Source of the DNA: Candidatus Kapaibacterium sp.
GTDB taxonomy: Bacteria > Bacteroidota > Ignavibacteria > Kapaibacteriales > UBA2268
DNA length: 64,000 bases
Direction of reading: 5' to 3'
Assembly: GCA_963665665.1 (NCBI GenBank)
Contig: OY762428.1
Span: 2,176,001-2,240,000, forward strand
Below are positions 1 to 64,000 of the stretch, piece after piece. The translations under genes were made by a program, and so were the position numbers. Position 1 is the stretch's first letter; every line of letters begins with the position of its first letter. The notes beneath the pieces were generated by a model that was not told the DNA's origin, searched no databases, and worked only from the letters and a program-made list of their open reading frames with translations.

Positions 1-495
1 CTGATAAACGACGCTGTAAGGGTTTACAACTCCCTTGATAATAAAACTCTGAGCAAATATCTGAAAGTTAAAAAGGAAAGGCGCCTGCAGGATATTTTAT
101 ACACCTACCAGGAAGACTTTATAAAAAGGGTAAAGGACAGGATTGACCACAAAAGTATGACAAGGATAGAAGGCCTTATCACGGCGTTCCAGGTTCGTTT
201 CGAGAAATTCCACATGCTGAAGGATGATCCGGTGCCTGTAATTAACGGCTGGATATCACGTGCGATGCTTAGCCGTATGAAAATAGGCTTCAGCAGGCTG
301 GCCCTGTATTCCCAGCTTCCTACAACAACATCCTTCAAGGGTTTTTCCTGCGGGAACCTGCCAAAAATGATGGACCTTAAGGAAGACAGCCCGCTTCTTA
401 AAACATTTGTGATCGAGATTGCCGCCCGCGGACTGCAACTGCCGATACTATTCCACAAGTGCGAAATGAAAATTGATAAATGCAGCCTTTTCTGA
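1..495 (+). CDS. 3' part of a hypothetical protein (frame open from the window start)
   Basis: Frame 1 is open from position 1 (LINDAVRVYNS...) to TGA at 493-495. No recognisable motif. Confidence 0.6.
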   Translation: MINDAVRVYNSLDNKTLSKYLKVKKERRLQDILYTYQEDFIKRVKDRIDHKSMTRIEGLITAFQVRFEKFHMLKDDPVPVINGWISRAMLSRMKIGFSRLALYSQLPTTTSFKGFSCGNLPKMMDLKEDSPLLKTFVIEIAARGLQLPILFHKCEMKIDKCSLF

Positions 496-835
496 GTATA
501 TATATTTTACTTAACCTGAAGGGTAACCTTCAGGCTTCAATATTATCACAAAAAGTGATAATGGGTTTATAAAAAATTGATAATCAGAAATTGCGAATAG
601 ACAGGCAAAATAATGAAAAATACGATAATATTATTATGTTCCTTTCCGCCGGATTTGTTTACTCCGAAGAATCGATACCACTCGGGACATGCTGCAATGA
701 TTGATTTATTGGAGTAAAGGGCTTGAATTTACAACAATTAAATACAGAATATATCTTTATACATCCCTGGCTTTTCAAAAAGCTTAATTTTTACTAATTT
801 ATTTATTTTGAAATTTTCACTTTATCGGAGAAGTT

Positions 836-3127
836 ATGAGGAAGTGGATACTGCTTTTTCTTTTACTATCTACATCAATACTCTATTCACAGGATTTCTG
901 GAGCGAGGTTGAAATGCCACTCGGCAGCCCTTTTAGCAAATATGTTGTAAACAGCGAGGGCGATCTGTTTACAATTGTGGGAAACAACACATTTTATCAA
1001 TTCAAATACAGCGAGGCAGAATGGGTAAAAATAATGGACGGCCTGCCTGAATTTGAAAATAAGCGTATCATGGTTTACATGACAAAAGAGGATATAATAT
1101 ATTTCACAATCGATGAAGATACTTACATCCTGGAAAAAGGTTCACAAAAATGGGTTCAAAGGAGTAATGATTTAAAATATTTCAGATTTTTAAGTGATCT
1201 TGGTAGTAATGTATGGTTCGGATCCGTACAAGTTGAAGAGCAAGAGGACTTTTCTATTGCTCTTTCGTATGACAAAGGTTTAACATGGAATTATATTGAT
1301 AATCCTATAGAACCCGAAACTGAAATTTTCAAAGAGATGCTTTATGTAGATTCAAAATTTATTTTACGGGTATATGTAAAAGGGGAATTTAGTAATTCGG
1401 AGCAACAATATATTTCTTTTGATAGCTGCAAAACCTGGCAAATCTTCTGCAAGGATTTTAAGGATTCGGTTGCTGTTGGAGTTCAATCCGAAGCCAACCT
1501 GTTAATGGATGATGAAGAGAATCTCTTTATGTCGGTAAATACAAAAGATGACAAAATATCATTTTACAAATCCACAGATGTTGGCCTAACCTGGGAGCTT
1601 CTTTGTGATCTGACAACCGATCCGGATGACAACTCCGGCTGGAGCGGGTTGAATATTTTTAGAATTGAGCCTAAAAAGTTCCTGTTCGTTACGGGATTTG
1701 ATAAAACAATTACCAACTATTCAGATGAGTACGATTGTGTTACCCAATTCGGTAATTTAAAATTATCAACATGGCATAAAATATTGTGGGATGGGAATAA
1801 ACAATACTATTTATTTGTTAATTCATACACATCATCAGTCTGTTATAGTTTAGATAATGAGTTGTCAATTTGGAGAAATATTTCCCCGGGAATAAGTTCT
1901 TCTTATTGGGAAGATTTTTGGATTGATGAACATAAACGAATAACATTGCTGGCAATAAGTAATCAATTAGTTACAGCAAATGAATCTGAGAAATATTCAA
2001 TTATTGAAAAACCTGATTCAATGAGATTTAATAATGAAAGAATTCTTCGCAGAAACCTGGTTGTAGAGGATGGAATTTATTACGCCCTTATGAAAAACCA
2101 TTATAATGACAGCACTTCATTCTGGAAATATGAACATGATAAATGAACAAAACTTCAGGATTTTGGCGCAGAGTATCAATCTGCCGGCTTTGTAAAGGAA
2201 TCTAATTCTGTTTATGTGCTGAGATATTTGAATAGTTCCGAGCTAAGCTCTGTTTTAGTTAGTAAGGATAATGGTGAAAACTGGGATATACCAGATGAAT
2301 ATACTGAATTATTCATTTCCTACTTATATTTCTCAGTTGATAATACTCTTTTTGCCCAGAATTTTGTCTGGGATAAAAACAAGCGATATTGCGTAAAATC
2401 AACAGATAATGGCCTGACGTGGAAGAGACTGGAATTCAACGGAGAGGAAATTCTTAGTACTGATATCTGCCGAACCAGATCTGAAAATTTATTTATAATC
2501 AACAATAATGATATAATCAGGTCCAATGACCTTGGGGAATCATGGAGTGTATGTTCAGAAGATAAAAGCTATTTCGGAACGAATTTTAAAGATGTTAGTA
2601 GTATATTCGGAGATGAAACATCTGATCTGGTATATGTCTATGGTAAATCAATCGAGGATCAAAACAAACTTGTAGTTTCCTTTGATGCCGGCAGAACATG
2701 GAAGGATATTACCGTAAATCTGAATGATAATAATTTTACAAGGATTGACCAAATAAGAACAACTTCAGAAAATGAGTGTTATTTGCTTTTGCATGAAGGA
2801 AGTACAGACATGTCTTCAATTGTATATTCCATCCCAATACCTACTGGATGTGATGAACTGGCAATACGGGAAGCAAGTGTTTCAATTTCTCCAAATCCGG
2901 CAGACCGGAATGTTAAAATTAAATATAATCTTTCCGCTCCCGGAAATGTAATTATAGACATATATACTTCCGCAGGAAATCCGGCAGGCAGCTATAATAC
3001 CGGCTGGAAGGATGAAGGCCTTAATAATTATATTGTCCAGCTTTCCGATTTCCCATCCGGAACATATTATTACAAAGTCAGATGTAGCGGCCATGTTATT
3101 GACGGTAGTTTTGTTGTTCGAAAGTAA
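836..3127 (+). pseudogene. Secreted BNR/Asp-box beta-propeller protein with T9SS type-A C-terminal domain, interrupted by one in-frame TGA at 2144-2146
   Basis: ORFs 836-2146 and 2216-3127 share a frame and the gap reads through without other stops (EHDK*TKLQDFG...). N-terminal signal peptide, repeated SxDxGxTW Asp-boxes, and C-terminal SISPNPA...SGTYYYKV...FVVRK. Confidence 0.75.
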
Positions 3128-3151
3128 AAACTTGTGTTAAAGGATTAAAAG

Positions 3152-3193
3152 AAAACTCGTCCAACGACTTCAATTCGCCGGACGAGTTTTTTT
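3152..3193. terminator. Bidirectional intrinsic terminator between the T9SS gene and groEL
   Basis: Inverted repeat AAAACTCGTCC...GGACGAGTTTT with A/T tails, between convergent genes. Confidence 0.75.
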
Positions 3194-3218
3194 ATATTCT
3201 AAGCATTACGGGGGATGA

Positions 3219-4904
<1,686 letters not shown>

Positions 4905-4914
4905 TTATTCCAAA

Positions 4915-5205
4915 TTAGTCATTGATGATAGCGAAAACGTCATTTTCTTTCATCATCATCAGGTCGTCGCCGCCAACACTAACTTCAGTACCGGCATATT
5001 TTCCGTAGAGCACTTTGTCTCCGACTTTAATCTGCAGCGGAAGTGTTTTACCATCTTCAGTGATCCTGCCCGGGCCTACTGCAATTACTTCGCCCTGCTG
5101 GGGTTTTTCTTTTGCTGTATCGGGAATTATGATACCGCCTGTGCTTACTTCTTCCGGCTGTGACGGTTTTACGAGAATCCTGTCGTGCATTGGTGTTAAA
5201 GTCAT
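4915..5205 (-). CDS. groS: Co-chaperonin GroES
   Basis: PMHDRILV...[24 protein letters not shown]; directly upstream of groEL. Confidence 0.99.
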
Positions 5206-5263
5206 TTTAAATCCTCCTGAATAAAAGATTTTGTTATATATAAAATGTTGTTGTTTAAAAATA

Positions 5264-5290
5264 TTAGCACTCTCTGATTGCGAGTGCTAA
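5264..5290. promoter_or_regulatory. CIRCE operator (HrcA binding site)
   Basis: Perfect TTAGCACTC-N9-GAGTGCTAA upstream of groES. Confidence 0.97.
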
Positions 5291-5300
5291 CACTTTGACG

Positions 5301-5308
5301 CAAATTTA
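5301..5308 (-). promoter_or_regulatory. Bacteroidota-type -7 promoter box (TAAATTTG) for groESL
   Basis: Matches the TAnnTTTG consensus on the minus strand, just upstream of CIRCE. Confidence 0.6.
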
Positions 5309-5456
5309 CAAAGTTTATTTTATGTGGAAAAGTTTTTTTTGGATTTCGCCTGCATTAACGCAGTAAAGGAACTAATATTGCTTGCTGCGGGCCTGTTTTC
5401 CGAGTATCTTTGTTAATTATGTGTTGGTGATTTTTAAAAATAATCAAGTTTAAGAA

Positions 5457-6764
5457 ATGAAATTTTTTATCCTCTTAATGATTCCATTATTAGTTATTTC
5501 ATGCGCTGATTATAAATCAGGCGTCAAAAAGCACATCGGTGAAATGCCAAAAATGAACCAAAAGAATTGTGCTGATTTTGAAACATCGGTAGTTTTAGGA
5601 CTTTCTGATTACAAGGACAGCACAAATATTGATGAAGAATCCAGAATGTTGGCACGTGCAATCGGCCAAATAACCGACAATGAATATTACAGGGCAATAC
5701 CAATTCTATGGCAGATTCAGAAAAATCTCCCCGTAGATACAGAACATCCCGCCAAATGGTATGCTTACAGCGCTCTCTACTCCTATTACAGGACAATGGG
5801 CAGAGTTGATTCTATAAATATTCTGAAGAAAAGATGCGTAAAGAAACCGCCGGAATATTGCGATTTCCTGATTCACACTTATGATTCTCTTATAAGTGCC
5901 AACCCCCGATCAATTGATTACCCGTCAGAACCGGATACTCTGAGAGTAGTTAAAGATGATACCGGATGGCCGATTGTAGAGGCAACTGTAAACGGCAAGC
6001 CCTGCCGACTGGTATTCGATACCGGAGCGATGGTAACCATTATAGAAAGAAACCTTGCAAGGGACGCCGGAATAGATCCAATTGCCAATACAAGGCAGGT
6101 TATGGGTTCATCGAATGAAAAAGATACACAGGTGGACGAAAGCTTTGTTTCGGAATTAACCTTCGGGGCTACAACAGTTCACAATCAATTTACAACCATA
6201 GCAATTGATGATGAGATGAAGCAGACATTCCTGTGGTTTTTCACGGTTTTCGATGTAGACGGAATGATCGGGTGGGATGTAATCAGGGATTTGGATATTA
6301 CTTTTAACCTGAAGGACGATATAATTATTATTCGTAAACCGGAAAAAAGAGAAGTGAAGTATAAAAACCTCTACACTCTTTTTCATCCCGTGGCAAAGTG
6401 CACTACCGCCACAGGCTTTGAGCTTAACGCACACATAGATACCGGGGCAAATGCCGCGTCAGTCCATGAGATTATCATGCATTTCCTTGATGATAAAGAA
6501 ACAGACTGGGAATTTTCTTTTACCAGCGGAATAGCCGGATCGGTATGGGAAACAGCTGATTTCCTGCAAAGACTTACAATCTTTCTCGGCGATACCGAAA
6601 TTAAATACGAGGAACTTAGCCTTAAGGAAAATACTGACCAGACACTGAAATTTGATATGATACTCGGCAGCGACATTGGATATGAAGGTTTGCTGCGTAT
6701 TGATAATTTCAACAGCAATATTGAATTAATACCATTTGCAAAAAAGGCAGAAAAAAGTGAATAA
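5457..6764 (+). CDS. Lipoprotein with tandem retropepsin-like aspartyl protease domains
   Basis: Lipobox LVISC; two catalytic motifs (LVFDTGA, AHIDTGA), each followed by a DGMIG/DMILG motif. Confidence 0.85.
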   Translation: MKFFILLMIPLLVISCADYKSGVKKHIGEMPKMNQKNCADFETSVVLGLSDYKDSTNIDEESRMLARAIGQITDNEYYRAIPILWQIQKNLPVDTEHPAKWYAYSALYSYYRTMGRVDSINILKKRCVKKPPEYCDFLIHTYDSLISANPRSIDYPSEPDTLRVVKDDTGWPIVEATVNGKPCRLVFDTGAMVTIIERNLARDAGIDPIANTRQVMGSSNEKDTQVDESFVSELTFGATTVHNQFTTIAIDDEMKQTFLWFFTVFDVDGMIGWDVIRDLDITFNLKDDIIIIRKPEKREVKYKNLYTLFHPVAKCTTATGFELNAHIDTGANAASVHEIIMHFLDDKETDWEFSFTSGIAGSVWETADFLQRLTIFLGDTEIKYEELSLKENTDQTLKFDMILGSDIGYEGLLRIDNFNSNIELIPFAKKAEKSE

Positions 6765-6914
6765 TCATCTCTGTTTTTGATTTGTTCTTTCTTCTGCTGT
6801 TGTCAGAAATGCCCCGATTTTTGTGGATATATCGTGATCCTGCTTGCAAATCCCAACCGATAGCAGAATACATGGGTTAATCGGCAAATACAATAGCAAG
6901 TGGTTCTTATAAAT

Positions 6915-6941
6915 AAAATCGGGCTGATCAGCCCGATTTTT
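6915..6941. terminator. Bidirectional terminator
   Basis: Palindrome AAAATCGGGCTGATCAGCCCGATTTTT between convergent genes. Confidence 0.65.
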
Positions 6942-6975
6942 AACTGCAATAATTCGTTGTTCATATAGGTTTGCA

Positions 6976-9900
6976 TCAGCAAAGTTTGTTTATTTCTTCT
7001 TCAAATCTTTTAATTGAAAAAGGTTTTTCCAGCCTGCCATTAAACCCATATTCCCTGTAATTAGCCACAATCGGCTTATCCGAATGGCCGCTAAATACAA
7101 TTACTTTGATTTGCGGGTCAATTTCGCGAAGCTGATTCAAAATTTCAAGTCCTGAGATATTATATCCGACAAGAGTAATATCCAGAATAACTATATCATA
7201 AGGATTATTGTTGTGCTGCCGGCTAAAATCTTCTATTCCTCTTTCAGGATCGTTAAAGCATTTAGCCGAAACATTATCAATACAATCAGCAATTTCTTCA
7301 AAATTGTCTGTAATATTCTTATCATCATCGATAACAAGTATTTTCTTAATTCTTTCCAATTTGTTTTCCTCCTGTTTTGCACTTCTATCCTGTATATCAT
7401 CAGATTTAATAAATGGCAGATATATACTAAATGTAGTTCCTTTCGAAACTTCTGAACTTACCAGGATAGTGCCCCCGTGATTTTTGACTATCTGGTATAC
7501 TGTTGACAGCCCCAGCCCCTGGCCTGTATCTTTGGTTGTGTAGAATGGCGTGAATATTTCTGATAATTTCGATTCCGGAATTCCAATTCCCTCGTCTTCA
7601 AATCTGATATAAATATATTCTCCTGCTTCTAAGCCAATAATATCATTTTCAGATGCATATATTTTTGAAGATCTAATAATGATATTCCCGCCGTTTGGCA
7701 TAGCCTGTGTAGCATTCAGAATTAAATTTGTAAATACTTCGCTCATTTGGTTTTTGTCGATCATTATGTCCGGTAATGTATAGTCAAGTTCCTTTTTTAT
7801 GATTGAACTTGTACCGGTAATGGCAATTTCCGAGGCATCGGTAATAATTTTGTTGATATTATAACTTTGAAGAACAGGAGCGCCGCTTTTTGTAAATGCC
7901 TGGAATCTGGTTGCCAGGGCCGAAGCCTGCTCAACAGATTTTGAAATCCTATCAAGGTGTTTGGCTGTTTTCTTCGGATTCATCTTTGCAATTTCAACCG
8001 AAAGAGACATTGCTGTAAGCATATTCTTGAAATTATGGGCTATACCGCCGGCAAGTATCCCGAGAGATTCAAGTTTCGATACTTTACGTAATTCCTCTTC
8101 TGTTCTTTTTCTTTCTGTAATATTTACGATAACACCCCTGAATCCTGTAATTGAGTTGTTTTGGATAATAGATACCATGTGGAAAAGCATCGGGAAGGTA
8201 GAACCGTCTTTTCTTAACCCCTGGTATTCAAAAGCCCCGGTTTCTTCTCCCAGAATTCTCTTGCTGAATATTTCTTTTGCTCTTAACCTGTCCTTGATAT
8301 CTAAAGTATCGAACCCGTTAATACCTGAATCAATATCAACTTTATCGTAGCCAAAAAGATCCATTGCTGTTTTGTTTGCATAGGTTATTGTCATATCAGA
8401 TGTAGCTTCGAATATTGCCTCGGGAAGCATATCTGCCATTTCCCTGAAACGCTTTTCGCTTTCTTCAAGGGCTAACTGTGCTTTCTTCTTATCAGTAATA
8501 TCCTGGAAAAGGCATGCAAACTGCATAGGTGCAGGCCTGAATGCAGTAACCTCAAAATATTTATCAATAGCAGAGGCATAGTTTTCAAAGAAAATCGGCT
8601 TTCCTGTCAATGCTACTTTTCCGTATTGATCAATCCAATACTTTTCCGTTCCCGGCATAACTTCCAGAACGGTTTTACCAACAATGTCTCTGCTAAGCCC
8701 GGTTTGCTTTTCGAATGCCGGGTTAATATCCAGGAATCTGTAATCTATAGGTAGGCCATTATTATCACAGATAATTTCATGCAGGGCAAAGCCGTCCAGC
8801 ATTTCATTAAACAGCATTTTGTATTTCTGTTCAGCCATTCTCAGGCCGGTAATATCTCTTGCTATTGTCAAAACAGAGATAACTTCATTCTTTTCATCGA
8901 ATTCGGGAATTAGCCGCCAGTTAAATATTATGGTTTTATTATTATATTCAAGCTCAAACTCAGTTTCTATCGGTTTCAAACCTTTGAAGGTCTTTTCAAT
9001 AGCTTTTTCCCAGATATTACTTTGTTCCTCAGAAAATCCGAGTTCCCTGTGAGTTTTCCCGATAAATTCTTTTGACTCCATGGAAACAACAGAAATTACA
9101 TTTTCGGAAACGAAAATATGATGAAAGTTTCGGTCGAATCTCATGATAATATCAGGAAGCCCGTCAACCAGGTTCCTGTAAATTTCCCTGCTTTGGCGAA
9201 TTTTTTCCTCAGCTTCTTTTCTATCGCTGATGTCTCTTAAAGTTCCGGTAAAATGCCCGGTATTCTTGTCGTAGAAAGATCTTATTTCCAGGGTTTTGTT
9301 ATTAAATTCAAGTTCGAATGCATTTAAAGAATTACCCTTATTGGCAAATACTACTTTTTTCATCAATCCGGGTAATTTTTTCGGGGAGATTAGTCTTTTT
9401 ATCAATCCAAAAACATTTTTATTTATCAGTTCTTCACTTTTTAATCCGGTTAACTTAATTAAAGCATCATTAACATGGATTACTCTCATTTTTTTATTTA
9501 CATATATCAATCCGTCCTGCACTGAGCTTACTATTTCCCGGAAGCGTGCTTCCTTTTCCTCAATAAGTTTCCTGTTTTTTATCTTTTCAGTAATGTCCTC
9601 GGCAATAGAAAGAAGCCTGCTTTTTCCTCCGAACTCAATTATTTCGGCATTATATGAAGCTATCAACTCACTTCCGTCTTTTCTTTTCAGATTCAGCTCC
9701 ATGCCTTTAATCATGCCTCTGTTTTTTATTGTTGATCTTAGCAGGTCTCGGGAATATCCTGAAACGAAACCGATTTCCACTGATGTTTTTCCGATTGCAT
9801 CCTCTCTTGTATATCCGCTGACCTCAATAAATTTCTCGTTAATATCAATATATTTGCCCGTTTCAATTTCGCTGATCGTCATAAGAAGTGGGCTGTTTTC

Positions 9901-12429
9901 GAATGACCTGGCAAATTTTTCCTCTGATATTTTTAAAGCAATTTCGAAATATTTTCTTTCTGTTATATCATAATTAATACCGGTCATACGAATGGCTCTG
10001 CCAGTTTCATCCCGGGAAATAATTGCGTTGGCTTTTAAATATCTTATTTCTCCGTTTGGCCATACAACCCTGAATTCAGTATCAAATTCTTTTTCGCCGG
10101 AAATTGCCATTTGCACTTCCCGGTCGGCTTTTTCAATATCATCGGGATGAACCCCTGCTTTCCAGGATTCATAAGCAGAGCCGAAATTATCCTTTTCCAG
10201 GCCGTAAAGGCGGAACATCCAATCATCCCACTCAAGAACATTATTGACAATATCCAAATCCCAAATCCCGAATTTTGCCGAGTTGGCAGCAAGAATCATT
10301 TTCTGATTTAATTCTTCCAGTAGTTCATTCTTCCTGTTCAGCCTTAACTCATTTTCTTTTTGTTCGGTTATATCCTGTAAGGTTCCAACCAGGCTGACAA
10401 CTTTATTATTCTTAAATATTGGTTTTCCGATAGTTTTTGCCCAAATAACTTTTGAATCCGGATGAAGAATCCTGAAAACTTCGCTATAAGGAATACCTTT
10501 ACCTGATGCATTAGCAATTGTGCGATCTATTCTTTCCCAATCGTCAGAATTGATTATTTTCTTATGTTCCTCCCAGGAAGGCTCTCCTTTTTTAATATCA
10601 AGCCCGAATATTCTGAACATCTCATTACTCCAGGAAGGCTTGTCATTTTCAATATCATACAACCAATTTCCTACTTTAGCAATTCTCTGTGCTTCTATCA
10701 GGTCTTTTTGTTTTTGATTTATTTCTTTTTCTGCCTGTTTTTTCTGCCTGATATCCTGGTATATGGCAAAAACACCCTTGTATTCACCATCAACTACTAT
10801 TTGAGAAATAGTAAGCAAAACATCAAGAATTTCTCTGTTTTTATTGATCCTTAAAGTCTCGATAGTTTTGCCGGACAGCTCTTTTATTTCATCTTCATTG
10901 CAGAAATGTTCCGCTTCAATAAGTTTATCCTCGGGTACAATTAAATCATTGATGTGACTCTTTATTGCTTCATCGGAAGTATAGCCGAATAATTCCGTGA
11001 AATTGGCGTTTATCCTGTTAATTTTTCCGTCGCAATCCAATACGGCAATAGCGCCGGGAGTACATTCTATCAGGTTCGTAAGATATACATTACTCCGTTT
11101 TATCTTGTTCTCAATTTCCTTTGTCTCAGTAATATCAGTCATAGAAAGAAGTACTTTTTTTTGACCTTCAATATCAAGCAGGCAGGTAGAGATAAGAAAA
11201 TCCTTTTTAAAAGTATTACTGCCGGATTTCAGTACTAATCTGCCTTCACGGTTAGAGATAGTTTTCCCTGTTTGTAAACTTTCATCAACCTGCGTTCTTA
11301 TGCGACACGAAGCGCAGGAATCCCCTGTTCCACAAATATTATCATCGTTCTGATTATTGCAGTTTATAACGAATCCGCAAGGCATTCCAATAACGTCTTT
11401 CCTGCTTTTACCCACATAATTAAGTGCAAAATCATTGATCCTGTCAACCCTCACATTTTCATCAACAAGCAATAACAAATAGGGAGAGCTGTTAAATACT
11501 ATTTCATTAATTTTGTATTGCTTTTTTAGTTTCAGTTCAGCTATTTTACTATCAGAAATATCTCTGCCGACTGCTGTTATTGACTTAATCATTCCGGCAT
11601 CAACTTCGGCTTTTGCTGTCCATTCAAACCATCTCCAGCCTGCTGTGGTGTATGCTCTTTCTCTGTGTTCTGTTCTGTACGGGGGATGTGATAAAGACTC
11701 CAGTGATTGCTTTACATTTTCTCTGTCATCTTCATGAATTAGCGGAAAGAACTTGCTGCCGATTAATTCATCACGGCCTTTGCCAAAAGTTTCACAATAG
11801 GAGTTGCTGACAAACACGATATTATGTTCTGAATCAAATTTTATAACCAGGTCGCTCATATTATCCATAAGAAGCTGAAATTGCCTGTTCTTCTCCGAAT
11901 ATTTACTATCCAGATTTCTTGGCTGAGTAATATCTCTTACCTGGGTAATAACCGAGCGGCCGTCCATTTCAAGATCAAGTGTAGCCCTGAACCATGAAGT
12001 ATTTCCGTCGATTTCGAGATCATATTCAAAGCTTTGGCTCATTTTAGTTGATCGGAGATCAAGAGAGTGCTTTTTGAACAACCGACTAACGTTCTCAGGC
12101 AAAATATCGCTAATATTCCTGCCCAAAAACTCATTTTTATCAGCATACAATGGTGAATCATCGCTGCAATATACTTCCCGGAATACATTTTCTTCATCCA
12201 GAATAAATATTATATCGCTGATATGTTCAAGAATATTTCTTAAATTATCAGCTTCAGACACCTTTAAGGATGGAACAATTCTCTTAGATTCATCTTGAAT
12301 TAAGCCAATAATATTATCAACAAATGAATCAATATTAGCCCGGATATCAGGCCCCTGATGTTCGCTAATAATTTTTTCGACCTTTTTCTTTAAAACTGTG
12401 ATATCTGTTGTCTGATCATTCTCATTCAT
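6976..12429 (-). CDS. Cytoplasmic multi-PAS hybrid sensor histidine kinase (about 10 PAS/PAC domains, HisKA, HATPase, receiver)
   Basis: Repeated PAS ends (RDIT/QDIT), H-box GIAHNFKNML, N box NLILNATQAM, G boxes DEGIGIP and GQGLGL, and a C-terminal receiver (LVIDDD, ILDITL, KPF). Confidence 0.95.
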   Translation of the reverse strand: MNENDQTTDITVLKKKVEKIISEHQGPDIRANIDSFVDNIIGLIQDESKRIVPSLKVSEADNLRNILEHISDIIFILDEENVFREVYCSDDSPLYADKNEFLGRNISDILPENVSRLFKKHSLDLRSTKMSQSFEYDLEIDGNTSWFRATLDLEMDGRSVITQVRDITQPRNLDSKYSEKNRQFQLLMDNMSDLVIKFDSEHNIVFVSNSYCETFGKGRDELIGSKFFPLIHEDDRENVKQSLESLSHPPYRTEHRERAYTTAGWRWFEWTAKAEVDAGMIKSITAVGRDISDSKIAELKLKKQYKINEIVFNSSPYLLLLVDENVRVDRINDFALNYVGKSRKDVIGMPCGFVINCNNQNDDNICGTGDSCASCRIRTQVDESLQTGKTISNREGRLVLKSGSNTFKKDFLISTCLLDIEGQKKVLLSMTDITETKEIENKIKRSNVYLTNLIECTPGAIAVLDCDGKINRINANFTELFGYTSDEAIKSHINDLIVPEDKLIEAEHFCNEDEIKELSGKTIETLRINKNREILDVLLTISQIVVDGEYKGVFAIYQDIRQKKQAEKEINQKQKDLIEAQRIAKVGNWLYDIENDKPSWSNEMFRIFGLDIKKGEPSWEEHKKIINSDDWERIDRTIANASGKGIPYSEVFRILHPDSKVIWAKTIGKPIFKNNKVVSLVGTLQDITEQKENELRLNRKNELLEELNQKMILAANSAKFGIWDLDIVNNVLEWDDWMFRLYGLEKDNFGSAYESWKAGVHPDDIEKADREVQMAISGEKEFDTEFRVVWPNGEIRYLKANAIISRDETGRAIRMTGINYDITERKYFEIALKISEEKFARSFENSPLLMTISEIETGKYIDINEKFIEVSGYTREDAIGKTSVEIGFVSGYSRDLLRSTIKNRGMIKGMELNLKRKDGSELIASYNAEIIEFGGKSRLLSIAEDITEKIKNRKLIEEKEARFREIVSSVQDGLIYVNKKMRVIHVNDALIKLTGLKSEELINKNVFGLIKRLISPKKLPGLMKKVVFANKGNSLNAFELEFNNKTLEIRSFYDKNTGHFTGTLRDISDRKEAEEKIRQSREIYRNLVDGLPDIIMRFDRNFHHIFVSENVISVVSMESKEFIGKTHRELGFSEEQSNIWEKAIEKTFKGLKPIETEFELEYNNKTIIFNWRLIPEFDEKNEVISVLTIARDITGLRMAEQKYKMLFNEMLDGFALHEIICDNNGLPIDYRFLDINPAFEKQTGLSRDIVGKTVLEVMPGTEKYWIDQYGKVALTGKPIFFENYASAIDKYFEVTAFRPAPMQFACLFQDITDKKKAQLALEESEKRFREMADMLPEAIFEATSDMTITYANKTAMDLFGYDKVDIDSGINGFDTLDIKDRLRAKEIFSKRILGEETGAFEYQGLRKDGSTFPMLFHMVSIIQNNSITGFRGVIVNITERKRTEEELRKVSKLESLGILAGGIAHNFKNMLTAMSLSVEIAKMNPKKTAKHLDRISKSVEQASALATRFQAFTKSGAPVLQSYNINKIITDASEIAITGTSSIIKKELDYTLPDIMIDKNQMSEVFTNLILNATQAMPNGGNIIIRSSKIYASENDIIGLEAGEYIYIRFEDEGIGIPESKLSEIFTPFYTTKDTGQGLGLSTVYQIVKNHGGTILVSSEVSKGTTFSIYLPFIKSDDIQDRSAKQEENKLERIKKILVIDDDKNITDNFEEIADCIDNVSAKCFNDPERGIEDFSRQHNNNPYDIVILDITLVGYNISGLEILNQLREIDPQIKVIVFSGHSDKPIVANYREYGFNGRLEKPFSIKRFEEEINKLC

Positions 12430-12705
12430 AAAATTGCCCGTTTTACCCGAAAAAATGGTTCAGTAAGATAATTCTGTCATGTTGTGGTATCTTATATTAT
12501 TAATTTATATTAATTCTATGATGCCAAATTAATAATACCCGCCAGGTATATAAAAATATATAAAATATATGATTAAAACAATCATATTGTTATTTTTTTT
12601 ACAACTTGGGTTTCTTTACTTCAACTCAAATAATTAATTCAGATTGCCTTGAAGTGTTTGTACAAAATAAAATTAATATCGAACAAAATTATTCGTGAAC
12701 AAGGC

Positions 12706-13836
12706 CTACCTTACTTTGAATGTAGCCATGGCAATAATAGCCATAAGCACTGCCATTATATAGAACCGTGAAACTATCTTTGATTCATGAAGCCCTGATT
12801 TTTCGAAGTGATGGTGCAGCGGCGCCATTTTGAACAGACGCCTGCCCTCGCCGTATTTCTTTCGGGTATATTTAAAGTATGCCACCTGGATAATAACAGA
12901 AACAGTTTCTGCAAAGAAAACCCCGCCGAGAATAGGCAGAAGGAATTCCTTTTTAATCAGTATCATCATTGTCCCGATAGCTCCGCCAAGAGCCAGCGAA
13001 CCGGTATCGCCCATGAATATCTGCGCCGGGTAGGAATTGAACCACAAAAATCCAAGCGATGCCCCGAGAAGAGCTGCGCAGAATATCGTCAGCTCGGAAG
13101 AACCGGGCAGGAATATAATATTCAGGTATTCCGCGTAATTGGCATTACCCGAAACATACACAATAAACATTATCGCAAGGGTGACGATACCAACAGTTCC
13201 TATAGCCAGGCCGTCCAGCCCGTCTGTCAGGTTCACTGCGTTGGAAGTTGCCGTCAGGATAAAAATGGCAAGCGGTATGTAGAGAATGCCAAAATCAATA
13301 TTTATATTTTTTGCAAATGGCACGGTTGTCATTGTTTTTATGCTTTCAAATCCATCTGAAAATGTTTCGGGGAATAAATAAATTGTTCCGCCGATAATAA
13401 GCCCGATCACGAACTGCCCGACGATTTTATACCTGCCAATCAGGCCCTTGGGGAACTTTCTGATAACTTTCAGGTAGTCGTCAAGAAACCCGACGGCACC
13501 CATCCATGCAGTGGCAAGCAGAATAAGTATAACGTACATGTTTGATATATTTGCCCATAACAGGGTTGGCAGAAGGCAAGCCAGCAGAACAATAATACCG
13601 CCCATGGTTGGCGTACCGGCTTTAACCGAATGATTACCTACGGCCTGAAGCTCCAGCTTGGCTTGTTCGCCAATCTGGCGGTTTCGCATAATGTTAATTA
13701 TTTTGGGCCCGAAAAGAAAGCTGATCAGTAAAGCAGTTATCGCCGCTGCTGCTGCCCGGAAAGTGATATACTGAAAAACCCCGAATCCCGGAGGATCAAA
13801 TTCAATATTAATCCATTTGAGTAAAAAATAAAACAT
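12706..13836 (-). CDS. mraY: Phospho-N-acetylmuramoyl-pentapeptide transferase
   Basis: KAGTPTMGG, GFLDDYLK, NAVNLTDGLDGL, FMGDTGS and MAPLHHHFE. Confidence 0.98.
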   Translation of the reverse strand: MFYFLLKWINIEFDPPGFGVFQYITFRAAAAAITALLISFLFGPKIINIMRNRQIGEQAKLELQAVGNHSVKAGTPTMGGIIVLLACLLPTLLWANISNMYVILILLATAWMGAVGFLDDYLKVIRKFPKGLIGRYKIVGQFVIGLIIGGTIYLFPETFSDGFESIKTMTTVPFAKNINIDFGILYIPLAIFILTATSNAVNLTDGLDGLAIGTVGIVTLAIMFIVYVSGNANYAEYLNIIFLPGSSELTIFCAALLGASLGFLWFNSYPAQIFMGDTGSLALGGAIGTMMILIKKEFLLPILGGVFFAETVSVIIQVAYFKYTRKKYGEGRRLFKMAPLHHHFEKSGLHESKIVSRFYIMAVLMAIIAMATFKVR

Positions 13837-13978
13837 TTACGCCCCCCATTTTTCAAAATCATCTTTAATTCAAAAATTTTCCCTGCCAATATTAACAAAG
13901 ATAAGATATGTAATTAATTATTAAAAATAACTAATCGGTTTTTAAACAATTTGTTAAAATTTTATTTGTGGAAAAAAT

Positions 13979-14869
13979 TTATTTTCCGCTTTTATAATGA
14001 ACAGCCCCACAGCATTTTTTGAATTTTTTTCCGCTGCCACAGGGGCAGGGATCATTTCTTCCGATTTTCTTAATTTTTTGAATATTCAGGTTCCTCGTTT
14101 TCATATCCTGGTTAAAAACTTCAAGCAGCATGGAATATAGCTGAGGATGCTTCTTTTCCATCAGTTTGGGCCTTTCGAAGAAATATTCGGAAGCCACTGC
14201 AAAAAATTCAGCGCTGTTTGTTCCGGCATAAGGATTTATATCAGAATCATCATTTTCAATATCGTCCATCTTGGTTTTTATCAGGTCGAGCCAGGGAATG
14301 GTGTATTGCTTTTCGAGCAGGGCTGCAGGTACACCGTCCACTTTGCCGTCAATTTTATCAATCAGGTGAACGAATTCGTGTATGGCAGTATTTTTCTTAT
14401 CCCGCTCGTTATTAAATCCATGATGGAGAGCGCTTTTCGATAGTATCATCTTGCCGTCCATTACTCCGGTTCCGACCATTCCCATTATCCGGCTGTCTGT
14501 TGTTCCGGATTGGAATTCCCCGTTAAAATCATTGGGATATATCAGAACTTCCCCCAGGTTAACATATTTCCAGTCAGGAAAGGCAAAAACCGGAATTATT
14601 GCGCTGGCAGCAACCAGCAATCTGTCAGTATCGTTAATTTCCGTACTTATTCCTGTAATCCTGCAATTCAGAAGAAACTCTGCAATTTTATATTCGAACC
14701 TTTTCTTCTCATCATTGTTCAGGCTGTTGTAAAAAGCCGATTTCTTCGTCAGGATAATCCTGTAAGCAGCCGGAAATTCCCCGGACGGAAGTTTCCAGCT
14801 TTTACCACGGTAATATTTATAAATAATATAAATAATTGCTGCTGCGATGATAATTAATAATATTTCCAT
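13979..14869 (-). CDS. MtfA/M90-family zinc peptidase fused to a C-terminal SEC-C motif
   Basis: HEFVH zinc motif, [19 protein letters not shown], and C-terminal [18 protein letters not shown]. Confidence 0.9.
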
Positions 14870-14925
14870 AGTGTTTTTCCCAATATTAAAATTCTTTACG
14901 TGGTATCTCCGGCCATAGAGCGTGG

Positions 14926-16062
14926 CTATCGTATATACTCCACAAGCTGCCCGGCTATAGTATGCCAGTTGAATCTTGTGCTCACAGTTCTGTAAAGATT
15001 TTCCGAATATTTTTGCCTGATTGTTGGTTTTGTGGCAAGAAATTCCAGTGCCCCGAGAATATGCCCTGCACTTCCTTCCTTTATAATAATGCCGTTCTCG
15101 CCGTGAACAACAGCTTCTTCGGTTCCGCCCATAGGTGTTGCTATCAGAGCGTTACGTGTAATACCGGCTTCCATTATCAGCGTAGGCAGCCCCTCGGGAT
15201 AATTGGAAGGAATCACCGTTATTTCACTTTCTTCCAGCATTGCCATAACGTAGTCATGTGATCTGATACCGAGGATATGAATATTGTCTTCTTCCGCCGA
15301 ATATTTCCCCATAAGTTCTTCTTCAAGTGGTCCGTCTCCGGCAATTAAAAGGAACATACCTCCTTTGGGATTCAATGCCGCGAACGCTTCACAAAGCTCC
15401 CCTATGCCTTTTTCCGGAATAAGCCTGCCCGCGAAGGCAATCAGCAGGCTTTCGCGCGGAATATTCAATTCCCGCCGAATATCTGCTTCCGGTGCCGGGT
15501 AATCCGGATCAATACCATTATATATTTCACCAATACTGTTTATACCAAAATGATTTAGCCACCTGCCGCATGCCGCCGATACACCAAAAGCTCCTTCCAT
15601 CTTTCTTTTCAGAATTTTCGTGATAAAGTGCTCATAAATATGGCCAAAAAAGTCGAACAACTTATTGCCTACAGAAAAATGGCCGGTAACATGCTCGATA
15701 AGGTAGAATGGTATGTCCTTTTTTAGTGCAAGTTTTCTTCCGGCAAGTGATGTCCAGTAAAACCGCATATTCACTATAACGGCATCAATTTTTTCATTTT
15801 TAAGTTTTGCAAACATACTGCGGAATTCTTCATTGCATTTTGGCTGTGGCAGTCGCCCCCCGATAAATGGTACTACCGGAAAATAGTATATTATCCTTCC
15901 GGTTTCTTGAACAATACTATTTGTATTTTCGGTGTTTGAAGTCAGAATAATAACTTCATGCCCCAGCTTTACAAGTGCAGATGAAAGTTCCGAAACATAG
16001 CGTTCAACTCCGCCTGAGTGAGGGGGATAAAATGCCGAGCTTATACAGAGCCTCAATTCCAC
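14926..16062 (-). CDS. Glycosyltransferase family 4 (GT-B)
   Basis: [22 protein letters not shown] and [11 protein letters not shown]. Probable GTG start at 16062, overlapping the upstream stop. Confidence 0.9.
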
Positions 16063-17063
16063 CTCCCGGTCAGATCCGTGAATAAGCCGGCAATTACTCC
16101 ACAACCATATCCCCAGTGAATTGCCGGGAATATCGCGATAAAATGTAACGGGCTCATTTTCTTCTGAACAGCAACAAATAATGATATAAGAATAATTGCC
16201 AGCAAATACATAGCAAGCAAAGTCAGGAATGAAAATATTGCGAGGTAATTAATAAATGATATTAACAGAATAAATAAAAAAGTCAGGACAAAAATACCGG
16301 GTAAAAACACCTTTGGGCTGTATTCTCCGAGTTTGCCCATTACCCTGATACGCCATTTGCCATAGCGGAATTGCTGACGGAAAAAAGCTGAAATGCTTTC
16401 CGGCCTGTGATAATAAGTTATGGCAGCAGGATTTACATATATTGAAAAACCGAGTTTTTCCGTGAGCCTTTGGTTAAGTTCCATATCCTCACCAGTGTAT
16501 AAATCCTCGTCGTAAAGGCCGGCAGAAATTAATTTTTCTTTGTCATAAATGCAGGCATAAGCGTTATTTACTTTTTCAATATTATTTTTATTTTGATATG
16601 ATGCGTTTCCGGCCCCCGAAAAGATACTTGTCAGCGCAGTTTCCGAAGCAAGAGTGAATGCAGTCCCGGATGCGTCTTTATAGATTGAACCAACAGCAAT
16701 TATCTTCTCATCGTCCTTTAATTTTTTGCTGAATGCGTCCCATAATTGAGACAGCCACTTTTCATCTGCGCAGCTGTGAGCATCCAGGTAGGCAATGTAC
16801 GGATATTCCGCTGCTTTTATGGCAATATTCCTGCCGGCAGCCTGATTTGTTTCAGGATTATTTACAAGTCTGATATTGTTAAATTGTTCAATATAATCAT
16901 GAATAATATCAATAGTTTTATCTGTCGAGCCGCCGTCTGCAAGTATTATTTCAGTTTTCCCGGGGTAGTCCTGTGCAATAACAGAATCAATACAGGAAGA
17001 AATAAACTTTTCTTCGTTAAGGCAGGCTATTATAACTGAAACACAGGGATAATCCATCAACAT
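16053..17063 (-). CDS. Glycosyltransferase family 2 with C-terminal TM helices (ExoA-like)
   Basis: SVIIACLNEE, DGGSTD, LDAH, GEDMELNQR and QQFRYGKW; hydrophobic tail. Confidence 0.9.
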   Translation of the reverse strand: MLMDYPCVSVIIACLNEEKFISSCIDSVIAQDYPGKTEIILADGGSTDKTIDIIHDYIEQFNNIRLVNNPETNQAAGRNIAIKAAEYPYIAYLDAHSCADEKWLSQLWDAFSKKLKDDEKIIAVGSIYKDASGTAFTLASETALTSIFSGAGNASYQNKNNIEKVNNAYACIYDKEKLISAGLYDEDLYTGEDMELNQRLTEKLGFSIYVNPAAITYYHRPESISAFFRQQFRYGKWRIRVMGKLGEYSPKVFLPGIFVLTFLFILLISFINYLAIFSFLTLLAMYLLAIILISLFVAVQKKMSPLHFIAIFPAIHWGYGCGVIAGLFTDLTGRWN

Positions 17064-17247
17064 TTCCTTAATTTTTCATTTATATCAAATTTAATAATTT
17101 TCAACGAGAAATTTGTATTTGATATGGGAAAACTGTCTTACAAAAGAATAGCATTTGAATTTTTTGTTAATTATCAGCTATTGCTGAATTACTTAAACTT
17201 CATAATTTGCACAATATAAATCTTGTAAAAATAATTATACTATCATT

Positions 17248-17670
17248 ATGGCAAGAATAAAAGTAAACATACCGGATAAATTTCTTTTCAGGACAGAAAT
17301 TAAAGTCAGGATAACTGACCTTAACTATGGCGGGCATCTTGGCAATGACAGGGCGTTAGCGTTTGCACATGAAGCAAGGGCAAGATTCCTGGATTACTAC
17401 GGATACAGCGAAAAAGACCTGATGGGAGTATCCCTGATAATGGCCGACGCAGCTGTGCAGTTCAAAGCAGAGGCCTTTGCAGGAGATATAATTGAAGTAC
17501 TTGTTACCCCGGGTGATTTCTCCAATAAGGGCTTTGACCTTTTTTTTCTGATGAAAGACAATATAAGTGGTAAAGAGATAATACGATGTAAAACAGGAAT
17601 GGTATGTTTTGATTATTCAAATAGCAAAATCTGCCCGGTTCCAGAGGGTTTATTAGAACTTTGGAAATAA
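17248..17670 (+). CDS. 4HBT-family acyl-CoA thioesterase
   Basis: Hot-dog motif RITDLNYGGHLGND...HEAR. Confidence 0.88.
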   Translation: MARIKVNIPDKFLFRTEIKVRITDLNYGGHLGNDRALAFAHEARARFLDYYGYSEKDLMGVSLIMADAAVQFKAEAFAGDIIEVLVTPGDFSNKGFDLFFLMKDNISGKEIIRCKTGMVCFDYSNSKICPVPEGLLELWK

Positions 17671-17772
17671 ATTTTTAGAAGATAATAATCTTCAGGAATA
17701 TAGGAACAGCCCTGATTTCAATGGGTATTTCAATATTTTAATAAAAAAAATGTGGAAAAAATTATTTTTTAT

Positions 17773-17804
17773 TTTGAGAATTAATAAAAAAAGTAATAAA
17801 TTTG
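17773..17804 (+). promoter_or_regulatory. Bacteroidota-type sigma70 promoter for rpsF-rplI
   Basis: TTTG (17773-17776), 20-nt spacer, TAAATTTG (17797-17804). Confidence 0.6.
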
Positions 17805-17887
17805 TGTTCTGTAACTTTTGGAATTTGAATAATATATTAAAATATTGAAACAAAAGACGATTGAAATAATAAATTTTTGGAGATAAT

Positions 17888-18421
17888 ATGAGCTTACGCC
17901 GTTTATACGAGACGACTTTTATAGTTAATGCCGCACTTGAAGATGCGGATATCGATGCAGTAATTGCTAAAGTTACTTCTTACATAGAAAATCACGGCGG
18001 TGAAATCAAAGTTGTAGAGAAGTGGGGTCGCAGGCGTTTAGCATATCCGATCAACAAGAAATATAACGGCTTCTACGTTCATATCGAATTTGAATCAATG
18101 CCAAACAACCTTCCTATTTTGGAAAGATTCCTTGTTCTCGAAGATACTGTACTCAGGCACCTTACTCTTATTCTACCGGAAAAACTCAAAACTTTCCGTA
18201 CTCAAAAAGCCCTTGAAATTGGTAAAGCTATAGCAGAAGCTGAAGCAGAAGAGCAGGCCAAGAAAGAAGAATTAGCCGAGAAAAAAGCAAAAAGGGAAGA
18301 AGCAAAAGCTGAAGCAGCAAAGGCTGAAGCAGCAAAGGCTGAAGAGCAGGAAACTGAAAAAAATGAAGCGAAAGCTGACAGCGATGAACAGGAACCGGCA
18401 AAAGAAGAAACTGCCGAATAA
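17888..18421 (+). CDS. rpsF: 30S ribosomal protein S6 with a charged C-terminal extension
   Basis: YETTFIV...WGRRRLAYPINK...VLRHL, followed by an EAAKA-rich tail. Confidence 0.97.
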   Translation: MSLRRLYETTFIVNAALEDADIDAVIAKVTSYIENHGGEIKVVEKWGRRRLAYPINKKYNGFYVHIEFESMPNNLPILERFLVLEDTVLRHLTLILPEKLKTFRTQKALEIGKAIAEAEAEEQAKKEELAEKKAKREEAKAEAAKAEAAKAEEQETEKNEAKADSDEQEPAKEETAE

Positions 18422-18468
18422 ACTTTAGTAAGATTGATAATAAATAAAACTATACAGAGGATTATATA

Positions 18469-18915
18469 ATGAAAGTAATATTACGTCAGGAAGTCCCCAG
18501 CTTAGGAACATTGGGCGATATAGTGACCGTAAAAAACGGCTACGCACGTAATTATCTGATCCCGCAGGGTTTGGCTTATGTTGCTACGGATAAATCCATT
18601 CGTACTCTTGAAGTTGAAAAGAAAAAATTTGATATTTTCATGGCTAAAGAAAAAGAATCTGCTGAAGCTATGGCAGAAAAACTTACCGAGCAGCAGGTTA
18701 GCATTGCTATGAAAGTTGGCGAAGAAGATAAACTTTATGGTTCTGTTTCTCCGCAAATGATTGCTCAGGAACTTTCACTCAGGGGATTTGAAATCGATAA
18801 AAGAAATATTATTATCGAAGATCCTATCAAATCTCTTGGCGTTTTCGACGTAAAATGCAAACTTCATCCTGAAGTAACAACAACCCTTAAAGTTTGGGTT
18901 ATCAGCGAAGACTAA
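18469..18915 (+). CDS. rplI: 50S ribosomal protein L9
   Basis: MKVIL...VKNGYARNYLIPQG and KLYGSV. Confidence 0.98.
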   Translation: MKVILRQEVPSLGTLGDIVTVKNGYARNYLIPQGLAYVATDKSIRTLEVEKKKFDIFMAKEKESAEAMAEKLTEQQVSIAMKVGEEDKLYGSVSPQMIAQELSLRGFEIDKRNIIIEDPIKSLGVFDVKCKLHPEVTTTLKVWVISED

Positions 18916-18937
18916 TACCGTAATAATTTTTTTGAAT

Positions 18938-18970
18938 AAACGCATATCCGAAAGGGTATGCGTTTTTTTT
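18938..18970 (+). terminator. Intrinsic terminator after rplI
   Basis: ACGCATATCC-GAAA-GGGTATGCGT followed by a T tract. Confidence 0.85.
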
Positions 18971-19074
18971 AAGATATAATCCTTTTAGCCGGCATTATCA
19001 CGATTGCATTTTCGTTAATATTTCGTATAATTGGTTTCCCGGAAATAGTTATCCGGATATAACATTTATTATCG

Positions 19075-19419
19075 ATGAGGCAAAATATGAAAAGGTATTC
19101 TAAACCGGTAAAGATTAAAAGATTAGAAGGGAATTTACTTTACAGTGAATGGAGCGACGGATTCAAAGCCACCATTAAACTGGAAGCACTGAGAAAGAAC
19201 TGTCCTTGTGCTGATTGTAAAAAGGAAGAACTATCGAAAAAACCAAAAATCGGTGTTACTAAACTTCAGCAGTTTACTCCCGGAATGAATGAACTGAAAT
19301 CCCTTCAGAAAGTTGGTAATTATGCCGTTACTGCCGTATGGGGCGACGGGCATGATTCTGGTATATATACATGGGAAGTCCTGCGGGCAATTTTCGAAGA
19401 AAATAAAATTGAAATATAA
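19075..19419 (+). CDS. DUF971 / GBBH-like N-terminal domain protein
   Basis: WSDG...LRKNCPCADC...VGNYAV...WGDGHDSGIYTW. Confidence 0.88.
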   Translation: MRQNMKRYSKPVKIKRLEGNLLYSEWSDGFKATIKLEALRKNCPCADCKKEELSKKPKIGVTKLQQFTPGMNELKSLQKVGNYAVTAVWGDGHDSGIYTWEVLRAIFEENKIEI

Positions 19420-19633
19420 GGATTTTTATATATTCCCGAATTTGGAAAATTTTCCGGGAAAAGCTTATAAACAAAGGGGGCGATATGTTTTGCAGCCTGT
19501 TTTTCTACAAACCTTTTAAGCTGAAAGCTTATAAAATAATTCGATATCCCTGAAGGAATGCCGGATACTTCAATGTACATGCAACTCCGAGATTCAGATA
19601 ACAATATAAATTTTATGAAATAAGGAAATAATT

Positions 19634-21649
19634 ATGACACTGGAAGAATTCAGAAATGATATACAGCAGGGTATCCCCGATACACTTCCGGCTCCGAAAC
19701 CACGCGATCCGGAAATAAGCCATGCCCCGATAAGAAAAGACATCCTGACAGCAGATGAAAAAAAACTGGCATTAAAAAATGCTTTAAGATATTTTGATGA
19801 AAAGCACCATGCCGAACTGGCTCCCGAATTTGCTGAAGAACTAAGGAAATACGGCAGAATTTACATGTACCGCTTCAGGCCGGAATATAAAATTACAGCC
19901 AGGAGTATTAACGATTTTCCGCATAAATCCCGCCAGGCAGCAGCCATTATGCTTATGATGAGCAATAACCTGGATTATGCCGTTGCACAGCACCCGCATG
20001 AACTTATAACCTACGGGGGCAACGGCGCTGTTTTCCAGAACTGGGCGCAGTACAGGATAACAATGAAATACCTTTCGGAAATGACTGACGAGCAGACTTT
20101 GGTAATGTATTCCGGCCATCCTCTCGGGGTATTCCCTTCGCATAAAGACGCTCCCCGGGTTGTTGTTACCAATGGTATGGTAATACCCAATTATTCAAGC
20201 CAGGATGACTGGGAAAGAATGAATGCTCTCGGCGTTTCGCAGTACGGGCAGATGACTGCCGGTTCTTTCATGTATATAGGCCCGCAGGGAATCGTACACG
20301 GAACAACAATCACTGTACTGAATGCCGGAAGGCTTCACAGCGGCGGTGAGCTTGCCGGAAAAGTATTTGTTACATCAGGCCTTGGCGGAATGAGCGGAGC
20401 ACAGGCTAAAGCTTCCGTTATTGCCGGAGCTATTGGCGTAATCGCTGAAATCAATCCTAAAGCTATTTATAAAAGGCACGAACAAGGCTGGCTGGACGAG
20501 GTTTATACTGACCTTGACGAACTCATTGCCAGAATTCAAAAAGCGCGCGACGGCAAAGAAGCTGTTTCGCTTGGCTATCTTGGCAATATAGTTGACCTTT
20601 GGGAAAAATTTGCAGCCGACAAGGTGAAAGTCGAACTCGGTTCGGACCAGACTTCTCTTCATAATCCCTGGGCCGGCGGGTATTATCCGGTTGGGGTTGG
20701 TTTTGAAGAAGCCCAGGCAATGATGGCCGACGAACCGGAAAAATTCAAAGAATTGGTTCGCGAATCGCTGCGCAGGCAGGTTGCAGCTATAAATATTCTG
20801 ACAGAAAATGGCATGTATTTCTGGGATTATGGAAATGCATTCCTCCTGGAAGCAGGCAGGGCTGGCGCCGATGTAATGAAAGGCGACAGCGACAAGTTCC
20901 GTTATCCTTCCTACGTGGAAGATATTATGGGCCCGATGTGCTTTGATTACGGCTTTGGCCCCTTCCGCTGGGTATGTACGTCATCGGATCCGGCTGACTT
21001 ACAGAAAACAGATAAAATAGCAGCTGAAGTTCTCAGTGAAATGATCAAGACTTCTCCTGAAGAAATCCAGCAGCAACTGGCTGATAACCTTCGCTGGATT
21101 CAGCAGGCAGGCGAAAATAAAATGGTTGTCGGTTCGCAGGCAAGAATACTTTATGCCGATGCCGAAGGCAGAATTAAGATTGCAGAAGCTTTCAACAATG
21201 CAATTAAAAATGGCGAACTGACAGCTCCGGTTGTTCTCGGACGCGACCACCACGATGTTTCAGGAACAGACTCTCCCTACCGCGAAACAGCGAATATTTA
21301 CGACGGCTCGATGTTCTGCGCTGATATGGCTATCCATAACGTAATCGGCGACTCATTCCGCGGCGCAACATGGGTTTCAATCCACAACGGCGGCGGTGTT
21401 GGCTGGGGTGAAGTTATCAACGGCGGCTTCGGTATGGTTCTGGACGGAACTGAGGATGCCGACCGCAGGCTTCGCCAGATGCTTTTCTGGGATGTGAACA
21501 ACGGTATAGCGAGAAGAAGCTGGGCCCGCAACAAGGAGGCTATGTTTGCTATCCGCCGCGAGATGGAAAGAACTCCCGGCCTGAATGTTACCGTTCCGAG
21601 TGTTGCCGATGATGATATAATCGCCAAGGCTTTTAACGATACTTTCTGA
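19634..21649 (+). CDS. hutU: Urocanate hydratase (long, Bacteroidota/eukaryote-like form)
   Basis: YGQMTAGSFMYIGPQGIVHGT, GLGGMSGAQ, SDQTSLHN, GRDHHDVSG and HNGGGVGWG. Confidence 0.97.
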   Translation: MTLEEFRNDIQQGIPDTLPAPKPRDPEISHAPIRKDILTADEKKLALKNALRYFDEKHHAELAPEFAEELRKYGRIYMYRFRPEYKITARSINDFPHKSRQAAAIMLMMSNNLDYAVAQHPHELITYGGNGAVFQNWAQYRITMKYLSEMTDEQTLVMYSGHPLGVFPSHKDAPRVVVTNGMVIPNYSSQDDWERMNALGVSQYGQMTAGSFMYIGPQGIVHGTTITVLNAGRLHSGGELAGKVFVTSGLGGMSGAQAKASVIAGAIGVIAEINPKAIYKRHEQGWLDEVYTDLDELIARIQKARDGKEAVSLGYLGNIVDLWEKFAADKVKVELGSDQTSLHNPWAGGYYPVGVGFEEAQAMMADEPEKFKELVRESLRRQVAAINILTENGMYFWDYGNAFLLEAGRAGADVMKGDSDKFRYPSYVEDIMGPMCFDYGFGPFRWVCTSSDPADLQKTDKIAAEVLSEMIKTSPEEIQQQLADNLRWIQQAGENKMVVGSQARILYADAEGRIKIAEAFNNAIKNGELTAPVVLGRDHHDVSGTDSPYRETANIYDGSMFCADMAIHNVIGDSFRGATWVSIHNGGGVGWGEVINGGFGMVLDGTEDADRRLRQMLFWDVNNGIARRSWARNKEAMFAIRREMERTPGLNVTVPSVADDDIIAKAFNDTF

Positions 21650-21675
21650 TTTGAATATTATTGTATTTGATATTT

Positions 21676-21702
21676 ACGGGCGACATTTTTGTCGCCCGTT
21701 TT
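21676..21702. terminator. Terminator hairpin between hutU and lysS
   Basis: ACGGGCGACA-TTTT-TGTCGCCCGT followed by Ts. Confidence 0.75.
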
Positions 21703-21779
21703 GAATTAACAATTTTTTAAAATACTATAAATAATTTGTGGCTATAACTTAAAGTCATCGGATTAATCAAAAAAAGGCA

Positions 21780-23306
21780 TTATTCCTCATCAGCTTTTTT
21801 CAGTGCTTCCGGCCTCATCTGCGGGAAGAAGAGTACGTCACGGATGGACGTTTCGCCGGTCAGGAACATAACCAGCCTGTCGATTCCGATACCAAGGCCT
21901 GCCGTGGGAGGCATACCTGTTTCGATAGCATATAGGAAATCATTATCAAGAACCATGGCCTCGTCGTCGCCGGCAGCACGAATCTTTGACTGTTCCTCAA
22001 GCCTTGCACGCTGGTCAACGGGGTCGTTCAGCTCGGTAAAGGCATTTGCCATTTCTGCGCCATTGATAAATAACTCGAATCTTTCAACAAGGCCTTCCTC
22101 GCTGCGGTGCATTTTTGCCAGTGGAGATATCTCCACCGGGTAGTCAATCACAAATGTTGGCTGAATAAGGTTTTTCTCAACTTTCTCGCCGAATATTTCA
22201 TCCAGAATTTTTGAATGGCTGGCATCTTTATCAACATCCACTTCAAGTTCTTTTGCTACTGCAAGCAGATCGTCACGGTTCATTCCGCGAAGGTCCTTGC
22301 CGGTATATTCTTTAAAGAGTTCAAACATTGGTGCGCGGCGGAACGGTTGGGAAATATCTATTTCCTTGCCGTCGTATTCAACCGTGGTGCTTCCGTTTAC
22401 TGTTTCCGCGACTGTACGGATAAGGTTCTCTGTCATATCCATCATCCAGTTGTAATCTTTATAAGCCACGTAAACTTCCATTGCCGTGAATTCCGGGTTA
22501 TGGGTTTTATCCATTCCCTCGTTACGGAAGTTTTTGCTGATTTCGTAAACACCCTCGAATCCGCCCACGATTAGCCTTTTCAGATATAATTCGTCGGCAA
22601 TTCTCATATAAAGAGGAATATCCAGCGCGTTGTGGTGTGTTACGAAGGGCCTTGCAGAAGCGCCGCCATAAATTGGCTGCAGGATTGGAGTTTCAACTTC
22701 CAGCCATCCTTTGTCATCGAAATGCCTGCGAATAGTTGAAATTATTTTTGCCCTTTTAACGAATGTATCCTTTATCTCAGGATTAACAATAAGATCAATA
22801 TAACGGCGGCGGTATCGCAGTTCTTTATCAGCGAATGCGTCGTGAACAATTTTGTTGCCCTGCTCATCGGTTTCTTCCTTTGCAATCGGAAGAGGTTTAA
22901 GTGATTTGCAAAGGATTTGCACATCCTGCGCATGCACTGATATTTCGCCCATTTTGGTACGGAAACCGAATCCTTTCACCCCGATAATATCACCAATATC
23001 AAGTTTTTTCAGGTGATTATAGAAATCCGGCAATTCGTTTTTCCTAAGGTAAAGCTGTATTTTGCCTGTCTGATCCTGAATATGAACAAAACTGGCTTTC
23101 CCCATTCGGCGAATACTCATTATACGTCCGGCAATTGCTACTTCAGCAAATTCCTCCGGATTGTCATCTTTGTAATTATTTTTAATTTCTAAAGCGTCAT
23201 GGGTTTTATTAAATTCATAGGGATAGGGATTTATTCCTGCCTCGCGAAGTAATTTCAGTTCTTCAAGCCTTCTTAATTCCTGATCATTTAGTTGCTTGTT
23301 GTCCAT
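21780..23306 (-). CDS. lysS: Lysine--tRNA ligase (class II)
   Basis: [25 protein letters not shown] and [15 protein letters not shown]. Confidence 0.98.
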
Positions 23307-23479
23307 ATTCTTTTCATATTAAATAATTTAACATCAACAATCTTCAAAATTAGTGATAATTAAGGAAAATGAAACATTTATTTTGGTTTTTTCAAAAAAT
23401 TAGTTTATATTTTTTATCTAAGCTAAGTAAATTTTAGACTTAGTGTATTAAATTTGTACTATATATATGGAAAGTATTC

Positions 23480-24064
23480 TTGAAGCTTACTTTTTACGCA
23501 CATTTTCCCGGAGGCGGCGGCCGCGTTCCGAGGAAAGAAAATCAACGCCGCCAAAAGATCAATCATGAAATCAGGGCAAAAGAAGTCCGTGTTGTTGAAG
23601 CTGACGGTAAGATGATCGGTATTATGACCCTGTCCTCAGCTTTGAAAAAAGCTCTTGAGCAGGAACTCGACCTTGTGGAAATTGCACCCAAAGCGAATCC
23701 GCCCGTATGTAAAATCATTGATTACGGAAAATTTGCCTACGAGCAGCAAAAAAGGGAAAAAGCACAACGCAAGCAGCAGCAGCAGCAGCAAATGAAGGAG
23801 ATCCGGTTCAAGTGGCGTACCCAGACGCATGATTTCAACTTCAAGGTTCGCCATGCCAAAGACTTTCTTGAAGCAGGCAATAAAGTTAAGGGCAGCGTGA
23901 TGTTCCGTGGCCGCGAGATAACTCACAAGGAAATCGGTAAAGAATTATTAAAGAAATTTGTTGAAGACCTTGCCGATGTTTCCAAGGTTGATTCGCCTAT
24001 TCGGGCCGAGGGCAGATCCATTACTGTTGTACTGGCCCCGGCAAAAACCAAAAAGAAGAAATAA
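23480..24064 (+). CDS. infC: Translation initiation factor IF-3 (non-AUG start, exact start uncertain)
   Basis: INHEIRAKEVRVV, LDLVEIAP..PPVCKIIDYGKF and KVKGSVMFRGRE. No in-frame ATG before the conserved core; TAAATTTG box at 23449-23456. Confidence 0.95.
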   Translation: MKLTFYAHFPGGGGRVPRKENQRRQKINHEIRAKEVRVVEADGKMIGIMTLSSALKKALEQELDLVEIAPKANPPVCKIIDYGKFAYEQQKREKAQRKQQQQQQMKEIRFKWRTQTHDFNFKVRHAKDFLEAGNKVKGSVMFRGREITHKEIGKELLKKFVEDLADVSKVDSPIRAEGRSITVVLAPAKTKKKK

Positions 24065-24164
24065 TCAAAAACTTCTTTGTTATTATTATAAAAATTCCTA
24101 ACTTGCGAATTCCTAAACTTCGCGTTAGGAATTTTTGTTTGTTTAATTAGTCTGGAATAGTGAT

Positions 24165-24362
24165 ATGCCTAAAATGAAAACAAACTGTTCCGCGAAAAAA
24201 AGGTTCAAAAAAACCGGCAGCGGAAAGTTTAAAAGGGAAAAAGCCTATTCGGCTCATATCCTGACTAAGAAGAACCGTAAAAGGAAAAGAAATCTTAAAA
24301 AAGCCACTCTTGTTGATGAAACAAACATGAAGATGGTTAAGAAACTTCTTTGCCAGGGTTAA
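24165..24362 (+). CDS. rpmI: 50S ribosomal protein L35
   Basis: MPKMKT...[14 protein letters not shown]...HILTKK. Confidence 0.97.
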
Positions 24363-24488
24363 TACCTTATGGTTCCTCGTGTCAGCAGTTTGATCATTGA
24401 TAGCCGCAAAAGCGGCAGAATTTAACAAAGGCAAAAGGGGCAAGCGATCTCCCCCCAAGCCGCTTCTAAGAAAAATTCGGAGTAGATA

Positions 24489-24836
24489 ATGCCAAGAGCA
24501 AAAAACAAAGTAGCATCGCACCGCAGACGTAAAAAGTTTCTGAAGTTAGCCAAAGGCTATTGGGGTGCGAGAAAAAATGTCTGGACTGTTGCAAAAAATC
24601 ACATTGAAAAAGGTTTGCAGCACGCCTATGTAGGACGTAAACTGAAAAAACGCAGCTTCAGAAGATTGTGGATTATCAGAATTAACGCCGCTGCCAGAAT
24701 GAACGGAACAACTTATTCTAAATTCATGCACGCGTTGAAAATGAAAAATATCATGATCAACCGCAAGGTACTTGCAGACCTCGCGATGAACCAGCCTGAT
24801 GTTTTCAAGAACATCGTTAACCAGGCAATGAAATAA
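24489..24836 (+). CDS. rplT: 50S ribosomal protein L20
   Basis: AKGYWGAR...[14 protein letters not shown]...NRKVLADLA. Confidence 0.98.
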
Positions 24837-24859
24837 AAATCATAGATTTGATTTCGATT

Positions 24860-24886
24860 AAAGGCGCTTATAAAAGCGCCTTTTTT
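24860..24886 (+). terminator. Intrinsic terminator after rplT
   Basis: AAAGGCGCTT...AAGCGCCTTT followed by a T tract. Confidence 0.8.
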
Positions 24887-25091
24887 GTTTTTATTTGGCA
24901 AACAACCCAAACTTTCCCGTAAAATAATACCGGCAATCCGATTGGCCGTGCCGGAAATAAAAATGCCTGTCTGGCCGGGAGTATTTCCGGCAGAGTGGGC
25001 AACAGAACGAAGGCCGGGTATTTCAGATATTTCCCGAAGAAGGATCAGGAATAGTAAAATGTATATCGGAAATAACAAAACTACAGCATTA

Positions 25092-25449
25092 TAAATTTTA
25101 TTGCCTTATGCAATGTTATTATTAAGTATGATTGCAGATTGATATTTGAACATAATAGATTTTTTGTTTAACTTGATTACTTGAATATTGATTATATTTC
25201 TTACAAGTTGTTATGGATGATTCACTATTTACATTAATCCCAAAACGTGTGGATTACAGTGCTTTTTGGGTAGAGATCCGCAAACGCAAGTTTTGTGTGT
25301 GAGCCTAAATTTTATTGCCTTATGCAATGTTATTATTAAGTATGATTGCAGATTGATATGAACATAATAGATTTTTTGTTTAACTTGATTACTTGAGTAC
25401 AAGTTGTTATGGATGATTCACTAACATTAATCCCAAAACGTGTGGATTA
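25092..25449 (+). repeat. Imperfect tandem duplication (copies start at 25092 and 25306) covering the promoter and 5' end of the kinase gene
   Basis: TAAATTTTATTGCCTTATGCAATG...CCCAAAACGTGTGGATTACA occurs twice; the second copy carries several deletions. Confidence 0.9.
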
Positions 25450-26837
25450 CAAGCAAACGTAACCTATGGCTTATTTATCTTCGCTACGGGGCATTTGTTT
25501 TGCTTGCCACTTTAATTTCAGGCCTTATGTTTGTTGATACTTTGAATTCGGGCATTTATGTAGAAACATTTCCTTTGTGGATTATTGCAGTTTCAATATT
25601 TTCTTATAATATTGTATTCCAAAGATTCTGGAAACATCTTTACAAAACACGAAACTGGGAATTGGAAGAGAGCGCCGAATACAGGCGAAGAGGATTTCGA
25701 TCCATGCATTTTGCCCTTATACAGATCTGTACGGACTTTATTGCCTTACTTCTCTTTATATATTTTACCGGTGGTGTGGAAACCCCCCTGTATTTTTTCT
25801 TTATTTTCCACGCTATAATTGGCAGCCTGCTTTTGCCCGGATCCGTAATGAGCGCCATAATTACAGGAACTGTTTTTGTAACTGTTATTGGTGCAGTTCT
25901 CGAGGCCAACGGATTGATCCCGCATCACGCGATAGAAGGATTGCTGCCGGTTCCGCTTTATAATCACAATGTTTATCTTATTATGTATTTTTCTTTTTAC
26001 GTGATAACAATATACCTGAGTATTTATCTGACTAACTCAATTGCTCGCGAACTTTATAACAAACAGAAATCTCTCACTCTTGCATATCGCAGCCTGGAAG
26101 AAGCAAAAGTTTCAAAACAAAGATATGTGATGTCCGTGGTTCATGACCTGAAAACCCCGATTGCAGCAGTTATTACTTACATATCGATGCTCCTTGAAGG
26201 TACATACGGAAATCTGGCAGAAGAATTAAAGCGGCCTCTTGTCAGATCGAAGAAAAGACTTGACAGCGCAATAAATACAATCAATAATATTTTATATATT
26301 TCACAATTAAAGCTGCAAAGTAAAATCGATGAATTGACAGACATTGACCTGGGGCAATTACTTGAAGAAATATATTCTGAAATGGCTATACTTATTAAAT
26401 CAAAGCAAATAGAATATTCCTTCGAGTGCCCGGAAAACCATACTGTTGTGATGAAAGCAGAACGCAAGCTGATGAAACTTGCCCTTTCGAACATGGTTTC
26501 AAATGCATATAAATATACCGAAGCAGGAGGCCGGATAAAAGTGGCGATCTATGATGATGAAAATTCAATTCAACTATTGTTTGCTGATAGCGGTATAGGT
26601 ATTCCCGAAAACGAAAAGAACAAAATATTTCAGGATTTTTACCGCTCAAGTATATCAAAAAGCAAAGGTATAGAGGGCACCGGGCTTGGAATTTCAATTG
26701 TGGTAGAGGTAATAGAAAGATATCGTGGAAAAATCGAGATCAAATCTCCTTCAGGGCTGTCGATGGGAGAAAACAAACCCGGAACCGAGTTTTTAATTAA
26801 ATTTCCCAAGGCTAAAAAATTAAATAAAAAAGCATGA
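25440..26837 (+). CDS. Membrane sensor histidine kinase (true N-terminus disrupted by the duplication)
   Basis: About 5-6 TM helices, H-box VVHDLKTPI, NMVSNAYKYT, DSGIGIP and GTGLGISIV. Confidence 0.9.
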   Translation: MWITSKRNLWLIYLRYGAFVLLATLISGLMFVDTLNSGIYVETFPLWIIAVSIFSYNIVFQRFWKHLYKTRNWELEESAEYRRRGFRSMHFALIQICTDFIALLLFIYFTGGVETPLYFFFIFHAIIGSLLLPGSVMSAIITGTVFVTVIGAVLEANGLIPHHAIEGLLPVPLYNHNVYLIMYFSFYVITIYLSIYLTNSIARELYNKQKSLTLAYRSLEEAKVSKQRYVMSVVHDLKTPIAAVITYISMLLEGTYGNLAEELKRPLVRSKKRLDSAINTINNILYISQLKLQSKIDELTDIDLGQLLEEIYSEMAILIKSKQIEYSFECPENHTVVMKAERKLMKLALSNMVSNAYKYTEAGGRIKVAIYDDENSIQLLFADSGIGIPENEKNKIFQDFYRSSISKSKGIEGTGLGISIVVEVIERYRGKIEIKSPSGLSMGENKPGTEFLIKFPKAKKLNKKA

Positions 26838-26931
26838 TCCGAACAAAATTATTTTTAAAAAAGTCGAATTATTTTAAAATAGTTCTTGCAGAATATTTTA
26901 AATAGTCATATATTTGTATTCGTTCTTTCAG

Positions 26932-27004
26932 GCCACAATAGCTCAGTTGGTAGAGCAGCTGATTTGTAATCAGCAGGCCGGCGGTTCGAGTCCGTCTTGT
27001 GGCT
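26932..27004 (+). tRNA. tRNA-Thr(UGU), CCA not encoded
   Basis: GCCACAA/TTGTGGC acceptor stem, D arm AGCTCAGTTGGTAGAGC, anticodon loop TTGTAA with TGT, and T arm GGTTCGAGTCC. TATATTTG promoter box at 26909-26916. Confidence 0.97.
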
Positions 27005-27009
27005 CAAAC

Positions 27010-27042
27010 AAAAGCTGTTTCATCTTTGAAACGGCTTTTTTG
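27010..27042 (+). terminator. Terminator after tRNA-Thr
   Basis: AAAAGCTGTTTCA...TGAAACGGCTTTTTT. Confidence 0.7.
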
Positions 27043-27160
27043 TGTTTTGTTTGTAAGCCTTCCTGATAATGAAAATATTTAAGAAAGTATAAACAAAATT
27101 TGCTGAACCGGATTGAAGAGAAAATGCCGAATCTCTTTCTTCAATATTTGGGATTGCCCC

Positions 27161-28657
27161 CTACTTCACATAAATTATCTTGCCGGATGCGGTTCCGGCG
27201 CCGGATTTTATTTTGTAATAGTAAACACCCGAGGGCAGGTTTTCGGGTTTGAATGTTACTTTGTTATTTCCGGCATTCATAAACTCTTTAACCGACATCA
27301 GTATATTGCCCGGCTCGTCAAAAACTTCGACTGTTACTTCCCCGGCTGCTTCCAATGTGAAGTTGATATCAGTGGAACTGTAGAAAGGATTGGGGCTAGC
27401 AGAGGATGTTATATTCTGTACCGTCGGTTCGGGCTCGGGCACGATCTTACCCCATTCTATTTCTATTTTGCTAAAATTATTAACTGCAAAAAAGTTTCCG
27501 TAATCATCCTCGAATTCAAATTTATTTGGGGACCGTTGTTCTTCCCATGTATTAATTGCTTTATATTCATAAATGAAAGTTGTTAGCTTATTATCCTTGT
27601 TATATTCTTTTTTTTCTCGTTCCTTTTCTATCAATCCATCTCTGCTCCAAACAGAAGTAATTTTGGAGCAATGATTATTTCTTTCATCATATTCATTTAC
27701 TATTTTTTCCTTGATACACCATTCTTGATTTCTCCAATTCCATGTTTTATGTAATTTTTCGATTAAGTTAATATTATCATCATATTTATATTGTATGCTG
27801 TCAACTCCCTTGCCATCCTGATAACTCTCAAGTAATCCTTTAAGTTCAGTAATTAAATTAAATTTATCATCATAAATATAAGTAACTTTCTCATCAAACC
27901 AATCATTCAAATTGAAATCAATAATTTTAATATTAATTTTTCCATATTGGTTGTATGAATAATATATATCACAATTTTCTGAAGCTGATGTATCTTTCTC
28001 AAAAATTTTGCGATTTAAAGAATCATATTTATATGATTTTTTGTGATTAAATTCCCATTTAGCATCATTATAACTTTCAAGTAAATCTGAAATTTTATTT
28101 CCCTGATTATCATAAACAATAGTATTTTTCCATTCAAGAAGCAGATTATTGATCCCATAGGGGTATTCTTTCAATAGTTTACTATTGATTCGATTATCCT
28201 TGTCGTATGAAAAAATGACAGACTTTACAGTAATCCAGTTTCCTTTTTTCAGCTCCTTATAATCCCATTTCAGAACTTTGCCTTTGTCATCATAAGTAAT
28301 AACCATCCTGTTCAATTCTTCCCACTTATCATTATTGAGAACTAATTTGGAAGCGCTTACAATCTTATTATTCCGGTTATAAGTAAAAAACAGTTTTGAT
28401 GACAATTCGGAAGTTCGATATATATTTATAGAATTAATGCCAATTGAATCTGAATTGCTATTTTCTGTTTTACTATTTTCTGAAGTTTCCGTATTTACTA
28501 TAAAATACATATTAGCCGATTGCCAAAAATATCCATTCCACTTTAGTACTCCAAATTCCAGATTGTCTTCCAGGATTATCTCTTTATTATGGTTGATGGC
28601 AAATAATGAGCAGCTAAATGTAAAAAGCAGGATAATGACAGGCAGGTAAATTTTCAT
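27161..28657 (-). CDS. Secreted protein with YD/'YxYD'-type beta-strand repeats and a T9SS type-A CTD
   Basis: Signal peptide, repeats such as ITYDDKG/SYDKDNR/YKYDSLNR, and a CTD SASPNPF...LPSGVYYYKI...KIIYVK. Confidence 0.8.
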   Translation of the reverse strand: MKIYLPVIILLFTFSCSLFAINHNKEIILEDNLEFGVLKWNGYFWQSANMYFIVNTETSENSKTENSNSDSIGINSINIYRTSELSSKLFFTYNRNNKIVSASKLVLNNDKWEELNRMVITYDDKGKVLKWDYKELKKGNWITVKSVIFSYDKDNRINSKLLKEYPYGINNLLLEWKNTIVYDNQGNKISDLLESYNDAKWEFNHKKSYKYDSLNRKIFEKDTSASENCDIYYSYNQYGKINIKIIDFNLNDWFDEKVTYIYDDKFNLITELKGLLESYQDGKGVDSIQYKYDDNINLIEKLHKTWNWRNQEWCIKEKIVNEYDERNNHCSKITSVWSRDGLIEKEREKKEYNKDNKLTTFIYEYKAINTWEEQRSPNKFEFEDDYGNFFAVNNFSKIEIEWGKIVPEPEPTVQNITSSASPNPFYSSTDINFTLEAAGEVTVEVFDEPGNILMSVKEFMNAGNNKVTFKPENLPSGVYYYKIKSGAGTASGKIIYVK

Positions 28658-28844
28658 TTTCTTTCCGGTTAACTAATAAATCCTCTGATGCCTGTAATTT
28701 AATAATGGTTTTGCTTTCTAACAAATGGAAATCAGATAAATATTTCAAGGCATAAGGCTGCAAAATACATAAATGTATTATTTTCGGGCTAATTTGATTA
28801 TTTTTGTAGTCAGTATGATTTTACATTTTTTATGAAAGCCGGCA

Positions 28845-30017
28845 ATGCAATACGGAAGAATTCAACTCGACAGGATAAAACTACAGGCAAAAGAAGTAAA
28901 AGAAAATAAAGACGGTATCCTTTACCTTGTTTCTACTCCCATTGGAAATGACGACGATATAACACTCAGGGCGCTGAATATATTAAATTCCTGCGACCTT
29001 GTGGTTTGTGAGGAAATCAAGGTCGGGGCGAAAATCCTGCACAGCTATAAAATATCCAAACCGCTCGAAGAACTGAACGAGCAGAATGAAGATATTATGG
29101 CTTTCACTGTTATAGATATGGTAAAATCCGGCAAAAAGATTGCCCTGATATCCGATTGCGGAACACCTGTTTTCGAGGATCCTGGCGCTTTCCTGGTGAA
29201 ACAGGCCCTGCAGAGGGAACTTGACGTCCGCGTAATTCCCGGCGTAACAAGTATTATGACCGCACTGGTTCGCAGCGGTTTCGACATCAAACGTTTCCTT
29301 TATGCCGGTTTCCTTAGCCGCAAACCCGAAGAACGACTGAAAGAACTCGGAATTCTTTCCCGCGAACGCCGCACTGTTTGTCTGCTGGAAACTCCCTACA
29401 GACTGATGCCCGTACTTGAAGCCGCAGCGGAAGTAATGCCGGACCGACAGGCATATCTCGGAGCAAACCTAACCATGCACTACGAAACCCACCACTACGG
29501 AACATTCAAAGAACTGTTTGAAAAATTCCAGGATAAAAAATTCAAGGGCGAATTCGTTATCTGCTTCGAGCAGAATCGTATTGACCGAGGCGGCAGATTC
29601 AGCAACAGGGGCAGGAAAGATTACGACAGGAAAGCCCCCGGCAGAGACAGGTACGACTCTCCGAAGAAAAGATTCGGCGGAAAGCCCGGAAAGCCTTACA
29701 ATAAGGACAGACGCTTCAGGAACGACGACAGGCGGAATGATGATAACGAAGGCGGATGGGAGAAAAGATTCAAAAGAAAAGATAATGACCGCCGTGATTC
29801 CGGCAAACGCGATTTCGGACGCGGAGATTCAGGCAGGAGGGATTATAATAAGAAAGATTTTAGCAGGAATGATTCGGGTAGAAGAGACTTTGACAAGAGA
29901 GAATTTGGCAGAAAAGACTTTGACAGGAAAGATTCCGGAAAGAAAGACTCCGGCAAACGTGATTTCGGACCACGTAACTTCGGAAGGAAACCGAGGGGCG
30001 GCGGAGAAGACAGTTAA
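28845..30017 (+). CDS. rsmI: 16S rRNA (cytidine-2'-O)-methyltransferase RsmI with a long R/K/D/G-rich C-terminal tail
   Basis: LYLVSTPIGN..DITLRAL, ISDCGTP..DPG, GFLSRK, ETPYRL and KGEFVI. Confidence 0.93.
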   Translation: MQYGRIQLDRIKLQAKEVKENKDGILYLVSTPIGNDDDITLRALNILNSCDLVVCEEIKVGAKILHSYKISKPLEELNEQNEDIMAFTVIDMVKSGKKIALISDCGTPVFEDPGAFLVKQALQRELDVRVIPGVTSIMTALVRSGFDIKRFLYAGFLSRKPEERLKELGILSRERRTVCLLETPYRLMPVLEAAAEVMPDRQAYLGANLTMHYETHHYGTFKELFEKFQDKKFKGEFVICFEQNRIDRGGRFSNRGRKDYDRKAPGRDRYDSPKKRFGGKPGKPYNKDRRFRNDDRRNDDNEGGWEKRFKRKDNDRRDSGKRDFGRGDSGRRDYNKKDFSRNDSGRRDFDKREFGRKDFDRKDSGKKDSGKRDFGPRNFGRKPRGGGEDS

Positions 30018-30135
30018 ATCAGCCAAATTGCCATAAATAAAAAATATTCTGGAATTACCTATCCCGGGCAGGGCCTGGGATAGAGTTAATATTATTATGT
30101 CGCAGGGGGTATCACTCTGTTCTAAAAAGCAGCAA

Positions 30136-30280
30136 TTCTGAGAGCAGCGAAGAACCAATTCTTCAATAATTCTTTAAGAAGAAGATCGATTCTTCAGTCG
30201 CAGGCTTCGGAAGCCTGCCCCTGCCTGCACCAGCTTGTCCCGATTAATCGGGAATTTATCGGTGACCCGTCGGGGAATGA
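30136..30280. repeat. Cluster of REP-like palindromic fragments
   Basis: ATTCTGAGAGCAGCGAAGAA...GATTCTTC and CAGCTTGTCCCGATTAATCGGGAA. Related motifs recur at 37520-37790. Confidence 0.55.
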
Positions 30281-30596
30281 TATTTCTATGTTTTTTCTTA
30301 AAAATTTTAAACCATCTGAGTGAATACTATTTTGATTATCGTTTCAACTGTTTCTGCCACCACTACCAATCATGATTATGTCCGCATCTATTCTTCCATA
30401 AACCAATTAAAACGTGGATTTTTCGATCCGGGGCAATGAGTTCCCGAGTATAGACGTATTGCATATTTCATCCATCCTGCAATAAAAAATACTCTTAAAG
30501 ATTAAATATTTTTTATTTTCTCTGAAAATTGAGCTAAATTTAAAACTTTGATAGAATTAAATATATAAATAGTTTTTATTACGGAGTTTATAATAC

Positions 30597-31868
30597 ATGA
30601 AAATATCTGTTCTCGGACTTGGCTACGTAGGGTTGCCGCTGGCATGCGCCATTGCTGCATCAGATAAATATGAAGTTAAGGGATTCGACCTGAGCAAGGC
30701 AAAAATTGATATGATCAGGGAAGGCAAATGCCCGATTGATGATGTCCGCTGCGAAGAAGATATGAAAAATGTGAAATTTGAAGTTTCGAACGATGATAAT
30801 GTTATCGATGGTTCGGATTTTTATATAGTTTGCGTGCCTACCCCGGTGCTGAACGATTACACGCCTGATCTTACTCCCGTTCGCTCGGCTGTAAAGATCA
30901 TTGCAAAATATCTTGCAAAGGGCCAGATTGTAATTATCGAATCTACTATCAACCCCGGTGTTTGTGATGAAATAGTTGTTCCTATTCTTGAAAAAGAAAC
31001 AGGCATGAAAGCCGGCGAGGATTTCGACGTGGCTCACTGCCCGGAACGAATAAACCCCGGCGACCCGAAATGGAATGTTTATAATATACCCCGTAATATC
31101 GGCTCTACAAGGCCCGAAGCTACCAAAAAGGCAGCAGAACTTTACAGGGACGTTCTTGAAGGTGAAATCAACGAGATGAAAGACCTTAAAACAACCGAAG
31201 CTACGAAGATTATCGAAAATACTTTCCGCGATATCAATATTGCTTTCGTGAACGAGCTTGCAAGGTCATTCGATGTACTGGATATAGACCTCGTGGAGGT
31301 TATACGCGGAGCATCAAATAAACCTTTTGCGTTTATGCCTCACTTCCCGAGCTGCGGAGTTGGCGGGCATTGCATACCGGTTGATCCATACTACCTGATT
31401 GAAAGAGCCAAGCAGAGCGGTTTCGACCATAAATTCCTGAAACTGGCAAGAGAAATCAATAACTCAATGCCGGACTATACAATAAAGCTGCTGTCAAAAG
31501 CGCTGAACGATCATGAAAAACCTATCAAAGGCACGAAAATCGGCCTTCTCGGGCTTTCATACAAAGCAGACGTTGGCGATTTAAGGGAAAGCCCCTCTCT
31601 GAAAATAATAGAGCTGCTGAAAGAAAACGGCGCCGACCTGGAAATTTATGATCCTTATGTTACAGATATGAATACATGCGCCAGCCTTGAGCAGATTCTT
31701 GAAAAATCTTACGCTATTGTTCTTGCAACTGACCATCGGATTTTCAGGGCTATTGACGCTGAAAAACTAAAACAGGCAGATGTTAAAGTTGTGATCGACG
31801 GTAAAAACTGCCTTAATAAAAAGGAACTCATCAATAATGATATATTTTATAAAGGAATCGGACACTAA
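30597..31868 (+). CDS. UDP-N-acetylhexosamine 6-dehydrogenase (WbpA/WecC family nucleotide-sugar dehydrogenase)
   Basis: GLGYVGLP, CVPTP, ESTINPG, PERINPG, GGHCIPVDP and YKADVGDLRESP. Confidence 0.93.
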   Translation: MKISVLGLGYVGLPLACAIAASDKYEVKGFDLSKAKIDMIREGKCPIDDVRCEEDMKNVKFEVSNDDNVIDGSDFYIVCVPTPVLNDYTPDLTPVRSAVKIIAKYLAKGQIVIIESTINPGVCDEIVVPILEKETGMKAGEDFDVAHCPERINPGDPKWNVYNIPRNIGSTRPEATKKAAELYRDVLEGEINEMKDLKTTEATKIIENTFRDINIAFVNELARSFDVLDIDLVEVIRGASNKPFAFMPHFPSCGVGGHCIPVDPYYLIERAKQSGFDHKFLKLAREINNSMPDYTIKLLSKALNDHEKPIKGTKIGLLGLSYKADVGDLRESPSLKIIELLKENGADLEIYDPYVTDMNTCASLEQILEKSYAIVLATDHRIFRAIDAEKLKQADVKVVIDGKNCLNKKELINNDIFYKGIGH

Positions 31869-31880
31869 TACGGAGACCAA

Positions 31881-32990
31881 ATGAATTTCATCGATCTTAA
31901 ACGGCAATATTCCGAAATTGAGAATATCGTTAAGGAAAATATCAACAATGTTCTGGAGCACGGCCGCTATATCATGGGCCCGGAAATCACTGAACTTGAA
32001 GAATTACTTGCAAAATATTCCGGCAGAAAGCATTGTCTGGCATGCGCATCCGGTACAGACGCACTGCTTATGCCGCTTATGGCCTGGGAAATAGGCCCCG
32101 GCGATGCCGTATTCACAAGTCCTTTCACATTTATTGCCACTGCGGAAGTTGTGGGCCTGGTTGGCGCTACACCCGTTTTCGCCGATATTGACGAAAAAAC
32201 ATATAATATCGACCCGGTAAAACTGGAAGAAGCAATTATTAAAACAAAAGAAGAAGGCAAGCTAACCCCAAAAGCTATTATTCCCGTTGATTTGTTCGGA
32301 CTACCGGCAGATTATGACGCTATTCTTGCAATAGCTGATAAATACGGGCTGGTCGTTCTTGAAGACGCGGCTCAGGGATTCGGGGGAATCTACAAAGGTA
32401 AAAAGGCATGCAGCTTCGGACAGGTCTCGGCAACATCCTTCTTCCCGGCAAAGCCTCTCGGCTGCTACGGCGACGGCGGAGCTGTCTTTACAGATGACGA
32501 CGATATGAAAGAAAAGCTCGAATCCATCAGGGTTCACGGCCAGGGCCCGGACAAATATACAAATATCCGCCTGGGGCTGAACGGCAGGATAGATTCCATT
32601 CAGGCAGGAGTACTGCTTGCCAAAATGACAATATTCGACAAAGAAGGCGAACTCAGGAACAAGGTTGCTGCAAAATATACCGAAGCACTTAAAGGCAAAG
32701 TTGTTACACCTACAGTTCCCGAAGGATATACTTCGGTTTGGGCGCAGTATTGCGTGCTGGCCGACAGTGCCGAACAGAGAAAAGAAATCCAGGCAAAGCT
32801 TGGGGAAAACAATATTCCAAGCGCTATCTATTATCCCATACCGCTGCACATGCAGGAAGCTTTTGCCAGCCTGGGATATAATAAAGGAGATTTACCTGTA
32901 TCGGAAGCAGCGGCAGAAAGAATATTCGCCTTGCCAATGCATCCCTACCTGACAGATGAAGAAATCAACCAGATAGCCGAAGTTATATAA
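31881..32990 (+). CDS. DegT/DnrJ/EryC1/StrS aminotransferase (WbpE-like)
   Basis: SGTDAL, EDAAQGFG and SFFPAKPLGCYGDGG. Confidence 0.93.
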   Translation: MNFIDLKRQYSEIENIVKENINNVLEHGRYIMGPEITELEELLAKYSGRKHCLACASGTDALLMPLMAWEIGPGDAVFTSPFTFIATAEVVGLVGATPVFADIDEKTYNIDPVKLEEAIIKTKEEGKLTPKAIIPVDLFGLPADYDAILAIADKYGLVVLEDAAQGFGGIYKGKKACSFGQVSATSFFPAKPLGCYGDGGAVFTDDDDMKEKLESIRVHGQGPDKYTNIRLGLNGRIDSIQAGVLLAKMTIFDKEGELRNKVAAKYTEALKGKVVTPTVPEGYTSVWAQYCVLADSAEQRKEIQAKLGENNIPSAIYYPIPLHMQEAFASLGYNKGDLPVSEAAAERIFALPMHPYLTDEEINQIAEVI

Positions 32991-33015
32991 TCTTTCCAGC
33001 GTAATTCCTATATTT

Positions 33016-33056
33016 ATTCATCCGATGACTTTAAGTTATCGGATGAATTTTTTTTA
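33016..33056. repeat. REP-like palindrome that may double as a terminator
   Basis: ATTCATCCGATGACTTTAAGTTATCGGATGAAT plus a T tract. A sister copy lies at ~59036-59070 and a half copy at ~21745-21763. Confidence 0.7.
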
Positions 33057-33251
33057 CAGTACTGATAATTAATATGGCGAAGGACAATAATTTTAACTTT
33101 TTCCTGCCTGCATTGCCCCGGTGCGGTAATTGTCACAATATTAATAGATAGATCGGAAGATAACGCCTGCTACTTCCCCGATTAATCCAAATCATTGCCT
33201 GCAGTGAGAAAGTCTTTAAACCTCAGATTCTTAGGATTGAAAATAAGAAAT

Positions 33252-33785
33252 ATTGCTGCCTTGTTTTAAGTTAATGCTGCCTTGTTCGAAAGCATTGCCG
33301 CCTTGGTTGAAGTCATTGATGCCTTGGTCAGAGGCAAAACACCAATGTTTGACGCCATTGCTGCCTTGTTCAGAAGCAATGTACCAATGGTTGACGCTAT
33401 TGCAGCAATGTTTTGCTTTATTGCTGCCTTGTTCGAAGCTATTGTCGCCTTGTTCCAAATCAAAGCAAGAAAACCACCCCTGTATTCCCCTCCTACTTTA
33501 GGAGGGGATAAGAAGTTAAATAACATAGAATTAACTCCCCCTCCTTTCGAAGGATTTGGCAGAGTAAATGCAGCGATGTTTGAACATATTTCCCCTTTGG
33601 TCGGAATCATGGAACCCTTGTTCCAAAGTAATGCACCGAAGTTTTAACCTATTGCTGCCTTGGTCGAAGCTATTGTCGCCTTGTTCCAAATCAAAGCAAG
33701 AAAACCACCCCTGTATTCCCCTCCTACTTTAGGAGGGGATAAGAAGTTAAATAACATAGAATTAACTCCCCCTCCTTTCGAAGGA
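33252..33785 (-). repeat. Distal part of the left 21-bp-period array, including a ~135-bp direct repeat (33420-33554 / 33651-33785) carrying REP-like hairpins
   Basis: TTGCTGCCTTG-type motif recurs every 21 nt. The duplicated block contains TCCCCTCCTACTTTAGGAGGGGA and is offset by 231 nt (11x21). Confidence 0.85.
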
Positions 33786-33798
33786 GGGGGGCGGGGGG

Positions 33799-35154
33799 CA
33801 TATGCGCTAACTTAGTGAAAATAAGTAATTCATACTACTTTGCCTTTTTCGATGTCCTTCTTTTAGGCAATTAGAAACATCATCCCAGTTGTTAATACAT
33901 TGATACAAAGTAATACCGGGACTGATGATTTTCAATAAAATATCTTTAACAAATACATTTTCACGCCATTGTGATGTACTCCTTTTATCATTCTCTTTTA
34001 TTAAACCTGTAGCCCCAGGGGGAAAAACGCTCACCTTCATCGATAATAGCCTGAGTAAGGAGAGCTGTGATCATCTTAGCATAAAGCCACGCTCGTGCAG
34101 AGTTTTTATCTTTTTTTGGTAAATGCCCCAAGCCAAATTGACTTTTTAGTTTTTTAAATGAAATTTCAACCTGCCATCTCATTCTATATAATTCTAAGAT
34201 ATTATTAGAAGATATATCATTAATCAAAGAAGTCACCAAAACAATATAATCATTAAGTCCTAAAGCTGTAGAACTGATTGTCTGTTGTTTTCTAGCAAAA
34301 TTCTTTTTTGCTTTCTTTCTGGATAACTCAGCTTGCTCCTTGCTTTTTTTGATAGCACATATACGTACAGGAATCTTTTTATTTTTTGAGGAGGAGGAGG
34401 AAATATAAAATATTTTGTCAAATATTTGATCTAACTTTAAACTTTTTAATTCTTTAATAATATCAACTTTATCATTTTTACTATTATATAGTGTAAAACC
34501 TTTATGCTTATATCTGACAACAAAATTTGCTTTCTTTCCGAGAATTTCTGAAATACCCTTATAACTGCAATATGCTCTGTCAATTAAAAAAAGATCAGAA
34601 GAGTTAATTTTGAAATTAGATATAGACTCACCGACTTTTGGGCTGGTAATAATAAATTCGTCACACTTGAGGTTGAACAGATTATGGCTGTAATGAAGTC
34701 TCCAGTCAGTACCTGTTGACCCCGGCTCAGTAACAACAGACGCATCGATACATCTTACATTGAAATCCGACAGCCATTCTGGGGAATCTAATGATATCCC
34801 CCTATTATGAATCAATCCTAATGCAATCCAGCGAAGCCAATCAGCAGACGTCCTCATTTTTTTTAATAACGCAACATCTGATATATCTATATTTCTTTCA
34901 TATTTAAGCTTAGTAGCAACCACCCTCATAGAATGCCCCGTTGCTACATGCATAAGTATTGCTCGAAGTTGCTCAGAAGGTGAATCAAATGCCCTGCGAC
35001 GTTGGAAAGCCTGGAGTTCTTTAGCCTTTAATTCCCATCCCAAAGGAAGTAAGGTTGTAACTACATCCCATTCTTCTATATGCTTGTTGTACTTTTCCAT
35101 TTACAAATATAAAAAAATTATATATAAAAATCAAACACTAAGTTAGCGCTTATG
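33799..35154 (-). mobile_element. Complete IS4-family insertion sequence (1356 bp)
   Basis: 19-bp terminal IRs CATATGCGCTAACTTAGTG / CACTAAGTTAGCGCTTATG (1 mismatch), with an 11-bp target duplication GGGGCGGGGGG at 33788-33798 and 35155-35165. Confidence 0.95.
33988..35100 (-). CDS. IS4-family DDE transposase
   Basis: CIDAS, LIDRAY and the YREK motif LYRMRWQVEISFKKLK. Confidence 0.95.
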   Translation of the reverse strand: MEKYNKHIEEWDVVTTLLPLGWELKAKELQAFQRRRAFDSPSEQLRAILMHVATGHSMRVVATKLKYERNIDISDVALLKKMRTSADWLRWIALGLIHNRGISLDSPEWLSDFNVRCIDASVVTEPGSTGTDWRLHYSHNLFNLKCDEFIITSPKVGESISNFKINSSDLFLIDRAYCSYKGISEILGKKANFVVRYKHKGFTLYNSKNDKVDIIKELKSLKLDQIFDKIFYISSSSSKNKKIPVRICAIKKSKEQAELSRKKAKKNFARKQQTISSTALGLNDYIVLVTSLINDISSNNILELYRMRWQVEISFKKLKSQFGLGHLPKKDKNSARAWLYAKMITALLTQAIIDEGERFSPWGYRFNKRE

Positions 35155-35174
35155 GGGGCGGGGGGAGGTAGGAA

Positions 35175-36158
35175 GTGTCGAAAGCAATGTACCAATGGTT
35201 GACGCTATTGCACTGATGTTTGATTTTATTGCCGCCTTGTTTGAAGTCATTGATACCTTGTTTAGAGGCAAAACACCAATGTTTGATTTTATTGATGCCT
35301 TGTTCTTCTTCAAAGCCCGCCCCTTCGGGGAGGGTTTGGGAGGGGTCAGGAGCAAAGCACCAATGTTTGATTCTATTGCTGCCTTGTTCGGAGTCATTGC
35401 AGCCTTGTTTAGAGGCAAAACACCAATGTTTGACGCCATTGCACCGATGTTTGATTTTATTGATGCCTTGGTCTTCTTCAAAGCCCTCTCCTTCGGGGAG
35501 GGTTTGGGAGGGGTCAGAGACAAAACACCGATGTTCGAAGCCATTACTGCCTTGTTCTTCTTCAAAGCCCGCCCCTTCGGGGAGGGTTTGGGAGGGGTCA
35601 GGAGCAAAGCACCAATGTTTGATTCTATTGCTGCCTTGTTCGGAGTCATTGCAGCCTTGTTTAGAGGCAAAACACCAATGTTTGACGCCATTGCACCGAT
35701 GTTTGATTTTATTGATGCCTTGGTCTTCTTCAAAGCCCTCTCCTTCGGGGAGGGTTTGGGAGGGGTCAGAGACAAAACACCGATGTTCGAAGCCATTACT
35801 GCCTTGTTCTTCTTCAAAGCCCGCCCCTTCGGGGAGGGTTTGGGAGGGGTCAGGAGCAAAGCACCAATGTTTGATTCTATTGCTGCCTTGTTCGGAGTCA
35901 TTGCAGCCTTGTTTAGAGGCAAAACACCGATGTTCGAAGCCATTACTGCCTTGGTCGAAGCCATTGACGCCTTGGTTGAAGATAATGTCGCCTTGTTAGG
36001 AATTATTGTTGCCTTGTTTGGAGTCATTGACGCCTTGGTTGAAGGCAATGCAGCAATGTTTTGCTTTATTGATACCTTGTTTGAAGCTATTGCTGCCTTG
36101 TTTGTAGGCATTGCTGCCTTGTTTTGGGGTAATGATTGCTTGTGTAGCGTTGGAATCC
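35175..36158 (-). repeat. Proximal part of the left 21-bp-period array with five embedded REP hairpins
   Basis: Minus-strand unit is approximately AATGGCTTCGAACAAGGCAGC. Embedded hairpin is GACCCCTCCCAAACCCTCCCCGAAGG(GGC/AGA)GGGCTTTG. Confidence 0.9.
35296..35928. repeat. Higher-order 252-bp tandem repeat (about 2.5 apparently identical copies)
   Basis: AGGGGTCAGGAGCAAAGCACC recurs at 35341, 35593 and 35845 (period 252 = 12x21). Confidence 0.92.
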
Positions 36159-36169
36159 GGAATATTTAA

Positions 36170-36680
36170 CTGATTGTATTATTAATTAAAATTGAATTAT
36201 TAAATATATGCTCAAAATCAGTAAATATTTAAGTATTTGTAGTAAATATATTTATTTAATTATTGAATAATCATATAGATTTATAATATTAATAATATAA
36301 CTAATCAAATAAATATTTCAAATAAGACATTAATTATTGTTTCTTATAATTTCTTCTTCTTCTTTTCTAAAATATATTAATTATTCAAGTATATATTTAA
36401 TTGTCCTAACAAATTAGATATACTGATTAATTAATAGGTTAATACTAATATTTAATAGTTTATAAATTTAAATTTGTAAATCATATCAATTATTTAATAA
36501 TATATATAATGTATTTAGTTATTTATATAAATAGTTTTGTTAGATGAACTATATCAAGGCTTTGATATATTATATAAATTATTATAAATACTATATATTT
36601 AATACAAATAGTACAATATTTAGTATTTTAGATTGAATATTTGATTATCAGTTCTATCTATAGACTATTCTCATCTCTAT
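36170..36680. other. Very AT-rich non-coding spacer between the divergent arrays
   Basis: Almost only A/T with no ORF; far more AT-rich than the flanks by inspection. Confidence 0.8.
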
Positions 36681-36685
36681 CTTTG

Positions 36686-37300
36686 GGATTTCAATGCCAA
36701 ACAAGCAATCAATGAGACAGAACAAGTCATCAATGAGGCGGAACAAGACATCAGTAAGGCGGAACAAGTGAGCAATGAGGTGGAACAAGACATCAATAAA
36801 GCAGAACAAGCGTACAATGAGTCGGAACAAGACATCATTGAAGCCAAACATGCAAGTAATGAAGCCAAACAAGACATCAATGAAGCCGGACAAGTGAGCA
36901 ATGAGGCGGAACAAGCATGCAATGAAGCGAAACAAGCAAGCAATGAAGTGGAACAAGACATCAGTAAGGCGGAACAAGCAAGCAATGAGGCGGAACAAGT
37001 GAGTAATGAAGCGGAACAAGTGAGCAGTAAGTCAAACCAAGCAAGCAATGAGACAGAACAAGCATGCAATGAAGCAGAACAAGGCAACAGTAAGGCGGAA
37101 CAAGACATCAGTAAGGCGAAACAAGACATCAATAAAGCAGAACAAGACATCAATGAAGCAGAACAAGACATCAGTAATGCGGAACAAGCAAGCAATGAAG
37201 CCGGACAAGTGTGCAGTAAGGCAAACCAAGTGAGCAATGAAGCGGAACAAGTCATCAATAAGGCTAAACAAGCAAGCAATGAAGCCAAATTTCACTACAT
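36686..37300 (+). repeat. Right 21-bp-period array (about 28 units); translates as a heptad repeat (NEAEQAS) in ORF 36768-37367
   Basis: GAACAAG/AAACAAG/AACCAAG recurs every 21 nt. Unit is approximately AATGAAGCGGAACAAGCAAGC. No ATG at the head of the array. Confidence 0.9.
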
Positions 37301-37519
37301 TAAGGCCAAAGAATGCTTCAATACCTCCGGACAAGGCAGTATAAAGCCTCGCCAACAAAGCGATTAGCCCAAACATCAGGGTTTTGATTAAAAACAGCAT
37401 TGAATTAAGGAAATTATCCGGTTCATTGAAACCAGAGGATGTGGAATTAAGGCCGGCGGTTGGTTCATTGGGGTGGAAGAACGGGGGGTAAGGGCCGGAG
37501 AAGGAGGTATTATGTTGCC

Positions 37520-37795
37520 TTTCTGACGGAGCGAAGCGACCGAAGAATCCATCTTTTCTGGCAAATAATTTTAAAGAATGGATACTTCGCTCCGCTCAGA
37601 ATGACCTTCCAGCCTTATAATCGTCAAATTCAATAGCCAGGTGCTTTAGCTCGTGGATAAGGGGGGATAAGAAAAAGAATCCACCCCAGCCTGTCCCGAC
37701 TTGTCGGGAACTCGCTGCGCTCGCCAACCCTCAACGAGGGGAATTTTAAGAATCCACCCCCGCCCTTCCCCGATGCGTCGGGGCCGGCGGTGGAC
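37520..37795. repeat. Cluster of several REP-like elements downstream of a T9SS cargo gene
   Basis: CGGAGCGAAG...CTTCGCTCCGCTCAGAATGAC, TGTCCCGACTTGTCGGGAA, CCCCGATGCGTCGGGG, and a duplicated AAGAATCCACCCC. Confidence 0.65.
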
Positions 37796-37815
37796 AGATG
37801 TAACCGAAAAATTAC

Positions 37816-40002
37816 TCACTCCTTCACAAACATGCCTGAAATAATATCATTGCCAGTTTCGATTCTGATGTAGTAAATGCCTGCCGGAAAATCACGGAGA
37901 GGAATGCTTGTATTGTGTTCCATTACAGCGGAAAAAGTGGTGTTCATGTAAACTTTTGCGCCGAGCTGGTTATATACGCTGATATTTGCCGGGGCTATGG
38001 TTGATGTTCTAAATTTCAGGTCAATAAAATCAGTGGCGGGGCAGGGAGATATATTGATTTCCCCGGATACGATTGTTTTAATTTCGTTTTCAACTGAAAG
38101 GGATGTTTTTTCGCTGCGGTAAAGCCCTGCGTCTTTTTCGGCAAAATAGATATATCCTTCCGGGCTGACGGACAGAAAATTGAATTGGCTTGGCCCATGT
38201 ATCAGGCCTGTTGAAATATCGCTCCAATCATAAAAATCATCAGTACTTTTCAGGCGTTGAAATTTATCTGCCCGGCCATGAAAACCTATCAAGCGGTTAA
38301 GGGAATCTACTCCTAAGAACATTCTCGGATAATTCAGAGAATCGCGGAACCAAGACCTGCCGTTATCTGAAGTACGAATATTCCAATGACTATAACCATT
38401 GGAGTACTTATCAAATAACAACATTCTGATTTCTTGTTCAGTGATACCATTCAAAAAATAATTCATTTTGGCAAATGCCCATGTTTCCCCGTCATCTGTT
38501 GACCTGTATATCTGCCCGTTGTCACTTCCCCTGAAAATATGCCCTTCTGAGTTCATAGCAAATGAATAGGTATCACCTTCAATAGATCTTTTTTGCCATG
38601 TTATTCCTTTATCAGTTGAATAAATCAATTTATTCCCGAAGTCATGCGCCATATAAATTTGTCCCCTGCTGTTCTCGAAAAAACTATTTGGACTGGCATT
38701 TGTTGAAAATTCCGATCTTGTGCGATATTCCCAGCTTTCCCCTCCGTCAGTGGATCGAGCTGTTTTATAACTGCCGCTATTTGAACTGACAATAATATAA
38801 TCATCTCGGGTAATATAAATAACCGACCATGTTGAATTTTCAACAAGCTTAAGATCTCTCCATGTAATTCCATCATCTGAAGATTTTAAAACTCTTCCAT
38901 TTGCGGTAACAAATATGCTCCCTTCGCTGTCATAGCTTATTCCTTTTACATCAGTAGATACGATTCCTTTATTAGATTCTGTCCAGGTTCTTCCTCCGTT
39001 TCTTGAATAAAAAAAACCCTGCCAATTACCTGCATAAAGTTCTCCATTACCTAATGAAATCATATTTTCAAATGGAGTGTTTTCGCTTTCAAGTGTCATT
39101 ATCTGCCATGTTTTTCCGCTGTCAACCGATTTGAAAACCGAAAAATAATCATCATCAATGCCATTAGCAAAAAGTTCATTTTGGGAGTTACGGCACAAGT
39201 ATTTTGAAAAACCTTCAATATTTGTAGCATTCCAGGTTTCACCTTTATCTTCCGAATAGTAAACTCCGTAGGTAGTGGCAATAACAATTTTTTCATTTGT
39301 TATAAACTCAGCTTTAAAAACACAATAAGGTGTTTCAATGTATTGCCATGATCGCCCGGAATCAGGACTGATAAATATAAAACCTTCATCAATATAATCC
39401 ACATAGCCTATTATCACCATTTCGTCATACTGATTTATATAATAATCCCTTTTATAAAATGCTTTTGAAACTGATAATTTATAGCTGTTTATTTTAACGA
39501 TTTCCTTCAGATCCGGAACCGAATAACTTAAAATTGAATCACTTTTAAAGATAACTCCAAACACATTATTATTATTATCCATTGCATATATTGGCATTAA
39601 ATTATCAGGAGTAAAAGAATCAATTCCATAGTCTTCGTCAAAGAAATTTACCTGCCAGGTATCTCCATTGTTAGTTGATCTATAGTATACTAAATCACCC
39701 TTATGCGAATCATCCCCTCCGTAACGGATAAACCTTATCAATGATCCATCAGGATAAGACATTACTTTTCCATAATAATAAAAATCTTTCAGCCATTTCC
39801 AGCTTCTTCCAAAATCATCGGAACGATAGTGTCCGTTATCAGTATCAATAAATATCCTCCCGTTCAAACTAAACAAATCTCTTATGGTTCCCCCTTCCGG
39901 CCCCCAGAGGTATTTCCAGAAATCACCGGCAAGAAGGTTGAAGGGAACAATAATAAATAAGGCAATCAGTAACAGCTTTTTCATAGTTTTCATATCTTTC
40001 AT
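37816..40002 (-). CDS. Secreted BNR/Asp-box (VPS10/sialidase-like) beta-propeller protein with T9SS CTD
   Basis: Signal peptide, more than ten RSxDxGxTW boxes, and a CTD NISPCPATD...PAGIYYIRI...FVKE. Confidence 0.88.
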   Translation of the reverse strand: MKDMKTMKKLLLIALFIIVPFNLLAGDFWKYLWGPEGGTIRDLFSLNGRIFIDTDNGHYRSDDFGRSWKWLKDFYYYGKVMSYPDGSLIRFIRYGGDDSHKGDLVYYRSTNNGDTWQVNFFDEDYGIDSFTPDNLMPIYAMDNNNNVFGVIFKSDSILSYSVPDLKEIVKINSYKLSVSKAFYKRDYYINQYDEMVIIGYVDYIDEGFIFISPDSGRSWQYIETPYCVFKAEFITNEKIVIATTYGVYYSEDKGETWNATNIEGFSKYLCRNSQNELFANGIDDDYFSVFKSVDSGKTWQIMTLESENTPFENMISLGNGELYAGNWQGFFYSRNGGRTWTESNKGIVSTDVKGISYDSEGSIFVTANGRVLKSSDDGITWRDLKLVENSTWSVIYITRDDYIIVSSNSGSYKTARSTDGGESWEYRTRSEFSTNASPNSFFENSRGQIYMAHDFGNKLIYSTDKGITWQKRSIEGDTYSFAMNSEGHIFRGSDNGQIYRSTDDGETWAFAKMNYFLNGITEQEIRMLLFDKYSNGYSHWNIRTSDNGRSWFRDSLNYPRMFLGVDSLNRLIGFHGRADKFQRLKSTDDFYDWSDISTGLIHGPSQFNFLSVSPEGYIYFAEKDAGLYRSEKTSLSVENEIKTIVSGEINISPCPATDFIDLKFRTSTIAPANISVYNQLGAKVYMNTTFSAVMEHNTSIPLRDFPAGIYYIRIETGNDIISGMFVKE

Positions 40003-40046
40003 TTTTTTTAATATTTGAAATATTCAAATTATAACGTTTCTAAAAT

Positions 40047-40152
40047 GTCTAAACCGCGTTTAATTGCGTCTAAATGTAACTTCAATAATTTCAATATATA
40101 ATTAGAAACATATGTCTGAATTTGCGTCTAAACCGCGTTTAATTGCGTCTAA
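40047..40152. repeat. 27-bp direct repeat overlapping the stop of the AlbA_2 gene
   Basis: GTCTAAACCGCGTTTAATTGCGTCTAA at 40047-40073 and 40126-40152. Confidence 0.8.
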
Positions 40153-41803
40153 GTTTCCATAAAGAATTGTTCCCGGAACCAATGTACTTAATCGTTTCGT
40201 CCTTTGTATGCATCTCATAAAGTATGTTTTTAATCTTACTCCGTTTTTGATTTTCAGTTAGAATATCAGGTAGTTTTTCAAACAGTAATTCTTCAAAATC
40301 TTTTCGTGAAGCTTCAATAAAACTCTCTAAATAATTTAAGATCAATTGTTTATAATAATCTTTATCGAGCCCCTTCTGCTTTATATAATTAACTTCCTGC
40401 CCCGTTGTTAATGCTACTTTCTTAGATATGTAAAAATTAGGTTTCCTGCCCTCGATTAATTTTTTTGATTTTAGCGCTTTAATTTCAAAATCAATTAATT
40501 TCCGGCCTTTTTGAACTTTATCAAGCATTATTATTTCAAATAAGGATAGATCATGATTCTCCGATAAAGTTCTTGCATAATCAAAGTCTAATACTTTTCC
40601 GAGAATTTCAACCGAAACCCTTGATTCTTCAATTCTATAATCGGGAAGTGGAAACATTTTTTCACGTTGCAGATTGAACATTCTTTTAATCCCGCTGCCA
40701 ATGGTATCGATCATTTTCAGGTTTACCATAGCATTAGCAAGAAAAGGATTTCTATAATACTCAGTCGGAGCATCAGAATTAATTACATTTTCAATTGTTC
40801 CGGGAATAAAACTACCAAGATTAGTGAAAAGCAATCTGCCATCTTCAAACTCAACTACATTGATCTTTCCGCATAATTGATAATCCTGGTGGGCGATGCA
40901 ATTGTTTAAAGATTCCCTGATTATATAAGGGTCATATTGATCCGTTTCATCCGGAAATATTGTACCGTCTTTAATATATCTGTATTTTAAATTTCTGATC
41001 TTCGAAAAAACAGCGTCAGATGCCAGTAAAAAAGGGCAGGAAAAATGTTCGTAATCTTTCTCAATATTTTTAGAATCCTTTAAAATCCAACTGATTTTAG
41101 CAACGGCAGGCGATATAAAATGTTCTGATTCCGGTTTCCCGAGCAACAGAATGGCTGCTCTTGTAATTTTAATGCTCTTTGTTAGTTTTGCTTTGTTTAA
41201 AAATGTAGAATCATCCCAGTTGGAAATTTCTGCTTCAAGATGCTTGTGCTTGTCAGTATAGTTTTGCCGGGCTTTCAGAATAGCAACAGGGTCAAGATCA
41301 TCTATAGTGGCATCCGGGCATATTTCCGCGCTCCAGTCAAACATAATAACCTGCGATCTTATCTGTTCCAATTTGCTGATATTTAATGCTACCAGCGATT
41401 CATGCTCACGGGCATAATAATGGCCTTTGAAAGCAATGGGAAGGCCTTTCGGAGCAGGTGGTATTTGAAAAGCTACGATTCTTTTACCTTTATACTGAAC
41501 TTCGTGAACATCAATAAAAGAATGATTATTTGTTGTCTGTTGTGAAATATCATGCTTTATAGTCTGAAGAGTTCCTTGCCTGTAATTTGTTCCCCTGACT
41601 TCCTTCGTTTTGTCCTCTATACCGAATAGTATCCAGGCGCAATCCTTGTTTTTAAGATTTGCTTCATTGCTCAGCGCAGAGAAGTATTTTCCCAGATCAT
41701 CATTTGAAAACCTGTTTTCTGCTTTTTTAAATTCAACAACTTCATTCTCGTCCGGCAGGGCTAATAGATCTTCTATTATGGATAAAAGGTTCATTTCTTT
41801 CAT
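40139..41803 (-). CDS. Schlafen/AlbA_2-domain protein with HATPase_c_4 (RecG C-terminal-like) and wHTH domains
   Basis: ENEVVEFK...SALSNEAN...ILFGIED, IRESLNNCIAHQDY, YRNPFLANAM and IDTIGSGIKRM. Confidence 0.85.
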   Translation of the reverse strand: MKEMNLLSIIEDLLALPDENEVVEFKKAENRFSNDDLGKYFSALSNEANLKNKDCAWILFGIEDKTKEVRGTNYRQGTLQTIKHDISQQTTNNHSFIDVHEVQYKGKRIVAFQIPPAPKGLPIAFKGHYYAREHESLVALNISKLEQIRSQVIMFDWSAEICPDATIDDLDPVAILKARQNYTDKHKHLEAEISNWDDSTFLNKAKLTKSIKITRAAILLLGKPESEHFISPAVAKISWILKDSKNIEKDYEHFSCPFLLASDAVFSKIRNLKYRYIKDGTIFPDETDQYDPYIIRESLNNCIAHQDYQLCGKINVVEFEDGRLLFTNLGSFIPGTIENVINSDAPTEYYRNPFLANAMVNLKMIDTIGSGIKRMFNLQREKMFPLPDYRIEESRVSVEILGKVLDFDYARTLSENHDLSLFEIIMLDKVQKGRKLIDFEIKALKSKKLIEGRKPNFYISKKVALTTGQEVNYIKQKGLDKDYYKQLILNYLESFIEASRKDFEELLFEKLPDILTENQKRSKIKNILYEMHTKDETIKYIGSGNNSLWKLRRN

Positions 41804-42126
41804 TACTAATGATTTATAATTTGTTAAGGCAAAAATAATAAAGGCCTACAATATAGCAAAATATCTTTACCTGAAATGCTATCAGGAATCATGTTTTCCT
41901 GTCCTTTTTGATGATATTACTCATCCGATGTAACATATATAATAACAATATTTCCAGGGTTTTGTTCCACATTTTATCGCTGATTGTGGTAAGATTGTAA
42001 TATAGTTTGTAGCAATATTAAGGATTTTTTGCCGAAACAAATAAATTTATTTATAAACCCTGAAAAAGTCGTATTTTTGTAATCTATAAACAGTTATTAT
42101 TTAGAAATGGTATAAAAGGCCGGGAT

Positions 42127-43944
42127 ATGAGAAAGGATAATTTTAGGAACATCGCGATCATCGCACACGTTGACCATGGAAAGACGACATTAGTGGACGG
42201 AATGCTCAGGCAAAGCGGTACTTTCAGTGACCACCAGGAAGTAGCCGAAAGAGTTATGGACTCCATGGATCTGGAAAGAGAACGCGGCATTACCATCATG
42301 GCAAAGAATACTGCCATTTACTACGAGGGAATAAAGATCAATATCGTTGATACTCCCGGCCACGCTGACTTCGGCGGCGAAGTGGAAAGGAGCCTGAACC
42401 TTGTGGACGGGGTTATACTGCTGGTGGATGCCAGCGAAGGGCCTCTTCCCCAAACACGCTTCGTAGTGAAAAAAGCTCTTGCAAAAAAACTACCCGTAAT
42501 TCTTGTAATAAATAAAATCGACCGTGCTGACCGCCGGATAGAAGAAGTGGTAAGCGAAGTTTACGACCTCTTTATCGACCTTGACGCCACAGACGAACAA
42601 ATTGAATTTCCGATCTTATATACTAACGCCAAGGAAGCGGTTGCACATTACGAAGTTGAGGACGAATCAACAGACCTGAGGCCGCTTTTTGATTCAATTA
42701 TCAAAGTGTTCCCGGGCCCGGAAGCCAATGATGAAGCTAAACCACAGCTTTTGGTAACAAACCTTGACTACGATTCTTATGTCGGGCAGATTGCAATAGG
42801 CAGGCTGGAACACGGCAGCCTGGAGATCAGCAAGCAGTATTCCCTTTGCGGCAAAGAGGAAATTAAAAGCGGGATTAAATTTTCGGCGCTTTACACATTT
42901 TCAGGTTTGGCAAAAAAACAGGTTGAGAAAGTGGAATCAGGTGATATTATTGCTGTGGCAGGTATCGACAACGTGAAAATCGGCGATACGATTTCTTCGC
43001 TTGAAGATCCCGAGCCGCTCCCGAGAATAAAGATTGACGACCCTACCGTTTCAATGATATTCTACGTGAATAACGGGCCCTTTGCAGGCACCGAAGGCAA
43101 ATTCCTAACCACACGCCACCTGAAAGCAAGGCTGGAAAAAGAGATGCTCAGGAATGTTTCGCTTAAAGTAAAGCCGATAGCCGACCGCTCGGATGCTTAT
43201 GAAGTAAGCGGACGTGGTGAGCTTCAGATGGCTGTACTTATTGAAACAATGAGGCGCGAGGGATTTGAATTCATGGTTTCCAAACCACAGGTTATTCTGA
43301 AAGAAATTGACGGCAAAAACTGCGAACCTTATGAGCATGTATATATTGATGTTCCGAATGATTATTCGGGTATAGTTACAGAGAAACTCTCCTCCCGCAA
43401 AGGCCAGATGGTTAATATGATGAGCACTGGCAGCGGCAGGGTAAATATCGAATTCGTAATACCTTCCAGGGGCCTGATTGGCTTCCGCAGCCAGTTCCTG
43501 ACCGATACGAAAGGTACGGGCGTTATGAATACGCTTATCGAAGGTTACGAGGAATGGGCCGGTAAAATTCCCCAGAGAAATACCGGCGCTTTGGTTGCCG
43601 ACAGGCAGGGCCGCGTTACAGGTTACGCTTCGTATGCCATGGAGGATCGCGGCGAACTATTCGTTGAAGTGGGAACAAATGTTTACATGGGCATGGTTAT
43701 TGGCGAAAGAAACAAAGTAGCCGACCTGAATGTGAATATTACCAAGGAAAAGAAACTTACCAACATGCGCGCCAGCGGTTCCGACGCAACAGTTACGCTA
43801 AGGCCTCCGCGCATCATGTCGCTGGACCAGGCAATAGAGTTCATCGCCGAGGACGAGCTTGTAGAAGTTACACCGGCCTCCATCAGGCTTAGAAAAATGG
43901 ATCTTGATCCGCATATAAGGAAAGCAAAATCAAAAATTGACTAA
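42127..43944 (+). CDS. typA: Translational GTPase TypA/BipA
   Basis: RNIAIIAHVDHGKTTLVD, DTPGHADFGGEVER, GRGELQM and KKLTNMRASG. Confidence 0.98.
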   Translation: MRKDNFRNIAIIAHVDHGKTTLVDGMLRQSGTFSDHQEVAERVMDSMDLERERGITIMAKNTAIYYEGIKINIVDTPGHADFGGEVERSLNLVDGVILLVDASEGPLPQTRFVVKKALAKKLPVILVINKIDRADRRIEEVVSEVYDLFIDLDATDEQIEFPILYTNAKEAVAHYEVEDESTDLRPLFDSIIKVFPGPEANDEAKPQLLVTNLDYDSYVGQIAIGRLEHGSLEISKQYSLCGKEEIKSGIKFSALYTFSGLAKKQVEKVESGDIIAVAGIDNVKIGDTISSLEDPEPLPRIKIDDPTVSMIFYVNNGPFAGTEGKFLTTRHLKARLEKEMLRNVSLKVKPIADRSDAYEVSGRGELQMAVLIETMRREGFEFMVSKPQVILKEIDGKNCEPYEHVYIDVPNDYSGIVTEKLSSRKGQMVNMMSTGSGRVNIEFVIPSRGLIGFRSQFLTDTKGTGVMNTLIEGYEEWAGKIPQRNTGALVADRQGRVTGYASYAMEDRGELFVEVGTNVYMGMVIGERNKVADLNVNITKEKKLTNMRASGSDATVTLRPPRIMSLDQAIEFIAEDELVEVTPASIRLRKMDLDPHIRKAKSKID

Positions 43945-43957
43945 GATTAAAAAAAGA

Positions 43958-43987
43958 AAAACCCCGGATAGATATTCGGGGTTTTTC
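43958..43987. terminator. Bidirectional terminator after typA
   Basis: AAAACCCCG...CGGGGTTTT. Confidence 0.75.
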
Positions 43988-44013
43988 GTGATATGTATAT
44001 TTTTTACAAATAA

Positions 44014-45309
44014 TCAGTGAGAGTCCATACCCAAATTCAGACTTTCCATTGAAAACATTCCAAGCCTTTCCATATTATGGTAGCACCCCAGGTTTTGTTT
44101 GGCCCAGGCGTTTAGCTTTTCTTTGTCAAAAACAAATATAGCTCCAATTTCATCTTTACTATGCTTGCCAAGCTGTTCTTTTGCTTCCTGAAGGTTCAGG
44201 TTTTCTTTACTATTCATAATATGAGAATTAACCAGGTTAAGAGTTTCTTTACTGAGCACTGAGTTTAAACTTTCGTGGCTATATACATTTAAATCTTCTT
44301 TCCCAGTATACCACAACCCAATAGAATTTTCTTTTGCATATCCCTTCAATTTCTCATCACTCATAAAAGTATTTAACTGCTCATTATTAAAATAAACAGC
44401 ACCAAGCTGTTCCTTTGAAAGAACCCCGAGCCTTTCTTTATCAGGGGTAAAATTGAGATCATCTTTAGCATTCACAGGAGCAAAATTAAGTTCCTCGCGA
44501 CTAAAAACAACAGCGTTTAAGCCATCTTTTGCATAAACAAGAGCAATTTTTTCCTTACCACAGGCAACACCGATATTGTCTGTTATTTCAAAACCCTTAT
44601 ATATATCAGCAACATTTTCAGTGCTATAGATATCTTTTTCAGCGGCATAATCTACTTTATCTTTATCGCCCATGGCAATTGCATATTGAATTGTATTTAT
44701 CAGAATATGATCACGCAGTTTCTTCAGTGATTCAATTTTAGCAGGATTGGATATTTCTTTTGTTGCAATCTTCTTGTCGATATCATTTACAATTTCTTTA
44801 ATAACTTCCGTGCGCCTATGAATCCTGATAATGGAAGCGCTGACGTCTGCAAGATATTTTTCGGCATCAATTGACTGGTCAATGTTCCCCCTTTTTATAT
44901 CATCAACAATATCAATTGCCTCGGAAATATCAATCCTGCCATTTTTTATCGATTCTGTAACAGAGTTCAGCTTTGTTGCTATCGTCCCGTGTAAATCTTC
45001 GTCAATTGCTTTGACTTCCTGCAACCAGCCGTTTGATATAATATCGCTGGTCTGAGCCATAACAATAGATATTTTTATTAATTCAGCAATAATTCGATTA
45101 ATATTTTCTTTATCATTCAGGATTCCGCTACGCAGTTTAATATCACTTGCGCTTATTTCGTCCCCCCTGAATTTCTCGGCTTTGCCTATTGTTCCGCTAC
45201 TTTCCTTCTCATCAACAGGCGGAAAATCCGAACTAAGAATATATATTGCACCTGCAATAATAATCAGTACAAAAACGCTTATTAGTCCTTTCTTCATCCG
45301 GCACCTCAA
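44014..45309 (-). CDS. Hypothetical N-terminally anchored protein with C-terminal xKExL(N/G) repeats
   Basis: N-terminal TM helix, helical middle region, and about 19 motif copies in the last ~180 aa. Confidence 0.8.
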   Translation of the reverse strand: MRCRMKKGLISVFVLIIIAGAIYILSSDFPPVDEKESSGTIGKAEKFRGDEISASDIKLRSGILNDKENINRIIAELIKISIVMAQTSDIISNGWLQEVKAIDEDLHGTIATKLNSVTESIKNGRIDISEAIDIVDDIKRGNIDQSIDAEKYLADVSASIIRIHRRTEVIKEIVNDIDKKIATKEISNPAKIESLKKLRDHILINTIQYAIAMGDKDKVDYAAEKDIYSTENVADIYKGFEITDNIGVACGKEKIALVYAKDGLNAVVFSREELNFAPVNAKDDLNFTPDKERLGVLSKEQLGAVYFNNEQLNTFMSDEKLKGYAKENSIGLWYTGKEDLNVYSHESLNSVLSKETLNLVNSHIMNSKENLNLQEAKEQLGKHSKDEIGAIFVFDKEKLNAWAKQNLGCYHNMERLGMFSMESLNLGMDSH

Positions 45310-45418
45310 AATTTGTAATCAATTACCTGAATAAGATATAAATTTTTAATTTATATTCAAAAGCATAATGTAACATTTATTAGAAAAGCCTGTTAATTTT
45401 TAGAAATAACATGCAGGT

Positions 45419-46327
45419 GTGGCAATGAAAAGTATCTTATTAATTATTTCAATATTAGTAGCTAATCTTAGCGGATTAAATATTGAATCCGTATCGGTCC
45501 GATCCCTGATAGAAAATTACGATAATTACGGGTATGATGAAATTTCTCATAAAGCATCTTTGCACTACCTTTATCTAATTGACAGCAATGCTGCAAACCA
45601 CATTGCCAGGCGTGAAACATACGAAAGCAGGATTAGCAAATCCTACCATGACATGACTGATTATCTCGGACATTTCAGAACTATTGTCTCTGCACAGAAA
45701 GCCGCTGAATTTTTTGGATATCATTCCCGCTTCTGCCGTAAAGATTTTCGCACTTTCCAAATTGATGATGAGTTCGTTCATATTCTTATTTTTCAGCAGC
45801 CAGAAGGGATTTTAAATATACTGGATAATGAAATTTCAATCTGGTCTGATCTTGCCGACAGTATTAAAAGAAATCCACCCGGATTTTTTAACCGAATCGG
45901 CCTGTTCTTCAGCGGGGGGTATGATGAGGAGGAATATATCAATCGCTGTAAGTACAATGCATACCTTTGCCAATATGTTTACTCAAAAATTATTCCTGAT
46001 ACTTTGCCATTAGCAGGAGAAGAATTTTTAAAAGGTTTTATTCCCTATGATTTTAACCCGAAAAACCAGGCACAAAATCTTTTTGCCTTTTCAGAAGATA
46101 CAGTTAAAACAGCAAGGCCTTACGATAATATAAAGTCATATCTTGATAACATGATTAACAGGATCAAATCAAATAGTAAAGTTATAGGTAAAATCAATTT
46201 TGTTTATAATGAAAGGAAAGCCTTATATACGATAAGCGGTGGCCCATCCGGTTGGAATATCTATTATTATGAATTATTGGATAGTGTTACGATTAGAAAA
46301 AGGCTGATTTCCAGCCCCGTAATGTAA
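45419..46327 (+). CDS. Hypothetical exported protein
   Basis: 302-aa ORF with a signal-like N-terminus and a terminator hairpin at ~46325-46355. Confidence 0.7.
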   Translation: MAMKSILLIISILVANLSGLNIESVSVRSLIENYDNYGYDEISHKASLHYLYLIDSNAANHIARRETYESRISKSYHDMTDYLGHFRTIVSAQKAAEFFGYHSRFCRKDFRTFQIDDEFVHILIFQQPEGILNILDNEISIWSDLADSIKRNPPGFFNRIGLFFSGGYDEEEYINRCKYNAYLCQYVYSKIIPDTLPLAGEEFLKGFIPYDFNPKNQAQNLFAFSEDTVKTARPYDNIKSYLDNMINRIKSNSKVIGKINFVYNERKALYTISGGPSGWNIYYYELLDSVTIRKRLISSPVM

Positions 46328-46508
46328 GAAACCGATTCGGTTGCCGGTTTCTTTTATTCTATGCGCGTTATCAAATAATTCATGCCCGGTTCTATGATAT
46401 TTGTGCACATCTGTTTGCCTGATTTCCGACAATTATGCTTTCCGTTTTGAGATAGAGTGATAATTAGTTATTTTTATTAATTAATGTATTCGTCAAAAAT
46501 GGCAGATT

Positions 46509-48629
46509 ATGAGCGATATTTATAAAAACCCTGAAGCACAAAGAAATATCAGTATTTTCAAGGACAGCCTGGCTTCTTTGAAAAAAGGCAGAGGAGCTAT
46601 TATTTGTATCAGCGGTGAAACCGGTTTTGGAAAAACCCACCTGCTGAATACCTATTCTATCGAATGCCAGGCAAGGGGCGAACAGCTTCAGTCTGCGATG
46701 GTAGAAACATCTGCTCCTATTGGTAATTTTAATGTAGGAACGATTCAGCCTTTGCAGCCTTTTACCAGGGCAATCGAATATCTTATGGCAGATGAAGCCT
46801 CGGCAAAGAAAAACCTGGCACGCAACCTGGTTATGACCGGCCTGTCAGTTATTCCTGTTGCCGGAGACCTTTTCTGGGCCATAAAAGAAGCAGGTAAGGA
46901 CTGGAGAGAATTCAAAAAAGAAAAATCATCCGAATCAACAAAAAAAGTAAGTTCTGCTACTGCCGATATATATGATACATTGATGGCAATATCAGACAAA
47001 GTGCCCCTGATATTGCTTATGGACGATATGCATTGGGCTGATGCCCAATCGGTTGAATTAATGAATATGCTCGCCGATAACATTAGCAAAATACCCGTTG
47101 TTATTGCTTTTACCTGCCGTATGGATGTTCTGCATGCCCAGGGCACACCACTATTGTCATTTATTGAAAGAAGAGTGAATAAAGATAACAACATATACCG
47201 GGTTGAACTTAATCCGTTTGACAAAAAACAAATAAGTTCTACATGCGGTTTCTTTCTGCCAAATTATAAACCCAACCATGATTTTGAGGAGTGGATTTAC
47301 GAGCATTCCTACGGAGTACCGGGTGTTGTTATGGAATATCTTCACTATTTTATGGAAAATCCTCCTTTTGATGATTCCGGGCAACTACAATCAAATTTCG
47401 GGCAGGGAGATTTTCTTCCTGCAACGGTGCAGTCAACATTTTCTCAGTTACTTGGCAAACTTAATGACGAAGAAAGAAATATTCTGGCCACTTGTGCAGC
47501 GGAAGGAAGAGAGTTTTCTGCAATTATTATTTCCGAACTTATTAATTCTGATATTTTATCTACTATAAAAAAACTAAGGTCTCTCCAGAATAAAACCGGG
47601 ATTATTAAAAGTAAAGGAGCCAGGCACAAATACGGTGTAAAAACGACGGTATATAAGTTTACTCAGGCTTTTTACCATACTTTTTTCGAACGAAACCTGG
47701 AATATGAGGAACATGTTGCACTACACGGACAGATTGCCGCTACTCTCAGGAAAAGATATGATGATGCGGAAAATGAAGCTGTCAGGGAGCAGATAGCACC
47801 ATACCTTGCAGCACACAGCGCGGAATCAGGAGATGAAGATATGGCCAAAGACATGCTTATGGAAACAGCGCGGCATGCGAAGAAATACGGGAGCGCTGAA
47901 ATTATTAAAGATGCTTATGATAATTATGTCAGTTTCGGCAATACTGTTCTGGCAGCTCCTGATGATACAAACAGCGAAGCCGAGCCGGATATAGATTTTG
48001 ATGCCGTAACATTCAGGGAAATGGTGAAAACGGCCCATGCTGAATCTGATAGCGAGTATAAAGCAAGCGATGAAAATTCCAAAACTGAATCCTCTGCTAA
48101 TTCCAATGGTGGTATTAGTGAATTTGCCACAATGGAATTTAATTCAATCAGAAAAGCAGTAATTAAAAAATTTCTGGAAAGGGATTTTATCTCGGCAACC
48201 GACCTTGCTCAATCATATATGGATGATGAAGAGGTAACACTTGACGACGCTGAAAAGGCCCAGCTTTTAGCTATAATAGCCCGCTGTAAAATTGAAACAA
48301 ATGATTTTGACTCTGCCGAAAATTATTGCCGGGAAGCTCAGAAAGCGGCTGATAACAGCAACAACGAACTTGCAGAATGTATTGCAATAAATACATTTGC
48401 TTTGCTCAGGTTCTCTCAGGAACGTTATAATGATGCAATTATTTACCTGCAGGATATTGCCAAAAAAGCATTGAAAATGCCTGTTGAACTAAGGCTGCTG
48501 ACAATTAGTAATATATACCGCATCATGGATAAAAAGACTCCGGAAAAAGCAAGGCAATTCCGTGAATCTGCTGCTAAATTAAGCTCCGAGCTAAAGTATC
48601 GTGATTTCCAGGAAGAGGCATTGAACTAA
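46509..48629 (+). CDS. STAND-like (AAA_16) ATPase with acidic linker and C-terminal TPR-like helices
   Basis: Walker A GETGFGKT, Walker B LLMDDMHWAD, GVPG (GxP), AAEGREF and LHGQIA. Confidence 0.85.
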   Translation: MSDIYKNPEAQRNISIFKDSLASLKKGRGAIICISGETGFGKTHLLNTYSIECQARGEQLQSAMVETSAPIGNFNVGTIQPLQPFTRAIEYLMADEASAKKNLARNLVMTGLSVIPVAGDLFWAIKEAGKDWREFKKEKSSESTKKVSSATADIYDTLMAISDKVPLILLMDDMHWADAQSVELMNMLADNISKIPVVIAFTCRMDVLHAQGTPLLSFIERRVNKDNNIYRVELNPFDKKQISSTCGFFLPNYKPNHDFEEWIYEHSYGVPGVVMEYLHYFMENPPFDDSGQLQSNFGQGDFLPATVQSTFSQLLGKLNDEERNILATCAAEGREFSAIIISELINSDILSTIKKLRSLQNKTGIIKSKGARHKYGVKTTVYKFTQAFYHTFFERNLEYEEHVALHGQIAATLRKRYDDAENEAVREQIAPYLAAHSAESGDEDMAKDMLMETARHAKKYGSAEIIKDAYDNYVSFGNTVLAAPDDTNSEAEPDIDFDAVTFREMVKTAHAESDSEYKASDENSKTESSANSNGGISEFATMEFNSIRKAVIKKFLERDFISATDLAQSYMDDEEVTLDDAEKAQLLAIIARCKIETNDFDSAENYCREAQKAADNSNNELAECIAINTFALLRFSQERYNDAIIYLQDIAKKALKMPVELRLLTISNIYRIMDKKTPEKARQFRESAAKLSSELKYRDFQEEALN

Positions 48630-48630
48630 A

Positions 48631-48660
48631 AAAAACTGTATGCGCCGCACACAGTTTTTT
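48631..48660. terminator. Bidirectional terminator
   Basis: AAAAACTGT...ACAGTTTTT between convergent genes. Confidence 0.65.
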
Positions 48661-48686
48661 ATACAAATCAATTATTTCTAAATTTA

Positions 48687-48926
48687 TCAGGCTTTTACAT
48701 CAAGATAGCCGCGTTCTATCTGGTTTTTGGCTGTTTCCTGAATCTGCTGCTGCGGCTGCACCGAGCCAAGCACCTGCAGAACCTGTTTCTGAGAGCTTTC
48801 ACTGTCGCCGTTCATTGGTTGTTGTACAACTTCCTTCTCTACCTCGTTCTGAACAGTAACCGGAGGTTTCTCAGGTGTTTCTGCCTTTTGGGTCTGAACA
48901 TTATCGATTGTCATATTAACCTCCAT
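48687..48926 (-). CDS. Small Q/E-rich hypothetical protein ending in GYLDVKA (YjfB-like C-terminus)
   Basis: 79-aa ORF; GGAGG precedes the internal ATG (MTIDNV); C-terminal G-x-x-D-V motif. Confidence 0.6.
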   Translation of the reverse strand: MEVNMTIDNVQTQKAETPEKPPVTVQNEVEKEVVQQPMNGDSESSQKQVLQVLGSVQPQQQIQETAKNQIERGYLDVKA

Positions 48927-49032
48927 AATAAATGATATAATATCCTATTTTCAATTATCGGCACTAATATAATAAACTTTAGCCAGAAATATTAATTTTT
49001 TTTATAAAACGGGCAGAAATGCAAAATATTTT

Positions 49033-49752
49033 CTATTTATTATGTAAACGCTTGATTTTTAATAATTCAAGAAACATTTTTAACGAATCAGTAACAGGAT
49101 TTACTTTCGAGCGTTCATCATTGTACCATTCAACTGATACTTCCTTGGCTTTAAGGCCGGCTTTGTTTGCCAGGTAAAGTATCTCTACATCAAATCCAAA
49201 TCCGTCAATTTTTGCCTGTCTGAATACAGTTTCCGAAGCTTCTTTTGTGAAGGCCTTGAACCCGCACTGTGTGTCCTTAATACCTTTTATAACCAGAGCC
49301 TGAACAATTTTATTAAAAGTTTTTCCCATAAACTCCCTGTAAAAGGGCTGATGTTCTTTTATTGAGGAATAATCAAGAGCCCTGCTGCCAATAAATATAT
49401 CATAGCCTTCATTAATTATCGGTATAACTTTATTCAGCTCGTGAATCGGAGTTGACAGGTCAGCATCAGAAAACACTCTAAGTTCGCCTTTGGCTGCCAG
49501 CATTCCCGCCCTGACAGCAGCGCCTTTACCCATATTGCCGGGTTGTGAAATCAGGTGAATATTATTTCCGTACTTGTTAACAATATCAGACGTTCCGTCT
49601 GACGAACCATCATCGACTACAATTATTTCGAAAGTATAATCAAACCCTGCCAGAAATTTCAATATCTTATCAAGTGAATCGCCTATACGCTTTTCCTCGT
49701 TATAAGCAGGAATAATTATTGAAAGGTATGGATTATTTTGTGGCATAGACAA
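49033..49752 (-). CDS. Polyprenol-phosphate glycosyltransferase (GT2, ALG5/DPM1-like)
   Basis: SIIIPAYNEE, VDDGSSD, NMGKGAAVRAG, DADLST, DTQCGFKAF and FDVEIL. Confidence 0.92.
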   Translation of the reverse strand: MSMPQNNPYLSIIIPAYNEEKRIGDSLDKILKFLAGFDYTFEIIVVDDGSSDGTSDIVNKYGNNIHLISQPGNMGKGAAVRAGMLAAKGELRVFSDADLSTPIHELNKVIPIINEGYDIFIGSRALDYSSIKEHQPFYREFMGKTFNKIVQALVIKGIKDTQCGFKAFTKEASETVFRQAKIDGFGFDVEILYLANKAGLKAKEVSVEWYNDERSKVNPVTDSLKMFLELLKIKRLHNK

Positions 49753-49815
49753 ATGTAATTGTTATAATAAACGGGGCAGCCCACAAGGGCGGCCCCGCAA
49801 CTAAATTGACATATT

Positions 49816-52800
49816 CTATTGAACGTTTTCAGTATTAGCAGCAGAATCTGCCGAAAGCTGGGCTTTCATCCTGTCAATTCTGCTCATCATAAATCTGCCA
49901 AGCTCACCGGCAAGCGGATTGTTGGATTTATTATGTTCCTGCAAGATCTTTTCAGCTTCAATTAAGGCAGCTTCCGTACCACCGCTTTCGATAGCTTTCT
50001 TAATTTTATACTCATCGATGTTGGCGAGTACGTCGAACATGGCATACTGGAATTTCTGCATTTCCTGACCGTAGGACGGATCAGAGGCGTAACGTGCAGC
50101 CATACTTTCAATAAGCATATAAAGACGGTTCAGAACATCAATCGCCTGGTCATATTCCTTAAACGTTTCATGCAGGTATGCAGCCCGGCGGTGTGGCCCA
50201 AAATACCTTCCCGAGGCTTCATAGTACTGAAGCTCCGGTTTAAGTTCAGGATCGTTGATTAATTGCATGCAGGAATTTATGCAATCGCGGCCAAATTTCT
50301 CGGCTTTATCTTTTGCACCAGCATCCATATAAAGCTGGGCAAGATTATATTCAACTTCGTATCCAAGCGGGAAAATCTTAGTTGAAATATTATTATTCAT
50401 CTGGTCCAGTATAGCAATACATTTATCTTTGTCCTGCATTGTCTGAAGTGCATAATTTGCATAGGAAATAAATAAAGTCCTATATGTTATCATAAGGCGC
50501 CTGTGAACCTCGTCATAATATACTGAGTTGTCATTCAGGCTCCTGAATTTAAATCCGTATTTTGGAGTTGTTGAATAATCATTGCTATTATCAACATTCA
50601 TCAGGCATGCTTCCATAATTTCAGGATCGATCGATTCGCCTTTGCCGCCTTTTTGCCTGACGGGGCAGACCCTCATTGCCATACCTTCGCTACGGAAGAA
50701 AGCATCAAGTCCGCCGAAAGCATCCGGACCAACAGTAACGGAGAAATAGATGGGACGCTCAAACCTTACCTGCTTGAGTATCTCCAATACAACTTTGTCC
50801 TGCACTCTGTATAAATAGAATTGCTGTCCGTCGCGCTCTCCGTAAGGTTTGCCATAGAATGTAAAATCAAAGCGCCCGTTATTAATATATTCCTGATCAT
50901 CAGTATATTGCGCCAGAATTTCCTTCTTAACAGGTATGGAAACATTCTGGGCAAGGCCGAAGTCATAGGATAGAGCTTTCGAATCAGATTCTTTTACCTG
51001 AAGACTGTCGTCGGAAAATGTCAGAGGAATTTTCTCCGCGCCCCATGGCTCGCGGTTTTTAAGCTGATCAACATACCACAGAGTATTACCAAGGCTGAGG
51101 TTCACTATCCTGACATCACGCCTTACCCCTGCCACATCCTGCAGGAACCATAACGGGAATGTATCATTATCACCATTGGTGAAGATAATAGCATTTTCCT
51201 CGGTACTCTGAAGGATATTATAAGAATAATCAAACGGCAGGTAGTTGCCTGCGCGGCTGTGGATCTTCCATCCGCCAACTGCCATATTCACCGGCACAAG
51301 AAGAGTTGCTCCGGCAAGTATTCCGGCAATAACCGGCACCGGAAGTTTTCTTTTCTCTCCTAATCCGCGTATCAGGCCGTAGGCTCCCATTCCAATCCAC
51401 AGGCACCACACAAAGAATGAACCGGCATAGAAATAGTCCCTTTCACGCGGCTGCGGCTCCTGCTGATTTTGATATATTGCCGTTAGAACGCCCATAAGCA
51501 GGAACATAATCAGGTATATAAATGCCATCTTGGGATCCCGGTAAAAATGGAATATCAATCCTATCAATCCGAGAATCAGAGGCAATGCATAGAACTGTAT
51601 GGGGAATTGATCTTTATAGCCGTTCAGATAATTAATTTTTTCGTTTTCAGCTTTTGAAACAACTAATGCTGCCCGGGCATCCTGCAAATCCGATGTCCTG
51701 CCCACAAAATTCCAGAAGAAATATCTCAGGTACATGTGATTAATCTGGTATTTCCAAAGGAAGGTCATTTCCCCCATGAAATCAGGATTATCAAATTTTG
51801 GCACTAATATTCCATTGCCATCTTTGCACCTTACCTCTTCTCTTCTCGGAGGTGTCCAGGGGCCGTAGATATATTCCCCTTTTTCATCTTTCTTAACATA
51901 GTGGCGCGTGTAATATTCATCATTGCTGTGATATCTTCTCGGCCAGTTAGGCGCTTCGCCATACTGCTCGCGGCCAAGATATGAAATCAGGGAGTTAAGG
52001 TCCTTGGGTTCGTTTTCGTTCATCGGCGGATTGGCATTTGAGCGCAGAAGAATCTGCATATAAGTTGCAAAGCCAAATAAAAGAAGTAAAAATGCCGATG
52101 TTATCAGGCTCAGGGTATGATTTTTACTTCTGTATCCCATATAAAGCCCGACTATTGCGGCAATAACTACTGCAATAACAAGCAATGTAACTACCGGGCT
52201 GTCTGCTACAAATTCCCGGCACTCATTCTTGAATGGCAGATGGCCGTTAAGCATTGTCGGAACCCAGCTCAGGATACCTATATATATAACGGCAAATATA
52301 AATATGGAAATTATTCCTGTCAGAACAAATGTTGTAGGTTTGAATTTATACTTACGGAAATAAACCAGGAATACTATCGAGAACAATGTTTGTACTGCCA
52401 ACAGGTGTACGCCGAGCGATAAGCCAATAAGGTAAGTTATCAACAGTAGATAACGTTCATGCCCCGGCTTGTCTGCTTCCTCGTTCCATTTCATCATCAG
52501 GAATACAACTAAAGCCACAAATAGGCTGGACATAGCATAAACCTCGGATTCCACGGCATTGAACCAGAATGTATCGGAGAATATCAACGCCAGTGCACCT
52601 ACAAATGACGAGCCATAAACTGCAAGGGCATCTCCGGTATCTTTAATATCTGATTTTTTGAAATTCAGTATTGTTTTTACTGTTATCAGGTAAAGCAGCC
52701 AGACAGTTAAAGAACTGGCTATAACGGAAAGCATATTGATTCGCCAGCCGTCATCCCCGAATGGTATAATAATATGGAATAGTTTCCCAAGCATAAGGAA

Positions 52801-52965
52801 AAGTGGGGCTCCCGGAGGGTGCGGCACCTGCTGCCATACTGATGCTGCTGAAAATTCCCCGCAATCCCAGAATGGAACTGTCGGCTGCACTGTTAGCATA
52901 TAAACAATCAGGGCGGTAACAAAACTTAAAATTCCAAATACCCTGTTCAATAGTTTCTGATCCAT
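49816..52965 (-). CDS. DUF2723 / TMEM260-like GT-C membrane glycosyltransferase
   Basis: FWDCGEF, VPHPPGAPLF, FWFNAVESEVY, QPRERDYFY and IFTNGDNDTFPLW; multiple TM helices. Confidence 0.92.
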   Translation of the reverse strand: MDQKLLNRVFGILSFVTALIVYMLTVQPTVPFWDCGEFSAASVWQQVPHPPGAPLFLMLGKLFHIIIPFGDDGWRINMLSVIASSLTVWLLYLITVKTILNFKKSDIKDTGDALAVYGSSFVGALALIFSDTFWFNAVESEVYAMSSLFVALVVFLMMKWNEEADKPGHERYLLLITYLIGLSLGVHLLAVQTLFSIVFLVYFRKYKFKPTTFVLTGIISIFIFAVIYIGILSWVPTMLNGHLPFKNECREFVADSPVVTLLVIAVVIAAIVGLYMGYRSKNHTLSLITSAFLLLLFGFATYMQILLRSNANPPMNENEPKDLNSLISYLGREQYGEAPNWPRRYHSNDEYYTRHYVKKDEKGEYIYGPWTPPRREEVRCKDGNGILVPKFDNPDFMGEMTFLWKYQINHMYLRYFFWNFVGRTSDLQDARAALVVSKAENEKINYLNGYKDQFPIQFYALPLILGLIGLIFHFYRDPKMAFIYLIMFLLMGVLTAIYQNQQEPQPRERDYFYAGSFFVWCLWIGMGAYGLIRGLGEKRKLPVPVIAGILAGATLLVPVNMAVGGWKIHSRAGNYLPFDYSYNILQSTEENAIIFTNGDNDTFPLWFLQDVAGVRRDVRIVNLSLGNTLWYVDQLKNREPWGAEKIPLTFSDDSLQVKESDSKALSYDFGLAQNVSIPVKKEILAQYTDDQEYINNGRFDFTFYGKPYGERDGQQFYLYRVQDKVVLEILKQVRFERPIYFSVTVGPDAFGGLDAFFRSEGMAMRVCPVRQKGGKGESIDPEIMEACLMNVDNSNDYSTTPKYGFKFRSLNDNSVYYDEVHRRLMITYRTLFISYANYALQTMQDKDKCIAILDQMNNNISTKIFPLGYEVEYNLAQLYMDAGAKDKAEKFGRDCINSCMQLINDPELKPELQYYEASGRYFGPHRRAAYLHETFKEYDQAIDVLNRLYMLIESMAARYASDPSYGQEMQKFQYAMFDVLANIDEYKIKKAIESGGTEAALIEAEKILQEHNKSNNPLAGELGRFMMSRIDRMKAQLSADSAANTENVQ

Positions 52966-53175
52966 TATAAATCAACCTAAATCATTTAACAAGTTTATTT
53001 TCAATATCATTTTCAAGCGTATACACATTTAGCTTGAACTTACAAAAATAGATAAAATTTTTTATTAATCAATTATCAATCACTAATTTTTGGGCACCAT
53101 ACCTGTAATAAACGTTTGCACGGGAAAATATTATAAACTAAATTGAATATTATTGAAAAAATTATTGGGAAGAAT

Positions 53176-54795
53176 ATGAAAAATTTAATATCAATAATCA
53201 CGATTACATTTATATTTTCAGCATCAGTATTTGCATTTACTGGTGAAATAGAAAAATCATTCGATGCCCCGGGGAAATTCGGTACCGGCCTGACATGGGA
53301 CGGGAAACATCTATGGACGGCAGATTACCGCACAGATAAAATCTATGCTCTTGATACAAACGGAAAAATTATCAAAACAATAGAAAGCCCCGGCTACTGG
53401 CCTACCGGCCTTGCTTTTGACGGTAAATACCTCTGGAACGCTGATGTTAAGGGGGGTATTCCACTATCGGAAAATTATAGTGGCAAGATATATAAAATTG
53501 ATCCCGAAAGCGGAGATATATTAAAAATATTATCTTCGCCTACTCCACAGCCACGAGACCTGGCTTGGGACGGGAAATATCTATGGACTGTTGATAACAG
53601 CGCCCGGAAACTGATTCAGTTCAGCCCCGAGGACGGCACAACTATCCGGGAGTTGACTGCCCCCAGCTCAGATTGTCGCGGATTGGCCTGGGACGGTACT
53701 TATCTTTGGGTATCGGACAGGAAGGCAAATGAAATATACATGGTTGATCTTGAATTGGAAGAAGTTATCATTGTTACTGATGCCCCGGGGGAATTTACCC
53801 GCGGGTTAGCATGGGACGGTAAAAATATCTGGGCAGCTGACTACCAGGAAGATAAAATTTATAAATTAAAAGTAAGGGATGGTGAAAATTTCAGGAGGAA
53901 AAACCCGAGGGAAGTAATTTTGAATTTCTATCACAGAACCAGGAACTACGGCCCCGGTGACGTTCTGACTCTTGATGTTCACCTACCTGTTCCTGTAAGC
54001 AGGGCTACACAGGAAATAAACGGAGATATAAAATACAGCCCGGAATACGATGATATTGTTGAGGATAACTGGGGACAGAAAACCGCTCATTACAAAAGGG
54101 AGAATATTTCCACCGGCGAAATATTCGAGACAGAATCAAGAATAAAAGCTACATTATATGAAGTAACATGGTTTGTATTTCCGGATGAGGTTGGAACATA
54201 TAAAGATATTCCTCCGGATATCAAAAGAACATACCTTGTGGACCATGAAAAATACCAGATACATAATCCGATAATTATGAAACATGTAAACGAAGCTGTA
54301 GGAACAGAGAAAAATATTTATCGGGCAGCGCGTAAAATTTATCGCTATATCCAGGAAAGAATGTATTACGAAATGGTTGGCGGATGGAATACTGCACCAA
54401 CAGTAATTGAGCGCGGAAATGGATCCTGCTCTGAATATTCATTTGTTTACATAGCTATGTGCCGTGCTGCAGGCATCCCGGCACGATATGTCGGCGCTGT
54501 TACTCACAGGAATGACGATGCCAGCATGGACGATGTGTTTCACCGCTGGGTAGAAATATACCTGCCAAACTTTGGATGGCTGCCAGTTGATCCGAGCGGT
54601 GGCGATAGTGACAATCCCCGCCACAGGGCATTGTATTTCGGACACCTGAACAATCGTTACCTGATAACAACCCAGGGCGGCGGTGGTTCTAAAACTATGG
54701 AATGGACATACAATTCAAACCATTTTATAACTACAGAACCAAAAACCAATGTGGTTGTTGACAGTTTCGCCGAATGGGAGCCTGCCGGAAAGTAG
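53176..54795 (+). CDS. Secreted beta-propeller (GLAWDGKYLW repeats) fused to a transglutaminase-like domain
   Basis: Signal peptide from MKNLISII; five GL(A/T)(W/F)DGxxLW-type repeats; catalytic triad GSCSEY / FHRWVE / PVDPS. Confidence 0.88.
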   Translation: MKNLISIITITFIFSASVFAFTGEIEKSFDAPGKFGTGLTWDGKHLWTADYRTDKIYALDTNGKIIKTIESPGYWPTGLAFDGKYLWNADVKGGIPLSENYSGKIYKIDPESGDILKILSSPTPQPRDLAWDGKYLWTVDNSARKLIQFSPEDGTTIRELTAPSSDCRGLAWDGTYLWVSDRKANEIYMVDLELEEVIIVTDAPGEFTRGLAWDGKNIWAADYQEDKIYKLKVRDGENFRRKNPREVILNFYHRTRNYGPGDVLTLDVHLPVPVSRATQEINGDIKYSPEYDDIVEDNWGQKTAHYKRENISTGEIFETESRIKATLYEVTWFVFPDEVGTYKDIPPDIKRTYLVDHEKYQIHNPIIMKHVNEAVGTEKNIYRAARKIYRYIQERMYYEMVGGWNTAPTVIERGNGSCSEYSFVYIAMCRAAGIPARYVGAVTHRNDDASMDDVFHRWVEIYLPNFGWLPVDPSGGDSDNPRHRALYFGHLNNRYLITTQGGGGSKTMEWTYNSNHFITTEPKTNVVVDSFAEWEPAGK

Positions 54796-54823
54796 ATAGA
54801 GTTAAAAAATATACTTTTTTGAC

Positions 54824-54862
54824 AAAAAGGGATTAGCATAATTTTTATTTGCTAATCCCTTT
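54824..54862. terminator. Bidirectional terminator
   Basis: AAAGGGATTAGCA...TGCTAATCCCTTT. Confidence 0.7.
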
Positions 54863-55005
54863 AATTTTCAAGACTTCAGAAATCATTACTCCGAATCTAA
54901 ATTTCAAAGGTCTGAAAGGCTCGTATTGAAAAAAAAATTCAACGGCATAAAAAATAAACTGATTTTTTACAAGCCACCAGAATCAGTCCCGGTATTCGAA
55001 ATCCG

Positions 55006-56286
55006 TCACATCCCGAGCAGATTCTGCACGTATAGTTCTTCAATACCTATCTCGTTTTTCAGGAAGGCCTGTATTTCCGCTTTCTCGTGCAGTCGGATTA
55101 TTGTTGAAAATCCTTCGGCGTCCCTTGTAACGAACAGGATATTTTCCAGTCCTGCGAATTTTACTATCTCGGGGTTGTGCGTACTGGTTATTATCTGCTT
55201 GCGCGTGCATGCGTCCTTCATCATATCTATAATTTTTGATATAAGGTGCGGGTGTATCCTTCTTTCCGGCTCTTCGAATATTGCGAAGGGTTTTTTCTCG
55301 AAATAAAGCGCGACTATAAGGGCTATAATAAATATGGTGCCCTCGGACATCAGCGACGCAGGGAGGTCCTTTTGGGACTGGTATTTTTCCTTAATCACCA
55401 GCTGCAGATAGCGGTCCATGTGTTTTTCCACCCTGATCGAATCGATAAAGGGCAGCACGTCGGATACGAAATTGAAGAACATCCTTTTGCGCTCCTCGTC
55501 TTCGAGTATTCGCCGGATTACTATTGCCAGGTTTTCGCCGTTCTTTTCCAGGTCGGCTTTTGCCGCTACCGAAGCCATGTACTTGGGATACTTGGGTTCG
55601 AAATCGTATATGGTTATATCGTGAATGTATCGCGCCACTTTTTCGAAGGGGAACATGTAGAATATCGGCGATTCCAGAATCAGCACACGTGACTGCTTTT
55701 CCTGCAGGAATTTCAGCATATCTTTTATCAGCGGGAACAGCGAGTTGTGCGAAACCGGGAATTCCCCGTCCGGGCGGAAATCAATCGAAGGTTTGCCACT
55801 GTCATTTTTTATCTCTAAGCTACCGGTGCAAATATAATTTTCCTCATTCGGCAGGGTTTCGATATTATCGGAGCGGTGAAAATCGAAAACAGCCTCCATC
55901 CTGTCTTTTTTAATAGCGTATTCCTTGTCCTTTGCCGGAAAATTCAGCGAGAAGGAGTAGTTAAACTTTTTCAGCCGCAGGTTTATAGGCCCGGCTTCGG
56001 TGTCGCGGCTGACTCCATAGGCCTTCAGTGGCTCTATTTCAATACACAGGCTGAGGTCGTCGTTTTTCTTCCTCAGGTTTATATTCCGCACGTAGTCCGA
56101 GCCGCCCTGCATCGATATAGCGTTTTCCAGCCCGTGGTAAACAATATCCCTTACAAACCTGAAAACGGACAGCAGGTTGGATTTCCCGGCGCCGTTAGGC
56201 CCAATCAGCACATTGAAATTGTTCAGGCCTATACTGATATCTCTGAAACTCTTGAAGTTCTTAATTTTTAATTTTTTCAGCAGCAT
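55006..56286 (-). CDS. ABC-type AAA_21 ATPase (AbiEii/OLD/RecF-like)
   Basis: IKNFKSF, GPNGAGKSN, signature MSEGT, Walker B FEEPE and H-loop STHNP. Confidence 0.9.
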   Translation of the reverse strand: MLLKKLKIKNFKSFRDISIGLNNFNVLIGPNGAGKSNLLSVFRFVRDIVYHGLENAISMQGGSDYVRNINLRKKNDDLSLCIEIEPLKAYGVSRDTEAGPINLRLKKFNYSFSLNFPAKDKEYAIKKDRMEAVFDFHRSDNIETLPNEENYICTGSLEIKNDSGKPSIDFRPDGEFPVSHNSLFPLIKDMLKFLQEKQSRVLILESPIFYMFPFEKVARYIHDITIYDFEPKYPKYMASVAAKADLEKNGENLAIVIRRILEDEERKRMFFNFVSDVLPFIDSIRVEKHMDRYLQLVIKEKYQSQKDLPASLMSEGTIFIIALIVALYFEKKPFAIFEEPERRIHPHLISKIIDMMKDACTRKQIITSTHNPEIVKFAGLENILFVTRDAEGFSTIIRLHEKAEIQAFLKNEIGIEELYVQNLLGM

Positions 56287-56447
56287 TATTCAATTCCTTA
56301 ATTTCTTTGTTGCAATTTAAGAATTAATCTCCTGAATTTGCAACCTGGGAGATAAAACTTATGAAAAAATTCTTTTCTTTCAATATTCTGAGATTAGGAA
56401 TCCATTTAATTTTTGAAGCCTCTGTTTTGATTATTCCAATTCAATAC

Positions 56448-56700
56448 CTCTGACCCCTCCCAAACACACGCGGTGTGGAACCCTCGCAAGGGGACGTGCC
56501 TCCCCGAAGGGGAGGGCTTTGCAGTAAGCCCCTGCACTCTTTCCCAAGCCCCCGCTTGGGAAGGTAAGTTACCGGCGAATTTACTATTAAGCACTCTTAG
56601 TGTAGCATTGCGAAGCGGGGCTTCGCTACGAGACTGAATATAAAAGCACCGTCGTGACGATAATTGTATCTACAAAAATTTCGCTCCTACGGAGCTTTTT
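56448..56700. repeat. Cluster of REP-like elements, including a copy of the array hairpin with a nested 33-bp insertion
   Basis: CTCTGACCCCTCCCAAAC[33 nt]CCTCCCCGAAGGGGAGGGCTTTG, TTCCCAAGCCCCCGCTTGGGAA, GCGAAGCGGGGCTTCGC and TCGCTCCTACGGAGCT. Confidence 0.75.
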
Positions 56701-56764
56701 CTATATCATTTCATCATAGCTATGAGAAGTTTTTAAAAACAATTTTCAATCCCAATACAAGCAA

Positions 56765-59005
56765 CTACCTTCCCACAACCACGGGCACAGTCCTTGTTGT
56801 GCCGCCAAGCCGTATATTAATAAAATACACTCCTGATGAGACCGAAGAACAATCCCAGCTTATTTCGCCGCGATATACATTCATTTTGTTAATGCTTATA
56901 TCGCCGGGCTTGCTAACCAGCTTACCTGTGTAGTCGTGCACGGTTATTGCAGCGTTTTGAATGTCGTACCTACTGTCCCAGTATATTTCCGTACTAACGT
57001 GGTTGTTTGCAGGCTGTGGATAAGGCGGATAGTTGTACATTTTTATACCTTCTGCCCGTGGTTCTTCTACTGGGGTATCTTTATGGAATGTAAATTTGAG
57101 CAGATTTTGACCTGAGCAATATGCATAGATCAAATCATTAAATTGATTCTCAAAATTCCATACAAAATAGCCTGGTACAGAGGCAAACTCCCATTCATAA
57201 GGATTATCATCAATATTGTTGCAATAAACCAGTCCGTTAATTGCCCCAGCTATCAGCTTATTATCAAATTTAAAAATACCGTCATAATTTTCATTAAATT
57301 TTATTCGAATTAGTTGTTTAGTTTTTTCTGAAATATTAACTTTATACAAAATATGCCTGCAATTCGAATCTTTATCATCAACCCAAACAAAACCTCTCAT
57401 ATAAATAATATCATCAATAATTGACATATTATGCAATAATGTATCCATCATATCTAATGTCATTAATGTATCCCAATTCCCTCCTGGTTCATCTGAATAT
57501 AAGAGCTGGTATGGATTATGGTCACTTGCTCTTCCGGGTATCGGACGTCGGTCTTTGGCAAGGGCTAAGTAGCCGGAGCCATATTCTTCTATTTTATAGA
57601 TGTTTACAGAATCAATTATTTCTTTGCTAATAAAGTTCATATCAAGATCGAGAGTAAAAAGAAGTGTATAATACCAGGATTGATACCTGCCTGGAAAATA
57701 GATCTTGTATTCATCATTATCCCTTATAATGGGAGCATATTTATCAAATATATAATGTCCTATACCTTCAATGTATTTTGTTTGAAAAGTTTCCCCGCCG
57801 TCATTTGTATAAATAACATTCGGTAATCCGGCCGGTGTGCCGCTTCCAACAATAATTCCACGTCCGTCTTCATTGAAATAAAATGTAGAACTTGTAGGCC
57901 AGTTGGATAATTTTTCATCCATTTTTATTTCTGTTTTCCATGTTATACCCCCATTGGTTGTTTTATATACTACTCCATCATCCGACTTTTGGAAACCAGT
58001 TTCTTTACTAATCCACTGCCTGTTAAAACCTGGTTTAAAATATGATATAAAATCCCAATTAATACCACCGTCAGAAGATTTCAAAATTAAATTATCATAT
58101 CCGTATGCATAAATTTCCTTATCATTTATAAAATCAAATCCGATTGGAATTAAAATTTCACAATAACGTTTCAGGTCGGGATTGCTTATCTGTTCATAAT
58201 CAGGAGCATTGTTTTTATAGAAATATAACTGATCATTTATTTCTCCAAAACCGCTCTGCTTCAATTGTAATGAATATATTTCATCTTCATTTACATTATA
58301 TGAATTGCCAATAATATCCACTTTTGTAAAGGAAATTAAATCGGAACTTTTATAAAGATCGCCAGCAATCTTTAAATAGAAATAGTTCTCTGATTTTTCG
58401 AAGCTTTGTACTTTCCCTGTGGAATCACAATACGATTTTTCCGAAAAATCAATAATTTCAGGCCCGTTATCTATACTATTTTTGTATTTGAAGAGTAATC
58501 CGTTTTTAGTACCTGCCAATAAATTATCCCCGAATGTTTCAATTTCACTTATTACAATTCCGCTGTCATAATCTTTAGTATTTAACAAGTTAAAATCATT
58601 ATCATAGACAAATATTGAATTTTCACTAACAACAATATATTCATCATTGAATTTTACTATATCAACAAATTCTTCATCGGGGGGATTATCCAATTGCTTC
58701 TTGTAAATAATATTACCTTCATCGTCAAGTCGGAATAATCCGCTTTCATACACCCCGTAAAATCCCCCTGTTTCACTTCTCATCTCTTTGATACTAAATT
58801 CGTTTTCGGTAATTGTGATTGATTTCCATTCGGAATTATCATGATTGGATCTGTTTATATAATTATTTGTTCCGTAAAAGAATACATATTTATCATTTGA
58901 TACAATTCCCCGGTACTGATGAAATACAAGGTCTATATAATCGAATTTCAGCCCGGCATTGGCAGTATAAATAATTAATAAAAGTAACGGTAATATCTTT
59001 TTCAT
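56765..59005 (-). CDS. Secreted beta-propeller protein with T9SS-like CTD
   Basis: Signal peptide, Asp-boxes (KSSDGGINW, KTTNGGITW, YTNDGGETF) and a CTD PPYPQPAN...SSGVYFINI...VVVGR. Confidence 0.85.
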   Translation of the reverse strand: MKKILPLLLLIIYTANAGLKFDYIDLVFHQYRGIVSNDKYVFFYGTNNYINRSNHDNSEWKSITITENEFSIKEMRSETGGFYGVYESGLFRLDDEGNIIYKKQLDNPPDEEFVDIVKFNDEYIVVSENSIFVYDNDFNLLNTKDYDSGIVISEIETFGDNLLAGTKNGLLFKYKNSIDNGPEIIDFSEKSYCDSTGKVQSFEKSENYFYLKIAGDLYKSSDLISFTKVDIIGNSYNVNEDEIYSLQLKQSGFGEINDQLYFYKNNAPDYEQISNPDLKRYCEILIPIGFDFINDKEIYAYGYDNLILKSSDGGINWDFISYFKPGFNRQWISKETGFQKSDDGVVYKTTNGGITWKTEIKMDEKLSNWPTSSTFYFNEDGRGIIVGSGTPAGLPNVIYTNDGGETFQTKYIEGIGHYIFDKYAPIIRDNDEYKIYFPGRYQSWYYTLLFTLDLDMNFISKEIIDSVNIYKIEEYGSGYLALAKDRRPIPGRASDHNPYQLLYSDEPGGNWDTLMTLDMMDTLLHNMSIIDDIIYMRGFVWVDDKDSNCRHILYKVNISEKTKQLIRIKFNENYDGIFKFDNKLIAGAINGLVYCNNIDDNPYEWEFASVPGYFVWNFENQFNDLIYAYCSGQNLLKFTFHKDTPVEEPRAEGIKMYNYPPYPQPANNHVSTEIYWDSRYDIQNAAITVHDYTGKLVSKPGDISINKMNVYRGEISWDCSSVSSGVYFINIRLGGTTRTVPVVVGR

Positions 59006-59035
59006 TACGTAACCTTTTTAATAAATTAGCAAAAT

Positions 59036-59070
59036 ACTCATCCGATCACTTAAAGTGATCGGATGAGTTT
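59036..59070. repeat. REP-like palindrome (same family as 33016-33050)
   Basis: ACTCATCCGATCACTTAAAGTGATCGGATGAGT. Confidence 0.75.
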
Positions 59071-59077
59071 AAATAAT

Positions 59078-59692
59078 CTAATCTAAATCGCAATCAACAA
59101 CAAAACATTCCGTCATCCAGTCCTCATCCGGGTCAAATTCTTCCCAATCAGAGAAATCAGGCATTTCAGCCGAGCACATTTCGTTATCAACAGATTGTGT
59201 ACCAACCAACTCCTTTATAACCTGCGGTGGTATAGCTGTATAGTCAGTACATATCTTATACATCACCTTGCACTCCCCTTCGTACCCGCAATTTATTATA
59301 TTGCAAATCTCATTAACATGGTCGTTTATAACCTTCCAGCATTTTGCCCTGCTGTACATCACATTGTATGTCATTACCAGGCAGGGTGGAAATGAATTAT
59401 CCATCATTAATTTATTTATTATTGCTTCGTTCAAATTATTCCAAAAAGCACTAGTACCAATCATTTCAATACAATAATTATCATAGGCTATCCAGTCGAT
59501 TCTTGTATATACAACCCCATTGGGATCAGTCATATAGCAATAATATATAGTATAATCGCATCCGTTATATGTATTTGAAACCGTATCAGCTGACCAGCCG
59601 TCGGGGCAATCTGCCTCTGCTTCCTGAATAAGACTGAGAAACAAAACAAATAGAACAGCGAATAAAACGATTAGATTTTTGCCTGTTTTCAT
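59078..59692 (-). CDS. Secreted cysteine-rich hypothetical protein (13 Cys, acidic tail)
   Basis: Signal peptide MKTGKNLIVLF...AEA; mature region CPDGW...CDLD. Confidence 0.8.
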   Translation of the reverse strand: MKTGKNLIVLFAVLFVLFLSLIQEAEADCPDGWSADTVSNTYNGCDYTIYYCYMTDPNGVVYTRIDWIAYDNYCIEMIGTSAFWNNLNEAIINKLMMDNSFPPCLVMTYNVMYSRAKCWKVINDHVNEICNIINCGYEGECKVMYKICTDYTAIPPQVIKELVGTQSVDNEMCSAEMPDFSDWEEFDPDEDWMTECFVVDCDLD

Positions 59693-60096
59693 GGCAAACT
59701 CCTGCAAATTATTAATAAATTGTATTTATTAATAAACAATGATACGGCATTATTCCGTGCCTATTATTCTTCTTTCATATTATGTTTTTTATTACCGATC
59801 TTACGAATCAAAATTTTCCTCTCACCCCATTTTGTCAAAATATATGGCTTTCAGGGGAAGTATCAACTCATTAATTATTTGCTGCACAAAGTAAAAAAAA
59901 AAAAATGACTTTTGCAAGTAAATATACAAAGAGTAAATGTTTGTAAAACACTGATCTTGCTGATTTTTGAATTTTACACAGGGTAGTATTGTTTATAAAA
60001 TTGAAACGGAATCTGATTAAAATTTTTTTCCATCTGAATTTAATATTATTTTGCACAATGAATGATAAATAACAGAATACAATCAGGGAGATTAGA

Positions 60097-60504
60097 ATGC
60101 CCGAACGTCCCTTTGCTGAAAAAAGTAACAAACCCGATGAAAGTTCGCTTGAAAAAGCGCTTGGCAAAACCGCTGGATTTTATTCACGTTTGGATAAGTT
60201 AACCACCGGATACTTAAAATCATGGAGCTGGTACAAAGCCAGCGGCTGGATACAAAAAGTGGCAGATAAGAAGAAAGCTCTTTTTTACTTTATTCCATTT
60301 AATAACAATTTCACGCTGAGCATGACAATACGTGAAAGTGAAAAAGATACTTTATCTTCAACGGATGATAAGGCCGACTATCATGAAATAATGAATACGG
60401 CAAAAAAATATCATGAGGGATATAATATTGTTTTTGAAATTGAGGATGAAAAAAGCTATGAATTTGCAGAAAGATTTATTAAAGAAATAATGGCCTTAAG
60501 ATAA
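60097..60504 (+). CDS. DUF3788-like hypothetical protein
   Basis: F...KPD...LG...W.WYKASGW...KKKALFYFIP...AKKYHEG pattern. Confidence 0.65.
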   Translation: MPERPFAEKSNKPDESSLEKALGKTAGFYSRLDKLTTGYLKSWSWYKASGWIQKVADKKKALFYFIPFNNNFTLSMTIRESEKDTLSSTDDKADYHEIMNTAKKYHEGYNIVFEIEDEKSYEFAERFIKEIMALR

Positions 60505-60587
60505 ATTTAATAGCTTCAATTATAACTTATTATAAATTGTTTCATATTTGATTAAGAATTGTTATATTAATAACAATTCTGTTTACT

Positions 60588-61559
60588 ATGTCTTCACTAT
60601 TTTTAGGGATAATTATGGATATGTCTCAAACTGACCCCCGTACCAGCCTTTTATCTAAAGAAGAGTTTGAGGAACTTGAAAATCAGGTAAAATCCTTTAC
60701 AACAAGAAATAACAAGAAGATTATTTATCACGAATTTGGCGATCCAAACGGCGAGCCGATAGTATTTTATCATGGCACAGGATCGCATATCCACAGCCTG
60801 CTTCTGCACGAACCGGCAAAGGAATACGGCTTCAGAATGATTACTCCCGACCGCCCCGGAGTTGGCGATTCGGAATTCTGGGAATGGCAGTTAACTGATT
60901 TTGCCGGCGATGTCAGCGACCTGGCCGACCATCTGAATATCGGGAAATTTGGCATAATGGGCATTTCCGGCGGCGGCCCGACATTATATGCCACGGCTTA
61001 TAAAATACCGGAAAGGCTGAACTTCTGTGTTGACCTTGCCTGTGCAAAACCAGTATTCACAGATCCGGAAATGATAAAGGATCAGGGCTTTGCTGATAAA
61101 TTTTACGCTAAAGTTGGGGCCAAATTACCTTTGGCTTTGTTCGAGATTCCTTACGGAATTCTCGGCACAATGCAGAGAATGATGAAAAGCCCGAAATCAT
61201 TTGCAAAAATGTTTGAAAGCAGCCTTTCAGATACAGATAAAGAAATATTTGATAATCCGGACTTTCAATACTTGTTCATGCACGATTTTCAGTACCTGTT
61301 TAAACACGGGGCAAAAGGGCCGGCCTATGATGCACAGACAAATTACCGGGAATGGGATTTTGATATCAAAAACGTTGAATTTCCGATTCAGGTATATCAG
61401 GGCGGGGCTGATAAATTTATCCCTCCAATGCACAGCCAGTGGCTGATAGGAAAATTGAAAAATGTTAATATTACTACATACGAAGGGCAGGGACATTTTT
61501 ATCACGTGGTATACGGATACCAGCTTTTGAAGAGCGTAAAAGAAAAATATTTTGGCTAA
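60588..61559 (+). CDS. Alpha/beta-fold hydrolase
   Basis: HGTG, PDRPGVG, nucleophile elbow GISGGG, QGGAD and EGQGHF. Confidence 0.9.
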   Translation: MSSLFLGIIMDMSQTDPRTSLLSKEEFEELENQVKSFTTRNNKKIIYHEFGDPNGEPIVFYHGTGSHIHSLLLHEPAKEYGFRMITPDRPGVGDSEFWEWQLTDFAGDVSDLADHLNIGKFGIMGISGGGPTLYATAYKIPERLNFCVDLACAKPVFTDPEMIKDQGFADKFYAKVGAKLPLALFEIPYGILGTMQRMMKSPKSFAKMFESSLSDTDKEIFDNPDFQYLFMHDFQYLFKHGAKGPAYDAQTNYREWDFDIKNVEFPIQVYQGGADKFIPPMHSQWLIGKLKNVNITTYEGQGHFYHVVYGYQLLKSVKEKYFG

Positions 61560-61619
61560 TAATATGCTATTGGTGATTATTAATCATTTTTATTATTCTA
61601 GTTCCTTATATTAAATAAC

Positions 61620-61651
61620 AAACGGGAAAACCACAGATAGTTTTCCCGTTT
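61620..61651. terminator. Bidirectional terminator
   Basis: AAACGGGAAAAC...GTTTTCCCGTTT. Confidence 0.75.
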
Positions 61652-61689
61652 GATTATGTAGTTATTTCTTTTCTTTAAACCGATACAGA

Positions 61690-61905
61690 TCAGTTTCTGC
61701 GTGTCATCAGCCTGGTACGCATGGATATTATCTTTTGGTAGAAATGATCCAGAGCCTCGTCCAAGTCATTGTCATTAAACGAAAAACCGTGATTACTGAT
61801 CAAATCTTTCCTGTCATTTTTATCTATAGTATTTTTGAACTCTCTCCAGAAATCATCATCCGTTGCAAGTCTTTCAAGATATAATTTCGCGCTTGTTACT
61901 GACAT
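61690..61905 (-). CDS. Nif11-like leader-peptide family small protein
   Basis: MSVTSAKLYLERLATDDDF...HGFSFNDNDL, preceded by AGGAG. Confidence 0.7.
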   Translation of the reverse strand: MSVTSAKLYLERLATDDDFWREFKNTIDKNDRKDLISNHGFSFNDNDLDEALDHFYQKIISMRTRLMTRRN

Positions 61906-62183
61906 TTTCAAATCTCCTACGATGGAATCCTTCCAATTTTTTCCTAATACATTGCAAGTTGTGTGCCAAAACCTGAATTTAGTGTTAAAAAAAAGGCGCC
62001 TTATTAATTCAAGGGATCAACTTTAAACTTTTTATCAATGTACATGCAATGTTATCGGCAAAAAGAATCCCAAGTTTAGCTTTTGTGGAAATTATTTTTA
62101 AAAATAAGTAAAAATACTTAGACACTGACATCGTTTGCTGAAAATAAAGGTTGATTGTGAAACAACATTCTATTCAAAACCAG

Positions 62184-62236
62184 CCGAAAAAAAGCATCCC
62201 GGATATTACCGAAAAAAAGCATCCCGGATATTACCG
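62184..62236. repeat. 25-bp tandem duplication in an intergenic region
   Basis: CCGAAAAAAAGCATCCCGGATATTA occurs twice. Confidence 0.85.
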
Positions 62237-62621
62237 GAAAACAGGAAAAATAAAGCATGAAAACAGAATGTAAATTTGTGATGGATAATATAATAATTAG
62301 CTATAACTTATCATGTATTTAGATTAATATCTGTTAATAATTATAAATCTAAACCATTGGTTTATAATTATACAATACCGCCAAAACTATTAGTATAATT
62401 AGAATAAATAGCTCGGATATTTTGTAATCCTAAGGCAAGCAATAGTTTATGTATGCAACATTTTGCAACAAACCTTATACAAATCTAAATAAAATCCAAA
62501 ATATTCCTTATAAAAAATTATAAATTTTCTTACTTTCTGCTTGCTATCAAGGGTTTGGGTGTTTCCGCCATACATGGCAGCCCGGACCGGAATTAATGGT
62601 TTATCCATCTTATTCGGGAAA

Positions 62622-64000
62622 ATGACTATGGCAGAAAAGAAAGGCAAAGAATCGGTGAAAATAAACCGCAAGGGAGCTCTCGTTTCCGAGATACCCCCCA
62701 TGGATATTATTTACGAGAAACCACCAACCGGCGACAGGGTTAGTAAATTCCTTGAAATTTTCGCGGCAATATTGAAACATTCAAACTACAGGCCAGTGCT
62801 GGAACAATATTCCAAGGTGTCTGCAAAATGCGGCAAATGTGCTGCCAAATGCCACGTTTACGAGGCAACAAAAGATCCAAAGGATATTCCCTGCAGAAGA
62901 TCAGAACTACTGATAAGTATTTATCGGCGTTATTTCTCTCTCGAAGGTTCTCTTTACGCCAGAATATTTGGCGGGTTTGAACTGACGGAGGAACATATCG
63001 ACGAAATGATATATTATTTCTGGAATTGTACTGCTTGCCGCAGGTGCGTTATTGAGTGCCCAATGGGTATTGACCACGGATTAATGACTCATCTTGCAAG
63101 ATATATACTTGCAGAAATGGACCTTGCCCCGAGGGCTTTGGTAATATCAACCCGTGAGCAGCTTCATGGAGCAACAAAGAATACTTCGGCTATTCCCTAT
63201 GTTGCGCTTGAAGATTCCCTGGAATTTCTCGAGGAAGAAATTGAAGAAATGCACGGTGTGAAAGTAAAATTTCCTGTTGATGTGGAAGATGCCGATTATA
63301 TATTCTTTGCTCCTGTATCGGATTATCTGATGGAAGCTGATACGCTTATGGGTATAGCCTGCGCCATGCATGCCGCAGGTGTTAAATGGACTATCGGCTC
63401 TAAGAATTTCGATTCCATCAACTACGGTTTATTCTATAGCGATATGATACTTGGAAGGGTCCTTCGCCAGATGGAAGACGAAGTAAGAAGGCTCAGAGCT
63501 AAGAAAGTACTTATCGGGGAATGCGGCCATGCAACCAGGAGTGCTACTTTCCTGCCAACATACTGGCGCGGAGACGACTGCCCCGAAATAGTGAATATTC
63601 TCCAGCTGACACATAAATTATGGAAAGAAGGAAAGATTAAATTCGATCCTACAAAAGTTCCCGAAAAAGTAACTTATCACGATCCCTGCAATATTGCACG
63701 TCAGGGCTGGATAACGGAAGAACCCCGCGAATTGCTGAGAGCTTTCGCGAAGGATTACTCGGAAATGTACCCGAACAGGGATGAGAACTATTGCTGCGGC
63801 GGTGGCGGCGGAACTGTTTCAATCGATGAAATCAGAAAATACAGAACGGGAGTAGCTGCACAAAGAAAGATTGTACAGCTGAAAGAAACAGGTGCTCATT
63901 ATGTTGTAGCACCCTGTGCAAACTGTAAAAAACAGTTCAAGGAACTTCTGGAAGACAACAAAATGGACATGGAACTTGTCGGTTTGCATGACCTGCTGCT
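62622..64000 (+). CDS. DsrK/HmcF/HdrD-like (Fe-S)-binding CCG-domain oxidoreductase, truncated by the window end (absent from the ORF track)
   Basis: Manual translation from ATG 62622/62628 gives SAKCGKCAAKCH, CTACRRCVIECPMGID, GECGHA, TYHDPCNIAR, NYCCGGGGG and PCANC, with no stop seen before 64000. Confidence 0.9.
   Translation, partial: MTMAEKKGKESVKINRKGALVSEIPPMDIIYEKPPTGDRVSKFLEIFAAILKHSNYRPVLEQYSKVSAKCGKCAAKCHVYEATKDPKDIPCRRSELLISIYRRYFSLEGSLYARIFGGFELTEEHIDEMIYYFWNCTACRRCVIECPMGIDHGLMTHLARYILAEMDLAPRALVISTREQLHGATKNTSAIPYVALEDSLEFLEEEIEEMHGVKVKFPVDVEDADYIFFAPVSDYLMEADTLMGIACAMHAAGVKWTIGSKNFDSINYGLFYSDMILGRVLRQMEDEVRRLRAKKVLIGECGHATRSATFLPTYWRGDDCPEIVNILQLTHKLWKEGKIKFDPTKVPEKVTYHDPCNIARQGWITEEPRELLRAFAKDYSEMYPNRDENYCCGGGGGTVSIDEIRKYRTGVAAQRKIVQLKETGAHYVVAPCANCKKQFKELLEDNKMDMELVGLHDLL

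Follow-up and report, generated by a model that had tools for sequence, protein, structure and literature searches.

A dispersed and probably non-coding family of composite 21-bp minisatellite arrays in a Candidatus Kapaibacterium genome

Dispersed intergenic repeats, among them REP/BIME elements, MITEs and MIRUs, are already known kinds of element. The unit of a MIRU is 40-100 bp long. Drosophila foldback elements have long inverted arms of short tandem repeats, which either abut or enclose a central non-repeated loop, and in both repeat-type centromeres and plasmid iteron origins direct repeats spaced by about two helical turns adjoin an AT-rich stretch. MIRUs are described as dispersed bacterial minisatellites of mycobacteria, with the tandem arrays of one family at many intergenic sites of one chromosome and a copy number that varies by site (PMC3635867); the REP/BIME mosaic elements of enterobacteria and pseudomonads, which go with RAYT transposases, as composite extragenic repeats with several module types in preferred orders, often at the 3' ends of genes and targeted by insertion sequences (PMC2817692, PMC1525189); and the intergenic tandem repeats found in Planctomycetota as structural-variation hotspots (PMC9426551). 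A literature search found no description of a bacterial chromosome whose tandem repeats nearly all have a period of 21 bp.

The locus described here lies in a 64,000-nucleotide stretch of DNA, called the window, which was analysed as a whole (Table 1). The sequence-only reading had described two outward-facing 21-bp arrays with near-identical heads around an AT-rich core, and TRF, self-matching and alignment find them as described. For the right array TRF reports a period of 21, 27.8 copies and 72% matches (36700-37282), and its ten best self-matching lags are without exception multiples of 21, with values of 0.70-0.73 where the remaining lags give 0.29. The left array descends on the minus strand from 36158 to about 33250 with higher-order periods of 84 and 252, the 252-bp repeat being present in 2.7 copies with 97% matches by TRF. 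Its modules are offset by 231 (the distance between the two copies of the hairpin module) and by 168/84/168/84, every one a multiple of 21 as had been claimed. The heads are identical at 22 of 26 bases when the reverse complement of 36133-36158 is set against 36686-36711. The spacer had been called about 520 bp of almost pure A/T; it is A+T-rich and 527 bp long, but at 85.4% A+T it is not almost pure, its runs of A or T are all shorter than 5 and it contains no ORF longer than 34 codons. The reported absence of an ATG at the heads and the internal TAA of the left array were borne out: the right outward heptad frame stays open through 240 codons but lacks an ATG, and the left one meets a TAA at codon 54.

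Table 1. Features of the locus, in window positions
Feature	Position	Strand	Remarks
Left (L-type) 21-bp array, distal part	33250..33462	-	TRF 33275-33403, period 42/21; sequence read
Big hairpin module, copy 1	33463..33580	+	3' half degenerate; begins with AACCACCCC at 33472
L-type units separating the two hairpin modules	33581..33693	-	Sequence read
Big hairpin module, copy 2	33694..33798	+	Two G+C-rich stem-loops (one is 33768-33790); insertion sequence cuts its G-run
IS4-family insertion sequence	33799..35154	-	Transposase ORF 33988-35100; inverted ends GCGCTAACTTAGTG
Rest of hairpin module copy 2, right of the insertion sequence	35155..35180	+	
Proximal left array	35181..36132	-	252-bp higher-order repeat and five in-phase small G-rich elements
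Small G-rich elements of the proximal left array	35322, 35490, 35574, 35742, 35826		In phase
Left head	36133..36158	-	First L-type unit of the left array (GGATTCCAACGCTACACAAGCAATCA)
Conserved AT-rich core	36159..36685	.	527 bp
Right (R-type) 21-bp array	36686..37285	+	About 28 units; right head 36686-36711 is the first unit
Conserved tail beside R arrays	37286..37510	+	About 230 bp; common to 53 loci
TTCCACCCC at outer end of tail	37470-37478	-	
Separate palindromic small repeat	37521..37620	.	About 100 bp, often adjoining the tail; 70 near-full copies aligned

A genome-wide search, which the sequence-only reading had proposed, finds that the divergent architecture recurs: head pairs exactly 528 bp apart, as in the window, are present at 16 loci, whose cores are 78-95% alike (mean identity 87.7%) with 0 gap columns in 608. 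More widely, 21-bp periodicity occurs at 87 loci of the 5.46-Mb genome, which amount to 52,833 bp or 0.97% of its DNA, and a period of 21, 42, 63 or 84 is found in 111 of the 124 tandem-repeat stretches. By motif class, the arrays abut at 37 of the 87 loci, 15 have the core, 18 and 15 carry other 21-bp units and 2 have an L array only; the tail stands beside the right-type array. All loci lie between long ORFs, with convergent gene pairs flanking 36 of the 87 against 527 of all 3502 gaps (15%), and they are intermixed with other small repeats, an IS insertion also being seen. The arrays hold 6-27 units across loci, two adjacent duplicates having 7 and 8. Register is strict, given that 595 of 597 successive steps between L units are multiples of 21 and that inserted modules of both kinds stay in 21-bp phase within L arrays (17/18 and 7/7). 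R arrays are homogenised locally, their units being 91% alike within an array as against 78% between arrays. Many unrelated unit sequences also keep the period, in the present genome as well as in a further genus of its taxonomic family.

The reading preferred here, with somewhat more than even confidence, is that the locus belongs to a composite intergenic family of 21-bp minisatellite arrays which is specific to the lineage, present in many copies and probably non-coding. A full member consists, in order, of the tail, an R-type array, an opposite-facing L-type array and at least one G+C-rich hairpin module, and 16 members, including that of the window, carry the conserved 527-bp AT-rich core between the arrays. 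The whole composite may have been copied into many intergenic sites, presumably through some agent of transposition or recombination; at each site, unequal exchange or slipped-strand mispairing would then lengthen, shorten and homogenise the arrays while keeping them in 21-bp register. For the composite as a whole, no terminal inverted repeats, target duplication, empty site or mobilising gene was found, and the module ends show only a 7-bp CCACCCC motif in inverted orientation. The sequence-only reading had recognised no described element, in agreement with searches of Pfam, NCBIfam, Rfam, PDB and collections of 5.8 and 1.84 billion proteins, which returned no relatives: the only Rfam entry was MIR815, whose 22 bits (E = 0.94) fall short of the gathering score of 63, profile searches gave generic coiled-coil noise only, and 0 of 10 exact look-ups matched. 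The element would act, if at all, as DNA and not by way of a protein, and the family is most likely non-coding DNA of a kind without earlier description.

Like MIRUs, the family places arrays of the same tandem repeat at many intergenic loci with differing copy number. Nevertheless, its unit is 21 bp, the arrays form oppositely oriented pairs with fixed flanking modules (16 with the 527-bp core), the family takes up about 1% of the genome and a single period is shared by almost all tandem repeats there. The likeness to REP/BIME elements lies in an extragenic, many-copy mosaic of modules, in which G+C-rich hairpin modules flank the arrays and an IS4-family element sits in one. Here the elements are mostly non-palindromic 21-bp direct repeats and not alternating palindromes of 20-40 bp, and only the flanking modules are hairpins. 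A single Y1-transposase gene is present at 1.82 Mb, flanked by other hairpin repeats. The 16 core-bearing and 37 abutting loci parallel the looped and abutting copies of foldback elements, but the host is bacterial, no transposase is associated with the arrays and the two arm types are fixed, with different outer modules. Furthermore, the identity of R to the reverse complement of L is 0.589 at the same locus and 0.581 across loci; the arms, with complementarity of only some 59% and no co-variation, are unable to form a good fold-back, and a fold-back hairpin was rejected. A Planctomycetaceae MAG also contains 21-bp arrays among hairpin repeats, with a unit (ATTGAC...TTGGT) close to the L unit; however, the arrays observed in it were all short ones at the ends of contigs, and the tail, the core and the paired architecture were not found. 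What is distinctive in the present family is the pairing of oppositely oriented arrays, the fixed end modules and, in a sixth, an AT-rich centre of invariant length. Since 21 bp corresponds both to a protein heptad and to two turns of the DNA helix, the loci provide some 90 natural replicates for asking which constraint holds the register, and the family likewise makes it possible to ask if arrays of this kind are passengers, nurseries of genes or part of the architecture of the chromosome.

It is possible, if unlikely, that the arrays encode, or until a recent decay encoded, heptad-repeat proteins in inward frames, opposite to those of the sequence-only reading. On the minus strand of the window, the R frame would start at an ATG within the tail, encode the hydrophobic N-terminus MFGL...LAGG and continue into LTEHLVD / FIDVLFR heptads; on the plus strand, the L array would be read as IDALVEV heptads. 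The two would converge on the junction or core, and both frames stop at the junction. Codon log-odds of 0.29 (R inward, LTEHLVD type) and 0.22 (L inward, IDALVEV type) are gene-like, real genes scoring 0.28 in their true frame and -0.57 to -1.5 in the others. The inward RSCU scores, 0.016 for R and 0.009 for L, exceed the outward ones (-0.53 and -0.15), yet they remain about 2 SD below real genes (0.134 +/- 0.064). In L arrays G and purines recur with a 3-bp period, for which 52-59% of 44 sub-windows score no lower than the 95th percentile; the inserted modules are in phase, with the IDALVEV frame open through the big module in 18 of 38 copies; and the tail, read by eye in the inward frame, shows the conservative substitutions IELLFG / IEAFFG / IEALFG / IEVLFS. 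The pattern [DE]-x-L-hydrophobic-[DEG]-hydrophobic-[IT] was also seen by eye in units of two other genera and of the Planctomycetaceae MAG, an argument that cuts both ways, as the structure of the code makes the reverse complement of a hydrophilic heptad hydrophobic.

Three sets of observations weigh against inward genes. First, codon 12 of the R inward frame is TAA in most of the 53 tails and TAT in a minority (about 36 against 14, from an alignment read by eye), and TAA stops are frequent in the L inward frame, including the G000 copy most like the public sequence P0024; in none of the outward, R inward and L inward frames do most copies hold an intact ORF with a start, and conservation of the tail is even across both candidate ORF ends. 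Second, the sequence-only reading had suggested asking whether variation among units follows codon position: among within-array variants in all six frames, synonymous counts match the neutral expectation and no frame shows purifying selection, the R inward frame having 61 synonymous variants against 85.8 expected and the R outward frame 80 against 71.8. Third, a homologue search gave 87 matches, of which 20 were inspected and 2 were related, both being translations of the same arrays (P0024 and P0050), and the R inward query had one match, which was unrelated.

Rather unlikely, too, is that the arrays serve as a functional DNA scaffold, used by a nucleoid protein, a topoisomerase or some other protein that binds or wraps DNA. 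The two-turn period would then align the conserved bases of the units (T..A....AA.CAAG in the R type) along a single helix face, and the fixed-length AT-rich core would be an easily melted or flexible centre. The strict register, the persistence of the 21-bp period over many unrelated units, the inserted modules with lengths in multiples of 21, the conserved positions within units and the enrichment between convergent genes are all consistent with this. The core is also constant in length, with 0 gaps in 16 copies at about 12% divergence, but this is weak evidence for a scaffold given that indels are rare in other small repeats of the genome as well, distinct indels numbering 8 per 843 substitutions in a control repeat and 1 per 644 in the core. 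Against a scaffold, neither A/T nor AA/TT-type steps show a 10.5-bp sub-periodicity: of 183 sub-windows, 5-6% reach the 95th percentile at k=2, as expected under the null. The analysis turned up no candidate binding protein, and the loci have no significant orientation with respect to replication (31-34 of 53, p 0.05-0.27). A bolder form, which is doubtful, would make the roughly 90-110 phase-locked arrays, 16 with a length-invariant 527-bp AT-rich centre, a chromosome-wide architectural system, in which a DNA-wrapping or nucleoid protein uses the two-helical-turn tracts, for example by absorbing supercoiling between convergent transcription units. If true, this would be a bacterial counterpart of satellite-type structural DNA without a described equivalent.

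The Bacteroidota -7 promoter box has the consensus TAnnTTTG. A match to this box adjoins the right head, reading TATCTTTG in the window and TACCTTTG in the consensus of the core-type copies, and this, together with the conservation of the AT-rich core, would suit a pair of divergent non-coding RNAs that contain the repeats and are transcribed outward, their promoters lying in the core. Such a pair is very unlikely, however, given that two positions of the box vary (in 8 and 3 of 16 copies), the left side has no such box and the core is absent at the 37 abutting loci; nor did Rfam give a match, or alifold a conserved fold for the tail (-1.0 and -9.6 kcal/mol for 215 nt).

The sequence-only reading had also raised a cradle of coiled-coil genes, and it is highly improbable that its frames are right and that two divergent hydrophilic coiled-coil genes (NEAEQDI / SKVNQVF, and NDFDQGI) are read outward from the centre. 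The a/d pattern of these frames is classical for a coiled coil, third codon positions of R units are somewhat more variable, and stops among within-array variants are below expectation (2 against 15.9), as in several frames. At abutting loci the junction supplies an ATG, GAACATGTTC giving one on both strands, and there is a conserved end, ...FNEAKFHYIKAKQ*. The idea is nevertheless weakened by the low RSCU, the least gene-like of all frames and the one with the rarest codons (-0.53, with log-odds of -0.17), and by the lack of an ATG at 8 of 8 core-type loci where the frame spans the array; a ninth core-type row (g3848562), in which a stop ends the frame at 14 codons, is outside this count. In addition, the left array of the window holds the TAA at codon 54, conservation of the tail extends about 190 bp beyond the stop and homologues were not found.

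An iteron-type replication origin or partition site, which the 21-bp direct repeats beside an AT-rich stretch recall and which had been suggested as a singular site, is effectively refuted: the locus is one of 87 dispersed loci within one chromosome, 16 of identical architecture, with tens of units where iteron origins and centromeres have a handful, no DnaA box with up to 1 mismatch occurs in 35155-37651, the 36 window ORFs scanned with Pfam include no rep, par or initiator gene, and the cumulative GC-skew minimum is at 1.74 Mb whereas the locus is at 2.21 Mb. A CRISPR array was likewise rejected, the units running head to tail with no spacers between them and the same 36 ORFs containing no Cas family, as the sequence-only reading had it.

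In practice, such loci lure gene callers into false ORFs, the IDALVEV frame having been annotated in both P0024 and P0050, and they break short-read assemblies. Contigs from two short-read runs (X1 and X2, possibly of the source sample) are identical to the window at 32000-33322, 33799-35154, 36749-36996 and 36997-37230, and none bridges the whole locus. One of them corresponds exactly to the insertion sequence, at a depth of about 4x. That the left array is interrupted by such an element had been read correctly; it is assigned to its family by NF033592 (140.8 bits against a cut-off of 115) and Pfam DDE_Tnp_1, and the G-run of the hairpin module is present on both of its flanks. The genome holds seven copies of this insertion sequence, with 15 differences over 9492 sites.

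The window locus consists of two 21-bp-period arrays in divergent orientation, a right (R) and a left (L) array, and the description of this pair in the sequence-only reading is accurate. The R array holds 27.8 copies with 72% matches by TRF and matches itself at 0.70-0.73 when the lag is a multiple of 21, compared with 0.29 at other lags, and the first units of the two arrays, here called heads, are identical at 22 of 26 bases. The reported AT-rich centre is likewise present: the core between the heads is 527 bp long and 85.4% A+T, with no run of A or T of five or more. Inside the L array lie a hairpin module of about 120 bp, present twice, and a 42-bp G-rich element, present five times, and the claim that larger offsets are multiples of 21 holds for the spacing of all of these copies. 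Contigs of four sequencing runs were compared with the locus: those of possible source-sample runs match its unique pieces exactly, those of a near-identical strain (X4 and X5) are too fragmented for array lengths to be compared, and no contig bridges the whole locus.

Features of the window locus, its surroundings and related sites in the source genome (G000)
Feature	Position	Strand	Remark
R array	36686 to ~37285	+	21-bp period
L array	36158 down to ~33250	-	related to R array
IS4-family insertion sequence	33799-35154		interrupts L array
TAA/TAT site in tail	37341-37343	-	TAT in the window copy
WWCCACCCC copies	33472, 33703, 37470(-), 37679, 37752		all in the window
Palindromic ~100-bp repeat	37521-37620		GTCATTCTGA...GGATTCTTCGG type
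Schlafen AlbA_2 + HATPase_c_4 protein	40139-41803		possible defence-type gene
AAA_21 (AbiEii-like) ATPase	55006-56286		possible defence-type gene
Y1-transposase gene (IS200/RAYT-like)	G000:C1:1821817-1822161 (1.82 Mb)		single; PF01797, 75.7 bits
Core-like AT-rich DNA (L054)	G000:C1:2032443-2034379		degenerate, split by 1.5 kb

The family to which this locus belongs is more remarkable than the locus itself. Within the closed 5.46-Mb chromosome, of which the window forms 2.176-2.240 Mb, a lag-21 scan identified 87 loci covering 52,833 bp, or 0.97% of the DNA. Counting each tandem-repeat stretch under its smallest period, 89 have a period of 21 and 22 a period of 42, 63 or 84, and 13 have any other period from 4 to 99. 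A search for the 26-base head, allowing up to six substitutions, gave 33 matches, of which 32 form 16 pairs with a spacing of exactly 528 bp in each; the window locus is not unique. The 16 cores and their heads align without gaps over 608 columns at 78-95% identity, and the full core is confined to these loci. Classified by motif, the 87 loci comprise 37 in which R and L arrays directly abut, 15 that bear a core, 33 with other 21-bp units and two with an L array alone. The layout of the family is, in order, a tail, an R array, an L array of opposite orientation and one or more hairpin modules, the AT-rich core being an addition at the centre of window-type loci; the tail, a conserved stretch of about 230 bp on the far side of the R-type array, is common to 53 loci. 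At abutting loci (for example L019, 870-880) the L-R junction is a palindrome, GAACATGTTC, with ATG on both strands, and both inward frames (R read on the minus strand, L on the plus strand) are stopped within a few codons.

All of the loci lie between long ORFs, and 36 of the 87 occupy gaps between convergent genes, which make up 15% of all intergenic gaps. Identity among R arrays is 91% within and 78% between them, indicating local homogenisation; the L arrays are not homogenised (72% within, 69% between). Two adjacent duplicate loci differ in length by a single unit. Beyond this genome, the tail was found in none of the 40 relatives searched (at least 90% complete in 34 cases), and its pattern in no metagenome contig. 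Nine of 129 other genomes of the taxonomic family contain a generic 21-bp array pattern, two of the nine with L-like units. The L-like pattern is present in two of 185,579 species-level genomes, one MAG each of Candidatus Kapaibacterium and Planctomycetaceae, as well as in one metagenome contig. In another genus of the same taxonomic family (L044, L045 and L036), single loci carry three different 21-bp arrays side by side, one locus holding 7-bp repeats in addition; the units are unrelated, and what the arrays share is the period, not sequence.

On balance, the arrays are best regarded as a composite intergenic minisatellite element, specific to the lineage and probably non-coding. Such an element would have been copied as a composite to many sites, with the arrays at each site remodelled in 21-bp register. 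The family is alike in kind, but not in anatomy, to MIRU-type minisatellites and to REP/BIME mosaics, and no description of such a repeat family was found in the literature searched, which included PMC9426551. Two other readings rank below the minisatellite element: first heptad genes read inward or their remains, then a working phased DNA scaffold.

That the arrays are heptad genes read inward, or what is left of them, is a less probable reading, although the inward frames fare better than the outward ones. They encode heptads (LTEHLVD / FIDVLFR for R on the window's minus strand, IDALVEV for L on the plus strand), their codon log-odds of 0.29 (R) and 0.22 (L) compare with 0.28 for genes, the L arrays have a G/purine periodicity of 3 bp, and the phase is preserved through inserted modules of both kinds. 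Nevertheless, codon 12 of the R frame is TAA in most tails, as read by eye from the alignment, TAA is frequent in the L frame, RSCU lies about 2 SD under that of genes, and the tail is evenly conserved across the two putative ORF boundaries. Given that stops are nearly absent from four of the six frames in R and L arrays alike, open frames are no proof of coding here. Furthermore, the codon-position check on variation among units gave no synonymous excess: among distinct within-array variants, synonymous changes do not exceed expectation in any frame (R outward, 80 observed and 71.8 expected; R inward, 61 observed and 85.8 expected). The tail site listed in the table is TAA in most of the 53 copies and TAT in a minority, and nearly every in-frame stop in the L inward reading is TAA. 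Recoding of TAA, which these two observations suggested, is unlikely and was set aside, since ordinary genes here end in TAA (for example, the gene ending at 32990).

Protein searches found no relatives of the window's R frame or of the joint L+R frame, a single match to the R inward frame, which is an unrelated repeat, and nothing in ten exact look-ups. The IDALVEV frame gave 87 protein matches; of the 20 examined, 18 are unrelated heptad repeats and two, P0024 and P0050, are arrays of this kind translated from other public sequences. The singleton P0024, which comes from one contig, is 94% identical to a locus of the source genome that has a TAA inside the match. Pfam, NCBIfam and PDB returned generic coiled-coil noise only; the Pfam family Alanine_zipper scored 27.3 bits, above its whole-protein cut-off (23.1), but no individual stretch passed.

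A phased DNA scaffold appears less probable still. It is consistent with a period kept across unrelated units, both in this genome and in a second genus of the taxonomic family, with 595 of 597 L-unit steps in register and with the lengths of both inserted modules, which are multiples of 21 bp. However, the 10.5-bp sub-periodicity of A/T steps was not found, and the orientation of arrays relative to replication is not significant. Indels are also scarce in a control repeat family, which weakens indel scarcity as proof of constraint.

Coiled-coil genes in the outward, hydrophilic frame of the sequence-only reading are unlikely: this frame uses the genome's rarest synonymous codons (RSCU -0.53, compared with 0.134 +/- 0.064 for real genes), and the lack of an ATG noted at its head extends to all eight core-type loci with an array-spanning frame. 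The internal TAA noted in the left frame was also confirmed, at codon 54. A divergent pair of non-coding RNAs is unlikely as well. A match to the Bacteroidota -7 promoter box adjoins the right head, with two of its positions variable (in 8 and 3 of 16 copies). Rfam gave nothing, the top match scoring 22 bits where the gathering score is 63, and core folding relative to mononucleotide shuffles (z = -3.2 and -1.5) is unpersuasive. A structured RNA in the tail was rejected given the weak consensus fold on both strands, neither of which has a conserved fold. The identity of R units to reverse-complemented L units is 58.9% at the same locus and 58.1% across loci, so the arms are not kept complementary, and a long hairpin or double-stranded RNA between them was rejected in the absence of same-locus covariation. 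The suggested origin or partition role is unlikely and was rejected given the many copies, a GC-skew minimum away from the locus, no DnaA boxes in core or arrays and no rep or par genes among the 36 window ORFs scanned, which, as had been noted, also lack cas genes.

The array loci are mixed with other small repeats, including hairpin modules and a palindromic repeat of about 100 bp, which has at least 70 near-full genome copies and often, not always, adjoins the tail. The IS4-family element has the G-run of a hairpin module as its insertion point, and this G-run is repeated on both sides; its seven genome copies are near-identical (15 differences in 9492 aligned sites), and others also adjoin hairpin modules at array loci (for example at ~996.8 kb and ~2158.4 kb). 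On both sides of the Y1-transposase gene lie further short hairpin repeats, GCTCCGTAGGAGC and CCGCCCCTACGGGGC, which are present beside some array loci too; no link between this gene and the arrays was established. A core derived from a gene-bearing element was rejected: the only split core-like DNA (L054) carries an IS3-type insertion (orfA/orfB) with no cargo gene, and yet another repeat array lies alongside. The motif WWCCACCCC has 336 genome copies, against 43 of the reversed motif, and all five copies in the window fall within the array locus, where 1.28 are expected by chance. Several different small repeat modules begin with this motif, which could serve them as a common recognition or target site.
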